A stretch of DNA of 64,000 nucleotides from Salinispira sp. (GCA_965602015.1 OZ271918.1:576001-640000), one strand, 5' to 3'; positions 1 to 64,000 are shown, numbered from the stretch's first letter. The notes: generated by a model from the letters alone, not told the origin. A program made the numbers and translations.

Positions 1-136
1 TAATGGGCGTCCCATTCCCCCCTGGCTCACTCTCGAGGCTGACCAACTTAAGGCCGGCGTTAAAGTGCTGCCTACCCGGGACATGATTCCCACAATTGCG
101 GAAGAACAGCTTATTGTCGAATTCTACTCCAAGTAA
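1..136 (+). CDS. rpsD: 30S ribosomal protein S4, 3' end (partial)
   Basis: Frame from position 2 reads NGRPIPPWLTLEADQLKAGVKVLPTRDMIPTIAEEQLIVEFYSK*, the typical S4 C-terminus (EQLIVEFYSK). TAA at 134-136. Confidence 0.92.
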   Translation, partial: NGRPIPPWLTLEADQLKAGVKVLPTRDMIPTIAEEQLIVEFYSK

Positions 137-175
137 TTCGTCGTACTGGTATTTCGTTCCCTCAGGGGATATTTG

Positions 176-204
176 GCCCGCCGTGCACCGGCGGGCTTTT
201 TTTT
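176..204 (+). terminator. Rho-independent terminator after rpsD
   Basis: GCCCGCCG-tgcac-CGGCGGGC stem followed by T8. Confidence 0.9.
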
Positions 205-312
205 GTCCGATCCAGCAGTTTACGTCGGCCCACAGAGGGTCGCAGCGTAAAGATTTATGCCCAGCGGCCGATGTATAATGAAGAAAACCATCTGTTTACT
301 TCAGGAGCACAT

Positions 313-1662
313 ATGCAGAAGCTTGCCGTACTCAGTTCCGACAGCGAACTCAACGATAGAATCTCCCTGATTTGCGAGAGGTTCAATAATTATTTCGAAC
401 CCCATTTTTTCAACAATGCGGATCCTGCTATTGAGTTTCTGAAGTATGAGCTTCCTGAGGTAAATATTATCAATTTTTCCGATGACAAGATTGATCACGA
501 AAAGCTGCTGACCACCATCAAGGAAGACCCGTGGCTGCATTACGGCGGAATTATTTTGGTTCACAAGGGAAAAGACCGCAAGGAAGTACACGATATCACT
601 CCGTCGCTCAATGTGGTGGCGACCATGACCCGTGCGGAATTCGTAAAATCATTTTTCAGAGTTTTGAAAATTCTCGTGCAAAACCGGCAAATCCTTTTTC
701 AGCGCGATTTGCAGAAATATCTGATGAAAAGCATATCCGGCTCTTTGACCATGGACAATGACCCGTTTAACGTCGGCACCTATGCTAACCTCATCCCCAA
801 CTACCTGTACAACATCGGGTATATCGATCTTGAACTCAAAGACAAGATCCATGTCTCCCTGTTTGAAATGCTGATGAATGCGGTGGAACACGGAAACTGC
901 AATATCAGCTATAACGAGAAATCCGCCTGGCTCGAGGAGCATGGTGACATCATCGAATTGATTCGGAAGAAAAACCGGGATGATCGCATCAAAAGCCGAC
1001 ATGTCTTTTTCTCCTATACTCTTACGCCCGAGCGGTCGAGATACACCATCCGCGATGAGGGCAGCGGCTTTGATTGGCGAAGCTACCTCGCGGGTAAAAA
1101 AGACGATATGGCCCTTCATGGACGGGGAATCATGATGACCGGGGTTTACACGGAAAACCTGGAGTACAATGAGCTGGGAAATGAAGTGAGCTTCGAAGTA
1201 GTTCACAACAAAATGCAGAAGAATATGGTTCCGGCGATTTTTCAGGATCAGGAAGAAACCCTATTTGCCGATGGGGATATTGTTTTCCAGGAAGGCGAAG
1301 CCTCTAATTTTATGTACTACATTGTCAGCGGGCAGCTGAATATCTATCGCGATGAGACCATGGTTTCCCGCCTCACCCAGGATGATCTATTTCTCGGCGA
1401 AATGTCGTTTTTACTTTCCAATACCCGATCGGCGACGGTGAGGTCCCACGGAGAATCGCGTTTAATCAGAATATCAAAGAACAGTTTTGTTAATTCCATA
1501 AAAGCCCAGCCGCATTACGGTATACTGCTTGCCCGCCTTCTCGCCGGCCGCCTCGACAGGCTAAACGACTATGTCGCCAGGCTCAAGGGAAGCGGTGCTG
1601 CCCAGGAGCAAACCGAGGATGTCCTCGAAGATGTTGAGGACATCACCAGCGTCAGCGGCTAG
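313..1662 (+). CDS. Pseudo-receiver + RsbW/SpoIIAB-like HATPase + cyclic-nucleotide-binding domain protein
   Basis: N-box EMLMNAVEHGN, G1 IRDEGSGFD, G2 HGRGI and C-terminal cNMP cassette FLGEMSFL..RSATV. Start placed at ATG 313 after RBS CAGGAG. Confidence 0.75.
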   Translation: MQKLAVLSSDSELNDRISLICERFNNYFEPHFFNNADPAIEFLKYELPEVNIINFSDDKIDHEKLLTTIKEDPWLHYGGIILVHKGKDRKEVHDITPSLNVVATMTRAEFVKSFFRVLKILVQNRQILFQRDLQKYLMKSISGSLTMDNDPFNVGTYANLIPNYLYNIGYIDLELKDKIHVSLFEMLMNAVEHGNCNISYNEKSAWLEEHGDIIELIRKKNRDDRIKSRHVFFSYTLTPERSRYTIRDEGSGFDWRSYLAGKKDDMALHGRGIMMTGVYTENLEYNELGNEVSFEVVHNKMQKNMVPAIFQDQEETLFADGDIVFQEGEASNFMYYIVSGQLNIYRDETMVSRLTQDDLFLGEMSFLLSNTRSATVRSHGESRLIRISKNSFVNSIKAQPHYGILLARLLAGRLDRLNDYVARLKGSGAAQEQTEDVLEDVEDITSVSG

Positions 1663-1874
1663 GTCATTTTTCTACAATAGAGTATAAACCCCTATTAATC
1701 TGTGTCATAATGAATCATCCGCAGCATTTCCAGCGCAGGCCAGGAAGCCGGTTTCTGGGTAATTATGCCACAGTTTATCGACCGTATAGCAGATATCTCC
1801 CAGGTAAGCAAACCACTCAATTTTGTAAATCACTATAGTATAATTAATTATGATCGCTTCATTCGTTGCGCCGA

Positions 1875-1891
1875 TTGGCACGGACTTTGCA
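1875..1891 (+). promoter_or_regulatory. Sigma54 (-24/-12) promoter of the hsp20 pair
   Basis: TTGGCACGGACTTTGCA matches the YTGGCACGRNNNTTGCW consensus with exact spacing, about 43 nt upstream of the ATG. Confidence 0.85.
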
Positions 1892-1933
1892 TTATTTTGT
1901 ACATATACTATCGCAATAGCGAAGGAGGTTGTT

Positions 1934-2338
1934 ATGAGTGATTCGATTTTACAGAATCTCTATGAGCTGAGCCGTGAGATGACCCGGATCTTTGATGATG
2001 ACCAGTACCGCGGGGCATTTAGATGGCCGGAAACCAACATGTATGAGAGCGAGGATGCCTTCGTCCTGGTTTCAAAGCTCCCGGGGCTATCGAAGGACGA
2101 TATCGAGATTAGCGTGAGCGATAATACCCTGACAATTTCAGGGAAGCGTGAGCTGCCGGACCATAAAAAGGACAAGCTGCATATGAGCGAACGATTTTCC
2201 GGCAGTTTCGAGCGGAGTTTTATGCTAAACCGCCGAATCGATTCGAAGAGAATTAAAGCCGAAGCAGAAAACGGTCTGCTTATTATCCGGCTGCCCAAGG
2301 CCGAGGAAGCCCGGCCCCGCAAAATAAAAATCGCTTAA
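1934..2338 (+). CDS. Hsp20/alpha-crystallin small heat shock protein
   Basis: LPGLSKDDIEISV..LTISG, ERFSGSFERSF, AEAENGLLIIRLPK. RBS AGGAGG before ATG 1934. Confidence 0.93.
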   Translation: MSDSILQNLYELSREMTRIFDDDQYRGAFRWPETNMYESEDAFVLVSKLPGLSKDDIEISVSDNTLTISGKRELPDHKKDKLHMSERFSGSFERSFMLNRRIDSKRIKAEAENGLLIIRLPKAEEARPRKIKIA

Positions 2339-2353
2339 TCTAAGGAGGCGTAT

Positions 2354-2749
2354 ATGAACTCAGTAGAAACGTCGCGCAATAAGAGCAATTCCATGGTTGA
2401 GAACCGGAAAGGAAACAGTTATCGGACTCCCCCGGTGGATGTATTCGAAAATAGCGCAGAATATGTGCTGTATTTTGATGTCCCAGGAGTTGAGAAGGAC
2501 GATATCGACTTGACCGTCGAACAGAACTCCTTGAGCCTTCTGGCTGAATGCAGAAAATCGCCGGGAGACGGATATCAGCTGTTGAGAGATGAACTTGTGT
2601 ATTCCGGCTTCCGCCGAAAATTCGACCTTGGAGATACCGTTGATCCGGGCAAAATCAGCGCCGAGTATCGAAACGGCACCTTAAAAGTCGTATTACCAAA
2701 ACAGGAAAGTCAGAAACCCCAGCGCATTAGCATCGGCGAGGGAAAATGA
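2354..2749 (+). CDS. Hsp20/alpha-crystallin small heat shock protein (second copy)
   Basis: PPVDVFE, DVPGVEKDDI, AEYRNGTLKVVLPK. RBS AAGGAGG. Confidence 0.92.
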   Translation: MNSVETSRNKSNSMVENRKGNSYRTPPVDVFENSAEYVLYFDVPGVEKDDIDLTVEQNSLSLLAECRKSPGDGYQLLRDELVYSGFRRKFDLGDTVDPGKISAEYRNGTLKVVLPKQESQKPQRISIGEGK

Positions 2750-2784
2750 GAACGCTGACTCTTTGTCAGGCCTTTTACACCACA

Positions 2785-2820
2785 ACGCCTCCGGATTCTC
2801 CGGAGGCGTGACACTTTTTT
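2785..2820 (+). terminator. Terminator hairpin between hsp20 and the convergent HMA gene
   Basis: ACGCCTCCGGA-ttc-TCCGGAGGCGT (11-bp stem), with a T-run shortly after. Confidence 0.8.
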
Positions 2821-2844
2821 GCGGCTATCGCGAAGTAAGGGGAG

Positions 2845-3129
2845 TTACCCGCCGAAGTTGTCCACATCCTTGCTGTTTAAAACTGCAGAGTACCCGATTT
2901 TATCTACCAGCTTGACGATTTCATCGATGGTCTCATCGCGTCCATCGTACTCGAGCTGGATCTGGCTGGTATTTCGGTCTACGTAACAGTCCACCACCCC
3001 GTTTATTTTGGCTCCCACATGTTCAATGGTATACACGCAGCTGGTGCAGGTGGCGCCGTCTACGTCGATGAGGGCTTTTTTCGTCTGGACAATCGGGGTT
3101 TTTTTATCCTTTTTGCTTTTCCAAATCAT
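2845..3129 (-). CDS. Heavy-metal-associated (CopZ-like) metallochaperone
   Basis: DVDGATCTSCVYTIE (GxxCxxC) and C-terminal IGY motif. Start placed at ATG 3129. Confidence 0.8.
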   Translation of the reverse strand: MIWKSKKDKKTPIVQTKKALIDVDGATCTSCVYTIEHVGAKINGVVDCYVDRNTSQIQLEYDGRDETIDEIVKLVDKIGYSAVLNSKDVDNFGG

Positions 3130-3306
3130 GTGAGAAATATAGTGATTTTCGAATGCTGAGTAAAGCAGGAGACATGCAAGAGACCGTTCCTCCGTGATCG
3201 GCCGACGGCTTGACATGCAGGCCGGCATCCTCTACAAAGGGACGAAACATACAACGTGTACCCGCCAACGCGAACAGCGCAATACCATCTTTTCGGAGAA
3301 GATTTT

Positions 3307-4941
3307 ATGATAACCGTATCGGACCTGTCTCTCACATTCGGCACCCAGCCGCTCTTTAAGGAAGTAAACCTCAAATTCACACCGGGCAACTGTTACGGCG
3401 TCATCGGAGCCAACGGCGCCGGTAAATCGACCTTCCTCAAGATTCTTTCTGGAGAAATAGAGAACTATTCCGGCGAGCTCAGTATCGATAAAAAAGCCCG
3501 ACTTTCCGTATTGAAGCAGGACCAGTTCGCGCACGACGAATTCAGCGTTATGAACACCGTCATCATGGGAAACAAAGAGCTCTATGAAGTCATGATCGAG
3601 CGGGAAGAACTGTATTCCAAGGCTGATATGACCGAGGACGAGGGGATGAGGGTCGCGGAGCTCGAAGGCACTTTCGGAGAGATGGGCGGGTATGAAGCCG
3701 AATCCGAAGCGGGAATCCTGCTTTCCGGTTTGGGAATCGATACGGACCTTCACTACAGCGACATGAAGGATCTCGACGGGCCGCAAAAAGTCCGCGTTCT
3801 CCTCGCCCAAGCCCTCTTTGGGAATCCGGACATTCTGCTGCTTGACGAGCCCACCAACAGTCTGGACCTGGAGAGCATCAACTGGCTCGAGGATTTTTTG
3901 AGCAAATTCGAAAACACGGTTATCGTGGTTAGCCACGACCGGCACTTCCTCAACCAGGTGTGCACCCATATTTGCGATATCGATTTTAACCATATCCGCA
4001 TGTACGTGGGTAACTATGATTTCTGGTACCAGGCCAGTCAGCTCGTGGCGAAGCAGAAAAAAGACGAGAAGCGACGGGCAGAGGACAAGGCCGCCGAGCT
4101 CAAGGATTTTATTCAGCGCTTCAGCTCAAACGCCAGCAAGGCAAAGCAGGCCACAAGCCGAAAAAAAATGCTGGAGAAATTAAACCTCGACGATCTTCCG
4201 GCTACCAGCCGTCGCTTTCCCTACGTCGCCTTCAAAGCCGACAGGGAATGCGGTAAGGAAGTGCTCCATCTTCGCGGTGTGAGCAAGACCATAGACGGCG
4301 AGAAGTTCTTTGATTCGCTTGATTTGACCATCAACCGGGGCGATAAGGTCGCCCTGGTGGGACCGATGAATCAGAAAAAGAATGTGTTTTTCGAAATGAT
4401 CTCCGGCGAACTGGAACCCGACAGCGGCGAAATCGAGTGGGGGACCACCATAAAATCGAGCTACTTTCCCCGGGACAACACCAATTATTTTAGCGGCAAG
4501 GAAAGCATCTTCGAATGGCTGCAGCAGTACTCCCCCGAGCAGGACGAGGCCTATGTTCGGGGCTTTCTCGGCAGAATGCTGTTTTCCGGAGAAGATGCCC
4601 TCAAGCCCGTCAATGTACTTTCCGGCGGCGAGAAGGTGCGCTGCATGCTCAGCAAGATGATGCTCAGCGGCGCGAATACCCTTGTTTTCAATGAGCCGAC
4701 CAATCACCTGGACCTGGAGTCTATTACCAGTCTCAACAACGGCATTATCGGCTTTTCCGAGGTCGTTATATTTAATAGTCACGACCATCAGTTTATTTCA
4801 TCGATTGCGAACCGCATCATCGAGTTTACTCCCGGGGGAGTCATCGACCGGATGATGCCCTTCGATGAATATGTCGAGAACGAGGATGTCCGGGCTCTCA
4901 GGGATGAAATGTGGCACGGTCATCATCGCGTTGAAATATAG
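3307..4941 (+). CDS. ABC-F family ATPase (YbiT/YkpA-like)
   Basis: Two ABC cassettes with no membrane domain: GANGAGKST, LLLDEPTN, linker FSSNASKAKQATSR, LSGGEKVR. Confidence 0.93.
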   Translation: MITVSDLSLTFGTQPLFKEVNLKFTPGNCYGVIGANGAGKSTFLKILSGEIENYSGELSIDKKARLSVLKQDQFAHDEFSVMNTVIMGNKELYEVMIEREELYSKADMTEDEGMRVAELEGTFGEMGGYEAESEAGILLSGLGIDTDLHYSDMKDLDGPQKVRVLLAQALFGNPDILLLDEPTNSLDLESINWLEDFLSKFENTVIVVSHDRHFLNQVCTHICDIDFNHIRMYVGNYDFWYQASQLVAKQKKDEKRRAEDKAAELKDFIQRFSSNASKAKQATSRKKMLEKLNLDDLPATSRRFPYVAFKADRECGKEVLHLRGVSKTIDGEKFFDSLDLTINRGDKVALVGPMNQKKNVFFEMISGELEPDSGEIEWGTTIKSSYFPRDNTNYFSGKESIFEWLQQYSPEQDEAYVRGFLGRMLFSGEDALKPVNVLSGGEKVRCMLSKMMLSGANTLVFNEPTNHLDLESITSLNNGIIGFSEVVIFNSHDHQFISSIANRIIEFTPGGVIDRMMPFDEYVENEDVRALRDEMWHGHHRVEI

Positions 4942-4964
4942 AGGCAGAAGTATTCCAACAAGCG

Positions 4965-6488
4965 CTAATATGACCAACGCTGTGCATACTCTTTAATCTT
5001 GAATTTTCTCTCAAGCCCCTTGTCATTCATGTACCGCAGCTTGCCGAAGACCCCGCGCTCGGTCCAGCCGCGGTCATGGGTGCCGAAACACCAGGAGATT
5101 CCCGCGTAGCCGTTCTCGTCCCTGCCGTCAAGCTCGTACTTGTCGTTGAGGTACTTCAGGGATTCGAAGGCTTCTTCGGCGGTTTCGGACCATTCGATTA
5201 CCTTCTTTCCCCAGTACATCCTCATATAGCCGTGCATCTTGCCCCTTACGAGCATTTCACGTTGACAGGCATTCCAGTACGGATCGTGGGTTTTGGCCTT
5301 TTCGAGCTCCTCCCTGCTGTAGATGTATGCCCGCTGGTCTCCCCGGTGTTCCTCGATGGTTTTTTGAGCCCACTCGGGAATGCCCTTGATGCTGTCGTAT
5401 TGGGGATTATAGAGCACGAAGTTTCTCGCCAGTTCCCGGCGGACGATGAGTTCCTCCAAATAGGCTTCCAGACTCTCGTCCGGGACGGCTGAGGGCGCCT
5501 TTTTCGGGTTCTGTTTGAGGTCCGCTGCGCTTGATACCGCTTCCCAGGCTATCCGTAGGGGGCTGATCATCCCGAAATGCAGGTATGGGCTGATTTCGCT
5601 CTGAGACGGATCGGCCGGATCATTTCGGCCCTGTCCGTATCGGGGGAACACATCGCTGAGAAAGCGGGAGAGTCGCTCATGGGCTTCATCTTCACCGCCG
5701 TGAAAATCTTCAGAAACCGGAACATCCTTGTCGGGCAGCGGCAGCTTGTGTTTGTGAAGCAGCTGCATGAAGTCTTCGGGAGTGCCAAGCGATTGGAGCT
5801 CATCGGGAGTGAATACGGGAAACTGTTCAGTGCCGACAAGGGGACTGGGGGCATCTTCATTGGTCAGGGATTCCCTTGAGACATATTGCTGGGGCTCACC
5901 CATGTAAAAACCTTCGGCCTCCTCTTCCCCGTGCAGATAATCGAGCCATTGTCCGGTTATTTTTCGCCGGATTGTGGCGGCGGCATACTCCTGCTTCTCA
6001 CTGACAAGATCGCAGGGCACAACGACCTCCGACTCCACCTGGAAAAGGGGCACTCCCTTATTGCCCAGGACTTCGGCGGTCTTTTTTCTCCAAGCCCGAA
6101 GATGCCGAAGGTAGGCCCGCTCGGTTATTACCTCCGAAAGCTCCTGTATTTCCGGAAGGACTTCCCAGGGCGGAGCGGCATACACACAAAAATTGATTCC
6201 TGCGTCGGCAAACTTTTTGCTTAGTTGTTTTATGCCTTCCATCATGAACCAAAAATGGCGCAGGTTTGCCGACGGATAAGAAGTGCTGAGGAAGAATGCG
6301 ACCGAGAAGGGAATACCATCGTCGCTGCTGCGCTTGAGGGCGTAGTTCAATGCCATATTGTCGCTGAAGCGCTGGGCGCTTTGCATCCAGTATACCCGCT
6401 GTCCGGAAGCCGGCTTTTCTGTTTTTCGGTCATCATCTCCGGGGGAATTTATCAGTGTCACCCGGTGGTCAAAACTCGGAATAGTCAT
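4965..6488 (-). CDS. phrB: Deoxyribodipyrimidine photolyase, class II
   Basis: YWMQSAQRFSDNMAL, SEISPYLHFGMIS, EELIVRREL, KMHGYMRMYWGKK, NDKYELDGRDENGY. Confidence 0.95.
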   Translation of the reverse strand: MTIPSFDHRVTLINSPGDDDRKTEKPASGQRVYWMQSAQRFSDNMALNYALKRSSDDGIPFSVAFFLSTSYPSANLRHFWFMMEGIKQLSKKFADAGINFCVYAAPPWEVLPEIQELSEVITERAYLRHLRAWRKKTAEVLGNKGVPLFQVESEVVVPCDLVSEKQEYAAATIRRKITGQWLDYLHGEEEAEGFYMGEPQQYVSRESLTNEDAPSPLVGTEQFPVFTPDELQSLGTPEDFMQLLHKHKLPLPDKDVPVSEDFHGGEDEAHERLSRFLSDVFPRYGQGRNDPADPSQSEISPYLHFGMISPLRIAWEAVSSAADLKQNPKKAPSAVPDESLEAYLEELIVRRELARNFVLYNPQYDSIKGIPEWAQKTIEEHRGDQRAYIYSREELEKAKTHDPYWNACQREMLVRGKMHGYMRMYWGKKVIEWSETAEEAFESLKYLNDKYELDGRDENGYAGISWCFGTHDRGWTERGVFGKLRYMNDKGLERKFKIKEYAQRWSY

Positions 6489-6585
6489 AGCTTCAAGATA
6501 CTATCTTCATTGGCGGAAGGGGTATTTTATGCCTGATGCTTGATGATTGGCAGCACAACTCCTATGCTGTATGTGGGGATGTGAC

Positions 6586-8031
6586 ATGGCTGATAATTTC
6601 GCGCATAAAATACTGATCGTGGATGACGAATATCCGACTTCGCGGCTGTACTCTGTTATCCTCGGGGAAAACGGATTTCGCAACGTATTCACCTGCGAAG
6701 ACAGCCGGGAAGCCCTGGGAATAATCGAAAAAGAAGACATCGATTTAGTCCTCACGGATCTGATGATGCCTAACATGGACGGCAGGGAACTGCTCATGAA
6801 GATTTCCGAGCGTTTCCCCAATGTGCCGGTGATTATCCTGACGGCACAGGACAAGGTTGAAACCGCCGTCGAGTGCATGAAGGTGGGGGCCTTCGATTTT
6901 ATGACCAAGCCCGTCGACCCCAACAGGCTGTTGTCAGCGGTTCATCACGGCATAACCATCCGCGATCTCAAAGCGGAGGTCAGCATCCTCTCCAGCGAGC
7001 GCACCCAATGGGATCTTTCGCGGCCGGATGTCTTCGAGCCCATAATCACCCGCAGCGCCAAAATGAGGAAAATATTCGCCTACATGGAGGCAATCGTTCA
7101 CAGTCCCAAGGCAGTGCTCATAACCGGCGAAAGCGGCACCGGAAAAGAGTTGATAGCAAAGGCAATTCACGATTTGCGGGGCGGAAAGGGCGACTTCGTG
7201 GCGGTGAATGTTTCGGGCCTTGATGACGCGGTCTTCAGCGATTCCCTGTTCGGACACCGGAAGGGAAGCTTTACCGGTGCCGACGAACCACGCAAGGGAC
7301 TCATTGAGCAGGCGAACCGGGGCACCCTCTTTCTCGATGAGATCGGGGACCTTCAGGCCCAGAGTCAGGTCAAGCTGCTTCGCCTTCTCCAGGAGGGGGA
7401 GTATTACCCCCTGGGAGCCGATAAACCCGAGACCTCCGATGCCCGAATTGTGGCGGCAACTAACGCCGACTTGCACCAGAAGCAGGAAGACGGAAGCTTC
7501 AGACGGGATTTGTACTATCGTCTTATCGCTCACCACATTGAGTTGCCGCCGCTGAGAGAACGACCGGAGGACATACCCCTCCTCATCGACTACTTCCTCA
7601 AGGAAGCGCTGGTTTCCCTGGGAAGGCCGTCCAGCGATTGCCCGGAGGAGCTTCCCGAACTGCTCAAGGGCTATTATTTTCCCGGCAATGTGCGGGAGCT
7701 CCAGGGCCTGATGTACGATCTTGTCACCGCGAGTCCGGGCAGCCGGCTTGACAGCTCAATCATCAGGGAATACGTCTTTTCCCATCAGGAAGCCCAAAAT
7801 GATAGCGAATCGCCGAGCATTGAGTCCCTCCAGCAGCGTTATCTCGAGGGACCTGCGGGGATTCTTGTTCCCAGGGACCGGCTTCCCCCCATGAAAGACC
7901 TGGAACATTTCCTCTACGAGGCTGCCCTGGAACGAACCAACGGGAACCAAAGCAGGGCCGCCAGGCTCCTGGACATCAGTCAGTCCACCCTGAGCCGCTG
8001 GAAGCAGCAGATCGCGGGAAAAGGCAGTTAA
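6586..8031 (+). CDS. Sigma54-dependent response regulator (NtrC family; REC-AAA+-Fis HTH)
   Basis: Receiver ILIVDD...TDLMMP...KP, Walker A GESGTGKE, GSFTGA loop, LFLDEIG, FRRDLYYRL, PGNVREL and C-terminal HTH. Confidence 0.95.
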   Translation: MADNFAHKILIVDDEYPTSRLYSVILGENGFRNVFTCEDSREALGIIEKEDIDLVLTDLMMPNMDGRELLMKISERFPNVPVIILTAQDKVETAVECMKVGAFDFMTKPVDPNRLLSAVHHGITIRDLKAEVSILSSERTQWDLSRPDVFEPIITRSAKMRKIFAYMEAIVHSPKAVLITGESGTGKELIAKAIHDLRGGKGDFVAVNVSGLDDAVFSDSLFGHRKGSFTGADEPRKGLIEQANRGTLFLDEIGDLQAQSQVKLLRLLQEGEYYPLGADKPETSDARIVAATNADLHQKQEDGSFRRDLYYRLIAHHIELPPLRERPEDIPLLIDYFLKEALVSLGRPSSDCPEELPELLKGYYFPGNVRELQGLMYDLVTASPGSRLDSSIIREYVFSHQEAQNDSESPSIESLQQRYLEGPAGILVPRDRLPPMKDLEHFLYEAALERTNGNQSRAARLLDISQSTLSRWKQQIAGKGS

Positions 8032-8155
8032 TACCTGTATTTTGGCCCGCTTACGGGTATAATTCTCGAGGAGACAGAGAGAAATTCGAGAAAATGTGAC
8101 TGGAAAAAATCCGGTTTATTGTTTACATTTAAAAGATAGAGATGCAGGAGTTAAG

Positions 8156-8593
8156 ATGAGAAGCAAAGGTGATTTCCCCAGTATTAATGAAAAGGACCCC
8201 GAAGGAATAAAGCCCGAGGGCACGCCCTACAAGGTCCTTATTGTTGACGATTCAATGTTCATCGCAAAGCAGCTCAATCAGATTCTTACCTCCGCCGGGT
8301 TCGAAGTTGTGGCCACCGCTGCGGACGGGGAAGAGGGCCTTGAGAAATACAAGGAACTGCATCCCGGAATTGATCTTGTCACCATGGATATCACCATGCC
8401 CAAAATGGACGGGGTTACGGCCCTTGAAAAGATCATGGAATTCGATAAGGACGCCACTGTTGTGATGATTTCCGCCCTGGGTAAGAACGATCTTGTCAAG
8501 GACAGCCTCATGAAGGGGGCAAAGAATTACATCGTCAAGCCGCTAGACAGGGCCAAGGTCCTTGAGCGCATCGTCAATAGTCTCAATCAGTAA
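8156..8593 (+). CDS. cheY: Chemotaxis response regulator CheY (spirochaete type)
   Basis: Single receiver domain VLIVDDS...MDITMP...KP with an N-terminal extension (KGDFPSINE) like spirochaete CheY. RBS CAGGAG. Confidence 0.85.
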   Translation: MRSKGDFPSINEKDPEGIKPEGTPYKVLIVDDSMFIAKQLNQILTSAGFEVVATAADGEEGLEKYKELHPGIDLVTMDITMPKMDGVTALEKIMEFDKDATVVMISALGKNDLVKDSLMKGAKNYIVKPLDRAKVLERIVNSLNQ

Positions 8594-8605
8594 CAGTCCG
8601 GACAT

Positions 8606-9535
8606 GTGAATATCCCCTCCCTCATTATCCGACGGTTTACCCGCCTGGTCTTTACGGTACTGATTGCCAGTACCGCTGTGTTTTTTCTGTTAAGAGTCAT
8701 CCCGGGTGATCCCGCAAGGATTATCGCCGGCATGGATGCGGGTTCTAATCCCGAAGTGTTGGAGCAAATCCGAAGCCAGCTCGGTCTGGACCGCAGCATA
8801 ACCGCCCAATATGCCGACTGGCTGTGGTCCACCATTACCCTGAATTTTGGCAACTCGTTCCGCAACGGCCGTCCGGTGATGCAGCTTTTGCGCCAACGCT
8901 TGGGCGTAACATTGCTGCTCGCGCTGTTTGGCATGATTATCTCGTTGCTCATTGCCGTCCCCGTTGGCGTCATGGCCGCCGTAAAAAAGGACGGGCCCGC
9001 CGATCGCGTTCTGATGGGCTCCTCCCATGTCCTATTGGCGGTGCCGGAGTTCTGGCTCGGAATTATCCTTCTACTCCTTTTCTCCGTATATATCCCGCTT
9101 TTTCCCCTGTTCGGATCGGGTAGCCTGATGCATTTAATTCTGCCGTCCTTGGCCCTCGGCCTGGGTCGGGCAGCATTTTTGAGCAGGCTCGTTCGAACCT
9201 CGGTTATTCGAGAGCTTAAGCAGGATTATCTGCTCTTTCTGCGCCATTTGGGGGTTCCGCGCGGCAGAATTATTCTCAGGCATGTGCTGCCCAACGCCAT
9301 GATCCCCATTGTGATTCCCGCAGCCATACAGTTTGGCTACCTCCTCGGCGGAGCCATCATCATTGAGCAGGTGTTCGGAATGGGGGGCACCGGAAGGCTG
9401 CTGCTGCAGGCAATTCAAAGCCGGGATTTCCCCCTGATACAGGGAGGCGTCATCGTCCTTGCGATTATCTTTTCAACGGTTAATTTTGCCGCTGACATTC
9501 TCACCGCCGTCGCCGATCCACGGAGCCGTATATGA
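8606..9535 (+). CDS. Peptide/nickel ABC transporter permease (DppB-like)
   Basis: PGDPA, LGLDRS, GGAIIIEQVF..G.G.L, RDFPLIQG. Confidence 0.9.
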   Translation: MNIPSLIIRRFTRLVFTVLIASTAVFFLLRVIPGDPARIIAGMDAGSNPEVLEQIRSQLGLDRSITAQYADWLWSTITLNFGNSFRNGRPVMQLLRQRLGVTLLLALFGMIISLLIAVPVGVMAAVKKDGPADRVLMGSSHVLLAVPEFWLGIILLLLFSVYIPLFPLFGSGSLMHLILPSLALGLGRAAFLSRLVRTSVIRELKQDYLLFLRHLGVPRGRIILRHVLPNAMIPIVIPAAIQFGYLLGGAIIIEQVFGMGGTGRLLLQAIQSRDFPLIQGGVIVLAIIFSTVNFAADILTAVADPRSRI

Positions 9536-10521
9536 ACGAAAATTGTATAGCGGTGAAGAACCTCAACCTGGAGGCTTCCGGGGTTACGATCCTGCGGGAA
9601 ATCAGTTTCTCCATATACCCGGGGGAGGTGCTCGCTCTGGTTGGTGAAAGCGGTGCCGGAAAAACCCTGCTCATGCGCGGCATCGCCGGAATATTGCCGG
9701 AGGGGAGTGATTTCTCCCTCTCAGGCAGCATACAGATAGCCGGAGGAAGCATCGATGTAAACGATTGCGATGATTCGCCGCTGCGTATGGCGATGATTTT
9801 TCAGGACCCGGGCAAATTCCTTAACCCGGGAATTCGCGTCGAAACACTGCTTCAGGAAATAATCCGCTATTCACCGGATGGGGGCTCCCGGCTGCGAACT
9901 TCCCCTGCCGGGGGAGACCGGCGCGGCGACGATGTCATTTCCTCATTGCTGCAGCAGGTTCAGCTCCCGGACAGCAGGCGGCTTCGCCGGAGCTTCCCCC
10001 ACGAACTATCCGGGGGTATGAAACAGCGGCTTGTAATAGCCGCCGTCCTCGCCTCGGACCCCCAGCTTATTATTGCCGATGAGGCCCTTACCGCCCTGGA
10101 TTTTCACACCGGAAGGGAAATTCTCTCTCTCTTTCGGCGGATAATCGGGGGAACCCGGCGTTCGCTGGTGTACATATCCCACGACCTCAAGTCAGTCGAA
10201 TCCCTGGCGGACCGGGTCGCGGTGATGTACGCCGGCAGAATTGTGGAGGAACGGGAAGCCGCTTCGTTTTTTTCTGCGGCTCGTCACCCCTATTCCCGTG
10301 ACCTGATGCTCAGCCATCCCTCGTTGAGGGACAGGGGAGGCCGCCTGCCGGAGATTCCCGGCGATATCCCCTCTGCGGGCCGGGATTTTCCCGGGTGCCC
10401 CTATGCGCCGCGTTGCGCGGCAGCGAATGCCGACTGTACGCAGGGTTTTCCGCCGGCAGTTACGGATACATCGGGGACCGTTTTTTGCCGGCATCCGCTG
10501 ACGCTTCCGGAGGGCCCATGA
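9532..10521 (+). CDS. Peptide ABC transporter ATP-binding protein (DppD-like)
   Basis: GESGAGKT, PHELSGGMKQR, HPYS and C-terminal GCPYAPRC...C...C. Confidence 0.9.
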   Translation: MNENCIAVKNLNLEASGVTILREISFSIYPGEVLALVGESGAGKTLLMRGIAGILPEGSDFSLSGSIQIAGGSIDVNDCDDSPLRMAMIFQDPGKFLNPGIRVETLLQEIIRYSPDGGSRLRTSPAGGDRRGDDVISSLLQQVQLPDSRRLRRSFPHELSGGMKQRLVIAAVLASDPQLIIADEALTALDFHTGREILSLFRRIIGGTRRSLVYISHDLKSVESLADRVAVMYAGRIVEEREAASFFSAARHPYSRDLMLSHPSLRDRGGRLPEIPGDIPSAGRDFPGCPYAPRCAAANADCTQGFPPAVTDTSGTVFCRHPLTLPEGP

Positions 10522-11357
10522 ATCCCACGCTGCTTGAAATCCGGGAGATAAGCCTCGCATACGAAAGCGGTGGATTCGGCGGCCTGGGGACCGAAGTACA
10601 CCAGGTCTTAGACCGAATTTCACTGACGGTACAGCGGGGGGAAGTCCTGTCGCTCTTGGGTGAGTCGGGCTCTGGGAAAACTACACTGGCCCGAATAATT
10701 AGCGGTTTGGTGAAGCCCGGCGAAGGCGATGTGCTGTTCGAGGGCAAGCTGCTGGCGAGCGCAGACGTAAAGCCCGAGATCGCTCCCGGCAGGCGCCGGT
10801 CTCTTGTTCAGCTCATACCCCAGGCGACGGAAAACAGCCTGGCACCGAATTTCACTCTGGAGCGTCTGCTCTCTGATGTACTCCGCCGGATTTCGTCTGA
10901 TGATGTACAGAGCAGAATCGGCCAGCTAATAGACATGTGCGGGCTTGACGCGAGTCTGCTGGACCGCAGGCCTGGCCAATTATCCGGCGGTCAGCGGCAG
11001 AGGGTTCTCATCGCCCGGGCTATGGCGATGAATCCCCGTCTGCTAATACTCGATGAGCCGGTGGCAAGCCTGGATGTCTCAATTCAGGCCCGCATATTAA
11101 ACACTCTCCGGGACCTTCGAAGCGCCCGGGACTTGACGATGATATTCATTACCCACGATCTTGACATTGCAGAATATATAGGCGACCGTATGGCGATAAT
11201 CAGGCAGGGCACCATTCTCGAAAGCGGAACGGTTTCCCGGCTAACATCCCAGCCCCGGCATCAATACACAAAAGACCTGCTCAAGGCGGGCCTTGCAAAA
11301 AGCCTCTGGCTTCAATCAGCGGCGGATACCCGATGGCCGGGACTGTCAGGAGATTAA
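10518..11357 (+). CDS. Peptide ABC transporter ATP-binding protein (DppF-like)
   Basis: GESGSGKTT, LSGGQRQR, LDEPVASLDVSIQA. ATGA overlap with the upstream gene. Confidence 0.9.
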   Translation: MNPTLLEIREISLAYESGGFGGLGTEVHQVLDRISLTVQRGEVLSLLGESGSGKTTLARIISGLVKPGEGDVLFEGKLLASADVKPEIAPGRRRSLVQLIPQATENSLAPNFTLERLLSDVLRRISSDDVQSRIGQLIDMCGLDASLLDRRPGQLSGGQRQRVLIARAMAMNPRLLILDEPVASLDVSIQARILNTLRDLRSARDLTMIFITHDLDIAEYIGDRMAIIRQGTILESGTVSRLTSQPRHQYTKDLLKAGLAKSLWLQSAADTRWPGLSGD

Positions 11358-11360
11358 ACT

Positions 11361-12899
11361 ATGAAAACGTATACAATACCGAGAACTGCATGGCTGCGAG
11401 GCGCGGCCTTCGCTGTTGTGGCTGTTCTGATAATCATGGTCGGCGCCTGCTCTTCCGCCTCGGAAGAGCAGGGATTCACGGTGCGCCTTGCCTTGTCCGG
11501 CAATCCGTCCACCCTCGACCCCCATGCCACTACCGAAACCCTGAGCTTTCAGGTCACCAAAAGCCTGTACGACACCCTCCTCGAACCCGATGAAGACGGA
11601 ATCCTGAGGCCCGCCCTTGCTGAAAGCTGGACAATCGGCGATGACAACCGCTCGATCACTTTTTTTCTCCGCAGGGATGTGCAGTTTCATGACGGCACCA
11701 GCATGACCTCCCGGGATGTTGAGTCCAGTTTTGCCCGCATTCTTTCCGAGGATTATGCCTCCCCCAACGCCGGCGAGTTCAGCGTCGTTTCCGACATAGA
11801 GTTGCTTGACGATTTCACCGTGAGATTCCTTCTAAGTGAACCAAGCGCTCCGCTGTTGTACAGTCTGGCAAGCGGATGGGCTGCAATCCTCCCGGCGGCA
11901 GCCATTGAGAGCGGACATGATTTCGCAACTGAGCCCCTTGGTACCGGACCCTACCGGATGCTCGAATGGCGGGCCGATGAGTTTATCGACCTGGAGCGAT
12001 ATGAAGCCTATTGGGGCAGCGCGGGTCCCGATGCCGTGAGCTTCAGAATCATTCCCGAGCCGTCTGTTCAGGTACAGGCCCTGCTGTCGGACCAGGTGGA
12101 TATACTCTACATTGTCAACGAAGAGGATGTGCCTATTCTCCAGGCTCGGGGTGATGTTACCCTCGAGACCCTGGACAGCGCGCTGGTTCTCGTAATGGCT
12201 ATCAATACCAGCAGGGATGTTTTGGGCGACCTGAGAATGAGACAGGCCCTGTCCCACGCTATCGACAAGCAAACCGCCCTCGAGGTGGCCTACGGCGGGG
12301 GCACGGTGATCGGCACCTTCAACGATGTTACCAGCGGCTTTTATGAGGATTTTAGCGACCTTTACGACTACGATCCGGCTGAAGCCCGCCGACTTGCCGC
12401 GGAGGCAGGGTACGGCGATGACCGGGTTTTCGATCTGGTGTTGCCTCAAAACTTCGCGCCCCATGTCACCGCCGGTGAGCTGTACCAGGAAATGCTGCGG
12501 GAATCGGGTATTTCGAGCCAAATCCGGCTCGTCGACTGGTCAACCTGGATTTCCGACGTGTACGGCAACGCGAATTACGATCTAACGGTAATCGGTCACA
12601 CAGGCAAGCTGGATCCCGACGGACGCTTCATCGGATACGGCTCCGGCAACATGTATGTGCGTTGGGAAAACTCCGAACTCGATGAACTGATTAACCGAGG
12701 CCGTCGAACCATCTCCATACCCGAGCGCCGGGATATCTACCGGGATGTTCAGAGAATTTTTGCGGAAAACGTCCCCTTCGTTTTTGTGGGTTCACCCCAG
12801 CGCCGCATCGCGTTCCGCAGCTCAATTGACGGATTTGTGATGACCCCAAACCTGGACACCTTCGATTTCCGCATGGTGACCAGAGATGAAGTCCAGTAA
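11361..12899 (+). CDS. ABC transporter substrate-binding lipoprotein (family 5)
   Basis: Lipobox VGAC, TLDPH, LYDTL, PALAESW, FHDG, GTGPY. Confidence 0.92.
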   Translation: MKTYTIPRTAWLRGAAFAVVAVLIIMVGACSSASEEQGFTVRLALSGNPSTLDPHATTETLSFQVTKSLYDTLLEPDEDGILRPALAESWTIGDDNRSITFFLRRDVQFHDGTSMTSRDVESSFARILSEDYASPNAGEFSVVSDIELLDDFTVRFLLSEPSAPLLYSLASGWAAILPAAAIESGHDFATEPLGTGPYRMLEWRADEFIDLERYEAYWGSAGPDAVSFRIIPEPSVQVQALLSDQVDILYIVNEEDVPILQARGDVTLETLDSALVLVMAINTSRDVLGDLRMRQALSHAIDKQTALEVAYGGGTVIGTFNDVTSGFYEDFSDLYDYDPAEARRLAAEAGYGDDRVFDLVLPQNFAPHVTAGELYQEMLRESGISSQIRLVDWSTWISDVYGNANYDLTVIGHTGKLDPDGRFIGYGSGNMYVRWENSELDELINRGRRTISIPERRDIYRDVQRIFAENVPFVFVGSPQRRIAFRSSIDGFVMTPNLDTFDFRMVTRDEVQ

Positions 12900-13695
12900 A
12901 AAACGGACCGCCGCCCTGTTCTCCGCCGGATTTCTCATGATTCTTGCGGCGGCAGCGGCATTCCCGTCTCTTCTCTCGCCCTACGATCCGTCAGATCAGG
13001 ATCTCCAGAACCGATTCGCCCAGCCCCTCAGCGAGGGGCATCTCCTGGGAACTGACAGTCTGGGGAGGGATGTGCTCTCACGGCTGATATTCGGAGGGCG
13101 CTCCGCCCTGGTGGTCGGCGGGGTCAGTTGCGCGGTGGCCCTGATTCTCGGCGCAATGGTTGCGATTCCAGCCGCCTACGGCCCGCGCTGGCTGGAAAAC
13201 GGCCTCATGCTGCTTATGGACGGGGTCTTGGCCATGCCGGCCATACTCCTGGCGGTCGCCATTGTAGCGGTGTTCGGTTACGGTCTTGTGCAGGTGATGC
13301 TTGCCATGGGGATCATCTTTTCGCCATTGATTGCCAGGCTGCTCAAGGCAGAGCTACAGAAAGCCAGGCGACAGGATTTCGTGGATGCGGAAATACAGCT
13401 GGGCCGGCCGCGGCTTTCGGTTTTTTGGTATATAATCCTGCCCCAGGTCATCGGGCCGCTGATGGTTCAGCTCACCAGCCTTTTCGCCGCGTCAATTACC
13501 ATTGAGGCCAGCCTGAGTTTTTTGGGTATAGGAATCCAGCCGCCCCGCTCGAGTTGGGGAATTATGCTGAACAACGCCCGGGATTTCCTGATTTCAGCGC
13601 CCTGGCTGGCCTTCCCGCCGGGCATTGCCCTCGCTCTCACGGTGTATTCCCTGAACATGCTAGGGGACCGGCTCAGCGAGGAACTTCAGCGCTAA
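12886..13695 (+). CDS. Peptide ABC transporter permease (DppC-like)
   Basis: HLLGTDSLGRDVLSRLIFG, EASLSFLGIG, SWGIML. Confidence 0.92.
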   Translation: MKSSKKRTAALFSAGFLMILAAAAAFPSLLSPYDPSDQDLQNRFAQPLSEGHLLGTDSLGRDVLSRLIFGGRSALVVGGVSCAVALILGAMVAIPAAYGPRWLENGLMLLMDGVLAMPAILLAVAIVAVFGYGLVQVMLAMGIIFSPLIARLLKAELQKARRQDFVDAEIQLGRPRLSVFWYIILPQVIGPLMVQLTSLFAASITIEASLSFLGIGIQPPRSSWGIMLNNARDFLISAPWLAFPPGIALALTVYSLNMLGDRLSEELQR

Positions 13696-14788
13696 AACGC
13701 TCATGCCATGTCAGCCAATGAGCGGGATATTCGCCCGATGCAACGATTTCCAGTATTTCACGCAGGGGCAGAGCGTCGCAATGAGTGAGGGCGCATGGAA
13801 GATCGGCATCCTCCCCCGGCACATTATTCCTCAACCCGTGATCTCCCAACTCGCTGGGAAGGCCCGGGTAATTCTCCGGAGGATCGCCTCCCTTGAGGAT
13901 TTCCGTAAGGGGCATGCAGACTGCCACCGCCTGCTTAAGGGCCAGATCATATAAATCGTACAGCGAATCGGAGTAGTTAAGACCCTCATCGCAGGGATCG
14001 CACCACTGTTTTCCACCTATGTTAGTAAAATCCACGTCGGGGGGCAGCATCGGCGGGTGCAGCAGGGCAGCCCAGCGTATGGGAATTTGGGGGGAACGGG
14101 GCTGTTCGCAGTAATGGTAGAATCCACGGCTGTCCAGATAGGCGTTTTCAATCCGGCTCTTTAGTTTTCCGTCACCGGCCATTCTCTGGTAACTGCGGCT
14201 CAATGAGAAAATCAGCATATCACGGATGCCCTCGGGAATGACCTCGCCGGCATCAAAGGAATCCCCAAAGGAAAGAAAGTGTAGCGGCTGGGGAGGATAG
14301 TCCTCTGCGGGCGTGCTATCTGCCCCGCGGCTACTTCGGTCAAGACCGCTTCCCCGATATGACCACAGTGCGAGATCTAGTATTCTCTCCAAAAAGGGGT
14401 GGGCGTAACGATATTTTTCGCTTTCCTCGTTCTTTGCATCCACCCATCCGCTGCGGTAGTTGATAAACGGATGGAGGATGCGGTCGAGGATTCCGTGGCT
14501 GATAAAGGCTATAAGGTAGTGGGCCTCAGGGCTCGAAACTCCGCGGTTTTCCGTGAGGCAGAACTCGAGCATTCTGGCGGCCACCGATGCGTAACCCTTG
14601 CGATGGAGCACCGACCCTATGAGCAAGCCCGAAGGCATGCGCCGTTGATTGTGGTAGAAGATGTCCGGCCCTTGGGCTCCCAGGTGCAAGGCGGCATCAG
14701 CGTCGCTCCCGAAATCCCGGCCGAAGGATATTTCCAGCTCAGAAAAAAGGTCGCGGACAAATATGCTGTGACTGATCTGCGATGGCAT
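13673..14788 (-). CDS. Zinc-dependent phospholipase C family protein
   Basis: N-terminal MP...SH, LGAQGPDIFY, LH, SHGILD..HPFI, HPFLE..LD. Confidence 0.75.
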   Translation of the reverse strand: MPSQISHSIFVRDLFSELEISFGRDFGSDADAALHLGAQGPDIFYHNQRRMPSGLLIGSVLHRKGYASVAARMLEFCLTENRGVSSPEAHYLIAFISHGILDRILHPFINYRSGWVDAKNEESEKYRYAHPFLERILDLALWSYRGSGLDRSSRGADSTPAEDYPPQPLHFLSFGDSFDAGEVIPEGIRDMLIFSLSRSYQRMAGDGKLKSRIENAYLDSRGFYHYCEQPRSPQIPIRWAALLHPPMLPPDVDFTNIGGKQWCDPCDEGLNYSDSLYDLYDLALKQAVAVCMPLTEILKGGDPPENYPGLPSELGDHGLRNNVPGEDADLPCALTHCDALPLREILEIVASGEYPAHWLTWHERFSAEVPR

Positions 14789-14902
14789 TGTTCAAATGTA
14801 CCAACTCGCTGTACAAGATGGTAGTCCAATGCTACAATCCGGGTTCAAAATACACCCGACTTAAACTATACTCTAATCAAAGACCATCTGCGGAGGAACA
14901 TT

Positions 14903-16114
14903 TTGGACGCTCAGGCAATTCTGGTAATCAATTGTGGGAGTTCATCCCTGAAATATGAAGTCTACGACATGCCGGGCGGCGAAAGCCTTGGAAAGGGCAC
15001 GGTAGAACGAATCGGCATGGGAACCGGCATGATCACCCAGAAGAATCCGCAGGATGTGAAGTTCTATCTCGAACAGGAAATTCCCGACCATTCGGCAGCC
15101 ATGAGCCTGGTGCAAAAAGCATTGACCGACCCCGAGAAGGGGCTCATTGCCAACGCCGGCCAAATCCGCGGAGTCGGGCACCGGGTAGTTCACGGCGGTG
15201 AGTCCTACGCCGAGTCAGTGGTAATCGATCAAAAAGTTCTTACCGCCATTGAGGAAAATATCGAACTGGCGCCGCTTCACAACCCGGCGAACCTCATCGG
15301 CATTCAGGAAGCGATGAAGCTTTTTCCGTCGGTGAGTCAGGTCGCCGTCTTCGATACGGCCTTCCACCAGACCATCCAGCCATCGGCATATATGTACGGG
15401 CTGCCCCGGGAGTTATACGATAAATACAAGATCCGCCGATACGGCTTTCACGGAACGAGTCATCGCTACGTTAACCGGGTGGCGGTGGAGCAGGTCAAGC
15501 GGGCGGTGGAAAATACCAATGTGATCAGCTGCCATCTGGGCAACGGCGCGTCCATTACGGCTATCAGTCAGGGACGTTCGGTGGATACTTCCATGGGCTT
15601 CACTCCGCTGGAAGGCCTGGTGATGGGGACCCGCTCAGGAGATATTGATCCTGCGATAATATTTTATCTCCTCGACCGGGGCTATACTCCGGAGGAGGTC
15701 AACACGCTTCTCAATAAAAAGAGCGGTGTCTACGGTCTTTCGGGTATTTCCAATGATTTCCGCGATATTCAGGATGCGGTGGCCAAGGGCGACAAGAATG
15801 CCGAGGAGACCCTCGAAGTGTTCGCCCATCGGGTCCGCCGATACATCGGCGCATACATGGCTGAGTTGGTCAAAGTCGACCTTCTTGTCTTTACCGGCGG
15901 CGTCGGACAGTACGATATAGACGTCCGCGAGCGGATTTGCCGGCGCCTTGAGAACCTGGGCATCATCATCGATATCGAGAAGAACCGCAAAAACGGACCG
16001 AGACTCGGCATCATTTCCGCAGATTACTCGCCGGTAACGATTCTGGTTGTGCCCACAAACGAGGAACTGCAGATCGCCACCGACGCGTATGATCTTATTT
16101 TTTCCCGGAACTAA
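14903..16114 (+). CDS. ackA: Acetate kinase
   Basis: ILVINCGSSSLK, GHRVVHGG, APLHNP, FDTAFH, YGFHGTSH, CHLGNGAS, PTNEE. TTG start after GGAGGA. Confidence 0.97.
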   Translation: MDAQAILVINCGSSSLKYEVYDMPGGESLGKGTVERIGMGTGMITQKNPQDVKFYLEQEIPDHSAAMSLVQKALTDPEKGLIANAGQIRGVGHRVVHGGESYAESVVIDQKVLTAIEENIELAPLHNPANLIGIQEAMKLFPSVSQVAVFDTAFHQTIQPSAYMYGLPRELYDKYKIRRYGFHGTSHRYVNRVAVEQVKRAVENTNVISCHLGNGASITAISQGRSVDTSMGFTPLEGLVMGTRSGDIDPAIIFYLLDRGYTPEEVNTLLNKKSGVYGLSGISNDFRDIQDAVAKGDKNAEETLEVFAHRVRRYIGAYMAELVKVDLLVFTGGVGQYDIDVRERICRRLENLGIIIDIEKNRKNGPRLGIISADYSPVTILVVPTNEELQIATDAYDLIFSRN

Positions 16115-16134
16115 AGCAATCGGGTCCCGCTAAC

Positions 16135-17718
16135 ATGGACCAGCTATACTCCTACGACGATCTTGTGGTCGGTCGGCGATGTCTGCGCCAGCTTCGCCGA
16201 CGGCTCGAACAGCGCAGCAGCGCAGATGAGCTGCTGCTCTCGCAACTGCCCGAAGCCCCCAAGGGCTCTTCCTCAACCCATCAGTTTCTTGAGCGCAGCC
16301 GAATTGAAAAAGCCTATATCGACTCATTTCTGGAGCAGGAGCCCGGATCGGTTGTTATTCACGCCGGACTGGCCGACAGTCTGATTCAACATCGTGATGA
16401 TCACATTGTAACCCTTTACCGGCAGAGCCAAGCGGCTCTCGATGACCTTAGCACCGGGGCCATACCGGCTTTGGTCAACGGACTGTTTGTCGTCGGTCAG
16501 CGGATAATCCTGGTCGACCGGCTACGGCGCAATGAGTCCGGGGGCTATCGCCTGGAGCTTGCAAAAACCGCATCGAAGCTAAAAGACGGATATGTGCGCG
16601 AAGCCGGCTGGGTTAGCCAAGGGTTGGCGGCTTGTGGTCTCCGGATTGATGAAATTTATATCCTTCTGCTCGACCGCGGATATCGCCGGGGAAGCGCCGC
16701 ATTTTATACCGAGCTTCGACAAAAAAAACGACACAAGTTCCTTCGTCAGGATGCGGCAGACGAGCTCGAGCAGATGATCAGGAAGATTCAAAACGGACAG
16801 GATGGTTCATGCCGCGATGAGAGCTGCCCCGAGTGCGGTGCCGATCGGCCGAGCGCCAATGATTGGGGCAGCATCCACAACCTTCACAAATCAGGAGGCT
16901 TAAGCCGGCAGCTCAGCGAACAGGGCATCCTGTGGGTGGACGAACTCGATCAGGTAAAATCTCCGCTAAAAGAGAAGCTCAAGCCCCATCACTGGATTCA
17001 GCACCGGGTCGAGAAAACCGGAGACGAGCATATAGACAAGCCCGCTCTTCGTGATTTTCTCGACAGTCTTTCATGGCCGCTGTACTTCCTCGATTTCGAG
17101 TGCTTTTTGGAGGCCTTGCCGAGCTGGGATGACGTCGGTGTCTGGGAGCATGTTCCGTTTTTGTATTCCCTGTATCGGATGGATGGCGACTTAACCCTGC
17201 ACCGCCACGAACACCATCTCATCCTGCCCGGAAAGGATCGCCGGGATGACCTGGCGAAGCAACTGGTCGCTGATCTGGGCACCAGCGGCTCTATTTTGGT
17301 ATATGGAATCCATTTCGAGCGCAGCATTATCAAGCGGCTCGGAGAGTGCTGTGCGGTGCAGCGAGAGGCCCTTGCGGCAGTTACCGAACGATTGGTGGAT
17401 CTGCAAACTCCTTTTGCAAATTTCTCGTATTATCACCCCCACCAGTCCGGCAAAATCAGCTTAAAAGTCCTGCTTCCCATCCTCAGCGAGCAGGGCTATT
17501 CCGATGACCAGGTCTCAAGCGGCAGCCAGGCCTTTGTGGGCTACTACTATCTTATGCATCCCGAATTACCGGTGCCAGAACAATGGGATCCATACGCACG
17601 GCACGTACGCGAGGATCCCGAGACCTTCTACCGGCAGGTGGTGGAATACTGCGACACCGACGCATACGGACTGGCCTACTTGGTGAAGGCTCTGATGAAA
17701 AAAGCCGGCATTTCCTAA
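16135..17718 (+). CDS. DUF2779-domain putative nuclease (RecB/Cas4-like N-half + RNase H-like DEDDy C-half)
   Basis: N-terminal Cys (GRRCLR) plus CRDESCPEC. C-half YFLDFE...PFLYS, VYGIHFE, SLKVLLP, YCDTD. Confidence 0.72.
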   Translation: MDQLYSYDDLVVGRRCLRQLRRRLEQRSSADELLLSQLPEAPKGSSSTHQFLERSRIEKAYIDSFLEQEPGSVVIHAGLADSLIQHRDDHIVTLYRQSQAALDDLSTGAIPALVNGLFVVGQRIILVDRLRRNESGGYRLELAKTASKLKDGYVREAGWVSQGLAACGLRIDEIYILLLDRGYRRGSAAFYTELRQKKRHKFLRQDAADELEQMIRKIQNGQDGSCRDESCPECGADRPSANDWGSIHNLHKSGGLSRQLSEQGILWVDELDQVKSPLKEKLKPHHWIQHRVEKTGDEHIDKPALRDFLDSLSWPLYFLDFECFLEALPSWDDVGVWEHVPFLYSLYRMDGDLTLHRHEHHLILPGKDRRDDLAKQLVADLGTSGSILVYGIHFERSIIKRLGECCAVQREALAAVTERLVDLQTPFANFSYYHPHQSGKISLKVLLPILSEQGYSDDQVSSGSQAFVGYYYLMHPELPVPEQWDPYARHVREDPETFYRQVVEYCDTDAYGLAYLVKALMKKAGIS

Positions 17719-17720
17719 GC

Positions 17721-17978
17721 CATCGGTCGAAGCGGCGCGCTGGCCGGGCAGCCGGCAGCGAACACCGCCGAACCGGCGCACAGGCCGGGGGCGGGCAGCG
17801 AACACAGCCGAACCGGCGCGCGGGCAGCGGGCAGAGAACATCAGCCGAACTGGCGCGCGGGCCGGCGGCGGGCAGCGAACATCAGCAGAATCGGCGCGCG
17901 GGCATCTGGCAGCGAACACCAGCCGAACCGGCGCGCGGGCAGCGGGCAGAGAACATCAGCCGAACCGGCGCGCTGGCC
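17721..17978 (+). repeat. GC-rich tandem repeat array: 6 full units (33-nt core; start-to-start spacing 36-41 bp) plus a 5' partial unit
   Basis: Core GGCAG(C/A)GAACA(T/C)CAGCCGAACCGGCGCGCGGGC starts at 17754, 17794, 17830, 17871, 17908 and 17945, with 4-8 nt linkers. Confidence 0.95.
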
Positions 17979-17984
17979 CTGGAA

Positions 17985-18863
17985 CTATCTGAACTCCAGG
18001 TCGACGCTTATGGGGAAGTGATCGCTTGGGTACCGGCCGTTGTAGCGGTTGCGCCAGACCCTTACCGGAGCATCGGCGGAAAAGCCGCTGTTTATCAGAA
18101 TATGATCAATCGCGGGCAATATAGCCAAACCGGCGATGCGGTTCGTGCTTCCCGAAGGCGTAACGAGGGAGAGGCCTATTTCTGCAAAGCTTCGCAGCTC
18201 GGCGAAGCTGGCGGGGGCATTGAAGTCGCCTAGGAGCACCAAGGGCAGGGAATCTTCATTAATGGATTCGATGCGTTTCATCACTAGTTCCGTCGATCTG
18301 ATCCGGTTTCTCCGGCTTGCGAAATCATTGTGCATATTAAAAACGTAAAATTCCCTCTCTGTGTTGAGTTCGCGTAACTTAACCCAGCTGCAAAAATACG
18401 GATATCGGCCATTCCACTGCCGGCTGTAAATCTCATCCGGGGTTTCGGAGAAAAAGAAAAAACCCTGTTCCACCAACTCCAGCCGACGGGAGTCAAAGAG
18501 GATCGGCTGGGTCACCGGAAAGATTTTCGGATCGCCGACGGCTCCGGGGCTGAAAAAGGTGAAGTTTTTGAGCACCCACTCCAATTGTAAATTCTGATCG
18601 CTATAGCTTCCGCCGCCGAAGGTTTCCATCTCCTGGAATGCGATGATGTCGGCTTGCATATCCGCCAAAACCCCCGCGACTGCCTCCCTCCGGTCCAGCC
18701 AATCGTCATTGGGACGCGATGGAACGATATAGCGTATATTGAAAGACACAACGGTAAAGGTCATCTTAGTATGTTCCGGCTCATCTGCCATGCTGACACC
18801 CGTAGCGAGAAAAACGATGGCGGCGAAGATAAATGTGTGGCGGTATCTCACGGTCATTTCCAT
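17985..18863 (-). CDS. Secreted endonuclease/exonuclease/phosphatase (EEP) family protein
   Basis: Signal peptide, SFNIRY, DIIAFQE, NMH, LLGDFN, IDHI, PSDHFPI. Confidence 0.9.
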   Translation of the reverse strand: MEMTVRYRHTFIFAAIVFLATGVSMADEPEHTKMTFTVVSFNIRYIVPSRPNDDWLDRREAVAGVLADMQADIIAFQEMETFGGGSYSDQNLQLEWVLKNFTFFSPGAVGDPKIFPVTQPILFDSRRLELVEQGFFFFSETPDEIYSRQWNGRYPYFCSWVKLRELNTEREFYVFNMHNDFASRRNRIRSTELVMKRIESINEDSLPLVLLGDFNAPASFAELRSFAEIGLSLVTPSGSTNRIAGLAILPAIDHILINSGFSADAPVRVWRNRYNGRYPSDHFPISVDLEFR

Positions 18864-18896
18864 TTGATTCCCATCACTGCGCAATCCGCAGCCCAA

Positions 18897-20060
18897 TCAA
18901 GACTGGGCAATGAGGGTAATGATGCCCAAGGATCCGTCGACATGGATCGGGTCTCCGGCGGGGATGTGCTTTCCCTCCGCTACGGCATATACGTGGGGTA
19001 TTCCCCTTATGTGTGCGATAATTGCCCCGAGACCAAACCCGCTTCCGTGAAGCTCAACAATCGCCAGGGCCCTGTCTGCGGTTTCCGCGCTTTGAACGCT
19101 GATCTCATCACATACCAGAATCCCGGTTTCCGAATGTTCCCCCATGCTCAGCGCTCTTCCGGTGGCCCTGCCCGGCGCTCCGGGTTCTCCGATTATTTGA
19201 CGCAGCGCCGGGCCATCGAAAGCAGCAGCGCCGGTATCGGCTTTCCTCGCTACAGGCTGAGTCTGGTAGGCCTGCGGCAATGAGGAAGCTTGAGCCAGAC
19301 GCCACAACTCCCGGGCAGCAGATCCGAACCGGAGTCCGGCCTCATCGAGGAATAATTCCTCATTTCGGACACCGGCCAATACGCTCACCCATTGGAACGG
19401 GGAATCGGGCAAAAGGACCCTGTTGTACATCCGGCCGAACAGGATCCGGGATTCCATTTCATCTCCATGATCCGCCCTGAGATAAGCCCCTAGAGGATCC
19501 TCCGGGTGAAATAGAGCGTCCATTGGAATAATGTACTCGGATGTGTCCGGTCCGATAGCCCACAGCGTGCTTGTACTTTCCGGTGAATCGGGAATCTGCT
19601 CCGCATTTGTGTCAGGAGGCCGTAGGCTAATCTCCATACCCCGGGTAATGGCAGATAGCACAATACTTCGCTTCGCCGCGTCCCGATGAAAGGCGTACAG
19701 GGCGGCCGCCCGAATTTCCCGCAATGCCCGAAGGATTTCCGCCGGGCCTGATGCCAGGCACAGTCCAAAAGGATCGGTTCCGCCGATTGAGATAAGTACC
19801 CGATCAGCCCGATCATCGAGCCATGAAGCCAGGGCTTCCTCCAAAGAACCGGATACCGCGACGTGAAGGGCGGCCGACTCGGTCCGCAGAGCAGTCTCTG
19901 AATTGTCACATTGGGAAAGGAGATTCATCAGTTCAGACTCGTGAAAGCCAAGGGCGTCCCAGCTTATAGCCAAGGTGGGGCAGAGCCTAATCCCGCGCTC
20001 CTGCACAGAAGCAATGAACCTGGCGCGCAGGTCGAGCGGACCATCCCCGAAGACGGTCAT
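18897..20060 (-). CDS. Protein with a C-terminal PEP-utilising mobile (swivel) domain lacking the canonical His
   Basis: GEPGAPGRATGRA...ILVC...GSGFGLGAIIAHIRGIP...IHVDGSLGII. ATGA overlap with the upstream gene. Confidence 0.65.
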   Translation of the reverse strand: MTVFGDGPLDLRARFIASVQERGIRLCPTLAISWDALGFHESELMNLLSQCDNSETALRTESAALHVAVSGSLEEALASWLDDRADRVLISIGGTDPFGLCLASGPAEILRALREIRAAALYAFHRDAAKRSIVLSAITRGMEISLRPPDTNAEQIPDSPESTSTLWAIGPDTSEYIIPMDALFHPEDPLGAYLRADHGDEMESRILFGRMYNRVLLPDSPFQWVSVLAGVRNEELFLDEAGLRFGSAARELWRLAQASSLPQAYQTQPVARKADTGAAAFDGPALRQIIGEPGAPGRATGRALSMGEHSETGILVCDEISVQSAETADRALAIVELHGSGFGLGAIIAHIRGIPHVYAVAEGKHIPAGDPIHVDGSLGIITLIAQS

Positions 20061-20527
20061 TTGTCTCCGCCCTGCGCGGCATCCATGGAAGCGGTTTCGA
20101 TGACAAAGACATTTTGAAACCCGGCGACAACGTCGTATCTGCTCACATCGATGCAAAACAACTCGGAGTTTTTTGCAAAATCATCGAGGTTCGGGTGCCT
20201 GGAGCGATAAATGCGTTCATATTGACTGCGCTCGCTGTTTTTCAAAAGGCGGGCCTCCCCCCTGGCTTCAATTCCGCATATCTGTGTTAGACGTTCCGAG
20301 TCGTTGCTCCGGTCATCGACAAAGAAGGAGACCTTGGGATTTTCCATCAGATTTCGATACTTCCTCGTGCTGCTCGGGGTGGGAAAAATGATGCTGCGAA
20401 GATCATCTGCGGGGACGAAGGACACGATGGTGCTGTGCGGACCGCTTCCGTCGTTTGTGGCCAGTACGGCATAGAGCTGATCCCAGAGGATGCTTCGCAT
20501 CTTGATTATGATTTCATGGTATTCCAT
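20057..20527 (-). CDS. Pyridoxamine 5'-phosphate oxidase-like (split-barrel) protein
   Basis: AVLAT...GPH, TRKYRNL..NPKVS, IEARGEAR. Confidence 0.85.
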   Translation of the reverse strand: MEYHEIIIKMRSILWDQLYAVLATNDGSGPHSTIVSFVPADDLRSIIFPTPSSTRKYRNLMENPKVSFFVDDRSNDSERLTQICGIEARGEARLLKNSERSQYERIYRSRHPNLDDFAKNSELFCIDVSRYDVVAGFQNVFVIETASMDAAQGGDK

Positions 20528-21833
20528 TGTTTTCTCCAACATGCTGAATAGCCCGGGCGATCTGAGAAGGTCCGAGCGAACGAATCGTATCTGACCAGGA
20601 GTTAAGCTGTGATATCACCTCCGCAGACTGGATAGTGCGAAGGGCATCGGCGATTACCGTATCGCTGAGGGCATTGGGGTCGCAGACTGCTCCCAGACCG
20701 TAGCGTTCCACGTCCCTGGCGACATTGAATTGATCGCTTGAGAACGGCAAAACCACCATGGGACAACGGCAGTACAGCGACTCAGTGAACGAGCTCACCC
20801 CCCCGTGGTGAAAAATCACATCGGCTGCCGGGAGGAGGGCCCGCTGGGGTATAAACCGATCGGCAAACACGCTCCCCCCGAACTCTTCGTTTATGTCCGC
20901 AGCATGGCTTCCGGCACCGGCAAATATCCTCGCATCGGGACGGGCTGCCAAAATGCCCCGGATGAGTCTTTTTATTACATCGTCCCGGCTTGAAAGAAAG
21001 GTGCCCATCGCAATAATGACCGTGTAGGCTTCGCTTTGCATCCGGGCTTTCCATGTGTCGGGCAAGGTTTGCTCGGTAAAGCTGTGTCCGGTGAACAGGC
21101 GGCCCTTTGACCGTACCGAGGGGAAGGGCGGGTAGTTGCAGATGACTGCCCTGGAAGATGTGCAGGCGAAGGCCGATTCGACCCCGGGGATATTAAAACT
21201 CCCCTGAAGTATTGCATTGAATTTATCGGTGAAATTACGCTCAACTTCCCGGGCCGATTTTTCCAACCGCAGGAGGTCGTTTTTCCCCGGCTTTAAAGCT
21301 CGGGGCCACTGGGGCGGCACACTGTATATCATGGTCCCCGTGGGAATGCTGTGGGGATGGGGCGCGCAAAATGTCATAAATGGAAGACCGAGGCCGACGA
21401 GTGCAAGGGTCGCGCCGTAGGACAACTGATCCACTATCCACAAGGACGGCGATATTTCATGGTCAATTTCCCGGATAGACTCAATAAGCTCTTCAGGATT
21501 AGCAAACATATCGGAAATCCGGTGACGTCCCTGAGTAATAAGGGTCTCAACCGGTCCGAGCCTGGTGGCATCGAGGAACTCAACAAGCCGTCGGGCCTCT
21601 TCCTCAGCCTGTTTTGTTTCGACGGCCACCCCGCGGTTGGCATTCCGGTTAATATGGACTTCACGAAAATCCAATCCAAGATTTATCACATCGCCCTTAA
21701 ATTCCGGAGAACTACCCACAGTAATTTCCGTGCCCCGGTCCCGTAAGGCAGCCGCCAAGCTCATGAGGGGGGTAAAGTGGGAATAAAACGGGGGGGCGAG
21801 GATGCAAACCGACGGGTATTTTACTTCATCCAT
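20514..21833 (-). CDS. GT1 family (MGT/UDP-glycosyltransferase-like) glycosyltransferase
   Basis: N-terminal SHFTP..SLAAAL, PSPG-like box FIPQRALL...HHGGVSSFTESL...PFSSDQ. Confidence 0.88.
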   Translation of the reverse strand: MDEVKYPSVCILAPPFYSHFTPLMSLAAALRDRGTEITVGSSPEFKGDVINLGLDFREVHINRNANRGVAVETKQAEEEARRLVEFLDATRLGPVETLITQGRHRISDMFANPEELIESIREIDHEISPSLWIVDQLSYGATLALVGLGLPFMTFCAPHPHSIPTGTMIYSVPPQWPRALKPGKNDLLRLEKSAREVERNFTDKFNAILQGSFNIPGVESAFACTSSRAVICNYPPFPSVRSKGRLFTGHSFTEQTLPDTWKARMQSEAYTVIIAMGTFLSSRDDVIKRLIRGILAARPDARIFAGAGSHAADINEEFGGSVFADRFIPQRALLPAADVIFHHGGVSSFTESLYCRCPMVVLPFSSDQFNVARDVERYGLGAVCDPNALSDTVIADALRTIQSAEVISQLNSWSDTIRSLGPSQIARAIQHVGENNGIP

Positions 21834-23547
21834 GGTTGACCCTCCGGTAAAAATCTGCGAAATCCGCGGCAATCCGCTTCATGGAATAGCGGGTCTCTAC
21901 TGTCCTCGCGGCATTTTTGCCTATCGCCCGGGCCTTTTTGTCCGTAAGTCGGTCACATACCAACAATCTTCCCATTTCACGCTCCAGGCTTTCCGAGCTC
22001 TCAGTTGCGATCAAAAAGCCGTTGACTCCATGGCGGATATAACTCCCCGCCCCGCCTTTCAGGGGAGCGAGAACCACAAGACCCACGGACATGGCCTCTA
22101 AAATGGACAGACCGAACTCCTCTTTTATGCTCGGACAGATGTAAAGATCACCGTGATCAGTCCTGCGCTGCGAGAAATATGCCTGAATAGTCCTGATATC
22201 CCGGTTGCTGCGCCCCGGTAGATGACAGAACCTGCCGCTAAGCTCCGGACGAGGGGCCACGCAGGATCGGATGCCCTCTATGATCTCCTGTTCCTCCCGA
22301 TTCGGGTTTGCAAAATCGCCCCCGATAAGCACGAGGTTGTGGGTCTTCCAGGCATCGGCTGACCAGGCTTTCACCAGGGCAACCTGGTTTTTTATTCCCG
22401 CAAGACGACCCACGCTGAGCACGGTCCGTCGGTCCTGGTGCTCCGCCGTCAGGGCAAATTCCAGTGAAGGCGAGGTAAGCAGTGAAGGAATGTCGATTTC
22501 GGAAGGACTGATATGTGATTGAACGCCCTCATCAATGCCCGCGATTACCTTCCCCCGGGTATCTTCCAATTGAGGATAATAGGGCCACAGCTCCCTCTCG
22601 AGGGTTTTGGTCCCTATGGCCAGGATCCCGTCGGCCTTTGCCACCAGTTCGTCACCGATTAGAATCTTGTTAATATAGTCTATGGCGGTTTCTGAAGGGA
22701 GTTTTTTGATGTTCCCCTTTTGATCGATAATCTGTCTGTGGGGATCCGGGGTGATGGTTGCCACCAGCTTTGCCCCGGCGCTTTTCGCCGAACGGGCCGC
22801 CGCAAGAGATGCATCATCGAGGAATCTGACATGTACGATATCCGGCGACATCGCCGGGTGTCCAAAGGTTCTTCCCACTGAGTTGCCGATGTGAGAGCGG
22901 GCTTCCGGGAAGCCTCCGGGGGCCTCCTGTTCCAATTCGACAGATAGCCTGACAATGCTGTGACAATCGGTCAGGTTTTCCACTGGAACAAAGGGATAAG
23001 AGCTGCGGCCGCGGTCGTAGAGCACCAGGGTTGCAATCCCGCCGGCAGTGGGCGGTATGGCATTGCCCAGCTGGGTCAGCAGGGTGCCGATGCCCCCGCT
23101 TGAGCCCCTGCCGCTGCGCGTAGGATCTCCATAGAACATGCATTGAATAATCGAAACCGGGTGGGCGAGCTGGTGGCTGTATTCGTTGCCGTTTTCCGCC
23201 TCCTGTGCTTTTATCAGTTTCTCAAGTCCGGAAAAACGCGGATTTCCGTTTTTTGATCGGAGGAGATCGGCTGCGTCTTCCCGCCACTGGGGACGGGACC
23301 CGATGGCGTCGCTCAGATAGAGATCAAAGTAGCGGCTCTCGCCGGCGTGCTCGATTAACGAGAACACTTCCTGTTTATCCGACGTGTATCGCAGCGAGGC
23401 TGCCTCCAGGGTTCTTTGTGTTGATAAATCCGGGGACCCGCCAAATAGAGCATTTCCCAACTCCCGCACGCTGTTGCGATGGTCAATGTCCAGGTTTCCG
23501 CTGCGCTGCACATAGAGCCGATGTCGAATCTCAGAGAACGCGTTCAT
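21826..23547 (-). CDS. GT4 family glycosyltransferase (sucrose-phosphate-synthase-like GT-B) with N-terminal extension
   Basis: SSGGIGTLL, SVGRLAGIKN, PSIKEEFGLSILEAM, IRHGVNGFL. Confidence 0.85.
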   Translation of the reverse strand: MNAFSEIRHRLYVQRSGNLDIDHRNSVRELGNALFGGSPDLSTQRTLEAASLRYTSDKQEVFSLIEHAGESRYFDLYLSDAIGSRPQWREDAADLLRSKNGNPRFSGLEKLIKAQEAENGNEYSHQLAHPVSIIQCMFYGDPTRSGRGSSGGIGTLLTQLGNAIPPTAGGIATLVLYDRGRSSYPFVPVENLTDCHSIVRLSVELEQEAPGGFPEARSHIGNSVGRTFGHPAMSPDIVHVRFLDDASLAAARSAKSAGAKLVATITPDPHRQIIDQKGNIKKLPSETAIDYINKILIGDELVAKADGILAIGTKTLERELWPYYPQLEDTRGKVIAGIDEGVQSHISPSEIDIPSLLTSPSLEFALTAEHQDRRTVLSVGRLAGIKNQVALVKAWSADAWKTHNLVLIGGDFANPNREEQEIIEGIRSCVAPRPELSGRFCHLPGRSNRDIRTIQAYFSQRRTDHGDLYICPSIKEEFGLSILEAMSVGLVVLAPLKGGAGSYIRHGVNGFLIATESSESLEREMGRLLVCDRLTDKKARAIGKNAARTVETRYSMKRIAADFADFYRRVNHG

Positions 23548-24083
23548 TGAAACTCTATAGTCGGCCGGCTTTGACGAAGCGCCAGATATACAATAAGGTC
23601 GAATGCGAATAAAAAGCCGCCCTGGAGTATTAGAGCTGAGCCAAAACCCGAAAGCCGCGCGGAATCCGGAAGTCCTCGTCTGCTCCGTTCCAGTAAGGCC
23701 CAACCCGCTGCCATGTAGCCAATATCGAGCCCGGCATTAAAGAGAAGGGCGGATTCAAGGCGCCGCTGAATTTCATTGGCTGAAATAAAATCTTCCGAAG
23801 CGTCATTTCGCCCGGTCGTCAAAAGTCCGACCCCGGCAATCGAAAGATTAACCAGGTTCCACGCCGCGTTCATTTGGTGGAAATACCTGGTATCTTCCTG
23901 GGTCGAAAATGACAATGCTGTTCCAATAGCAATATTCCCCACTGCCCAGCCGCCCAGCACCGCCATGCCTCTCTGGGTGGTCACACGTCGCTCTGCAGAA
24001 TTTAATTCTACGGTCTGCCCAAAGATCGAATACGTGATGAGGAAAAACGCAGACAGGGCAATTACTTTGCGGTATTTTTTCAT
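23544..24083 (-). CDS. Membrane/secreted hypothetical protein (DUF6992-like)
   Basis: Signal peptide, GMAVLGGWAVGN, FHQMNAAWNLVN, NAGLDIGY, QGGFLFAFD. Confidence 0.65.
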   Translation of the reverse strand: MKKYRKVIALSAFFLITYSIFGQTVELNSAERRVTTQRGMAVLGGWAVGNIAIGTALSFSTQEDTRYFHQMNAAWNLVNLSIAGVGLLTTGRNDASEDFISANEIQRRLESALLFNAGLDIGYMAAGWALLERSRRGLPDSARLSGFGSALILQGGFLFAFDLIVYLALRQSRPTIEFQ

Positions 24084-24243
24084 GTGCCAGCCTTCTATGA
24101 AGCCTTCGTCCTGAAGGGCAGTTCGCAGCCCTTCTGTACTTATCCCTTTAACCATAGGTTCAATGGATGGGCTTTGCAAGGACACAGACACGTATCATAT
24201 ACCAATAAATTCAATGTCCGCGCGGAAAAAATGATCTGTGCGC

Positions 24244-24272
24244 TGTCACACGCTGCTATCCATAATCGTCTA
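24244..24272 (+). promoter_or_regulatory. ECF sigma-type promoter
   Basis: TGTCACA-N16-CGTCTA upstream of the two-gene operon that encodes an ECF sigma factor. Confidence 0.7.
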
Positions 24273-24317
24273 ATTACATGAACGGGGGAAAACCCCCATA
24301 GATTGAGGAGGTTTGCC

Positions 24318-24641
24318 ATGGGTAAACACGTGCGCCATCAGATTTTTTTCACCATCCTTCCCGGACGGGAAGACGATTTCAGGGCAATCAAACAGAAAAT
24401 GATTGCCGAATCCCTCACACTTGAGGGTCTGGTCTCAAGCACCAGTGCGAAGGTTTTTGATCTGGATAATACCTGGGTCGACACCATGGTATGGGAGAGT
24501 GCGGAGCATGCATTAGGCTCCCGAAACGCCTTCACATCCCTGCCGAGTGCATCAGGCTTTCTGTCGATGATGGCCGGTCCCCCCATAGCAGAGTATATGA
24601 TGGAGTTTGTCGCCGACGAAAATCCGATTCAAGGCGGATGA
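24318..24641 (+). CDS. Small dimeric alpha-beta barrel (ABM-like) protein
   Basis: About 107 aa, F.ILPG.E..F, WVDTMVWES. RBS GAGGAGG. Confidence 0.6.
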   Translation: MGKHVRHQIFFTILPGREDDFRAIKQKMIAESLTLEGLVSSTSAKVFDLDNTWVDTMVWESAEHALGSRNAFTSLPSASGFLSMMAGPPIAEYMMEFVADENPIQGG

Positions 24642-24703
24642 GCTCGGATCAACGGGCCGCAATAATTCGGCCCTCGCATTTTTATCGAATTCAGGTGTAA
24701 GCT

Positions 24704-25513
24704 ATGAACATGGATTGGAAAGAACTGTGCGCAAAGGCTTTGGACGGGCACCGCGAAAGTCTCGAAACCTTGATCAAGGAAGTGCAGGACAAGGTGTATT
24801 ATCTGAGCCTGCGAATGTTGGTCAATCCCGAAGAGGCACAGGACGCAAGTCAGGAAATCCTCATAAAGGTTGTTACCAAACTCTCCCAATTCAAAGGCGA
24901 GTCGTCTTTCCCGACCTGGGTTTACCGCATCGCATCCAACACCTTGCTGGACATTATCAGATCTTCCACCGGGCCTAAGGCAATGACCTGGGAACATTTT
25001 CAGGAGGAACTGCATACCGACTTGGAAGATCCCGGAGCCCTTTCTCGCAATCCGGAATACGCCCTCCTGCTTTCGGAAGTGCGAATGGGCTGCACTATGG
25101 CTATGCTGCTCTGCTTAGTCCCTGAGCAGCGGATAGCCTACATCTTCGGGGAAATCTTCGAACTTGAGAGCCGGGAATCATCGGAGGTGCTCGGTATCTC
25201 CGCAGCCAGCTTCCGCAAACGGCTCTCACGGGCGAAGCAGAAGGTGAAGTGGTTTATGGATGTGAATTGCGGTCTGATAAACCCCGATGCCCGCTGCAGT
25301 TGCGAACGCAGAGTAGTCCCCGGGCTACACAAGAAGCGGATTAATTCCCGGGGGCTTTATTACGCCGGACAAAATGGTCCCGAGTATGCCCTAATGAGGG
25401 AACGGATTCGCAATACATCCCGCGAGTTGCGTGCCCACTTCTCCCAACGGGACATACCGGTCTTTCACAGCCCAGAAAATTTCAGCGAGCAAATTCTCAA
25501 GGCTATCAGGTAG
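24704..25513 (+). CDS. ECF RNA polymerase sigma factor with Cys-containing C-terminal extension
   Basis: EAQDASQE, SSFPTWVYRIASN, region 4 RKRLSRA, extension CGLINPDARCSC. Confidence 0.9.
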   Translation: MNMDWKELCAKALDGHRESLETLIKEVQDKVYYLSLRMLVNPEEAQDASQEILIKVVTKLSQFKGESSFPTWVYRIASNTLLDIIRSSTGPKAMTWEHFQEELHTDLEDPGALSRNPEYALLLSEVRMGCTMAMLLCLVPEQRIAYIFGEIFELESRESSEVLGISAASFRKRLSRAKQKVKWFMDVNCGLINPDARCSCERRVVPGLHKKRINSRGLYYAGQNGPEYALMRERIRNTSRELRAHFSQRDIPVFHSPENFSEQILKAIR

Positions 25514-25534
25514 TTTGTGGTTCTTATTCTCCCG

Positions 25535-25575
25535 CGCAGTGATGGGGCGTTGCAGCTCTTAGTCTCCGAAGCCGA
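25535..25575 (+). repeat. 41-bp direct repeat, copy A (relic of a blaR-like 3' end)
   Basis: 37/41 identical to 29078-29118. All four differences are synonymous in the RSDGALQLLVSEAE frame. Confidence 0.9.
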
Positions 25576-25602
25576 ATCTCGACAAAAACTATGACAAGAT
25601 AG

Positions 25603-25641
25603 TTGACTATGCATGTAGTCAATGCGACTATGTATGTAGTC
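25603..25641 (+). promoter_or_regulatory. Tandem BlaI/CopY-type operators
   Basis: TTGACTATGCATGTAGTCAA palindrome and a second GACTATGTATGTAGTC 21 bp downstream, directly before the repressor gene. Confidence 0.8.
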
Positions 25642-25661
25642 ATTTTTTGAGGGAGGGTTGC

Positions 25662-26075
25662 ATGTCAGGTAAATCCGATAATAGAAACCGTGAGAGCCTG
25701 GGCGAACGGGAGCTGGAAATTTTAAAAATCATCTGGAGCCACCCGGAGTTGGGGGTTCGGGACATTCACCGACTCGTAGAGCAGGGGGGGAGTGCTTTGG
25801 CCCGAACGACGGTTCTTACCCTTATTCAGCGGCTAGAATCTAAAGGTTTCATCGAAAGGATTGATGGAGAACAGCCTGCACGATACCGGGCCCTTGAAAA
25901 ACGCGAATCCGTGCTGTCGCGGCTTTCAAAGTCCTTTGTCCACAAGATACTCGACGGCTCCCTGAAGCCGCTGATGCAGAGTTTTCTCTCCGATCAACCG
26001 AGCGAAGAGGAACTTGATGCTCTGCAAGCTCTCATCGATGAGCATCGCGAGGTCAAGAGGGGCGATGATAAATGA
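25662..26075 (+). CDS. BlaI/MecI/CopY family repressor
   Basis: LGERELEILKIIW, LARTTVLTLIQRLESKG, SFV..ILDGS. Confidence 0.93.
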   Translation: MSGKSDNRNRESLGERELEILKIIWSHPELGVRDIHRLVEQGGSALARTTVLTLIQRLESKGFIERIDGEQPARYRALEKRESVLSRLSKSFVHKILDGSLKPLMQSFLSDQPSEEELDALQALIDEHREVKRGDDK

Positions 26076-29000
26076 GTGTTGTACAACAGCTTGGCGTCAC
26101 GGTTTTACATAGCCTATGGCAGGGGTTCTTTGTGTATCTCATTTCCCGAATGCCTGCATTAAAATCATTGGTTGAATCGTCCAGAATACGGCTGATCTTT
26201 GCGCTTATCATCTTTCAGGTGGCTTTGAGCATTGCAACCTTCGGAATAGTTTCCGTATCTCATTTTAACTCGTCTTTCGGTCTGCAAGAGGCAGATCTCT
26301 CAGCGTCTGGCGGGGATCAGATGGAAGGTACCCGCGATTCCCTATCTGATCAGAATCCCGGAGATCTGGTTTTAGGAAATGGCGAAACGTCAGTCGCTGT
26401 TGCGATCGATGAGGGCGGCAGGTTTGCTGGTCTGTGGTCTATTGCAATGAGGTTTGTCGGAATGATGTGGTTTCCCGGAGTGCTGACAAGCATCTTCTTC
26501 TCTCTCTTCCGCCTTTCGGGGACCAAGCGACTGGGTCAACAGCTAACGCCAATTGATCAGCCGGATATCCGGCGGATAAATCAATGCTGTGCCAGTACGC
26601 TTGGTATACCAATATCGGGGCTGTATCATCATAAAAGAATTATGAGCCCCGTGGTTTTAGGATTGCTTCGCTTTAGCATCATTCTGCCGGTGGCCATGGT
26701 CAATTCACAGGATGAGAATTTAATTCGGGCGGTGCTTCTGCACGAATACCAGCACATTTTCTTTCAAGACGGGCTCTGGCAATACCTGGCTGAAATCCTC
26801 GGGGCGCTCTACTTTTTCCACCCCGCCATACGGGAAATGATACGGGAAATGCAGGTTCTTCGAGAAATGAGGGCTGATGACGGTGCCGCAAAGGTGCTCG
26901 GCGATCCCGTCGCATACAGCCAGCTGTTGGTTGACTGGGGCCGAGGAGCCCTTCCCGCCACCATCAAAACCGGCTTAAGCGCGTTTTCTGGTTCTACCGG
27001 GGATCTGCGAAGTCGCATACAGCGGCTTCTTGGTTTCAAGGTTCAGCCACAGCGCAGAAGTCTTTCTCTGGTTGCGCCACTACTTTTGGCTTCGGTGATT
27101 CTTGCGCTGATTTTTGCCGGTGGAATAGGGGCTAGCCGGGGAATAAGCGCCCTTCAACATCAGCAAAACTTGTCGGAGCTGGCAGAAATATCCCAAAAGC
27201 TGGGTACCGGAATAGATGCAGTCCGGGAAATGCCCTACCGGATAGAAGTGCAATACCAAGGCGATTTGGAAGAAAGAGAGCCTCCCCAGCTTCACATCGT
27301 CTATGGTTCAGACCTGATGAGCGCTTCTTCATCCGAAAAAGGAAGAAAACAGGGCGATGTGATTATCTACGAAGGCAGCGTTAATGCTTCCTACATAAAC
27401 TTTTCATTTCAGGACCTGAGATGGGCTCCGTGGTTTTCTCAGCGTATTGCAGAAGTTCCGGAGAGCGGTCGTATCGAGATGTCGGTAAATCTCCTCAAAA
27501 CCGAACCGACCCGCATCGCATTCATTTCCGAATCGGGTTCTCCGGTTGACCTGCCCAGCCTGGTATTTATGTTCGAACCAGTTAATAGTCAAGTATCTGC
27601 TTTTCCCCATATCCCCGTCGATCTACAAGATGATGGAAGTGTTGTGGTTTATACCGATCCGCTCCAGCCATATGCCCTCACGTTTTTAGCCCGTGCTCCT
27701 GGTTATGCAGATATTGAAGAAACAGTAAATCCGGATGGAGAAATGGTTTTTACCTTACACGCAGTGGTCGCCAGTCGCTTTCGCGTTCTTGATTTGAACG
27801 GAAGGCCGATGAGAAACCATGGTTTTTCAGTCATTCCCGGGTATTTTGATGAGATTTCCCATGACCCGCCCGAACAGATTTACAGTGATGAAGCGGGATA
27901 TATTGAGCTGATTCTTTCTCCCCGATACCGTTCAACTGTTCTGTCCTATGGGGGGCCGGAGTTTACCGCTTATGCGGTCATCGACCACGATACCCCTGCC
28001 CGCCGAATTCGATTCGAGGACCAGAGGTTTTCAGGTGCCATTACCGGGGTAATGGGTGACCAGGTCCATATCTCATTTCGCTTTAATATAGACACCCAGT
28101 ACAGCAGTACCAGGCAGGATGAGATAGGCGTTGATATAGAAGCAGGCAAGGCTGAGTTTTCTCTTCCCCTCGAGTGGCCGGTGACCGGCTTCGACGTCCA
28201 TCGCCAGGGGCAGTTTCTCTATGCTGCCGATTGGGACATCCGTAACGACGAACCTGTTGAAATTAGCTTGCAGGAATGGCAACCCGGTCAAGCAGCTGAT
28301 GCTTTGAGCTCCAGGGAAATAGAGTTGGCTTTTCGAACGCCGGAGGGACTTCCTCCGGTAAATGGGAATATTTCCCTGGAGATGCTGGGAGCCTCAAGAT
28401 TCGATGATTACGGGTATGAAAATCATTTTGGTTTTGTCTATGCAGATGTGGTAAATGGACGAGCTGTCATACATCTGCTCAGCAACATTGAGCAGGTAAA
28501 AATCGATAGCTTTGAGGTTTCGGGTTACTACTTCGATTCTTCGCCGATTCCTGTGCCTGCTGAGGCCGGACAGGTTGCCATCTCGTTGCACCCCGCCGCT
28601 TCGGTATCTGGGAGTGTTAGATTCAGCAATGGCTCGGCTCCCAGGAATGCGCATATTGTGCTGCGGGATGAAGATGATAGTATAGTTGACCAGGTAAACT
28701 CGCGAAACGGAAACTATCAATTCTCCAGCTTGACTCCTGGTAAGCGCTATAGCATTTCGGCAAGCGCGGGAATGTCCGGGGATTCTATCCGCAGGTTTAG
28801 AGCTTCAGGTGACGGATCACCAATTTTTGCGGACCTGAGGATTTCCCGTGGAAAGGATATCGTCATCAACCTGATCGATGACGTGGGCAATCATATACCT
28901 GGGGCGACGCCTGAAATTCGCTATGAGCATCGAAATCGAGACGCCAGCGGCCTGGTCAGTGTTTCTGAGTTTCCCTACACTGTGTATAATTTTGATCCCC

Positions 29001-29140
29001 GAGAATTCTCCCATATGATGTTGTTATTCGGGCATGAAGGACGGGCTTTTCAAATTGACCTGCTAGAAAAACTGCGCCGCAGCGATGGTGCGCTGCAGCT
29101 CCTAGTCTCCGAAGCCGAGCCCCGTGAACCGGAAGACTGA
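26072..29140 (+). CDS. BlaR1-like M56 metallopeptidase with a large beta-rich extracytoplasmic region
   Basis: LHSLWQG, SPVVLG, LLHEYQH, YFFHP, REMRADD, L.SRIQRL. C-terminal carboxypeptidase-regulatory-like segments (SVSGSV..NG..P, NGNYQFSSL.PG.Y). Confidence 0.88.
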   Translation: MSVVQQLGVTVLHSLWQGFFVYLISRMPALKSLVESSRIRLIFALIIFQVALSIATFGIVSVSHFNSSFGLQEADLSASGGDQMEGTRDSLSDQNPGDLVLGNGETSVAVAIDEGGRFAGLWSIAMRFVGMMWFPGVLTSIFFSLFRLSGTKRLGQQLTPIDQPDIRRINQCCASTLGIPISGLYHHKRIMSPVVLGLLRFSIILPVAMVNSQDENLIRAVLLHEYQHIFFQDGLWQYLAEILGALYFFHPAIREMIREMQVLREMRADDGAAKVLGDPVAYSQLLVDWGRGALPATIKTGLSAFSGSTGDLRSRIQRLLGFKVQPQRRSLSLVAPLLLASVILALIFAGGIGASRGISALQHQQNLSELAEISQKLGTGIDAVREMPYRIEVQYQGDLEEREPPQLHIVYGSDLMSASSSEKGRKQGDVIIYEGSVNASYINFSFQDLRWAPWFSQRIAEVPESGRIEMSVNLLKTEPTRIAFISESGSPVDLPSLVFMFEPVNSQVSAFPHIPVDLQDDGSVVVYTDPLQPYALTFLARAPGYADIEETVNPDGEMVFTLHAVVASRFRVLDLNGRPMRNHGFSVIPGYFDEISHDPPEQIYSDEAGYIELILSPRYRSTVLSYGGPEFTAYAVIDHDTPARRIRFEDQRFSGAITGVMGDQVHISFRFNIDTQYSSTRQDEIGVDIEAGKAEFSLPLEWPVTGFDVHRQGQFLYAADWDIRNDEPVEISLQEWQPGQAADALSSREIELAFRTPEGLPPVNGNISLEMLGASRFDDYGYENHFGFVYADVVNGRAVIHLLSNIEQVKIDSFEVSGYYFDSSPIPVPAEAGQVAISLHPAASVSGSVRFSNGSAPRNAHIVLRDEDDSIVDQVNSRNGNYQFSSLTPGKRYSISASAGMSGDSIRRFRASGDGSPIFADLRISRGKDIVINLIDDVGNHIPGATPEIRYEHRNRDASGLVSVSEFPYTVYNFDPREFSHMMLLFGHEGRAFQIDLLEKLRRSDGALQLLVSEAEPREPED
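29078..29118 (+). repeat. 41-bp direct repeat, copy B (inside the blaR-like 3' end)
   Basis: CGCAGCGATGGTGCGCTGCAGCTCCTAGTCTCCGAAGCCGA, matching 25535-25575. Confidence 0.9.
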
Positions 29141-29236
29141 CAGCGATGACAACGGCATTAATCGAAAATCTCGATTTCACTTGCCTGGCCAACGATTCTT
29201 TGCGATTTTTTCACTCACAATACAAAGGAGTGTATT

Positions 29237-30064
29237 ATGAATCGTATTCTTAGCGTCACCATTGTTCTGCTTATCGCCGCAGGGGCTATTTTCGCCGCAC
29301 CGGCTGCAGAGCAGGAGACTGATGTTTTGCGGGTTGGAATGGACCTGCGCTATCCGCCGTTTGAAACCCGTGATGACGATGGAAATCCAGTTGGAATCAG
29401 CGTCGATGTTGCAACCGCTTTTGCCGAATCGTTGGGCCGACCGGTTGAAATTGTCGACACGAACTTCGGCTCCCTGATCCCCGCCCTGAATGCCGGAGAC
29501 ATCGACATCATTATCGCGTCCATGAGCCGCACCGACGAACGGGACGAAGCCATCGACTTTTCCGACACCTATTTCTATTTCAAGATAATCAGTCTGGTAA
29601 ATGCCGACTTTGCCGAAGCAAACGGCATAACCGAAGATTCACCCAAAGAGTCGCTGTCGGGTAACGACGCGACCCGCTTCACCGGAATAACCGGACAGGT
29701 ATCAGCGAGCATTCCCCAGTCTCTCGGCTTCGATGTGGAAATTGCCACCAACCTCGAGGCTGCGGTATTAAACGTTGTACAGGGCAGTTCTGATGTGCTG
29801 ATGATGAGCGCATTCCCGGTGACCCGCGGAAAGCGCGCCAATCCCGATGATACCATCGTAATCTGGGATCCCTTCGTTTCAAGCCCTATTGCCATGGGTG
29901 TTCGGGACGGTGATGTGGAGCTTCAGATGGCGGCAAACGAGTTTATCGCCACCATGTCCGAACCCGGCGGCCTGTACGAGCAGCTTGCCTCTGATTGGGA
30001 CGACACCATGCGCGAACTTCTCGGAGGGCGCTTCGGCCTCGAGTTTTTCATCAACGAGAACTAG
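29237..30064 (+). CDS. Polar amino acid ABC transporter substrate-binding protein
   Basis: LRVGM...YPPFE, GISVD, FGSLIPAL, TDER..AIDFS. Confidence 0.92.
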   Translation: MNRILSVTIVLLIAAGAIFAAPAAEQETDVLRVGMDLRYPPFETRDDDGNPVGISVDVATAFAESLGRPVEIVDTNFGSLIPALNAGDIDIIIASMSRTDERDEAIDFSDTYFYFKIISLVNADFAEANGITEDSPKESLSGNDATRFTGITGQVSASIPQSLGFDVEIATNLEAAVLNVVQGSSDVLMMSAFPVTRGKRANPDDTIVIWDPFVSSPIAMGVRDGDVELQMAANEFIATMSEPGGLYEQLASDWDDTMRELLGGRFGLEFFINEN

Positions 30065-30075
30065 AAGTACTCTCA

Positions 30076-30858
30076 ATGGCTATTACACCGGGCACCGAGC
30101 TCGAAACCAGCAAGTCCCGCCGCTTCGTCGGCGGGCTTGCTTTTCAGTATGGCATGGCCCTGGCGACATTCATCGCCCTGGCTTTATTCGTCGTTCTCCG
30201 CCAGACCCGACCCTTCGATCTGACCGCCGTGCTTCCTTATCAGGATGAAATATTACGGGGCTTTGGCCGCACAGTGTGGGTTTCATTCATTTCACTTGTC
30301 GGATCCACAACCCTGGGGTTTCTTTTCTATCTGCTTTCGGTGTCGAAGGTCCGATACTTTCGGGCTTTCACCGATGTATTCACCGAAATCATTTACGGCA
30401 CCCCGCTCCTCGTCATGATTATGATTATGGCCTTCGTAATCGGCCCTGCCTTCGGCTCGACAAACCGTTCCGCTATGGGAATCATGGGGCTGATAATCTA
30501 TATCACTCCGTACATGACGAACATCTACAAATCGGCAATTTCGAGCATTGGACGCGAACAGTATATGGCGATGGATCTCTTTGGGTTCACCCCCTATCAG
30601 CGCTACCGCTTCATCATCATTCCCCAGGTGGTGCGTATTCTCATGCCCCCTCTGATGAACAATTTCTCGCTGATTATAAAGGGGAGCGCGCTGTTGAACG
30701 TCCTTTCCTACCGGGAGCTCTTCTACGAAGTACAGCTTATGACCAACAATAATTTTCGATTTGTGGAAGGTTTTCTGCTGATGTGGTTCCTTTACCTCAT
30801 GATTACCATCCCGCTGTCACAGCTGACGAAATGGATAGATAGGAGGTGGGGCCTGTGA
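30076..30858 (+). CDS. Amino acid ABC transporter permease
   Basis: GTPLLV, IIIPQVVR...PPL.N...IKGSAL. Confidence 0.9.
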   Translation: MAITPGTELETSKSRRFVGGLAFQYGMALATFIALALFVVLRQTRPFDLTAVLPYQDEILRGFGRTVWVSFISLVGSTTLGFLFYLLSVSKVRYFRAFTDVFTEIIYGTPLLVMIMIMAFVIGPAFGSTNRSAMGIMGLIIYITPYMTNIYKSAISSIGREQYMAMDLFGFTPYQRYRFIIIPQVVRILMPPLMNNFSLIIKGSALLNVLSYRELFYEVQLMTNNNFRFVEGFLLMWFLYLMITIPLSQLTKWIDRRWGL

Positions 30859-31559
30859 AACTCGAATTAGAAAAACTCTATCATCGCTATGACGTCGATG
30901 TGCTCAAAGAAATCAGCCTCGAGTTAGAGGGATATAAATCCATCGCAATCATCGGGGTTTCCGGCAGCGGAAAGTCGACCCTTCTGCGGATTCTATCGGG
31001 TCTCGAAAAGGCGACCGACGGAGACGTCCGGGTCAACGGGCATGATGTGGCCGCCGACGAATACCGGAAGAACATTGGCTTCGTTTTTCAGAGCCATAAT
31101 CTGTTTCCCCACCTGACGCTCGAGAAAAACATCACTCTGGTTCTCGAAAAAACCCGCGGCTTTACCCATGAGGATGCCCACGAGCAGGCCCACAAATACC
31201 TTGAAACCCTTCATCTGTCGGACCAGGCTCACAAGCTTCCCAGGAACGTGAGCGGCGGACAGGCACAGCGGGCATCGCTGGCAAGGGCCCTGTCGGTTGA
31301 GCCTGAGGTGATTTTTCTCGATGAACCGACATCATCCCTCGACCCGGTGCTCACCTATGAGGTTCTCAATGCCATCAAGGAACTTCGGGAGCTGGGTATG
31401 GAGTTTGTTTTGGTGTCCCATGTCATGACGTTTGTTCAGGATTTCGCTGATTACGTGCTGTTTATGAAGGATGGAGTCATTGCCGAACATGGAACGCCGG
31501 ACATACTGAAGGATCCAAAGACCGAGGCCCTGGCTGATTTTATGGCGAAAGTTCCCTAA
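30855..31559 (+). CDS. Amino acid ABC transporter ATP-binding protein
   Basis: GVSGSGKST, FQSHNLFPHL, SGGQAQR, DEPTSSLDP. GTG start after AGGAGG. Confidence 0.92.
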   Translation: MKLELEKLYHRYDVDVLKEISLELEGYKSIAIIGVSGSGKSTLLRILSGLEKATDGDVRVNGHDVAADEYRKNIGFVFQSHNLFPHLTLEKNITLVLEKTRGFTHEDAHEQAHKYLETLHLSDQAHKLPRNVSGGQAQRASLARALSVEPEVIFLDEPTSSLDPVLTYEVLNAIKELRELGMEFVLVSHVMTFVQDFADYVLFMKDGVIAEHGTPDILKDPKTEALADFMAKVP

Positions 31560-31604
31560 CCGGGCTACACTTACTAACCTAAAGTTCAGCTCATCAGGAA
31601 TACA

Positions 31605-32384
31605 ATGCTGTTTTTTGAGCAGGTACGCTTTCGCCAGTCCCGCAAAATACACGCGCTCACGAACAAGGTCAAATCCTTTGCCTCGAGCAGGCTTGAACCG
31701 GCAGATGATGTCATATCCTGTCTTCTAAGCGGTAGTTTGGCCCGGGGAGACTACTGGCCCGGAAGTTTCGGCGGAGCTGTGGACCTGATTATCTTTGTTC
31801 GAGATGTCACGGTCTTTGCCGCCGAACAATACCTCGGCCCTGATCTTGAAGAGCATATTCCCGGTCACTTCGCTTCTATTGATGGTGAGTACTATCAGAT
31901 AAAGATTTATGACCGGGAATACCTCGATAGCTTCGCAAAGCAGGATGAAGCGGAAAAATATGCGTTTTTCGAGTCCGTCATGCTTTTTGACAAGAGCGCA
32001 AGACTGGAGAAAAAGAGAACCGAGCTGCTGAGCATAGGGAGACAAACCGAGATTCCTGAAAAATTGCGTTCGGCAATCGGTCATATACACTATCTTCTCA
32101 ATGAGTATAAAACCGATCGATGGCGTCGCAGGATTGCGGTTCTCCAGCTGCACCAGAACCTTAGTAAAGCCATCGAGCTGTCAATTAACGCCCTTTACTA
32201 TGCCAATGGCCTGTACTGCCCGGCGGAAGACCGGGCGCTGTATTACAGCTTTTCCTTGCCAATCAAACCCAAAAACTACGATATATGCATACAGGAGCTG
32301 ATGATTATTCCAGATGATACTCTGGAATCCTATAATGATCGTGAGGCGCTATTTACCCAAAAAGTTTTCAGCTTTTTTGAGTAA
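31605..32384 (+). CDS. Nucleotidyltransferase-fold protein (DUF4037-like)
   Basis: LSGSLARG...AVDLII followed by a helical C-terminal region (ALYYANG.Y.P). Confidence 0.6.
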   Translation: MLFFEQVRFRQSRKIHALTNKVKSFASSRLEPADDVISCLLSGSLARGDYWPGSFGGAVDLIIFVRDVTVFAAEQYLGPDLEEHIPGHFASIDGEYYQIKIYDREYLDSFAKQDEAEKYAFFESVMLFDKSARLEKKRTELLSIGRQTEIPEKLRSAIGHIHYLLNEYKTDRWRRRIAVLQLHQNLSKAIELSINALYYANGLYCPAEDRALYYSFSLPIKPKNYDICIQELMIIPDDTLESYNDREALFTQKVFSFFE

Positions 32385-32405
32385 GCCCCAGCCCAAGGAG
32401 GAAAA

Positions 32406-32789
32406 ATGATATACGGCGGCGATAATGTAAGCGAGTACCTCGATCGCATTGAGGATGATTGGAGAAAGGAAAAGCTCTTGGAGATACGGGACATCCTTCT
32501 TTCCTATGAGGATCTCAACGAGGGCATGGCCTACGGCATGCTTTCCTACGGTAAAAAGGATGAAAATGACGAGGGACTTTTTGCTCTTAATGCCCAACGG
32601 AATTATGTAAGCCTATACATCGGCAATATCGCCAAGGTTGACCCTGAGGGAGCGATTCTCAAGGGTTTGAGTATGGGAAAAGGCTGTATCCGGCTCTCCA
32701 AAACCAAAGACGTAGAGGCATCGGGCCTTCCCGAGTTTATAAAAAAGTCCGTTGACCTGTGGAGAAACGGCCAGGATACAGCCTGTTGA
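32406..32789 (+). CDS. DUF1801 (YdhG-like) protein
   Basis: VSEYL, E.M.YGM..Y, QRNYVSLY, GKGCIR. Confidence 0.85.
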   Translation: MIYGGDNVSEYLDRIEDDWRKEKLLEIRDILLSYEDLNEGMAYGMLSYGKKDENDEGLFALNAQRNYVSLYIGNIAKVDPEGAILKGLSMGKGCIRLSKTKDVEASGLPEFIKKSVDLWRNGQDTAC

Positions 32790-32907
32790 TTATGTGGGTC
32801 TATTCTTCAAATTGAAGCATCGCTTGTAATAGCTTGGGACCGGAAAATCTGTACAATGCAATCGGAAAAGATGCGGGAAATGCAGCAGGCGGAGCCTGCA
32901 AATCGTT

Positions 32908-32937
32908 CCGAACCCGGACTATGTGGCCCGGGTTCGG
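32908..32937. terminator. Hairpin between convergent genes
   Basis: CCGAACCCGG-N10-CCGGGTTCGG. Confidence 0.6.
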
Positions 32938-32959
32938 GCCAGGCTCGCTGCTTCTCGGG

Positions 32960-33751
32960 CTAGGCGTTTTTTCGTGAAATGATTGTTGTAACCGCCAGTA
33001 CCAACGCGATTCCTATCAGGCTAATCAGAGATGAGAGCTCCACGGCGGTGTCGGGGGGGACGTCGATTCCGCTACGTTTGAGGTAGATACCAAAGAAGGC
33101 CCAGATTACAACCAGCGAAAAGCCTATGTCTTTTCTTGTGATGATGATTGCTATGGTAATCAATGCGCCGACAATGATAACCAGGGTTGCCCAGAATGCC
33201 TCACTGAGGCCGAACCCTCCCCAGCCGATATCGACTAAAAATGCCGTGACATTTGCAATGGTTGCCACGGTGATCCACCCGAGATATACGGAAAACGGAA
33301 GTTTCACCCACCAAAAGTCTCCGATAGTGCTTTTTTCCTTTCCGATTCGCAGTTTGAGATATATCACCAGAAGTGAGGCCAGGAGACCGAGCATAAATAC
33401 GAGGGAGAGTCCGGTCAAGGTCCAGTGCCAGGCAAATATCCAGGCAATATTCGCTATGGAAGATAGCAGGAACCAGGGACCGATAGCCCCCAGGTATGAC
33501 GCGTCCCGATTCTTCGCAAAGGAATTAACCAGGCTGTAAACAACAAAACCGATGAGCAGGGTATAAATTACCGCCCATATTGCGAAGGTCAGCCCGGCGG
33601 GGACAAAGAGATTCGGATACATATCCGAAAGCTGTCCGGTATCCATTCCGTTCAATGGGAGAATTGAAGCCAAAGCATTGATGGCTATTGTGGCTGCCAG
33701 GGCTGCCGCATTGACGAACGCCCAGACCTTTGTTTGATTCGCATTTTCCAT
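32960..33751 (-). CDS. Tryptophan-rich TspO/MBR-related membrane protein
   Basis: NALASILPLNG..TGQLSD.YPNLFVPAGLTFAIW, NIAWIFAW, PFSVYLGWITVATIAN. Confidence 0.75.
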   Translation of the reverse strand: MENANQTKVWAFVNAAALAATIAINALASILPLNGMDTGQLSDMYPNLFVPAGLTFAIWAVIYTLLIGFVVYSLVNSFAKNRDASYLGAIGPWFLLSSIANIAWIFAWHWTLTGLSLVFMLGLLASLLVIYLKLRIGKEKSTIGDFWWVKLPFSVYLGWITVATIANVTAFLVDIGWGGFGLSEAFWATLVIIVGALITIAIIITRKDIGFSLVVIWAFFGIYLKRSGIDVPPDTAVELSSLISLIGIALVLAVTTIISRKNA

Positions 33752-33876
33752 GTGCGCCTCCTTCCTTCATCATACTACTGCGGCGTCGGTATCGGTAGCA
33801 TTTTTTCCCATAAGGTCAATATGTTGCTCATCAGATCACATTGAACATGGCGCGCAATGTGTCATACTCTGTTTGT

Positions 33877-34764
33877 ATGATCTCAGACGAACTGCACGAT
33901 AGCCGCCTTGTTACCCGTTTTCGCGATCTCGAGATTTACCAGATCCATGGCACTGATGCGCCTCAAACCATGGCGGAGATCGGCCGTATCAGAGAGCATG
34001 AGTTCAGCTCCGACGGCGGCGGTACCGGGAAGGATATAGACATCGATGAGTACGATACTATGTCGTACTGCTACCAACTCCTCGTGTGGGATCCCAAATA
34101 TCAACAGATCCTCAGCGCATACCGCTATATTCCTATGTGGCGCATTCCCGCAGACCATCGGAAAAACGGATCTCCCAGTTCGAGATTATTTGATTTGTCC
34201 AATAGATTCTATGATGATATCGCGCCGGGCTGTATTGAACTTGGACGGTCGGTAGTGAACCGGAAAGCCAAAAGAAGCATTCTCGGTCTCTTCGCGGTGT
34301 GGAGCGGGCTCGGAGCCTTGATTGCCGAGCTTCCCCGGCTTCGGTGGTTTTTCGGGAAACTGACCCTGTATCCCGAGGTTCCCAAACATTTGCGGCATCG
34401 GATTTTTGCCTTCTGGGATCGTTTTTTTCCGGGAGATGAAACCTTGATGGCTCCGGTCGTGGATTATTCCATTGCCAAGGTTGAGAATGATTGGAGCGGA
34501 TATCCCGATATCGGGGATCGCGACACCGCATTTAAACGGCTTTCTGCTGAAATGTCCGATGCAGGATGGCCGGTTCCTCCGCTCATGAAGTCATACATTG
34601 CTGTTAGCAGTGAAATACAATCATTTGGAACGGCGCTGAACAGTCATTTTGGAAATGTATACGAAACGGCAATTCTCCTACCCATCGAAACCATCGGCGG
34701 AAAAACCCGGGAGCAATTTATCGATTCATATACCAGCATAAACCCCGGGCTGTTTAGCTATTGA
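33877..34764 (+). CDS. GNAT-fold N-acyltransferase (OlsB/Acetyltransf_5-like)
   Basis: EIGRIRE..F...GGGTG...DID.YD, AYR, IELGRS, PPL.K.Y. Confidence 0.8.
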   Translation: MISDELHDSRLVTRFRDLEIYQIHGTDAPQTMAEIGRIREHEFSSDGGGTGKDIDIDEYDTMSYCYQLLVWDPKYQQILSAYRYIPMWRIPADHRKNGSPSSRLFDLSNRFYDDIAPGCIELGRSVVNRKAKRSILGLFAVWSGLGALIAELPRLRWFFGKLTLYPEVPKHLRHRIFAFWDRFFPGDETLMAPVVDYSIAKVENDWSGYPDIGDRDTAFKRLSAEMSDAGWPVPPLMKSYIAVSSEIQSFGTALNSHFGNVYETAILLPIETIGGKTREQFIDSYTSINPGLFSY

Positions 34765-35705
34765 GGGAAGGTTCCGATTATCTCAAGGTAGTTTTCCAAG
34801 GGGAAGCCAAATTGATGCTCCCAAATTCTTGAGTACTCTCCGCTTAACAACGCCCATTCAAAAAACCGCTCCAGAATACCCGCCAGCACGGCGTCGTCAG
34901 CCCTGATGAGCCAATGCGCAAAGTCAATGTCGCTGCCGATTGCGAATGCGATGTTGAGGTTTGGATAATTAGTCAATTCGAACAGGGCGCTAATGCCGCC
35001 CGAGCTGGTCACATCGGCTTCGCCGGACGAGACCATTCGGGCCAGCTCTTCGGTGTCGGTTGCCCGGATACGGATGGTCGTAACAGCATTTCTTTCAAGT
35101 TCAGCATTGAGAACCTGGTAGTGAGCCGCGGTGGGAAACGAGGCGAGACGCAATCCTTCAAGATCATCGATGCTGTCGATCTTACTCTCGTTGCGGCTTA
35201 TCACCACGAAGCGATCCGGAATGGTAGGGATCAGAATGGCCAACTTTTCCCTCCAGGGACGGTAGCCAAAACCGTCAACGAGTATCCGGGTTCTCTGAAG
35301 GGAATCGGGAGTGTATGGCGGCAGTTCGCCTCCGGCTATGGAATCGAGCCTGTCCGGATCAGGCACCTCCCCATTGAGTGCAAAATATCTTGAAAAATTG
35401 TCGACTATTTCATATTCCAGCTCGACGCCTAGAGTTTCCGCGAAAAGCATGGCCATTTCAAATTCCAGTCCGCCGTGTTGCCCGATTCCATATTTATCCG
35501 GTTCAAATACCGATTCCCGTACTCTCGTGGTGATCCTAAGCAGTCCGCCGAGTTCGTCCCGTACGAAGCGGCGTTCTGCTTCGCTCAAAGCAAAGCCGGG
35601 ATTCAAAACCTCCGCGGCTTGGGGAGGCGGCTGTTCGGATTCTGGGTAACAGGAGATAAGCAACGGTACAAGCAGCAGTGCCGTCAATAAGATCTGTGAT
35701 TTCAT
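34758..35705 (-). CDS. Family 3 substrate-binding lipoprotein (MltF N-terminal-like), orphan
   Basis: Lipobox LISC, GLEFEMA..FAETLGVEL, IDSIDDLEG, VSSGEADV. Confidence 0.7.
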   Translation of the reverse strand: MKSQILLTALLLVPLLISCYPESEQPPPQAAEVLNPGFALSEAERRFVRDELGGLLRITTRVRESVFEPDKYGIGQHGGLEFEMAMLFAETLGVELEYEIVDNFSRYFALNGEVPDPDRLDSIAGGELPPYTPDSLQRTRILVDGFGYRPWREKLAILIPTIPDRFVVISRNESKIDSIDDLEGLRLASFPTAAHYQVLNAELERNAVTTIRIRATDTEELARMVSSGEADVTSSGGISALFELTNYPNLNIAFAIGSDIDFAHWLIRADDAVLAGILERFFEWALLSGEYSRIWEHQFGFPLENYLEIIGTFPQ

Positions 35706-36053
35706 TGCGTCCACCTCTGCTGCCTTTGCGTAAAAGCTTTTCACAATGTTATGCTGCCCGACGGTTTTGTCAAGGGCGCTGCATCGCCCGATACAAGCCA
35801 TATGAATGACCAGTCGCCTGTATGGCTTTACGATCAGTATCGTTCCATCGTCATTCATGAAAAGAAACCACATATAGTGATGTATGCCTTGTTACCTTAC
35901 AGAGATATTTCAATCAGACCTGAAAATATCCGTATTGGCAACCAGATATCTGCAATGTTGGTCCCAATAAACCACAAAAAGTGATTTTATTGAAGAAAAC
36001 CGTCGCCAACGAATCACGATATGTGTACTTTTAAGAAAACACAGGAGGTTCAT

Positions 36054-36860
36054 ATGAACGCATCGTTCTTTACTCTGAGCGTAGAAGCCTACGAACTGGT
36101 AGGACATATTCTTACACTCGGATATGCGGCCATGGCCGCTTCGCTTTTGTACTTCTGGCTGACAAAAAATGACAACATGCCTAAGTACCGTATGTCTTCA
36201 GTTCTATCAGTCGTCGTCATGACGTCCGCCTTTCTTCTGCTGTTCACTCAAAAGCAGAGCTGGACCGACGCCTATGTATACGAGAGTGGCCAATACGTTC
36301 TGCGCGAGGGAGCGGATCTGTTCACCAATGGCTTCCGATACCTGAACTGGATGATTGATGTACCGATGCTTCTCATTCAGATTCTGTTCGTTGCCGGAAT
36401 CGTCGGGGCTGCTCGGAGCAAGTATATATTCCAGTTCTCACTGTCCGGTGTACTGATGATTGTTACCGGATACATCGGACAATTCTACGAGCCCGGTCGG
36501 GATAATGCAAATTTGGTCGTGTGGCTCGTGTGGGGATTCATTTCAACGGTCTTTTTTGTATGGGTTCTCATCCTCATCACCAAGGTCATAAAGGATGGGG
36601 TTAAAAATATGGGCAGTTCCAAGGCTGCCGGTATTTTCGGCGCTATTCTGCCGCTGTTCTATGTATCCTGGTTTCTGTATCCCGGCGCGTACCTCATGCC
36701 CCTGCTGCTTGAATTGGGAATTGCCGACTACCAGTTTACTATCGTAGCGCAGCAGATGACATACACCATAGCGGATATCGCATCCAAGGTAATCTACGGC
36801 GCGATGCTGAACGTGGCATCCACCATCCTCAGTGAGGAACAGGGATTCGTCGCAACCTAA
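36054..36860 (+). CDS. Microbial rhodopsin with NDQ motif (light-driven Na+-pump family, KR2-like)
   Basis: Helix C NGFRYLNWMIDVPMLLIQIL gives N-D-Q. Helix G YTIADIASKVIYG carries the retinal Lys. Seven hydrophobic segments; RBS CAGGAGG. Confidence 0.95.
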   Translation: MNASFFTLSVEAYELVGHILTLGYAAMAASLLYFWLTKNDNMPKYRMSSVLSVVVMTSAFLLLFTQKQSWTDAYVYESGQYVLREGADLFTNGFRYLNWMIDVPMLLIQILFVAGIVGAARSKYIFQFSLSGVLMIVTGYIGQFYEPGRDNANLVVWLVWGFISTVFFVWVLILITKVIKDGVKNMGSSKAAGIFGAILPLFYVSWFLYPGAYLMPLLLELGIADYQFTIVAQQMTYTIADIASKVIYGAMLNVASTILSEEQGFVAT

Positions 36861-36880
36861 TGGCCAGTCGCGATTGTCTT

Positions 36881-36912
36881 AAAAACGCCGCGCTCCCCCG
36901 CGGCGTTTTTTT
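36881..36912 (+). terminator. Bidirectional-type intrinsic terminator after the rhodopsin
   Basis: AAAAACGCCGCG-ctcccc-CGCGGCGTTTTTTT. Confidence 0.9.
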
Positions 36913-37052
36913 ATATCCCCTTTGCTTACTGAGAGTTCTCCGCACTATCCCCTCCATACCCGTTTGTGATACAACCAGGGACTCTGAGCTTTTGCCTTGG
37001 CGGGGTTAGACTCATGCCGCCGAAGCTCAAGCTCAGACTGGAGACAATAATA

Positions 37053-38570
37053 ATGAATTTCAAAAAACTGGGGTTGATCCCTGAACTGTGCAAAGCCGTT
37101 GAACAGCGCGGATATGATGAACCCACCCCGATTCAGACCCAGGCTATCCCTGCCATCCTCGATGGAAGAGATGTTATGGGCGGAGCTCAAACCGGTACGG
37201 GCAAAACCGCCGCCTTCGCCCTCCCGATTCTGCAACAACTCATCGAACACCGGGGTGGAGCCCCAAGAGCCCTGGTGATAACTCCCACACGAGAACTGGC
37301 GGATCAGGTAGCAGAGAGCTACACGGCCTACGGCCGCCATCTGCGGGTACGCACCCTGAAGATTTACGGCGGCCTTCCCATGGCCCAGCAGATTCGCCTC
37401 CTCGAACAGGGTAGCGATATTCTGGTGGCAACTCCGGGACGCCTTATGGATCACCTGGGACAGAACACCGTTGATCTATCGCAGGTTCGTACCTTGGTGC
37501 TCGATGAGGCCGACCGAATGCTTGATATGGGTTTTATTAACGACATTAAAAAGATTATCCGTGCGTTGCCTGCTCATACCCGGCAAACCCTCCTGTTTTC
37601 CGCAACCTACGCCAAGGAAGTGGAAAAGCTCGCGCTATCCATTCTCAGCAATCCGGTCAGGATTGAAACTGCTCCCAGGAACGCGGCTGCAGCGGAAGTG
37701 CGGCAGGTCATTTATCCGGTCGACAGGGGACGGCGCACCGAGCTTCTTATCCACCTGATCCGGGAAAATGCCTGGTATCAGGTGCTGATTTTTGTCCGTA
37801 CCAAGCACGGCGCCGACCGTCTGGCAAAAAAACTGCACAAGGCGGGTATTCCCTGCGCCGCAATTCACGGAGACAAACGCCAGGGATCGAGAACCAGGGC
37901 GCTTGAGAACTTTAAAACAGGAGACCTCCAGGCGCTCATCGCCACGGATATAGCGGCCAGAGGGATAGATTTGACGGACCTCGGACATGTAGTAAATTAT
38001 GACCTGCCTCAGCAAGCCGAGGACTACATCCATCGAATCGGAAGAACCGGACGGGCGGGAAAATCCGGCGAGGCAATCTCCCTTGTCTCACCGGAGGAAG
38101 GAAAAAAGCTTTCGGATATCGAACGCATACTCGGTTCAGCAGTGAACCGCCAAACCATACGCGGTTTCGAGCCTACACATGCAGCCGCCGATTTTGATCA
38201 AGAGCTTAACACCCGCGACAACGAGAACAGCGAGAGTAGAATGTCCCGCGACAGTGATAAGCGCGAGAGCAGAATGTGCCGCGACAGTGATAACCCGTCA
38301 AACAGAAAACCTCGCGACAAGAAAAAGAGCGAAAACAGAGGACCCCGCAGAAACCGCAGCCGGGGAACACAAAAAACCAGCGACAGCGGCTTCCAGGAAA
38401 ATGGAAAAAACCGCGACAGCGCATACCGGGGAAGCAGAGAAACCAGCGACAGCGCGGATCGATCAGAACGCAAGGGCCACAGAACTGGTCATAAGGCCGA
38501 CGGTCAACGAAAAGCTGATAACGGGAGGCCTGGACCCACCGAACGTAATCGACGCAGACGCCGGGGATAG
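37053..38570 (+). CDS. rhlE: DEAD-box RNA helicase (RhlE-like)
   Basis: PTPIQ, AQTGTGKT, PTRELA, TPGRL, DEAD, SAT, HRIGRTGRAG and a basic disordered tail. Confidence 0.9.
   Translation: MNFKKLGLIPELCKAVEQRGYDEPTPIQTQAIPAILDGRDVMGGAQTGTGKTAAFALPILQQLIEHRGGAPRALVITPTRELADQVAESYTAYGRHLRVRTLKIYGGLPMAQQIRLLEQGSDILVATPGRLMDHLGQNTVDLSQVRTLVLDEADRMLDMGFINDIKKIIRALPAHTRQTLLFSATYAKEVEKLALSILSNPVRIETAPRNAAAAEVRQVIYPVDRGRRTELLIHLIRENAWYQVLIFVRTKHGADRLAKKLHKAGIPCAAIHGDKRQGSRTRALENFKTGDLQALIATDIAARGIDLTDLGHVVNYDLPQQAEDYIHRIGRTGRAGKSGEAISLVSPEEGKKLSDIERILGSAVNRQTIRGFEPTHAAADFDQELNTRDNENSESRMSRDSDKRESRMCRDSDNPSNRKPRDKKKSENRGPRRNRSRGTQKTSDSGFQENGKNRDSAYRGSRETSDSADRSERKGHRTGHKADGQRKADNGRPGPTERNRRRRRG
38213..38294 (+). 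repeat. In-frame 33-bp tandem repeat (about 2.5 copies) in the helicase tail
   Basis: CCGCGACA... units start at 38213, 38246 and 38279, encoding RDNENSESRMS / RDSDKRESRMC / RDSDN. Confidence 0.85.
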
Positions 38571-38674
38571 GTGGCACTAACAAAAGATCCCTATGCAATG
38601 TAGAAGTCCGGCCGTATATTTGCTGGGGAGCTGCTGCTATCATCGGCTCCCAATCCGCATTGGAGGGTACAATC

Positions 38675-39574
38675 ATGGGCAATTTACGAGCATGGCTTCA
38701 AGCTTCACGTCTCCCGTCCCAGACTTACATCGCATTCCCGATATTGGCCGGCCAAATGGCAGCCTTCGCAATAACCGGAAACTGGAGCTGGATGGGTTTT
38801 TTTCTTGCGCAGCTCTTTGGGATTTTCGATCAACTCTACATCGTATACGCCAATGATTGGGCTGATGTGGAAACCGATTCGGCAAATGAGACCTTCAATA
38901 TGTTTTCCGGAGGATCGCGGGTGGTGGTCGACGGGATGATCAGCCGGAAGGCACTTGGTATTGCTGCCATATTTATGGCAACGCTTTCTGTGGTCGTCGG
39001 TGGGCTGATTTCCCTGATCCAGTTTTCTGCCTTGCCGCTTGCTTTTTCTATTCTCGGCGTGCTGCTCTTGTGGGGGTACAGTTATCCCCCTTTAAAGTTG
39101 AGCTACCGGGGTGGCGGCGAGTTTCTGCAGATGCTTGGGGTCGGCGGAGTATTGCCCCTGCTCGGGTTTATGGCCCAAGGTGGTAGCTTTGAATCTTTCC
39201 CGCTTATGCTCCTCGCAGTTAGCCTGCCAATCTCCTTGGCCTGCGGCATGGCCACGAGCATCCCCGATGAACCCTCCGACCGCAGCTCCGAAAAGCGTAC
39301 TGCAAGCGTAATCCTCGGAGCCGTCCCGGTGCAAATGCCTATTATTATTCTGGCGATCTTTAGTATTTTTTTATGGATAGCGGCGCCCATGGTTCTGCAG
39401 CCCGCGTTAGCCCTGCGATTGGCTGCCGGAGCCCTTCCACTGGTCCTGCTTACGGGCTCATTGTTCTCCTACGGCGGAAAAGCCGGCAGCGGTAAGCTCA
39501 ACCGCTTCGTCACACTTTTGGTGGCCTCAAACGTTACCTTCTTTCTCGGAATCAGTGTGGTATTACTTTTTTGA
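38675..39574 (+). CDS. menA: UbiA-family prenyltransferase, MenA-like
   Basis: ASR..S, NDWAD..TD...FSGGSR, YSYPP.KL.YRG.GE, PD..SD...KRT. Confidence 0.7.
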   Translation: MGNLRAWLQASRLPSQTYIAFPILAGQMAAFAITGNWSWMGFFLAQLFGIFDQLYIVYANDWADVETDSANETFNMFSGGSRVVVDGMISRKALGIAAIFMATLSVVVGGLISLIQFSALPLAFSILGVLLLWGYSYPPLKLSYRGGGEFLQMLGVGGVLPLLGFMAQGGSFESFPLMLLAVSLPISLACGMATSIPDEPSDRSSEKRTASVILGAVPVQMPIIILAIFSIFLWIAAPMVLQPALALRLAAGALPLVLLTGSLFSYGGKAGSGKLNRFVTLLVASNVTFFLGISVVLLF

Positions 39575-39587
39575 TATCAACGGGTGA

Positions 39588-39812
39588 TTATCGGCGTTCA
39601 TTTCCGTGTTTAAACTGGCCGGTCTCCTTGGCCAGGAATAGTTGTATTTGGAACAGGTCTGCTGATTCAATTATTTTTTGAAATTTAATTGCAGAACTGC
39701 CGTGAATGGTTTTTATCAGCCTCCCATTATATTGGATCTGGAACTTGCCGTCCTTGAGTTGCTTGTATTGGAATGGTTGCTTTTCGAGTAAGATTCTGCG
39801 TCGGTCTTCCAT
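39588..39812 (-). CDS. Small conserved hypothetical protein
   Basis: About 74 aa ending QLFLAKETGQFKHGNER. RBS GGAG. Confidence 0.65.
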   Translation of the reverse strand: MEDRRRILLEKQPFQYKQLKDGKFQIQYNGRLIKTIHGSSAIKFQKIIESADLFQIQLFLAKETGQFKHGNERR

Positions 39813-39934
39813 TTTCTTTTCTCCGCCTGCCTTATCACTATGTCCATAATAGCAGGAAGCACGCAAACACTATACAGATGGATAAGCTGGAAACGTGGTT
39901 GAGGATGCAGTACAGTAATTGAAGGGAGAAAACC

Positions 39935-40915
39935 ATGAAACGATTAATTATCGCCCTGTCTTTTACTGCCTTCCTTCTTCTTTCCGCATGCGAACTGTTC
40001 AACAATCTCACGGATATTGTTCCACCCGACCCGGTGACGGGATTGGGGTTCGAAGATAATTTTACTTCCGGTACTTTGAGCTGGACCAGGTCATTCAGCA
40101 GCGACGTTAAAAACCTTGAGCTCAGCTGGACAGGCCAAGCTGAACCGGTGCTATTGTCAAACAGCGATGAGAACTACACCATTGAAGGGCTGATTCCTGC
40201 GACTGAATACACCTTCTCACTCGTTGTAATCGATGAAGCTGATAATCGATCGACTCCTTCAGAAATCACCGTCCCCATGGGTGGTATCAATGCAACCGAA
40301 GTCATATTTTTTGATGATTTCGATGACAGCAATTGGGACAGTTCTTCATGGGATGTCAGGGGCGGGGGAACCGCACCTGTGGAATCGAACGGTGTTCTCC
40401 GGATTTCCGGAGCATTTTCCCTCTTGATGCATTTTGATCAGGTGCTTGGTGCGGGAAGCGACGTGAGCATCATGCTTGGCATGTATGTCGAGGATAGCAA
40501 CGGCGACGGCGATACCTATGCCACGACGCTTGAAATTGCCGAACCCAGTGCAAGTGCGGAGTTGCTCGCAGAAGATCATGAACTGATCAGCTTTTATGCC
40601 TTTACCGGTACATTTAATTATTTCGACGGGACCAATCCGAATCCTGTTGAGATCGGAAGTAATTCCAGGGTTTCAGCTGGCACCGAACAATACGAGTTTC
40701 ATTGGGACTCAAGCGGTATCTCCTACAGACTAAACGGAACAGAGGTCGGTGCTGCCGCCATGACTGATTTATTCGGAGCGTATTTTTCCGATCCCGCTTT
40801 TTCGTACAGCGGTGGATATGTGGCATCGTATAATGACGGATTCAAGTTTCTGCTAAACCATTTAGTGGCGGATACAACGGAGATCGATTACATCCTTATT
40901 TATCAGCCCGAATAG
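39935..40915 (+). CDS. Lipoprotein with fibronectin type III and a beta-sandwich domain
   Basis: Lipobox LSAC, PP.PVT.L, LSW, YTIEGL.PATEYTFSL...D.A.N.S, FFDDFD. Confidence 0.75.
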   Translation: MKRLIIALSFTAFLLLSACELFNNLTDIVPPDPVTGLGFEDNFTSGTLSWTRSFSSDVKNLELSWTGQAEPVLLSNSDENYTIEGLIPATEYTFSLVVIDEADNRSTPSEITVPMGGINATEVIFFDDFDDSNWDSSSWDVRGGGTAPVESNGVLRISGAFSLLMHFDQVLGAGSDVSIMLGMYVEDSNGDGDTYATTLEIAEPSASAELLAEDHELISFYAFTGTFNYFDGTNPNPVEIGSNSRVSAGTEQYEFHWDSSGISYRLNGTEVGAAAMTDLFGAYFSDPAFSYSGGYVASYNDGFKFLLNHLVADTTEIDYILIYQPE

Positions 40916-40979
40916 GCACCCGAGGCAAACGGTTTCTAGCTCGGTAATATATTTCGATTGAAATCGAGATATCCACGAT

Positions 40980-41450
40980 TTATTTCACTCTCTTCTCGAT
41001 GGTATTCGAGTTTTCCCTCAGGATGGCACTCATGCCCGTCAGGAATCTATTAATTACCTCAAGCTCGTCCTGCGAGAAATTTGATACATGATTTCGATTG
41101 TCGTTCTGAATACTCTGAACCATATCAAACGCCACCTCGCTAAACCCCGAATCAATTTCCACAATTACCGACCTGCGATCGTTGGGATCGGGTTTTCTAC
41201 GGATGAACTGGCGGGCTTCCAGGCGGTCCAGCATTATCGTAGTGGCTCCTGAACTCAGTCCGGTAAATCGGGAGATCTCCGTCGGCTTGCTAACCTGCCC
41301 GAGCCCCAATGCGGTAAGGCATAGCGATTCTGTCAGGGAAAGCGCGAGTTTTTTTGCCATGGCGTTTCGAAACATGGTTGTTTCTATTCCAAACTCTGCA
41401 ACTGAATCTAGTACGGTTTCGTAAAGCGTTTTAATCGGATCCATATTCAT
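40980..41450 (-). CDS. MarR family regulator
   Basis: GLSSGATT..LDRLE...FIRR..DPNDRRSV. Confidence 0.92.
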   Translation of the reverse strand: MNMDPIKTLYETVLDSVAEFGIETTMFRNAMAKKLALSLTESLCLTALGLGQVSKPTEISRFTGLSSGATTIMLDRLEARQFIRRKPDPNDRRSVIVEIDSGFSEVAFDMVQSIQNDNRNHVSNFSQDELEVINRFLTGMSAILRENSNTIEKRVK

Positions 41451-41452
41451 CC

Positions 41453-41494
41453 TTGACAGTAACTTTGTTATAAAGTATCTTAAAAATCAAGATA
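41453..41494 (+). promoter_or_regulatory. Sigma70 promoter with overlapping palindromic operator
   Basis: TTGACA-N17-TATCTT, with TATCTT-N7-AAGATA inverted repeat over the -10, between divergent marR and DUF1801 genes. Confidence 0.7.
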
Positions 41495-41523
41495 AAAGTC
41501 AATCATACTCAGGAGGTACGTTT

Positions 41524-41967
41524 ATGACTGATGAAAAAAACACCGGTTTTTCTGATTTCGAAAAGGCCGCCATGAAACAGAGGGCGCAAGAGCTCGCGGC
41601 AGAAGCTAAACCTTCCAAAAAGCGAATCGAGGGAGAGCAGGCTGTTCTGAAGGCTATTGAGGAAATGTCAGGGTCAGACAAAGAAATCGCTGAGAAGATA
41701 CATGCATTGGCCAGCGAACTTACGCCGAATTTGTGGCCCAAAACATGGTATGGGTTTCCGGCATACTCGAAGGAAGGAAAAAAGGTCGTCTTCTTCTATC
41801 AATCGGCGGAAAAAGGAGAAGAACGATATGCCACCATCGGATTCACCGGTCTGGCGAAACTTGATGACGGTAATATGTGGCCCAGCTCCTATGCCATCGA
41901 AAAGATAGGCCCTCAAGAGGAGCAATTGCTCAGGGAGTTACTCATCAAGGCAAATTCAATACAGTAA
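41524..41967 (+). CDS. DUF1801 family protein
   Basis: EKAAMKQRAQEL, P.L.PKTWYG.PAY, RYATIGF...A.LDDG.MWP. Confidence 0.85.
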   Translation: MTDEKNTGFSDFEKAAMKQRAQELAAEAKPSKKRIEGEQAVLKAIEEMSGSDKEIAEKIHALASELTPNLWPKTWYGFPAYSKEGKKVVFFYQSAEKGEERYATIGFTGLAKLDDGNMWPSSYAIEKIGPQEEQLLRELLIKANSIQ

Positions 41968-42115
41968 GGGGGAAGGTTTGCGATACATCTATATCGGCGT
42001 TGTATAGATTTTATGTCAGGTTGGGGAAACCATGGGTATTCTCGGATTCATCCTCGTGGATGATTGGGCTATCCTTGCGGTATCTCCATGAGTATCTTCA
42101 TCTCGGGAGGTATAT

Positions 42116-42625
42116 ATGTTCCGCATCGTACCAAAGAGTACATTTTCCCCGGGAGGAACCGGGCAAAATCTGTTTCCGACGGTTTCCGGCAGTAATCTCC
42201 TGCGCGAGGAGATGGAGTTTCCCCGCGATTTTGGTAAGGACATAAACCTGGTGTTTGTTCCCTTCCTACAGCGCCAACAGTATGATGTAAACTCCTGGCT
42301 TCCCTTCACCGGGGAACTGGAACTGAAATATCCTCAGCTTACCCATTATGAGTTTCCAACGATTGACGATTATTCAGCCATAGCGAGGACATTTATCAAC
42401 GAAGGAATGCGGGCAGGCATAGCGGACCCGGATACCCGCTATCGCACGGTCACCCTCTATATCGACCTTCGGGGGTTTATGAAAACCCTCGGAATCCCGG
42501 ACAACAGCGAGATACATGTATTTCTGGTTTCTAAATCAGGGGAAATACTCTGGCGCTGTGCCGGCTCATTTACCCGGGACAAGGGTGATGAGCTCATGGA
42601 TTTTATTGCCTCCCTGAAGAGCTGA
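42116..42625 (+). CDS. Thioredoxin-fold (ATP10-like) hypothetical protein
   Basis: FPTVSG.NL, Q.DV.SW, FI..GMR.GI, FLV...G.ILW...G. Confidence 0.6.
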   Translation: MFRIVPKSTFSPGGTGQNLFPTVSGSNLLREEMEFPRDFGKDINLVFVPFLQRQQYDVNSWLPFTGELELKYPQLTHYEFPTIDDYSAIARTFINEGMRAGIADPDTRYRTVTLYIDLRGFMKTLGIPDNSEIHVFLVSKSGEILWRCAGSFTRDKGDELMDFIASLKS

Positions 42626-42718
42626 TTGCAGCATTGCCCCGTAAGCCGCCAAATCAGCTGTTTTCGGGGCACTCACAAAAGGTTTGACTAGCCGTTGTGA
42701 TGTACTATTTTCTATCAC

Positions 42719-43243
42719 ATGCTACTGTATACGTTCCGATTCGCCGAGAAGTATCCCGATGATCAACTTCGGTTGAGAATTCTCGCCGCATTTGCGGAAT
42801 TCGGCCCCGGTATCCTGACAAATGAAAGCATAGGTATTTGGGGGCCCCCGGCCGGAACACCCGAGCACTCTGATATTATGATTTATCTCGGGACACAAGA
42901 AGACCCGGACTCCATCGGTGCAGATATCTGCATTTCAGAGGCTGATCCAAGGAAGATTTGGGCCGGCATCATGGCTGTTGCATCGGGACTTAGTAAGACA
43001 GTAGATCCAAAGCTGACAGCCGATGCTCGTGGATTGGAAGCGGCTGTCATGCCCAGTCCTCGTGAGAGGGAAGTCCTGGAGCTTCTTGCCGACGGTGAGA
43101 CCAACAAAGCCGCAGCCGACATGCTTCATCTTTCGATTTCCACGGTAAAATTCCATATCAGAAACCTCATGGATAAAACCGGTACGGCTTCCCGGGCTGA
43201 GCTGGTGGCCGAATCCATTCGGCGGGGCTGGATTGGCATTTAA
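42719..43243 (+). CDS. LuxR/NarL-type HTH regulator with degenerate N-terminal domain
   Basis: SPREREVLELLADG.TNK..A..L.LS..TVKFHI. Confidence 0.88.
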   Translation: MLLYTFRFAEKYPDDQLRLRILAAFAEFGPGILTNESIGIWGPPAGTPEHSDIMIYLGTQEDPDSIGADICISEADPRKIWAGIMAVASGLSKTVDPKLTADARGLEAAVMPSPREREVLELLADGETNKAAADMLHLSISTVKFHIRNLMDKTGTASRAELVAESIRRGWIGI

Positions 43244-43339
43244 GATCGGCGGCGCCATAGCCAAGTGATCAGCAGGCTATACTGGATAGCGCGCATGGTG
43301 CCTGTTCTATGGAAGCAAATGTCTCCCGCCCGCCGCCAC

Positions 43340-43355
43340 CTGACCAAATGGCCAG
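43340..43355. promoter_or_regulatory. Putative operator upstream of the protease gene
   Basis: Imperfect palindrome CTGACCAAATGGCCAG (12/16 self-complementary). Confidence 0.45.
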
Positions 43356-43403
43356 CTATCCAGATCTTCATGAGAGGATTACCTTCTTACTACGGAGGTC
43401 ATT

Positions 43404-44240
43404 ATGGAAGGACAATCAGTATTTAAATCGGCAGCGCCCTGGGTTTATGGCGTTCTTGAAAACAATCATCCCCGGGTTTCTGCCCTGCACATAGAAAAGG
43501 GGCTGTTGGCAACGGTCTCTCATCCCCTCGAAGACCCCAAGGCGATCAGTATTGTCACTGGAGACGGGAAAACGGTCTCGGCTGAGGTTCTCGGCTGGGA
43601 TAATCGCTATGATGTTGCTTTTCTCCAGGCGGAAATACCCGATGTCCCCGGAGATATTGGCAATATCACTGAGCTTGAACCCGGCCAGAGCATCTATAGC
43701 CTGGGCATGGATGCCAGGGGCTTGCGCATTCACCAAGGTCTGGTAGCTCAGGTTTCGCCTCGAAGGGATTTGCCTATGGGAGGAATCCTGGAGCCGGCGG
43801 TCGAAGTTGACGGCAGCCTAAGTCATAGTATGAGCGGGGGAGGGCTCTTCGGTTCGGATGCCAAACCCTATGGAATGAACTCCCTTCTGCCCCGGGACCG
43901 GGGTATGACTTTGGACATGCCATTACTCCAGCGCTTGGCGGCCGAGATTCGTCAACGGGGAAGTGCAAAACCGGGATTTCTCGGTGTGGTAAGTGTAGAA
44001 GCCCGGACCGGCGACGGCAGAAAAGGGCTCATAATAACCGAGGTGCGACGGGATTCACCGGCTCACAAGGGCGGATTAAAGACCGGGGACATTATCCTCA
44101 CTATCGCCGGCGAGAGCACTGAATCCTCAGCTGACTTGTTCCGCATTTTGCGCAGGATGAGCCAGGGTGAAGAAGCAAAAATCCTCATTCTTCGGGGTGA
44201 GAGTGAGCAGACTATCACAATAGCTCTCGGGAGCCGATAA
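43404..44240 (+). CDS. Trypsin-like S1C serine protease with PDZ domain, no signal peptide
   Basis: TVSH, D..YDVA.L, MSGG.L, GFLGV, SPA.KGGL..GDII. Confidence 0.8.
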   Translation: MEGQSVFKSAAPWVYGVLENNHPRVSALHIEKGLLATVSHPLEDPKAISIVTGDGKTVSAEVLGWDNRYDVAFLQAEIPDVPGDIGNITELEPGQSIYSLGMDARGLRIHQGLVAQVSPRRDLPMGGILEPAVEVDGSLSHSMSGGGLFGSDAKPYGMNSLLPRDRGMTLDMPLLQRLAAEIRQRGSAKPGFLGVVSVEARTGDGRKGLIITEVRRDSPAHKGGLKTGDIILTIAGESTESSADLFRILRRMSQGEEAKILILRGESEQTITIALGSR

Positions 44241-44245
44241 ACCCG

Positions 44246-44416
44246 GTGCTCGATTCTCGCCAGGGGCTTGATCACCGGGGATTCGCCGATCACGGGGGAT
44301 CGTTCCCCATCACGGTGCAGGGTACCGGCGTGGTAGCTGCGATTACCGTTTCCGGGCTTCCTCAAGAAGATGACCACGCCCTGGTTGTGGAGGTGCTTGG
44401 CGCTTTTTGTCTCTGA
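44246..44416 (+). pseudogene. 3' fragment of a UPF0303 / heme-degrading (GlcG/HbpS-fold) gene
   Basis: Reads GLDHRGFADHGGSFPITVQGTGVVAAITVSGLPQEDDHALVVEVL*. The N-terminal two-thirds are missing. Confidence 0.78.
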
Positions 44417-44448
44417 AACCCCTGGCTTGTGGTCGGGAGCGAAACACA

Positions 44449-45711
44449 TTATTCGCCTAGGCCTGCATACTCCCGGGCTACAGCATCTAGAGCATCTTCA
44501 GGTGACAATTCTCCTCTCCAGGCCAGAGTATAATATTCACTGAGGATTGTGTTCATTGTCACGGTTTGGGGGTGCACGGGCTTCGCAACCCCAAAATCCA
44601 GTTGACCTTTGAATGCCGAAATAATCGGGTTTTCCTGAACCTCCGGGATGTCATACGTTGAGGAGCGGGTAGGGAGCAGGTTTGCCTCCAATGCAAATCT
44701 GGCTTGATTTCCCGGGCTGGTGAGGAACTGTATAAACTCATAAATCTCCTGCGGGTAGCGCGCTGTTGAAGATATTACATAGTGGTGACCGCCCAGCGGG
44801 CTCGCCTTGATGCCCGACGGACCTTCGGGCAACGGGGCAATGCCAAGATTATCCGGGTCTGAGAAGGCATTGAGAACCGATGCAGTTGCCCAGGGACCGT
44901 TTATAATCATGCCGACTTCTCCGTTCTGGAATGCCTCTAGAATGTAGGAATAATCCGAGGCGAGATCCGGCAGTTCGGGAAACAGCGAACCTTTGTTCTG
45001 TACGATGTACTCGAGGGCTGCCAGTGAATCATCATTATTGATAAGAATCGTGCCGTCGGGAGCCATCATTCCGCCGCCAAAACTAAAGACAAAGGCGAGA
45101 AACCAATGCCCCTGGCTACCCCGGAGCATGAACCCTTCCTTGCCGGTCGCAGATTTGATATCAGACGCTATGGTTTCCAGTTCGCTTAGAGTTCGCGGAG
45201 GGTTCGTGTGGCCCGATTCGGAGAGAAGGTGCTTGTTGAAGAACAATCCTAAAACATCGGTCACCTGGGGTATACCGTAAATGCCGCCGTCGTATCTGCC
45301 TGAGGCAAGGGTCTGAGGCAGAAAATCGCTCAGGTCACCGTCCCCGATAAACGGGGATAACTCCAGTAAGTAGCCTTGGTCAACCAGCCCGGCAATCCAC
45401 GATATTTCTGCACGGAAGAGTTCAGGAGGATTTCCCGCGCTACTGGCAAGAATATAGCTGTCCAGAGCATCGTAGAAACTAACATTTCTCACCGTGATGT
45501 CCACATCCGGGTTTATTTCGCGATACTCGTCAACCATGGCGTTTAGTATCATCGACTCTTCAACGTTCATGGTATGATGAAACTCAAACGAAACCTGTCT
45601 CTGAAACCCCTCGCCAGAGTCATTACACGAACCGAGACCGAGGGACAACACCAAGACAAAAGCCGCCGCTGACCATATTCGCACGTGAAGGGGTTTAATC
45701 GATTTATTCAT
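44449..45711 (-). CDS. Sugar-binding (family 1) ABC substrate-binding lipoprotein
   Basis: Lipobox LGSC, YGIPQ..D...LF.NK, PP.T..EL, F..G..GM.INGPW. Confidence 0.88.
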   Translation of the reverse strand: MNKSIKPLHVRIWSAAAFVLVLSLGLGSCNDSGEGFQRQVSFEFHHTMNVEESMILNAMVDEYREINPDVDITVRNVSFYDALDSYILASSAGNPPELFRAEISWIAGLVDQGYLLELSPFIGDGDLSDFLPQTLASGRYDGGIYGIPQVTDVLGLFFNKHLLSESGHTNPPRTLSELETIASDIKSATGKEGFMLRGSQGHWFLAFVFSFGGGMMAPDGTILINNDDSLAALEYIVQNKGSLFPELPDLASDYSYILEAFQNGEVGMIINGPWATASVLNAFSDPDNLGIAPLPEGPSGIKASPLGGHHYVISSTARYPQEIYEFIQFLTSPGNQARFALEANLLPTRSSTYDIPEVQENPIISAFKGQLDFGVAKPVHPQTVTMNTILSEYYTLAWRGELSPEDALDAVAREYAGLGE

Positions 45712-45794
45712 AAGCGTTCCTGAATACAGTGTATGCCAGACTTACCCGCAAAATCAAATTGCCCGGACTGGTACTTTTCAGGTTAGAATAGGGC

Positions 45795-47804
45795 GTGAGC
45801 ATTCGAGGCAAACTCCTTCTGTGGAGCTATATAATAGTTATACTCGTAATTGCGGCCCTGACAACTTCCATAATCTTTGTGACCCGATCCTCCATGGAAC
45901 AGCGGGTGATATTGTCGGTGCAGGATATTCTGAATCAGGTAAACCGGAATATAAACCTGCGGCTTCAGGATCTCAACGACACCTCATTGCTCCTCTACTC
46001 CAATGGCGAAGTCAATGCTGTCCTGGGCAGAGATCAAAATATAACCGCAGCCGAGCAGCAGTCGGATGCCGATGCCCTCTCAGCGCTATTTCGAAGAACC
46101 CTCCAAATAAAGAGCGGGCTGAATATCCAAATATTTGATGAGCAGCGGGATTTTGCCCGGGAGAATATCGGCTCAAATGTCTTTGCCAGCAATCAGACGA
46201 GTATAAACATTGATTCTACCAGACTGCGGGCTGATCGCCTGTTCATTGACTATGTAAACTCCGATGATCCCTTTACCGTTGGCTACCTGCAACCGGAAAC
46301 CTGGCTGTACGCCGAGGATTATCTTATTCTTTTGAGGGAAATCCCCGGGGGATATCTTATAGTCAATACCCGTAAATCAAATATTAACGAAATCTACAGC
46401 GGATCAAATCTTGTGCGGGAGGGCGATGTATTCCTGGTGAGCACAGACGGTGATCTGATTTCAAGCTCCTGTCTGCCCTCAGATGTATCAGACGGATGCA
46501 GTCCCGTCGGCTTCGACTTTTTTGATTCATTGGCTGAGTTTGACTCCGGCTTTACCTGGGTTGAACAGGGGGGAGATGAATACCTCCTCAGCTTTATTAT
46601 GAATCGGGATTTCGAGCTTATACTTTATGCAATGCAGCCGCGGAATTCGGTTTTTCGCGATTTCATTGTTTTGAGAAACACCATAGTCGGGGTGACCATC
46701 GGCATTCTGTTAATAGTGGTGTTCATTATTTTCTCACTATCAGCGAAGTTCACCGATCCGCTAATAATTCTTACTGAAAAACTTGAGGCCCTCATCAAAA
46801 GCAAGGAGCACAAATCAGAGATTAACTCGTCGGAGCGCTTGAAGATTGAGGATTCCATCATCCATTTCTTGCAGGAGAAGTATCAGGCTGATGATGAGGT
46901 AGGCAGGCTGGCTGCAACTTTCTCATATATGGTGAAGATTCAACAGCAGTTTGATTCGGCCTTGGAAAAGGAAGTCGCTGAACGGACGGAAAGCCTTCGG
47001 CAGACCCTCCATTCTCTGGAAATTACTCAAGAACAGCTCATTCAAACCGAGAAAATAGCCGCGGTTGGAGCGCTGGTTGCGGGACTGGCTCATGAAATCA
47101 ACACGCCTATCGGCAACGCCCTCCTCAGCTCAAGTATGCTCCAGGATTTAGCCGACCTTATGCAGAAAATTGTGGAAAAAGATCAGGTGTCCCGATCCGT
47201 TCTTTTGGAAAATGCCGGCAAAATAGCAGAAGCATCTGAAGCGGTTCTCAACAACATTAAGCGATCTGCGGAATTAGTGAACAGTCTTAAGCATGTAGCT
47301 GTCAATCAGGATTCCGGTTCCCTCTCATCGTTTAAACTTCGCACGCTGGTTGAAAATGTACTCGGCACCTATGAGCAACGTTTCCGTGAGGGCAGTATCA
47401 CCACCATTATTGAGATACCCGAGGCACTGGTAATCGAAGGGTACTCGCCGGGAATTGTTCGCATTATTTCAAATCTGATAGATAACAGTCTTCTTCACGG
47501 GTTCGCGGGAGGGGCTGCCGGGACTATCAGTATTTGTGTATCAGGGCCGGTAGATGGGTACATCACCCTGGAATACGGCGATGACGGTACGGGTATCAGT
47601 CCGGAGGTGCAGCGGAAAATGTTCGACCCGTTCTACAGCACGCTTCGTGAAGCAAGCGGCGGCGGTCTTGGCCTGCATATTCTCTACAAACTTGTCTATG
47701 ATCAAATGAAGGGAAGGTTGGAGTGGGAATCCGCCCCGGGTTTGGGGGTGCGTTTTCTTATCAGTCTTCCGGTTTCACTTTCCACGGTCTCAACGGGTAC
47801 ATAA
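45795..47804 (+). CDS. Membrane sensor histidine kinase (Cache-like/HAMP/HisKA/HATPase)
   Basis: Two TM segments, DEVGRLA, EKIAAVGALVAGLAHEINTP, NLIDNS..HG, DDGTGI, FDPF, GLGL. Confidence 0.92.
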   Translation: MSIRGKLLLWSYIIVILVIAALTTSIIFVTRSSMEQRVILSVQDILNQVNRNINLRLQDLNDTSLLLYSNGEVNAVLGRDQNITAAEQQSDADALSALFRRTLQIKSGLNIQIFDEQRDFARENIGSNVFASNQTSINIDSTRLRADRLFIDYVNSDDPFTVGYLQPETWLYAEDYLILLREIPGGYLIVNTRKSNINEIYSGSNLVREGDVFLVSTDGDLISSSCLPSDVSDGCSPVGFDFFDSLAEFDSGFTWVEQGGDEYLLSFIMNRDFELILYAMQPRNSVFRDFIVLRNTIVGVTIGILLIVVFIIFSLSAKFTDPLIILTEKLEALIKSKEHKSEINSSERLKIEDSIIHFLQEKYQADDEVGRLAATFSYMVKIQQQFDSALEKEVAERTESLRQTLHSLEITQEQLIQTEKIAAVGALVAGLAHEINTPIGNALLSSSMLQDLADLMQKIVEKDQVSRSVLLENAGKIAEASEAVLNNIKRSAELVNSLKHVAVNQDSGSLSSFKLRTLVENVLGTYEQRFREGSITTIIEIPEALVIEGYSPGIVRIISNLIDNSLLHGFAGGAAGTISICVSGPVDGYITLEYGDDGTGISPEVQRKMFDPFYSTLREASGGGLGLHILYKLVYDQMKGRLEWESAPGLGVRFLISLPVSLSTVSTGT

Positions 47805-47839
47805 GTATGAGCCCAGGTCTTTTTATATCCGCGTTTTAA

Positions 47840-47870
47840 AGTTGACGATACAACTATAAAGCAGTACTTT
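47840..47870 (+). promoter_or_regulatory. Promoter and operator of marR (probably leaderless)
   Basis: TTGACG-N17-TACTTT ending 6 nt before the ATG, overlapped by AGTTG-N6-CAACT. Confidence 0.7.
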
Positions 47871-47876
47871 GTATAC

Positions 47877-48302
47877 ATGTTTGAAGATTGTCTGTATTTC
47901 AATCTGAATGCCTTGACCAGAAGAGTGAATCACATCTGGCAGGAATCGTATGGAAGGTTAAATCTTACTCCTTCACAAGCCTACCTGCTGCGGGTTGTAT
48001 TGCATCAGCCGGGGATATCTCAATCAGAAATCGGAGCTGAGTTAAAGCTGGAAAAATCGACGGTGACCCGGCTCATCCCAAAGCTGGAGGAAAAGGGATT
48101 TATTGAGCGGATCATACCGGAGCAGAGAAAGAATCGGGAGCTTCAGGTGTACCCCAGCGATCGTGCGAAAAGCATGTCCGGCGAGTTGGAGAGCATCGGC
48201 GAATCGCTTCGGGCCTTGATGGTCGAGACAATCGGATTGGAACCATTTGAATCCACATTGGAAAAGGTAAAAAAAATGGAAGTCATTCTGGATATGGAAT
48301 GA
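47877..48302 (+). CDS. MarR family regulator with N-terminal Cys
   Basis: MFEDCLYF, LTPSQAY.L, EKSTVTR...KLE.KG. Confidence 0.92.
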   Translation: MFEDCLYFNLNALTRRVNHIWQESYGRLNLTPSQAYLLRVVLHQPGISQSEIGAELKLEKSTVTRLIPKLEEKGFIERIIPEQRKNRELQVYPSDRAKSMSGELESIGESLRALMVETIGLEPFESTLEKVKKMEVILDME

Positions 48303-48325
48303 TAAGCAATAAACCCACACATAAA

Positions 48326-48341
48326 AGTTGTAATTACAACT
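48326..48341. promoter_or_regulatory. Perfect 16-bp palindromic operator upstream of gap
   Basis: AGTTGTAATTACAACT, resembling the site at 47840-47855. Confidence 0.75.
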
Positions 48342-48357
48342 ATATAAGGAGGACTCA

Positions 48358-49359
48358 ATGAAACGAGTTGCAATTAATGGCTTTGGCAGGATCGGCAGGG
48401 CAGTGTTCAAGCTGATCTCCGAGGAAACAGACCTGGAAGTGGTGGCAATCAATGACCTGCTTCCTGCCGATGCCCTGGCGTATCTGCTTCAGTTCGACAC
48501 GGTGTACGGCAGGTATCCCAGCACGGTTATCGCATCGGGAGATACTCTTCTGGTCGGCGATGCTTCGGTTTTTATCAGCGCGGAGAAAGACCCTGAAAAA
48601 CTCCCCTGGAGGGATCTTGACATCGATATTGTCGTAGAATCCACCGGATTCTTTACCAAAATGGAGAAAGCGAAAGCCCACCTTGTAGCCGGTGCGAAGA
48701 AAGTGGTTATTTCAGCACCGACAAAAAGTCCCGAGCTAGCTACCGCCGTGTACGGAGTAGCCCATCCTGAATCGTCGGAGCCTAATATATTCAGTTGCGC
48801 ATCCTGCACTACCAACAGCATCGCACCGGTGGCAGAAGTAATGGCTCGCAGAGTCGGTGTAAAAAAAGCAATTCTGACCACCATTCATGCATACACGGCC
48901 TCTCATCAGATTGTCGATCTGCCTTCCAATAAAAAGCGGTTCGGCAGAGCTGCGGCACAGAATATAATTCCGGCTACCACAGGGGCAGCCATCGCCACCA
49001 CTAAAGTTCTTCCCCAGTTGTCGGGTAAATTTGATGGCACAGCAGTTCGCGTGCCCGTCGCCGTCGGATCACTCTCGGACATCACCTTTGTGACTGAACG
49101 CCCTGTCAGCAAAGAGGAAATCAACGAGATATTCAAGGAAGAAGCAGCGACACAACGGTATAAACAGGTCTTGGCTGTGAATGAAGAGGAAATTGTATCG
49201 TCTGATATTATCGGTAACCCTCACGCTGCCATTGTGGATTTGACCCTTACCCAGATTGTGGACGGAGATTTGGTAAAGATTTTTGCCTGGTATGACAACG
49301 AATGGGGCTACTCAAATCAGTTGGTCAGGGAGATAAAAAGCAGTCTGGGCCTGCAGTAG
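48358..49359 (+). CDS. gap: Type I glyceraldehyde-3-phosphate dehydrogenase
   Basis: INGFGRIGR, ESTG, ASCTTN, TTIHAYT, NIIP.TTGAA, WYDNEWGYS. Confidence 0.96.
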   Translation: MKRVAINGFGRIGRAVFKLISEETDLEVVAINDLLPADALAYLLQFDTVYGRYPSTVIASGDTLLVGDASVFISAEKDPEKLPWRDLDIDIVVESTGFFTKMEKAKAHLVAGAKKVVISAPTKSPELATAVYGVAHPESSEPNIFSCASCTTNSIAPVAEVMARRVGVKKAILTTIHAYTASHQIVDLPSNKKRFGRAAAQNIIPATTGAAIATTKVLPQLSGKFDGTAVRVPVAVGSLSDITFVTERPVSKEEINEIFKEEAATQRYKQVLAVNEEEIVSSDIIGNPHAAIVDLTLTQIVDGDLVKIFAWYDNEWGYSNQLVREIKSSLGLQ

Positions 49360-49445
49360 AAAACGGATTGCCAAAGGTCTCTCTCATGGGCGAAGCCCTT
49401 TCTATGCTATGGAAATATTCAGAAGCACGTAGTGATCGTGATCTT

Positions 49446-49483
49446 CCCAGGTCCCCGCTATTTTCAGATAGCGGGGACTTGGG
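49446..49483. terminator. Strong 16-bp hairpin downstream of gap
   Basis: CCCAGGTCCCCGCTAT-N6-ATAGCGGGGACTTGGG; no clear U-tract. Confidence 0.55.
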
Positions 49484-49589
49484 CCTTCACAGATAAAATT
49501 GAGCCGTTCCCCTGCAATAACAGAGGCATTCATTTCATTACCTGCGCAGGGGGTAGGCATGCAATTTCTCAACGGGTATGCTCGACCGG

Positions 49590-50174
49590 ATGGATGAGAT
49601 AAGAAATCAAACCCATGCCCAGATACTTGATGTTGCGGAGTCAATGTTTATGGAACGGGGCTTGAAGTCGGTTCGGCTCGCAGAGGTGGTAGAGAAGCTT
49701 GGGATCAAGCATTCTGCGATTTATTATTATGCTCCCGGCGGCAAGACCGAGTTGTATGTTCAGGTGATTGAGCGGAGTCTTAATCGGCACCGCCAGGGGA
49801 TAGAGCGGGTTCTCTCAAAAGCCGAGGATTCTGCTGAAGCGAAGATAAACGCTGTCGCTCAATGGCTGCTGGATCAACCGCCGATGAATGTTACTCAGAT
49901 GGAGCGCTCGGATTTCGAACTCCTGGAGCCGCGTCAGGCTGAGCGATTAAATCATTTGCTATTGGCAGCCATGCTCACCCCGCTCTCCACTGCGCTCAAT
50001 GTATACGCCGATCGAGGTGAGTTAGCCACATCTGATACCGGATTAGTAGCATTGAGTCTTCTTACCCTTGTAGAAGCGGTTCACGCGTCCCGTCACCCTT
50101 TCCTTTCGAATATCAAGAAAGAGACCGTAGCATCGATTGTAGAACTCGTGCTTAAAGGAATTCTGCCAAGATAA
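49590..50174 (+). CDS. TetR/AcrR family regulator
   Basis: ILDVA..MF.ERG...V....V...LGI..SAIYYY..GK..LY. Confidence 0.9.
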   Translation: MDEIRNQTHAQILDVAESMFMERGLKSVRLAEVVEKLGIKHSAIYYYAPGGKTELYVQVIERSLNRHRQGIERVLSKAEDSAEAKINAVAQWLLDQPPMNVTQMERSDFELLEPRQAERLNHLLLAAMLTPLSTALNVYADRGELATSDTGLVALSLLTLVEAVHASRHPFLSNIKKETVASIVELVLKGILPR

Positions 50175-50189
50175 AAAAAATTTCTTTGG

Positions 50190-50213
50190 AATTTACTTAA
50201 TTGTAAGTAAATT
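50190..50213. promoter_or_regulatory. Perfect inverted repeat, probable TetR operator
   Basis: AATTTACTTA-attg-TAAGTAAATT just upstream of the membrane-protein pair. Confidence 0.75.
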
Positions 50214-50219
50214 TAGAAT

Positions 50220-50822
50220 ATGATAAGGAAAGCAATTGATAATGCGGCAACACGGATGCCGCTAGGTTGGATTCTCTTTACCATCGCAGCGCTTGTTGCC
50301 TATTGGTCAGGAATCCTTGAAGTAATTGGATCTCACTTTCTCGTAGTAGCCAATGCTCCGCTTTTGGATCTCGAGAATGTGCAGTCTATTTTGACAGCTG
50401 ATGAAGCGCTGGCCGTGGTCCAACAATATAATGGGTCAGCGCAGACGCTTTATTTGATATTCTTCATTCTGGATACCATCTTTCCGCCCATCGTCTTCGG
50501 ATCATTCGCTTTGCTTTGGGCATTCATTCTTCAAAGAACGCCGTTCTCTTGGATGAAGTTTTTTCGAGGCAGTCCTATTCTCCTCATTCCCTTTGGGGTA
50601 GGTGTATTCGACTGGGTTGAAAACCTCTTTTTTCTCAATGTAATTGCCGTCGAAACAGCCAATCCTGTGCTTTTGCTTCAGATCGGTCTTGTTTTTGTGC
50701 GTCTGAAGGCTGCCATGCTATTCTCCACTTTTGGTATTACTGTCGCTCTTTCCATCATCGGATTTGCCGGTCTTTTTCGTCGCTCTCACCACAACCCAAG
50801 CAATACGGAGGTCTCATCATGA
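50220..50822 (+). CDS. Hypothetical membrane protein
   Basis: Four hydrophobic segments; LLD, D..FP, DW.EN motifs. Confidence 0.7.
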   Translation: MIRKAIDNAATRMPLGWILFTIAALVAYWSGILEVIGSHFLVVANAPLLDLENVQSILTADEALAVVQQYNGSAQTLYLIFFILDTIFPPIVFGSFALLWAFILQRTPFSWMKFFRGSPILLIPFGVGVFDWVENLFFLNVIAVETANPVLLLQIGLVFVRLKAAMLFSTFGITVALSIIGFAGLFRRSHHNPSNTEVSS

Positions 50823-51415
50823 TTTCTCGGTTGTCAGCAGGTTTTCGTTGGATTTCGAATCGATGGTGGAGGGTACTCGCGGTATATATTCTCAACACGG
50901 CGCTTCTGTTTACAATGCTTGCGGTGGAAGACCGGTTCACCGAATTAACGGGGTACCCGGTTTTTGACACTCAAAACGAGCTGAGTCTTGTTGAGTTTGC
51001 TGAACAGCTTCAACTCTACAGAGGTGAGGCAAGAGCGATTTACCACTCGTTCGCCGTTTTTGATTTCTTTTTTCCTCTGGTAGGAGCGGTGTTCTTTTCA
51101 TCGTTTCTCGCCTTTCTCCTACGGCTCAATCCATCAAAATTGGCAGTGCAGATGACACGGCGCAATCTTTTTCTATTGCCACTGCTCGTTGCGGTGGCGG
51201 ATTGGATAGAAAATATCGGGTTTCTTGCGGTAGTTTCGGCTGGTGAGATGAAGGGCTTTTGGCCCGGCTTGGCGATTCTCGCCAAGCGAATGAAGCTCTT
51301 TCTCTTAGGGTTTAGCGCAGTTTTGCTCGCGGCAGCTGCTATCTTTCTGGTGATCGAAGGTATTAAAACCCGTCGAAAGGAAAGGAACGGCACGCAAACT
51401 GAGCAATCGCTTTAA
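50819..51415 (+). CDS. Hypothetical membrane protein, paralog of the upstream gene
   Basis: Same pattern (VFD, D..FP, DW.EN); ATGA overlap. Confidence 0.7.
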   Translation: MISRLSAGFRWISNRWWRVLAVYILNTALLFTMLAVEDRFTELTGYPVFDTQNELSLVEFAEQLQLYRGEARAIYHSFAVFDFFFPLVGAVFFSSFLAFLLRLNPSKLAVQMTRRNLFLLPLLVAVADWIENIGFLAVVSAGEMKGFWPGLAILAKRMKLFLLGFSAVLLAAAAIFLVIEGIKTRRKERNGTQTEQSL

Positions 51416-51509
51416 AACAGCAACCATCAAATTGGTAGCAAGGTGGCATAAAAATCGGCAGGAAGTGTCTTGTTTTCTACAGGCCAAGAAGAGAGCATTC
51501 CTGCCGGTT

Positions 51510-51974
51510 TCAATTCCCAACCGCGAAAAAGAAGGTAGTAAAATTGCGGCCGAGCAGCCGAGATTTCTGCACGCGCTTTGCATGACTTGCGAGGGTGTGG
51601 TATTCCCGTCGTGATTCAAGCAGGTGAAAGAGCACTTCTTTATGGCCCAGTTGCCTCGCCCACTCCATGAGGGTTTTGAAGATCTGGATCCCCGAGCCCC
51701 AGAAACGTTTGGAGAGCACGATCGCAATTTCATAGCCATTTTCATCTGGCTGAATTCCACACCAACCCGCCAAGGTTCCGCCTATGGCGACAGCACGCAC
51801 CCGGCAGCCTTCAAGGCTGTCGGTCTGATTTTTCACATTAATCCAGTCTTTTATGCCCGCTTCATCGAAGTACGGATGGTCGATTAAATGGGTTCGCACC
51901 GAATCTTCATTCAGTAGTTCTATAAGCTCTTTAGTATTAATGTCGTTGAGATTCAAGTATTGAATTTGCTCCAT
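51510..51974 (-). CDS. GNAT family N-acetyltransferase
   Basis: LAGWCGIQ...YEIAIVL...FWGSG. Confidence 0.75.
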   Translation of the reverse strand: MEQIQYLNLNDINTKELIELLNEDSVRTHLIDHPYFDEAGIKDWINVKNQTDSLEGCRVRAVAIGGTLAGWCGIQPDENGYEIAIVLSKRFWGSGIQIFKTLMEWARQLGHKEVLFHLLESRREYHTLASHAKRVQKSRLLGRNFTTFFFAVGN

Positions 51975-51989
51975 TATTGGGTTCTCCGG

Positions 51990-52703
51990 CTATTCATTGT
52001 AGCGTATGAGCATTGCTTCTGGGATCCGGCGATCCGGATGTAGTTGCTCAATAAGTCTGATTGACGGGTAATTCGTTGTCTCGGTCACATATACCACCAT
52101 TCGTCCTGCATGTATTTCCTGATGAACCACGCGTTTGAGCAGTTCGGAACCGAATCCCTGATTGCGAAAGCGCGGGAGCACGGCAATTGATAGTTCACTG
52201 AATTGCGAATTCCGCCGGGTTATGATGCTGATTCCCGCAATTGGGCCTCCGGACCCTTCCCGTACACATGCAAACCGGTTTCCACTAATATACTCGATGA
52301 CAGTATCCGGAGCGAAGCGCGGGTAGATTTCTGCAATTTCCGATGCTGAAGGAATGTCCGGTCGATCAGGAGTATGTGTCTTGAGTTGTCGGACTATAAA
52401 CCTATAAACATTCAAAACCCTCGGTGTTTCGTTTGTGAAAATATGTTCAATCTGTTGGGGAATGTCGATAGAAAAATCAAATTCCGGCCGAGTTTCCGGG
52501 CTACTTAACGGAATCGAGTAGCAGTTTTGGTCGCGGATAGTACCACGGATTATCGGGAACCTGGCTCCAAATATATTTGTGAACCTCCGATGTTCCGATT
52601 GAAATACGGTTTTATAATACGGCATCGTTTTGCCATACTCGTTGCCAAGGTACTCATCTATCGCCGCTTCGGAATCGAAATAATTCTCTTTAATTATGTT
52701 CAC
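51990..52703 (-). CDS. GNAT family acetyltransferase (C-terminal GNAT domain)
   Basis: V.P.FRNQGFG, N.PSIRL. Confidence 0.7.
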   Translation of the reverse strand: MNIIKENYFDSEAAIDEYLGNEYGKTMPYYKTVFQSEHRRFTNIFGARFPIIRGTIRDQNCYSIPLSSPETRPEFDFSIDIPQQIEHIFTNETPRVLNVYRFIVRQLKTHTPDRPDIPSASEIAEIYPRFAPDTVIEYISGNRFACVREGSGGPIAGISIITRRNSQFSELSIAVLPRFRNQGFGSELLKRVVHQEIHAGRMVVYVTETTNYPSIRLIEQLHPDRRIPEAMLIRYNE

Positions 52704-52711
52704 CTGTTACA

Positions 52712-53107
52712 CTAGCTCTGCGAAGCAAGGCTCTGGAGCTCAATTCCGTAGGAACGCATGTTTATGAGCATGTTGTTTTTTGTGTCTTTAAACGTGTATA
52801 CATCGCAAAACGCCACCGGATTGCTTCCCGCCGCGGCAATCTCCCCGTTGCAGGCTGCTTCTCGGCCGTGTGTTATGATTGAATGCAAGCGAATCGATTC
52901 GCTCTTCGCCGCTGCCATCGATTCAAGAAATTGTCTAACTTCTCCCTTACCACTCAAAGTTCTGTCACCAATCATCTCCCATTCAAAATCTTCGCTTACA
53001 TGATCGATGATGAACTCGATGTCCGCATTCGCGAAGGCAAGGTTGAAATTCTTGATGAACTGCTTGCGAGGAGAGTTCTCGCAATCCTGGGGTATATCGA
53101 TCTTCAT
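52712..53107 (-). CDS. SnoaL-like / NTF2-fold protein
   Basis: FN.AF...D, W..IGD....GK, IITHG..AA..G, FCDVY.F. Confidence 0.8.
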   Translation of the reverse strand: MKIDIPQDCENSPRKQFIKNFNLAFANADIEFIIDHVSEDFEWEMIGDRTLSGKGEVRQFLESMAAAKSESIRLHSIITHGREAACNGEIAAAGSNPVAFCDVYTFKDTKNNMLINMRSYGIELQSLASQS

Positions 53108-53276
53108 AGTGAACTCCCGTGATCCCCGCCGAAGCAGGGTTGTTTACTTGAAACGACTTACTCAGCCTGGCTCGAATACCAAAAAGCATTGCAGATGATA
53201 GCATATTCAATTTGGCATCCGCTCCGGTCTGCGAAGGCTAACTGTATTATTGATGAGAATGGGAATAATTGCGAGT

Positions 53277-53915
53277 GGGGATTTCCAAAGCTGGGCGCAG
53301 AAATTTAAGGATAGCCTCATTGATATGGGGGGTAAGCTCGGGGATGGCACTGTGGTAACGGATAAAGCTATCGACGGACCCTTCGTTGAAATCAAGGAAC
53401 TCGCCGGTGGATATATGATCATAGCAGCGGATTCTCTGGAAGCAGGGGTAAATTCGGGTACCGTCGTGAGGAAGAAATCGAGGACCAGTCGGCGATGCTC
53501 AAAGCAATGCAGGTTTGGGGAGAAAATGACGTACCCGATAACCCGTCCGCCTGGGTATATCGGGTGGCGCGTAACATCCTGCTGGACAATTTGAGGAAGG
53601 AAATCCGAAGATCCGAGATTATCAGCCCGGGTTGACGGTACCGGCGGTCTTGTCCTGCTTGAGGAGCAGGATAGAGATCTTTGGAACAAACAGGAAATAC
53701 AGAAGGGGCTGGGCTATCTTGCCAATGCTGCAAGGGGAGAGAATTTCTCAAAGTATCACGCTAAAGCCGCCATTGCAGCTGAACGCTGCCTCGCCAAGTC
53801 GATAGATGAAACCAACTGGTAGGGGATATTCAAATATTATGAAATGCTCGAGACCGTGGCACCTTCGCCGGTCCACCGTCTGAACAAGGCACTCGCGCTC
53901 TCCCGCTGGAAGGAT
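53277..53915 (+). pseudogene. Degraded YCII (DGPF) gene plus ECF42-type sigma factor remnants
   Basis: DGPFVEIKELAGGYMII; VPDNPSAWVYRVARN; LVLLEEQDRDLW; AAIAA...ETNW*...PSPVHRLN. Large internal deletions and an in-frame TAG at 53820-53822. Confidence 0.82.
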
Positions 53916-53986
53916 TCCAAAGCCGGGAACATCATACAAGAAAACCCGGCGGGCAAGCCGCCGGGTCTGAGTTCTAAGCAGGACTG

Positions 53987-54487
53987 TCAGAATTCAGAGA
54001 TGGAAAATGTCCCGTTCACAATTTCATTGTCCCAGGTACCGACCCAAATATCGTAGCGACCGCCCGGGGGATTGCTGATGGTAAGAAACGGATCGAGACT
54101 GCTTTCACTGTCATCAATCACCCACCAGTCTCCGTCTGGATCGTTGATCAGGAGGAATGTGTCGCCTGCGCCGCCGGCAACAAATTCGAAACTCAGGGTA
54201 TCCTGATCTTCGGCATCATAATAAAACCGGATATCCGGCCCCGGTCCATAGACATAACCGGCTACATCGACCTCCGAATCCCTTCGAAAATAATCAGATA
54301 GATCCTCTTCGGCATCAAAGTACATGCTACCGCCGGCTTCCATTTTATGCTGATAAGGGTCTGGCGTAAAAAACTGCTCCAGGCTGACTTCATGCAAAGC
54401 ATCGCCGAACACATCGGGCAGCTCAGCCACCAGCGCGGCGCCACACATCGTCAACATCATCAACAACGCGATAATTTTCTTCATCAT
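53987..54487 (-). CDS. Secreted acidic PPC-like beta-domain protein
   Basis: Signal peptide, F.PDP, PD....Y, DT.LLINDPDG.W...DD, G.YDIWVGT. Confidence 0.65.
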   Translation of the reverse strand: MMKKIIALLMMLTMCGAALVAELPDVFGDALHEVSLEQFFTPDPYQHKMEAGGSMYFDAEEDLSDYFRRDSEVDVAGYVYGPGPDIRFYYDAEDQDTLSFEFVAGGAGDTFLLINDPDGDWWVIDDSESSLDPFLTISNPPGGRYDIWVGTWDNEIVNGTFSISEF

Positions 54488-54806
54488 TCCTCCAACTCGA
54501 GGATGTAACTGCGTGAGCCAAAGGAGATTACCTCATCAACTCAGCCCACCCTCGGTTCCGTGTTTTCTGATAATAATCATAGGAAATCCGGCAGCAGTTC
54601 GCAAGAAAAACGGCGAAATTCATCGATTTCGCTGACTAAGGATTTATGATGAAAACTACCAAGCCACATGCTGCGAACAATACGTTTATGACTGCTTGCG
54701 CGACATGGAAAAAATAGTTGATATTATGTAATAAATTGTTGATAATATGTTAAGAATAGTGTACATTGTGAATAGAATATATTGCAAGGTCGCGTGGGGG
54801 GCTCAC

Positions 54807-55247
54807 TTGAATTACCCGGAGAGAAAAAGTCTGGTATCACTGTTCAGCACAGTTTTGATAACTGGAGTGTATATCCTGTATGTTTTACATACTTATGATT
54901 TATCAATGTTAAAAACCGACCTCAGTATTTGGGGAAGAATCACCGTGATGTTTGTGATTGTTTCAATTGCGGCCAAAATTGTAATCACAATCATTTTTTC
55001 CATTCTTTCAAAGCTCACACGCGGTGAAGAAGAACCTTCTTTTGCAGATGAAAGAGATAAACTGATTGAAATGAAATCTGACAGAGCGGCGCATTTTATC
55101 TTCAGTGGGGGATTTCTGGTTTCCATGATCCTTTTGTGGGCGGGCTTAGGCGCCCATCTGACATTCCTCGTAATTCTGTCGGCAGGTTTCCTGGGAGATC
55201 TGGTTAGCAGCATATTAAGCTTTCGTTATTATCATCGTGGTTTCTAA
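54807..55247 (+). CDS. DUF2178-like membrane protein
   Basis: Four TM segments with DERDKLIE.K. TTG start inferred; typically paired with an XRE gene. Confidence 0.65.
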   Translation: MNYPERKSLVSLFSTVLITGVYILYVLHTYDLSMLKTDLSIWGRITVMFVIVSIAAKIVITIIFSILSKLTRGEEEPSFADERDKLIEMKSDRAAHFIFSGGFLVSMILLWAGLGAHLTFLVILSAGFLGDLVSSILSFRYYHRGF

Positions 55248-55467
55248 GATGAAGAAGAATCACATCATTAATACTGTGCGAAAACACCGATTCCTGGCAA
55301 ATGAAATGACCCAGCAACAGCTGGCGGACCGGGTTGGTGTGACGAGACAAACGATCGCCGCGATTGAGAAAGATAAATATTCTCCCTCGCTGGAGTTGGC
55401 TTTCCGGATAGCCAAGACATTTAATGCGAATTTGGAAGATGTGTTTAGTTGGGACGAAGAGTACTGA
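55237..55467 (+). CDS. XRE/Cro-like HTH regulator
   Basis: MTQQQLADRVGVTRQTI.AIEK.KY.PSLELAF.IA..F. Confidence 0.92.
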   Translation: MVSKMKKNHIINTVRKHRFLANEMTQQQLADRVGVTRQTIAAIEKDKYSPSLELAFRIAKTFNANLEDVFSWDEEY

Positions 55468-55488
55468 TATTAATTCAGAGGAGCTATA

Positions 55489-56484
55489 ATGAAAGCGTTG
55501 AAATTTTATAACTACGGCGGGCCGGAAGTCTTACAGCTGGAGGAGATGGCTGAACCGGAGATTAATGCAAACGAGTTGCTTGTGCGTGTCAAAGCCTGTT
55601 CGATCAACTACGGGGACCTTATGGTCCGTAATCTGAAGAATATGACTGTCAAAGACTTTAATATGCCGGGATTGCTTTGGATTCCGGTAAAATTGATGTT
55701 TGGAGCCAGAAAACCGAAAGTGCATATGCTGGGAAATGAGTTCTCGGGGGTCGTGCAAAAAACAGGAAAGAACGTCACAAGATTCAAAGAGGGAGATGAA
55801 GTGTTTGGCTATACCGGACAAAGCCTGGGTGCTAATGCGCAACTGATAAGCGTAAAAGAGAATATCACGATTGCACAAAAACCAGTAAACCTTGATTTCA
55901 AACAGGCTGCCGTACTCCCTTACGGCCTAATCACGGCGTATAACCTTTTGAAAAAAGTGGATATTCAGCCCGGAAATAACGTCCTGATAATCGGGGCCAG
56001 CGGCGCTATCGGCAGCGGCCTGCTCCAGTTATGTAAAGCACGGGGGGCTACTGTCACGGGGATCTGCAGCACTGCCCGGTGTGATTTTGTTTCACAGCTG
56101 GGGGCGGACAAGGTCATTGACTATAAAAAAGAAGACTATCTGCAGTCCGAGGAGACGTATGACCTGGTCCTGGATGTGTTGGGGAAAGGTTCATACGGGA
56201 AAATCAGGAAGATTATGAAAGATCGCTCTGTATACCTATTGGCTAGTTTCAAACTGAAGCAGCTGCTTCAGTCCGTTACAGCAGGCTTGTTTGGCGACAA
56301 AAAGGTGAAATGCGTGATGACCGATGATTCATACAAAGACCTCGAAGAGCTAAAAGAAATTATCGAGAACTACGACCTGAAGGGAATTGTGGAAAAGGAT
56401 TTTCCCCTGGAAAATGCTGTCCAGGCCCATAAATATATAGAATCCGGTAAAAGAGGCGGAAATGTAGTTATCAGATTTGACTGA
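55489..56484 (+). CDS. NAD(P)-dependent MDR-family (quinone oxidoreductase-like) dehydrogenase
   Basis: YGGPEVL, G.EFSG.V, GDEVFG, IIGASGAIG, LGAD.VIDY. Confidence 0.9.
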   Translation: MKALKFYNYGGPEVLQLEEMAEPEINANELLVRVKACSINYGDLMVRNLKNMTVKDFNMPGLLWIPVKLMFGARKPKVHMLGNEFSGVVQKTGKNVTRFKEGDEVFGYTGQSLGANAQLISVKENITIAQKPVNLDFKQAAVLPYGLITAYNLLKKVDIQPGNNVLIIGASGAIGSGLLQLCKARGATVTGICSTARCDFVSQLGADKVIDYKKEDYLQSEETYDLVLDVLGKGSYGKIRKIMKDRSVYLLASFKLKQLLQSVTAGLFGDKKVKCVMTDDSYKDLEELKEIIENYDLKGIVEKDFPLENAVQAHKYIESGKRGGNVVIRFD

Positions 56485-56592
56485 GGGATGCGATTCATCC
56501 GAGTCTTGCATGATGGGGCCTTCATGCTAGAAGAAATCCTCCATTCACTGTGGCCACAAGAATTAATGCAACGGATCAGTTAAAAGGCGGTC

Positions 56593-57012
56593 ATGATGGA
56601 ACATGATGCATTGGAAGTGGTACGCTTGCTAGACGACACTTCTATCGACCTGATCGTTATCAGTGGCGGCACCTATTTTCCGGGTGCCGAAGTTATTAAA
56701 ACCAAAACCACCGGTCCCTACTTCGCCGAATTTGCAAAAGCTGCAAAACAGCGCACATTAAAACCGCTTATGCTCACCGGCGGCATTAAACACCGGGACC
56801 AGGCCGTCAAAATTCTCGAGGCCGGCATCGCAGATGCCATAGGGCTCGCTCGTGCATTAGTCATAGACCCCGACCTGCCCAATAAATGGTTTGGGGAGCA
56901 GACATTTACTATGGATGCACAGACTGCTTTGCGGCTGTACAACGAGAGAGATAGTGACCGTTGCAAGCGATGGTTGGCTCGATTCGGCAGTAAAAAACAC
57001 AAGCGATTTTGA
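56593..57012 (+). pseudogene. C-terminal fragment of an NADH:flavin oxidoreductase (Old Yellow Enzyme family)
   Basis: IDLI.ISGGTY, PYF..FAK, PLMLTGG, D.IGLARAL..DPDLP. Only 139 aa of a normally full TIM-barrel protein. Confidence 0.75.
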
Positions 57013-57068
57013 AGTATTGAAACATACTAAAGATAGGGAACAAACGCATCGCCCTGCTCAGGGAATAT

Positions 57069-57096
57069 AAAAAAATCCCCGCAGGATCGCGGGGAT
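57069..57096 (-). terminator. Intrinsic terminator of the acyl-CoA ligase gene
   Basis: ATCCCCGC-N6-GCGGGGAT with an A-run on the + strand (U-tract on -). Confidence 0.85.
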
Positions 57097-57125
57097 GTGA
57101 GGTGCAGGGACTTTGCCCGGACGTG

Positions 57126-59042
57126 TCACGCGAAGATTTTGTCGATTTCCTTTTTATACATCTCGCTGATTACGTGGCGCTTTATCTCCTGTTTGCCGGA
57201 AAGCTCCCGGCCGATTTCGAAGGGACCGGGGACGACGGCGAAGCGGGCGATGCGTTCCCAGTTTTTGAAGCCGTTCTTGGTGCTGACCGCTTCGGCGATT
57301 TCGCTCTTTATCAGGTCATGAACCTCCGGGCCGTCGATGAATTTTCGGTAGTCCTCGACGCTGAGCCCCTGTTCCCTCGCCCAGAGTTTGATATTTTCCT
57401 CGTCGGGAACGATGAGGGCGCCGAGGAATTTTTGATCCTGGCCGAGGGCGACGACCTGGCCGATGTACATGCTCTCGCGCATTTTATCTTCCATTGGAAG
57501 GGGTTCGACGTTTTCCCCGCCGAGGAGGACGATGGTGTCCTTCGCCCGGCCGAGAATCCGGATTTCACCGCGGCGGCCCAGCATGGTGAGGTCACCGGTA
57601 TTCAGCCATCCATCCTTGTCGATCACCTTGGCGGTAAACTCTTCACGCTTGTAGTAACCCCGCATGATATTCTGCCCGCGGACGAACAGAATGCCTTTTT
57701 CACCGGACTTCAGCAGATTGTTTTCCTCATCACGAACCTGCACTTCGCAGCAGTCGAGCTTGGATCCGATAGATCCGGTGATCGGTTGCCATTGTGTTCG
57801 TACTGATACCACCGGGGCGGTCTCGGTCAATCCATAGCCTTCGAGCAGCAGAATGCCCACCGCAGAGAAAAACTTATCAACTCCGCTGGGCAACGCGCCG
57901 CCGCCGGAGATTCCCGCTACAAACCGGGTTCCCAGCTTGGCCTTTATTTTTTTGAAGACCAGAAGGTTACCCAAGAGGTAGCCCGGAAGAAAAAAGAGCA
58001 TGGGAAGGATTCCCAGGATGATGTCGAGAATGCGTATCCGGGGCTTGTAGGTGGGCAAAAGCCCCATCACCATGTTGAAAAAATGGCGGTACAGTTTGCC
58101 GATTCCCAGGAAAAAGAAAAACAGGCCCTTCTTGACCTTGCTGCCGGCGTTAACGCTTTTAATGACCCCAAGCCGCACTGCCTCCCAAATCCGCGGCACC
58201 GAAGCCATCCAGGTGGGATTGATCTTCTGAAAGTCATCCAGCATGATTTTCCCCACCGGTTTTGAATACGCCAGGGCGCAGCCGTAGCAGACGGCGATAT
58301 ACTGCATAACCCGTTCGAATGAGTGCCAGACCGGGAGCACCGCAAGCCAAATGTCGCCGACTCCGATCCTGATTTTGGTATCGATGAGGTCGACCTGCGC
58401 CATGTAATTGTCATGAGTGAGCTGAACCCCCTTTGGCTCCCCGGTGGTACCGGAAGTAAAAATGATGGTGGCCAGATCCTCACGGCTGCCCTTTGCAATT
58501 TCATCCCGGACGAACGATTCCTTGCCCTTAATGAAATTTTCTCCAGCGGAGCAGACATCGGCATAGGTCATCAGCGTGATGCCCGCGGGGACCTTGACCG
58601 AGGAAGGATCGAAATCCCCATCGAGAACGATGATCGTCTTGAGGCTTTTTATGTCTTTTTTTACGCTGAGAATCTTTTCTACCTGTGAGGCGTTCTCCGC
58701 AAAGCTGATTTCCACCTCGGTGAAACCAAGAATGAAGCCGACCTCATCCGGCATGGAGTCGTTGCCCCTGGGGACGTCGGCTGCGCCGAGGCTCATCACC
58801 GCCAGATCGGCCACCAGCCATTCTTTCCGGTTTTCTGATATCAGGCCGATTAAGTCGCCTCGCTGTACACCCAAGGATGCCAGCCCCGCCGCCATTTTTT
58901 CAACTTCGTTGTAGAGTTGCGCGTAGGTAATCGGTTGGAATTGCCCGTTTGCATCTTTGCTGTACTGCACGGGCTGGGAAGGAAGCTTGTCGACATACTC
59001 GACAAAGGTTTGCGTGAGATTCTTGGACATAAACACCGCCAT
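57126..59042 (-). CDS. Long-chain-fatty-acid--CoA ligase (AMP-forming)
   Basis: IIFTSGTTGEPKGV, EGYGLTE, GWLNTGD, GRAKD..VL.GGENVEP. Confidence 0.93.
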   Translation of the reverse strand: MAVFMSKNLTQTFVEYVDKLPSQPVQYSKDANGQFQPITYAQLYNEVEKMAAGLASLGVQRGDLIGLISENRKEWLVADLAVMSLGAADVPRGNDSMPDEVGFILGFTEVEISFAENASQVEKILSVKKDIKSLKTIIVLDGDFDPSSVKVPAGITLMTYADVCSAGENFIKGKESFVRDEIAKGSREDLATIIFTSGTTGEPKGVQLTHDNYMAQVDLIDTKIRIGVGDIWLAVLPVWHSFERVMQYIAVCYGCALAYSKPVGKIMLDDFQKINPTWMASVPRIWEAVRLGVIKSVNAGSKVKKGLFFFFLGIGKLYRHFFNMVMGLLPTYKPRIRILDIILGILPMLFFLPGYLLGNLLVFKKIKAKLGTRFVAGISGGGALPSGVDKFFSAVGILLLEGYGLTETAPVVSVRTQWQPITGSIGSKLDCCEVQVRDEENNLLKSGEKGILFVRGQNIMRGYYKREEFTAKVIDKDGWLNTGDLTMLGRRGEIRILGRAKDTIVLLGGENVEPLPMEDKMRESMYIGQVVALGQDQKFLGALIVPDEENIKLWAREQGLSVEDYRKFIDGPEVHDLIKSEIAEAVSTKNGFKNWERIARFAVVPGPFEIGRELSGKQEIKRHVISEMYKKEIDKIFA

Positions 59043-59149
59043 TTTTCTATGTATATATTAGTAAATCATAGTATCACGGCGATGGATTCAAGGCCACAGA
59101 ATTCTTGAAGGGCATTCAGGAAAGAATGCTGGTTATGGGTCCGGGGATA

Positions 59150-60229
59150 TTATCCGTGGGAAAGAAGCAGCTTGCCCCGAACTGCGCCTGACTTGAGCAT
59201 ATTCCATGCGTCATTTGCCTTCTCCAACGGAATCTCCGAGTGGATCAGCGGTGAAATTTTTCCCTCGGAAGCGAGGTGCAACAGGCTCGCCAGATCTTCC
59301 CGGTACCAGTTGTTCTTTTTTTCCGGATCTATAAGATAGAGGCTTCCCCGGCATCGGGCGGTGGGAAGGAAAAACCCCAGGCTTTTGGCCACGAAGGGCA
59401 GCATCTTGAAAAAGTCCCCCCGATGGTAATGCTCGAGGAAACCGAAAACCGCAACACAGCCCCTGCGGTGAAGCAGCCTGCGGCTTGAACGGGCGCTGAG
59501 AAAACCCCTGCTTTCGAACACCGCATCGAGACCCTGGGCTTCGTCCCGTTGTATGAGTGCGTATGGATTTTCCTGATTACGGTCCAGGGGGATTCCCCCG
59601 AGCTCCCGTACAAGGTCCATCTTGCCGGCGCTGCAGCTCCCGTAGGCCTTGATGGAGAACAGCCGGGCCAGCTCGAGAAGCGCGCTGCCCACCCCGCCGG
59701 CTGCGGACTGAACGAGAATTACCGGTGGCCTTCCCCCGACGGGGAGAAGACGGGGCAATCGTGCAATGCGGAACAACAGCTGCCAGGCGGTGAGATAGTT
59801 GAGGTTTATGGCGCAGGCGGAGGAGAAATCAAGACCGTCCGGAAGCCTGGCAATCAGCTCGGTGGATATCTCAATACAGTCAGCGTATCCGCCGGTTGTG
59901 CAAAACGCGGTGACCCGGTCTCCCCGGGCCCATCCCTCATCTGCTGCCCGGCTGCCGACAGCGATAATGGTACCCGATACGTCGTAGCCCGGAACCCAGG
60001 GGTAGGAGCCGATGGGGATAGCGGTGTCGGTGGACCGGATGATGTCGCCGAAGGCTACTCCGCTGCGTTCGACCTCAATCAGTACATTGGCTTCCGAGGG
60101 CTCCGGTCGAATCAGGTTAATGAGCTCGAGACGGTCCGAATTATCCGGTCCGCAAAAGGCCATGGCTCGGCAGGTTTTTGGCAGTATTGGTGCATCGGTA
60201 TTGTTGTTCATCTCAGTAGACTCCATCAT
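59150..60229 (-). CDS. MDR-family (zinc-binding dehydrogenase-like) oxidoreductase
   Basis: P.VPGYD..G, GGYA, NYLTAWQ.L, AAGGVGSA, GKLLL. Confidence 0.88.
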   Translation of the reverse strand: MMESTEMNNNTDAPILPKTCRAMAFCGPDNSDRLELINLIRPEPSEANVLIEVERSGVAFGDIIRSTDTAIPIGSYPWVPGYDVSGTIIAVGSRAADEGWARGDRVTAFCTTGGYADCIEISTELIARLPDGLDFSSACAINLNYLTAWQLLFRIARLPRLLPVGGRPPVILVQSAAGGVGSALLELARLFSIKAYGSCSAGKMDLVRELGGIPLDRNQENPYALIQRDEAQGLDAVFESRGFLSARSSRRLLHRRGCVAVFGFLEHYHRGDFFKMLPFVAKSLGFFLPTARCRGSLYLIDPEKKNNWYREDLASLLHLASEGKISPLIHSEIPLEKANDAWNMLKSGAVRGKLLLSHG

Positions 60230-60270
60230 GCTTTATCAGTATAGTGCCAGAAATTACAGGAAGGAAAGCA

Positions 60271-60564
60271 GTGAACAGTAATCAACGCAATTATCTGCGC
60301 AAGGAAGCCCATGCATTAAAGCCGGTCGTCATGATTGGGCAAAACGGCCTGAGCGAATCAGTAGTAAAAGCCAGTGAGCAGGCGCTGGCATCCCATGAGC
60401 TTATCAAAATTAAATTTCAGGACTACAAGGATGAAAAGCGGTCTTTGGCAGAAGACCTGGCGGCCAAAACCGGCTCGGATGTGGTCAGCCTGATAGGCAA
60501 TATCCTCACCTTGTACCGCCAATCCGCGGACCTGGAAAAGCGCCGGTTTCGCCTCCCTTCATAG
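60271..60564 (+). CDS. yhbY: Ribosome assembly RNA-binding protein YhbY
   Basis: QR.YLR..AH.LKPVV.IG.NG, HELIK, IG...LYR. GTG start. Confidence 0.93.
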   Translation: MNSNQRNYLRKEAHALKPVVMIGQNGLSESVVKASEQALASHELIKIKFQDYKDEKRSLAEDLAAKTGSDVVSLIGNILTLYRQSADLEKRRFRLPS

Positions 60565-60639
60565 CCGTACTTTTGTGGCCGTCCTTTCACGGCCCTATTT
60601 TCGTGAGCAGTACGCCGGGGCGGAAAAGGCCTGGTTCTA

Positions 60640-61941
60640 TCAGCGCCGCATGGCGCGCACTTCCTCGGCGATCCGTTTTAGCCCTTCTTCCACAACCTCA
60701 TCGCTCTGGCCAAAATTGATGCGGATGCACTGGTTCCCGTGGTCCCAGGGTTCTTCAAGACCGTATACGAAGTAGCGTCCGGGCACGATGATGACCTGCC
60801 GGGCTTTTAAGCGGTCGTAGAGTTCTCCGGTATCTACCGATCCGTCGTCAAACCAAAGCCAGAGAAACAGGGCCCCGCCGCTTTGATGGATCCGGTAGGG
60901 GATCCCCGTGAAATAGCGGTGGATGAGGTCCTGGGCTCTCTTCGATTTATCGCGGTAGAAGGGCATAACCACATTTCGGCTGAGACTCAGGATTTCACCG
61001 CTGTCAATTAGCGGGCGGGTGATCATTTGGCCCATGGTATTATTGGCCAGGGACATGATGGCGTTTACCGCGGTGATGGCCTGAACTATCTCCTCACGGG
61101 CGATTATGATACCGGTACGGGTGGAGGGGAGTCCGATTTTCGACAGGCTCATGCCTAAAATGATATTTTCATTCCAGATAGGCGCAGCATCGACGAAGAG
61201 AATGTTGGGAAACGGGGTGCCGTATGCGTTGTCGATCAGAAGAGGAATTGAGTTTTCTTTCGCCAGGGCATCAAGCCTGAGGATTTCATCATCGCTCAGC
61301 ACGTTCCCCGTGGGATTGGTCGGTCTTGAAACGCATATGGCAGAAATATCAGCTCCGATATTTATCGCGTCGAAATCAACATGGTATTTAAAGTAGTGTT
61401 CGCCGATCAGTTCGATTTTTGGTTTGACTGAGGTGAAGTGCCGGTGCCCGATTCCCTGGTCCGCATAGCCGATGTACTCGGGCATGAGCGGCAGCAGGAT
61501 GCGCTGGATATCCCGGCCGGCGGCCTCCCCGTGGCGACGGGTTCCCGCCCCTTCTCCGCGGCCCGAATCCAGTTCACCGGAGAGCAGGTTGAAAAGCATA
61601 AAAAATCCGCTTTGGCTGCCGTTTGTCACCGCGATATTTTCCGGCCCAAGGTCCCAGCCGAATTCCCTTCGCAGCATCGAGGACAAGGACTCAAGGAAGG
61701 CGTTTTTTCCCTGCGGGGTGTCGTAATTTGCGAGCCCCCGTTCCAGTTCATCGCCATTGGCCATGATTTCTTCCATACGCCGGCGCCATACCGCATTGAT
61801 CTCGGGTATTACCGCCGGATTTCCGCCGCCGAGCATATATTTTTCGCCGGGATCCTGCATGGCCTTACCCAGGTCATCCATTAATTCCAGTATTCCGCTG
61901 CGGGACGTCAGCTTTTTTCCAAAATCAGACCAGTTAATCAT
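60640..61941 (-). CDS. avtA: Valine--pyruvate aminotransferase
   Basis: SGILELMDDL, MLGGGNPA, NGSQS.FF, PEYIGY.D, SRPTNPTGN, SLSKIGLP. Confidence 0.93.
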   Translation of the reverse strand: MINWSDFGKKLTSRSGILELMDDLGKAMQDPGEKYMLGGGNPAVIPEINAVWRRRMEEIMANGDELERGLANYDTPQGKNAFLESLSSMLRREFGWDLGPENIAVTNGSQSGFFMLFNLLSGELDSGRGEGAGTRRHGEAAGRDIQRILLPLMPEYIGYADQGIGHRHFTSVKPKIELIGEHYFKYHVDFDAINIGADISAICVSRPTNPTGNVLSDDEILRLDALAKENSIPLLIDNAYGTPFPNILFVDAAPIWNENIILGMSLSKIGLPSTRTGIIIAREEIVQAITAVNAIMSLANNTMGQMITRPLIDSGEILSLSRNVVMPFYRDKSKRAQDLIHRYFTGIPYRIHQSGGALFLWLWFDDGSVDTGELYDRLKARQVIIVPGRYFVYGLEEPWDHGNQCIRINFGQSDEVVEEGLKRIAEEVRAMRR

Positions 61942-62018
61942 GGTCCCACTCTACATGTATCGAAGGGGACCGTGCAATGCTTCTTGCCCGACGGGCGATA
62001 ATTGGCGATTATAGTGCC

Positions 62019-62495
62019 ATGATTCTGTTTTTTAACTCCCTTGAGCAGGTGGTGATTCTGAGTCTCTCCGTTGTTTTGGGGCTCATGCTGTTTGACATGC
62101 TGGTGATGATTCCGTATCTGCGCGATCGCCTCTCCTCAGAAATCGCGAGGCTTTTCAGCGGACGGCTTTCTTCGGCTGCATTCGTTTTTCTCGCTGTGTG
62201 GAAGCTGTCTCCGGTGGTCCTGCGCTTCTCCGATGTGATTTCCCGTCCCATTTTGCTTCTGTACGCCCCGGGCGGGCCGATCGGCGGCATTGCGGGCTTG
62301 ATTGCCGCGGGCCTGTTCATGGCGCCTCTGCTTCCCCAGGGACGGCTGCTATGGGAGCGGGTGGGTGAGCAGAAAAAGCCGGTTCTGGCCGTGAATGTCA
62401 CGTTGATGATCGCCCTGGTGATTGTGGTATATTTTGCCGCGGGAGCTGCATTCGACGCCTATAACGCCTCGCGCCTCGGTCTCAGAAGCCTCTAA
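62019..62495 (+). CDS. Hypothetical membrane protein
   Basis: Four hydrophobic segments; WKLSP..., LY.PGG..G. Confidence 0.55.
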   Translation: MILFFNSLEQVVILSLSVVLGLMLFDMLVMIPYLRDRLSSEIARLFSGRLSSAAFVFLAVWKLSPVVLRFSDVISRPILLLYAPGGPIGGIAGLIAAGLFMAPLLPQGRLLWERVGEQKKPVLAVNVTLMIALVIVVYFAAGAAFDAYNASRLGLRSL

Positions 62496-63993
62496 ACCAG
62501 CGGGTTATCTGTGCGCTCGGGTCGTACCCGTTAAAAACTTGGCCGATATAATCATATTCGCCGCTGCAGTTGTTAAAGTGATAATCATTCTTCCACTTCC
62601 CGATATGGACAGCGGTCTGACTAATCGCCTCTATTATATATGAGATTTCCGCATCGCTCATTACGGGATGGAGGCTGAGACGGACCCATCCGGGTTTTTC
62701 ACTCAGGTCTCCCGAATCGATCTCCCGGGTTATGCGCACCGACTCTTCGCGGCTGACGTGCAGCAGCCAGTGACCGTAGGTTCCGGCGCAGCTGCACCCG
62801 CCCCGCACCTGAATCCCGAAATGGTCGTTGAGGATGGCGACGATGAGGTTGTGGTGAATCTCCTCCATATAAAAAGATAGTACCCCCAGCTGACCGGGAC
62901 GGGGCAGGGTGTTTTCGTCTCCCAGAATATGAAGGCCGGGAATGGCGTTCAGGCCGGCTACTGCCTGTTGGAGAAGCTGCGCTTCCCGCTCGGCCATCCG
63001 CCCAGTCCCCATGGATTCTTTTACTCCGATAGATAGCGCCGTTCTGATTGTCTGCAGAAAGGGCGGAGTTCCCCCATCCTCACGGGCTTCGATGTCGGTC
63101 ACATAGCTCCGTTCGCCCCAGCGGTTCGTCCAGTTCACCGTGCCGCCTCCGGGGTTATCCGGAACGGCGTTGTGGTACAGACTGCGGTTAAACACCAACA
63201 CGCCGGCCGAGCCGGGTCCTCCGAGGAATTTATGGGGCGAGAAAAAAATGCCGTCCAAGTATCCGTCGGGATCATCAACGGGATGCATATCGATATCAAC
63301 GTACGGGGCGGATGCGGCAAAGTCCACAAACGCAACGCCTCCGTAACGGTGCATAATCCTGGCCAGCTCCCTGTACGGCGGAACAAATCCGGTCACATTG
63401 CTTGCCGCACTGAACGAGCCGATTTTCACGCTTCGGTGGGAATACTGCTGTAACTGCCGCTCGAGTTCCTTGGGATTAACATCGAGATTTTCGTCCGGTT
63501 CGAGAACCACCACCTCCGCGGATGTCTCGAGCCAGCTGATATGGTTGGAGTGATGTTCCATGTGGGTGAGGAAGACCACCGGGGCGTCATTATCCGCTTC
63601 TCTTTTAATCGGAAGCCCCCCCCGAAGATCCAGGGCAGGGGCCGGCCGGCGGAGACCGAGTATCCGCTGGAGTTTGTTTACCACCGCGGTCATGCCGCTG
63701 CCGGCGGATATCAGAATTTCATCAGGGCCGGCATTCACATGATCTTTTATTCGCTGTTGGGCGTCGTGGTAGGCCCGGGTCATTGCCCGGCCGGTGCTGC
63801 TGGCTTCGCTGTGGGTATTGGCCACCATCGGTCCGACTTCGTTGATAAGACGTTCTTCAATGGGATGATACAGCCGGCCGCTGGCAATCCAGTCGGCATA
63901 GACCAACGGAACCTCGCCAAGCGGTCCCATCAGGCGCTTATCGACTCCTACAATGTGCTTACGAAATTCTGCGAAATGTTTATCCAGGTTCAT
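62482..63993 (-). CDS. Aminotransferase class V / cysteine desulfurase-like PLP enzyme
   Basis: YADWIASGR, ANTHSE, EHHSN, ASNVTG, SPHKFLGGPG, RGGCSCAG. Confidence 0.9.
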   Translation of the reverse strand: MNLDKHFAEFRKHIVGVDKRLMGPLGEVPLVYADWIASGRLYHPIEERLINEVGPMVANTHSEASSTGRAMTRAYHDAQQRIKDHVNAGPDEILISAGSGMTAVVNKLQRILGLRRPAPALDLRGGLPIKREADNDAPVVFLTHMEHHSNHISWLETSAEVVVLEPDENLDVNPKELERQLQQYSHRSVKIGSFSAASNVTGFVPPYRELARIMHRYGGVAFVDFAASAPYVDIDMHPVDDPDGYLDGIFFSPHKFLGGPGSAGVLVFNRSLYHNAVPDNPGGGTVNWTNRWGERSYVTDIEAREDGGTPPFLQTIRTALSIGVKESMGTGRMAEREAQLLQQAVAGLNAIPGLHILGDENTLPRPGQLGVLSFYMEEIHHNLIVAILNDHFGIQVRGGCSCAGTYGHWLLHVSREESVRITREIDSGDLSEKPGWVRLSLHPVMSDAEISYIIEAISQTAVHIGKWKNDYHFNNCSGEYDYIGQVFNGYDPSAQITRWFRGF

Positions 63994-64000
63994 GGCTGGT

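Follow-up and report, generated by a model that had tools for sequence, protein, structure and literature searches.

An NDQ rhodopsin from a spirochaete, predicted to pump Na+ in the light, and its sister branch of the KR2-type pumps

The open reading frame at positions 36054-36860 of a 64,000-nucleotide stretch of the Salinispira sp. genome (GCA_965602015.1, OZ271918.1:576001-640000; here called the window) encodes an intact NDQ rhodopsin of the KR2 family that probably acts as a light-driven outward Na+ pump. Judged from the alignments and trees described below, this protein (the window rhodopsin) belongs to a large and apparently unstudied sister branch of the known Na+ pumps that is without their charged cluster. 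Its members account for at least 80 of 398 species-level genomes with a relative and for at least 120 clusters at 90% identity. Two features found in every studied member of the family, the E11-E160-R243 triad (KR2 numbering) and the E-N-F cap motif, are both missing in the predicted protein.

Research on light-driven Na+ pumps is built on KR2, IaNaR, ErNaR and a small number of relatives, and every one of these carries the E11-E160-R243 triad. The role of this triad is still argued, as it has been considered a Na+ release path, a gate-opening device or a stabiliser alone.

The rhodopsin gene and its residues in KR2 numbering

The features of the gene and its surroundings, in window coordinates, are as follows.

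34758-35873, minus strand: divergent neighbour 5' of the rhodopsin gene
36043..36048, plus strand: Shine-Dalgarno sequence AGGAGG, 5 nt 5' of the ATG, read directly
36054..36860, plus strand: rhodopsin gene (P0001), 268 aa; NDQ-motif, KR2-family member of the short-N / Q243 / EPGR clade; predicted light-driven Na+ pump
36054..36083, plus strand: truncated N-terminus MNASFFTLSV; 8 residues precede the conserved S-V-E, none is acidic, and E-N-[F/Y] is absent
36198..36200, plus strand: codon of S49, at the KR2 N61 position of the cytoplasmic uptake filter (HMMER alignment)
36336..36380, plus strand: helix C, R95-Y-L-N98-W-M-I-D102-V-P-M-L-L-I-Q109, with the R109 equivalent and the NDQ motif
36489..36500, plus strand: E146-P147-G148-R149, the E160 equivalent and clade-specific insertion in the extracellular D-E loop
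36750..36752, plus strand: codon of Q233, at the KR2 R243 position (HMMER alignment)
36774..36788, plus strand: D241-I-A-S-K245, the D251 counterion and the retinal Schiff-base lysine
36810..36812, plus strand: codon of N253, at the KR2 G263 position of the cytoplasmic uptake filter (HMMER alignment)
36886..36912, plus strand: terminator-like hairpin 3' of the rhodopsin stop, with a 7-bp GC stem and a 6-nt loop followed by a T7 run

The rhodopsin gene is monocistronic and has its own intrinsic terminator-like hairpin; the upstream neighbour is divergent, and the gene therefore stands alone. Its translation contains RYLNWMIDVPMLLIQ, ADIASK, MNASFFTL, MSSVLS, YGAMLN and VAQQM, so that the peptides quoted in a first-pass annotation of the window, including the lysine in ADIASK and the short N-terminus, are all present in this frame, together with the strong ribosome-binding site reported there.

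Relatives were drawn from two sources. A database clustered at 90% identity yielded 1182 relatives at E<=1e-20, the best 120 of which are 64-100% identical to the window rhodopsin. One genome per GTDB species was also scanned; 398 of these genomes had a relative, and the best 80 loci (59-82% identity) were taken. These 120 database homologues and 80 genome loci form the clade sample of 200 sequences. The KR2-type sample consists of the 120 closest relatives of a KR2/IaNaR-type representative (P0123) and not of KR2 itself. An in-frame ATG at 36021 was considered as the start of the gene and rejected: it is without a Shine-Dalgarno sequence, no homologue begins as far upstream, and short starts are the rule in the 120 closest database homologues (115) and in the genome loci (all 80). 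SD-like purine runs precede equally short starts in nearly all of the best 80 homologous loci.

The window rhodopsin matches Pfam PF01036 (Bac_rhodopsin) at 4.9e-38, with 131 bits against a cut-off of 24.6. Its best solved relatives in HMMER searches are IaNaR (8JH0, 2.1e-73) and KR2 (4XTL, 3.5e-67), followed at a greater distance by Cl- pumps (approximately 3e-44) and ErNaR (1.1e-43). Together with the HMMER alignment to KR2, these matches bear out its earlier assignment as an NDQ rhodopsin of the KR2 family. An AF2 model built on a 106-row alignment has seven long helices, a mean pLDDT of 95.7 and a pTM of 0.91, with helix A beginning at residue 10. Comparison with seven spirochaete orthologues indicates purifying selection on the gene (pN 0.13-0.17 vs pS 0.67-0.83), as synonymous sites are saturated and non-synonymous differences few. 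The GC content of the gene (49.4%) lies within one SD of that of the genome (53.8 +/- 4.4%), and composition thus gives no signal of recent import.

KR2 numbering was transferred through the HMMER alignment of the window rhodopsin to KR2. In this alignment, H30, S70, D102 and R109 of KR2 correspond to H18, S58, D88 and R95 of the window rhodopsin, N112, D116 and Q123 to N98, D102 and Q109, and E160, D251 and K255 to E146, D241 and K245. Similarly, N61, R243 and G263 correspond to S49, Q233 and N253, and 17 residues precede the H30 equivalent, vs 29 in KR2. Every residue call of the first-pass annotation was upheld, including the positions listed as conserved (H30, S70, D102, R109, E160 and D251) and the changes at N61, R243 and G263.

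The inner transport set of KR2 is complete in the window rhodopsin (S58, L62, Q66, R95, N98, D102, Q109, D241 and S244), and the inner polar set S64, S70, Q78 and S254 (S52, S58, Q66 and S244) is conserved in the clade. Across the 200 clade sequences, the equivalents of S60, S64, S70, L74, Q78, R109, N112, D116, Q123, E160, D251 and K255 are invariant or nearly so; the Q78 equivalent (Q66) is invariant, and the position of the retinal lysine K245 is Lys in 199 of the 200. The equivalents of R109 and of the N, D and Q of the motif are invariant in all 320 aligned sequences. H18 and Y140, which align with the pentamer-interface residues His30 and Tyr154 of KR2, are present and conserved in the clade.

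The window rhodopsin carries the full 'RNDQDK' set (R95, N98, D102, Q109, D241 and K245), which is the criterion that defines the NDQ Na+-pump clade (PMC11006869). Within that clade, Podoliak et al. (2024) found Leu or Ile at the KR2 L74 position in NaR Subgroup 1 and Glu in Subgroup 2 (PMC11006869). The Leu at this position (L62), shared by 200 of 200 clade sequences, thus assigns the window rhodopsin to Subgroup 1. The hallmark of the NTQ Cl- pumps, a Thr at KR2 D116, is not found, the residue there being D102. From the E11-E160-R243 triad solely E160 is kept (E146), as R243 is replaced by Q233 and no acidic residue stands before S-V-E.

A sister branch of the KR2-type pumps

In a FastTree phylogeny of 127 rows, the window rhodopsin and all 80 genome loci fall into one 81-row clade with a support of 100 and a stem length of 0.5. 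Its sister group is the KR2-type clade (support 98), with a support of 95 at the node that joins the two. In a quick IQ-TREE search with a mixture model on 56 rows, the SH-aLRT values were 99 for this clade and 96 for its KR2-type counterpart. The search also paired the window rhodopsin with an Alkalispirochaeta sp. locus at 95; the deeper order is unsafe because of long outgroup branches. Eleven alignment positions tell the clade and the KR2-type group apart at a level of >=93% in each. Members of the clade are compact, with a length of 256-270 aa.

The R243 position separates the two groups completely, being Gln in 120/120 database homologues and 80/80 genome loci and Arg in 120/120 KR2-type sequences; it is likewise Arg in all 16 of the other NDQ representatives at 50% identity. 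An N-terminal E-N-[F/Y/...] motif, which carries E11, is found in every full-length NDQ representative outside the clade (12 of 12) and in all 120 KR2-type sequences, and is absent here. The median number of residues before H30 is 17 in both the database homologues and the genome loci and 28 in the KR2-type sample.

The two positions of the cytoplasmic uptake filter present a different picture. At N61, Ser is found in 111/120 database homologues, 69/80 genome loci and 106/120 KR2-type sequences. The G263 position holds N in 70, T in 40 and S in 8 of the 120 homologues, N in 47, T in 18 and Q in 8 of the 80 loci, and T in 114, G in 5 and N in none of the 120 KR2-type sequences. The N/G pair of KR2 itself is a minority state, present in 5/120 KR2-type sequences, and an S/N pair occurs in 27 of the 29 Spirochaetota loci among the best 80 of 398. 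The first-pass annotation had described an altered ion-uptake filter on the strength of these two residues. Ser is indeed present at the first, but it is no alteration: since 106 of the 120 KR2-type sequences and the proven Na+ pump IaNaR have Ser, this is the normal state of a Na+ pump. Asn is present at the second and is foreign to the KR2-type sample, yet it is the norm of the clade rather than a peculiarity of this protein. Read from the alignment, the altered filter therefore largely dissolves, while the loss of the triad is genuine and clade-wide. The wider proposal, that the residue set marks a natural variant, stands in so far as the set is absent from every characterised NaR, but it is not unique, being the signature of a large clade. 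An alignment and a tree had been named as the check, with commonness of the set among NaRs as the outcome that would speak against the proposal; the set proved to be common in one big branch, which goes half of the way to that outcome.

KR2 (Krokinobacter/Dokdonia eikastus rhodopsin 2; PDB 4XTL, 3X3B and 6REX, among others) is approximately 50% identical to the window rhodopsin over residues 10-263. The two have in common the NDQ motif, R109, D251, K255, S70, L74, Q78, H30, Y154, D102 and E160. In contrast to KR2, the window rhodopsin has 12 fewer N-terminal residues, no E11, Gln for R243, Ser for N61 and Asn for G263, a four-residue P-G-R-D insertion after E160, and a B-C hairpin that is shorter by two residues. 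IaNaR, the Na+ pump of Indibacter alkaliphilus (8JH0), shares the Ser at the N61 position. Unlike the window rhodopsin, wild-type IaNaR has an N helix (residues 9-17), an E10-E159-R242 cluster and Thr at the G263 position; it is without the EPGR insertion and has Gln where the window rhodopsin has E14. In ErNaR (Erythrobacter sp. HL-111, 8QLE; NaR Subgroup 2) the N-terminus is likewise short and includes a one-turn helix (PMC11006869), and the AF2 model is similar here. However, ErNaR keeps its E5-E149-R234 triad and has Glu at the L74 position, whereas the window rhodopsin has Leu and no triad. The short-N NDQ rhodopsins of Izemoplasmatales and Acholeplasmataceae belong to the same 81-row clade as the window rhodopsin, although their hosts are of a different phylum.

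BeNaR (Bellilinea) was considered as a possible member of the clade. Its D116-D251 spacing is 129 (D101 and D230; PMC10608830), compared with 134-139 in the clade, and these residue numbers are matched by none of the analysed sequences; from the numbering only, BeNaR is probably outside the clade. No characterised member was found in literature searches on NDQ or sodium-pumping rhodopsins of spirochaetes, Izemoplasma, Desulfobacter, Alkalispirochaeta and Ningiella. The main text of PMC11006869 does not contain the term 'Spirochaet', although the alignment and tree supplements of that paper may contain clade members, and the main text of PMC6146748 makes no mention of one.

In place of the N helix, the window rhodopsin has a short N-terminus, where AF2 places a single helical turn at residues 3-5 (mean pLDDT 77 over the first ten residues). 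The earlier statement that the E11-bearing N-terminal helix is absent is thus right as to the glutamate, but 'no cap' was too strong. Among the best 120 database homologues, the stretch before S-V-E is at most 12 residues long in 115 and exactly 8 in 85; three of the other five are long, probably with mis-called starts, and two are without the S-V-E motif. Of the 115 short N-termini, 101 contain an acidic residue, which is residue 4 in 70 cases, and the window rhodopsin (MNASFF) is one of the 14 that have none. Its own E11 and E14 stand at the start of helix A, after the short N-terminus.

The second element of the signature is the insertion P-G-R-D directly after E146. Within the clade sample its Pro is present in 200/200, its Gly in 199/200 and Arg149 in 193/200 sequences, and all 120 KR2-type sequences have a gap there. 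DSSP analysis of the AF2 model assigns residues 144-153, which hold E146-P-G-R149, to a loop. Glu14 on helix A is also a clade-separating position, at which the KR2-type group has Gln (KR2 Q26). Glu14 and Arg149 covary: Arg accompanies Glu in 192 of 192 sequences, and Thr accompanies Gln or Asn in 7 of 7. All seven of the latter belong to a single Acholeplasmataceae subclade, which has lost both E14 and R149, and the covariation therefore amounts to two independent transitions only, one at the clade stem and one reversal.

In KR2 pentamers, helices B, C and D touch helices A' and B' of the neighbour (PMC6457933). Among these contacts are a hydrogen bond between His30' and Tyr154 and, at D102/Y25', an interfacial Na+ site (PMC6457933). 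With E14 a single turn outward from H18, and R149 immediately past helix D, the geometry makes it plausible that E14 and R149 pair, perhaps across protomers. Because helix A' faces helix D of the neighbour in KR2 pentamers, such a pair may bridge protomers beside the interfacial Na+ site of KR2. Tentatively, and with the odds against it, the clade might have rebuilt an extracellular charge network from Glu14 and Arg149 rather than merely losing the triad lock.

Distribution, host genome and retinal supply

According to record labels, 29 of the clade loci (best 80 of 398) are from Spirochaetota. The other lineages so labelled are Desulfobacterales, Desulfocapsaceae, Izemoplasmatales, Acholeplasmataceae and Bacilli MAGs, Acidobacteriota, Nitrospiraceae, Planctomycetota and Verrucomicrobiota, as well as two Alteromonadaceae, including Ningiella ruwaisensis B66. 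Within the GTDB order of the host, the rhodopsin is present in 31 of 99 genomes, in 22 of the 50 high-quality ones and in 13 of 26 genera, and the family of the host has it in 2 of 8 genomes. It is absent from a complete genome of the host's genus and from all 400 other sampled genomes of the phylum. The rhodopsin is therefore an accessory gene that is common, but patchily spread, within one spirochaete order. Of the 12 genes that flank the rhodopsin here, none is found again next to it in the 80 loci, save for generic ABC-ATPase matches (32-35% identity). In a same-genus genome (G005), the genes that flank the rhodopsin are scattered over three places at approximately 67% DNA identity, and no insertion site can thus be defined.

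The host genome is a single 3.87-Mb contig with 53.8% GC. Three FlaA periplasmic-flagellum genes were found in it, while FlaA was found in 0 of 14 control genomes; with Alkalispirochaeta and Spirochaetaceae as the sources of the nearest homologues, the suspicion of a spirochaete host was confirmed. GAPDH is weakly diagnostic as a taxonomic marker here, as its best match is 73% identical and Spirochaetaceae matches (61-62%) are interleaved with cyanobacterial ones.

The genome contains one rhodopsin only. It also contains a crtB-crtI-CruF-like cluster, a fused two-domain lycopene cyclase and one RPE65-family carotenoid oxygenase (CCO), the last matched at 2.4e-111 but below every NCBIfam equivalog cut-off. 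The retinal of the host is presumably supplied through these carotenoid genes and the CCO. No Blh was found in the host genome by a search that finds Blh in two relatives; in G427 and G443, it lies approximately 1.5 kb downstream of the rhodopsin. CCO homologues directly adjoin the rhodopsin in three Spirochaetaceae loci (L017, L033 and L024). In the order as a whole, 11 of 14 CCO-positive genomes have the rhodopsin, compared with 20 of 85 CCO-negative ones, although the Fisher test (p of 1e-4) exaggerates the significance, since genomes of relatives are not independent samples. No CCO match was found in these 20 rhodopsin-positive genomes.

Four RnfD/NqrB-type loci are present in the host genome, together with a single V-type ATPase K subunit (2e-61). 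The K subunit shows T-Q, Q and E-T at the places that would correspond to the Na+ ligands of Enterococcus hirae NtpK. The four loci and the V-type ATPase fit a sodium-based energy economy, in which the pump would supplement the sodium-motive force in the light.

Proposed function, alternatives and significance

As the inner transport machinery of KR2 is intact, outward light-driven Na+ pumping is the most likely function of the window rhodopsin. In the proposed cycle, light would isomerise retinal on K245, and the Schiff-base proton would pass to D102. Na+ would then enter from the cytoplasm past S49/N253 and the S52-Q109 gate, bind transiently near N98/D241 and exit past R95 along the conserved route lined by Q66. 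The extracellular lock of the studied pumps is missing here (S4, E146 and Q233), with E14 and Arg149 as a candidate replacement ion pair.

Studies on mutants of known pumps bear on whether Na+ can be released without the triad. In IaNaR, E10Q alone nearly abolishes pumping, while the engineered E10Q/R242Q double mutant, which mimics the S4/Q233 state of the window rhodopsin, regains Na+ pumping and a photocycle with K, L/M and O, at reduced activity (PMC10679507). In KR2, substitutions of E11, E160 and R243 were reported to destabilise the protein but to leave pumping, and an alternative release path lined by Q78 was proposed (PMC7195465). A review describes R243A/Q and E11A of KR2 as lowering Na+ pumping as well as destabilising the protein (PMC10608830).

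Those losses are what make it conceivable, though improbable, that without the E11-R243 lock Na+ release is crippled and that the protein is mainly an outward H+ pump in vivo or a weak, slow pump. All cluster-less IaNaR mutants pump less than wild type, and O2 decay takes 13 ms in E10Q/R242Q vs 5.5 ms in wild type (PMC10679507), so that the activity of the window rhodopsin could be weak unless compensated. KR2 R243Q and E11A point the same way, and NaRs pump H+ when Na+ is scarce (PMC7195465). Against this, the NDQ motif is invariant and position 123 is Q, not E or D; strong purifying selection acts on a clade that is both large and old, and a clade-specific insertion with a conserved Arg suggests compensation. 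The relatives are, moreover, labelled as saline or alkaline lineages such as Alkalispirochaeta, for which abundant Na+ is inferred from names only. Somewhat less improbable, but still unlikely, is a changed cation selectivity, as raised in the first-pass annotation, for example towards K+ or a broader range of alkali cations, that arises from the S49/N253 filter. G263 changes alter the selectivity of KR2, and substitutions of N61 and G263 turn it into a K+ or Cs+ pump (PMC10608830); at the G263 position, Asn is found in 117 of 200 clade sequences but not in any of the 120 KR2-type ones. However, the Ser at N61 is the majority state of KR2-type pumps and is that of the Na+-pumping IaNaR, and the engineered K+ pumps use bulky hydrophobics (W, F, L and P), not the polar Asn (PMC10608830). 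The G263 position also varies freely in the clade (N, T, S, Q, A and G), which argues against a tight new specificity.

The idea that the gene is silent, or yields an apo-protein because it was recently acquired by a host without a chromophore supply, has very little to recommend it. The missing Blh, the same-genus complete genome without the gene and the lack of synteny with any of the 80 related loci could be read in this way. They are opposed by the intact frame with its strong Shine-Dalgarno sequence and terminator, by a GC content that is not anomalous and the purifying selection, by the presence of crtB, crtI, lycopene cyclase and CCO in the host, and by the enrichment of the rhodopsin in CCO-positive genomes of the order, again with the proviso that these genomes are not independent. 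Outward Na+ pumping by an intact, functional rhodopsin thus remains the preferred reading.

A branch of predicted Na+ pumps without the triad represents a natural test of the role of the triad. If the proposed E14/R149 network is real, nature would have arrived at a different gate and release architecture for pumping Na+ with light. The compact pumps of the clade might also serve as optogenetic tools. Going by record labels only, predicted Na+-pumping rhodopsins are carried by anaerobe-rich lineages, including spirochaetes, sulfate reducers and the wall-less Izemoplasmatales. The link between the rhodopsin and Blh or an RPE65-type oxygenase in these genomes bears on the use of light by fermenters with a sodium economy.

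Putative retinal-forming enzymes and carotenoid genes

In three Spirochaetaceae loci, the rhodopsin gene is directly adjoined by a gene for an RPE65-family carotenoid oxygenase, and these oxygenases share 43-44% identity with the sole member of this family in the Salinispira sp. genome:

L017 4428-5843, minus strand, RPE65-family carotenoid oxygenase beside rhodopsin
L033 6976-8385, minus strand, RPE65-family carotenoid oxygenase beside rhodopsin
L024 1883-2830, plus strand, RPE65-family carotenoid oxygenase beside rhodopsin
G000:C1:1313930-1315441 (L005 4931-6442), the only RPE65-family carotenoid oxygenase of the Salinispira sp. genome

Two other relatives (genomes G427 and G443) carry Blh instead, about 1.5 kb downstream of rhodopsin. 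Thus, the pump seems to be partnered by two alternative retinal-forming enzymes within one order.

A carotenoid gene cluster and a UbiA-family gene were located in the Salinispira sp. genome:

L004 7068-10253, gene cluster of crtB, crtI and a CruF-like (PF04240) gene
window 38660-39574, UbiA-family prenyltransferase with weak MenA-like scores

The UbiA-family gene lies two genes downstream of rhodopsin. The pairing of CruF with a UbiA enzyme may be reminiscent of haloarchaeal bacterioruberin genes.

Other genes around the rhodopsin

The window has four other genes of note:

26072-29140, plus strand, 1022-aa protein combining an M56 peptidase domain of BlaR1 type with a carboxypeptidase-regulatory-like domain
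32960-33751, minus strand, Trp-rich multi-pass membrane protein (263 aa)
33841-34764, plus strand, GNAT-domain protein
34758-35873, minus strand, 371-aa protein

The GNAT-domain protein matched the glycine N-acyltransferase GlsB model NF053696 at 230.9 bits, below the cut-off of 300, as well as the C-terminal half of OlsF, and is a candidate lipo-amino-acid synthase by these matches. Neither the 263-aa nor the 371-aa protein, both of which flank the rhodopsin region, was assigned to a Pfam or NCBIfam family; the latter showed only sub-threshold matches, all to solute-binding proteins. At 1022 aa, the protein with the M56 peptidase domain exceeds the usual length of its family.

Possible sodium economy and conservation of the pump

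The single V-type ATPase K subunit of the genome (L095 1489-1923, minus strand, outside the window; NF005174, 2e-61) carries T-Q, Q and E-T in TM2, TM3 and TM4, respectively, a pattern that would correspond to the residues by which NtpK of Enterococcus hirae binds Na+. The genome also contains four RnfD/NqrB-family loci.

The rhodopsin is 82% identical to that of an Alkalispirochaeta sp. (L008; chromosome of 3,904,909 bp), whereas GAPDH (window 48358-49359, plus strand) shares only 68% identity with P0396 of the same chromosome. Hence, the pump either is conserved above this glycolytic housekeeping enzyme or was exchanged more recently.

A subclade lacking E11, E14 and R149

The shortest proteins (250-256 aa) form one Acholeplasmataceae subclade (L069, L075-L080 and L087), in which E11 is replaced by S, E14 by Q or N and R149 by T. 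Since the three residues were lost jointly, this subclade represents a natural 'triple revertant' for probing the proposed E14-R149 ion pair.
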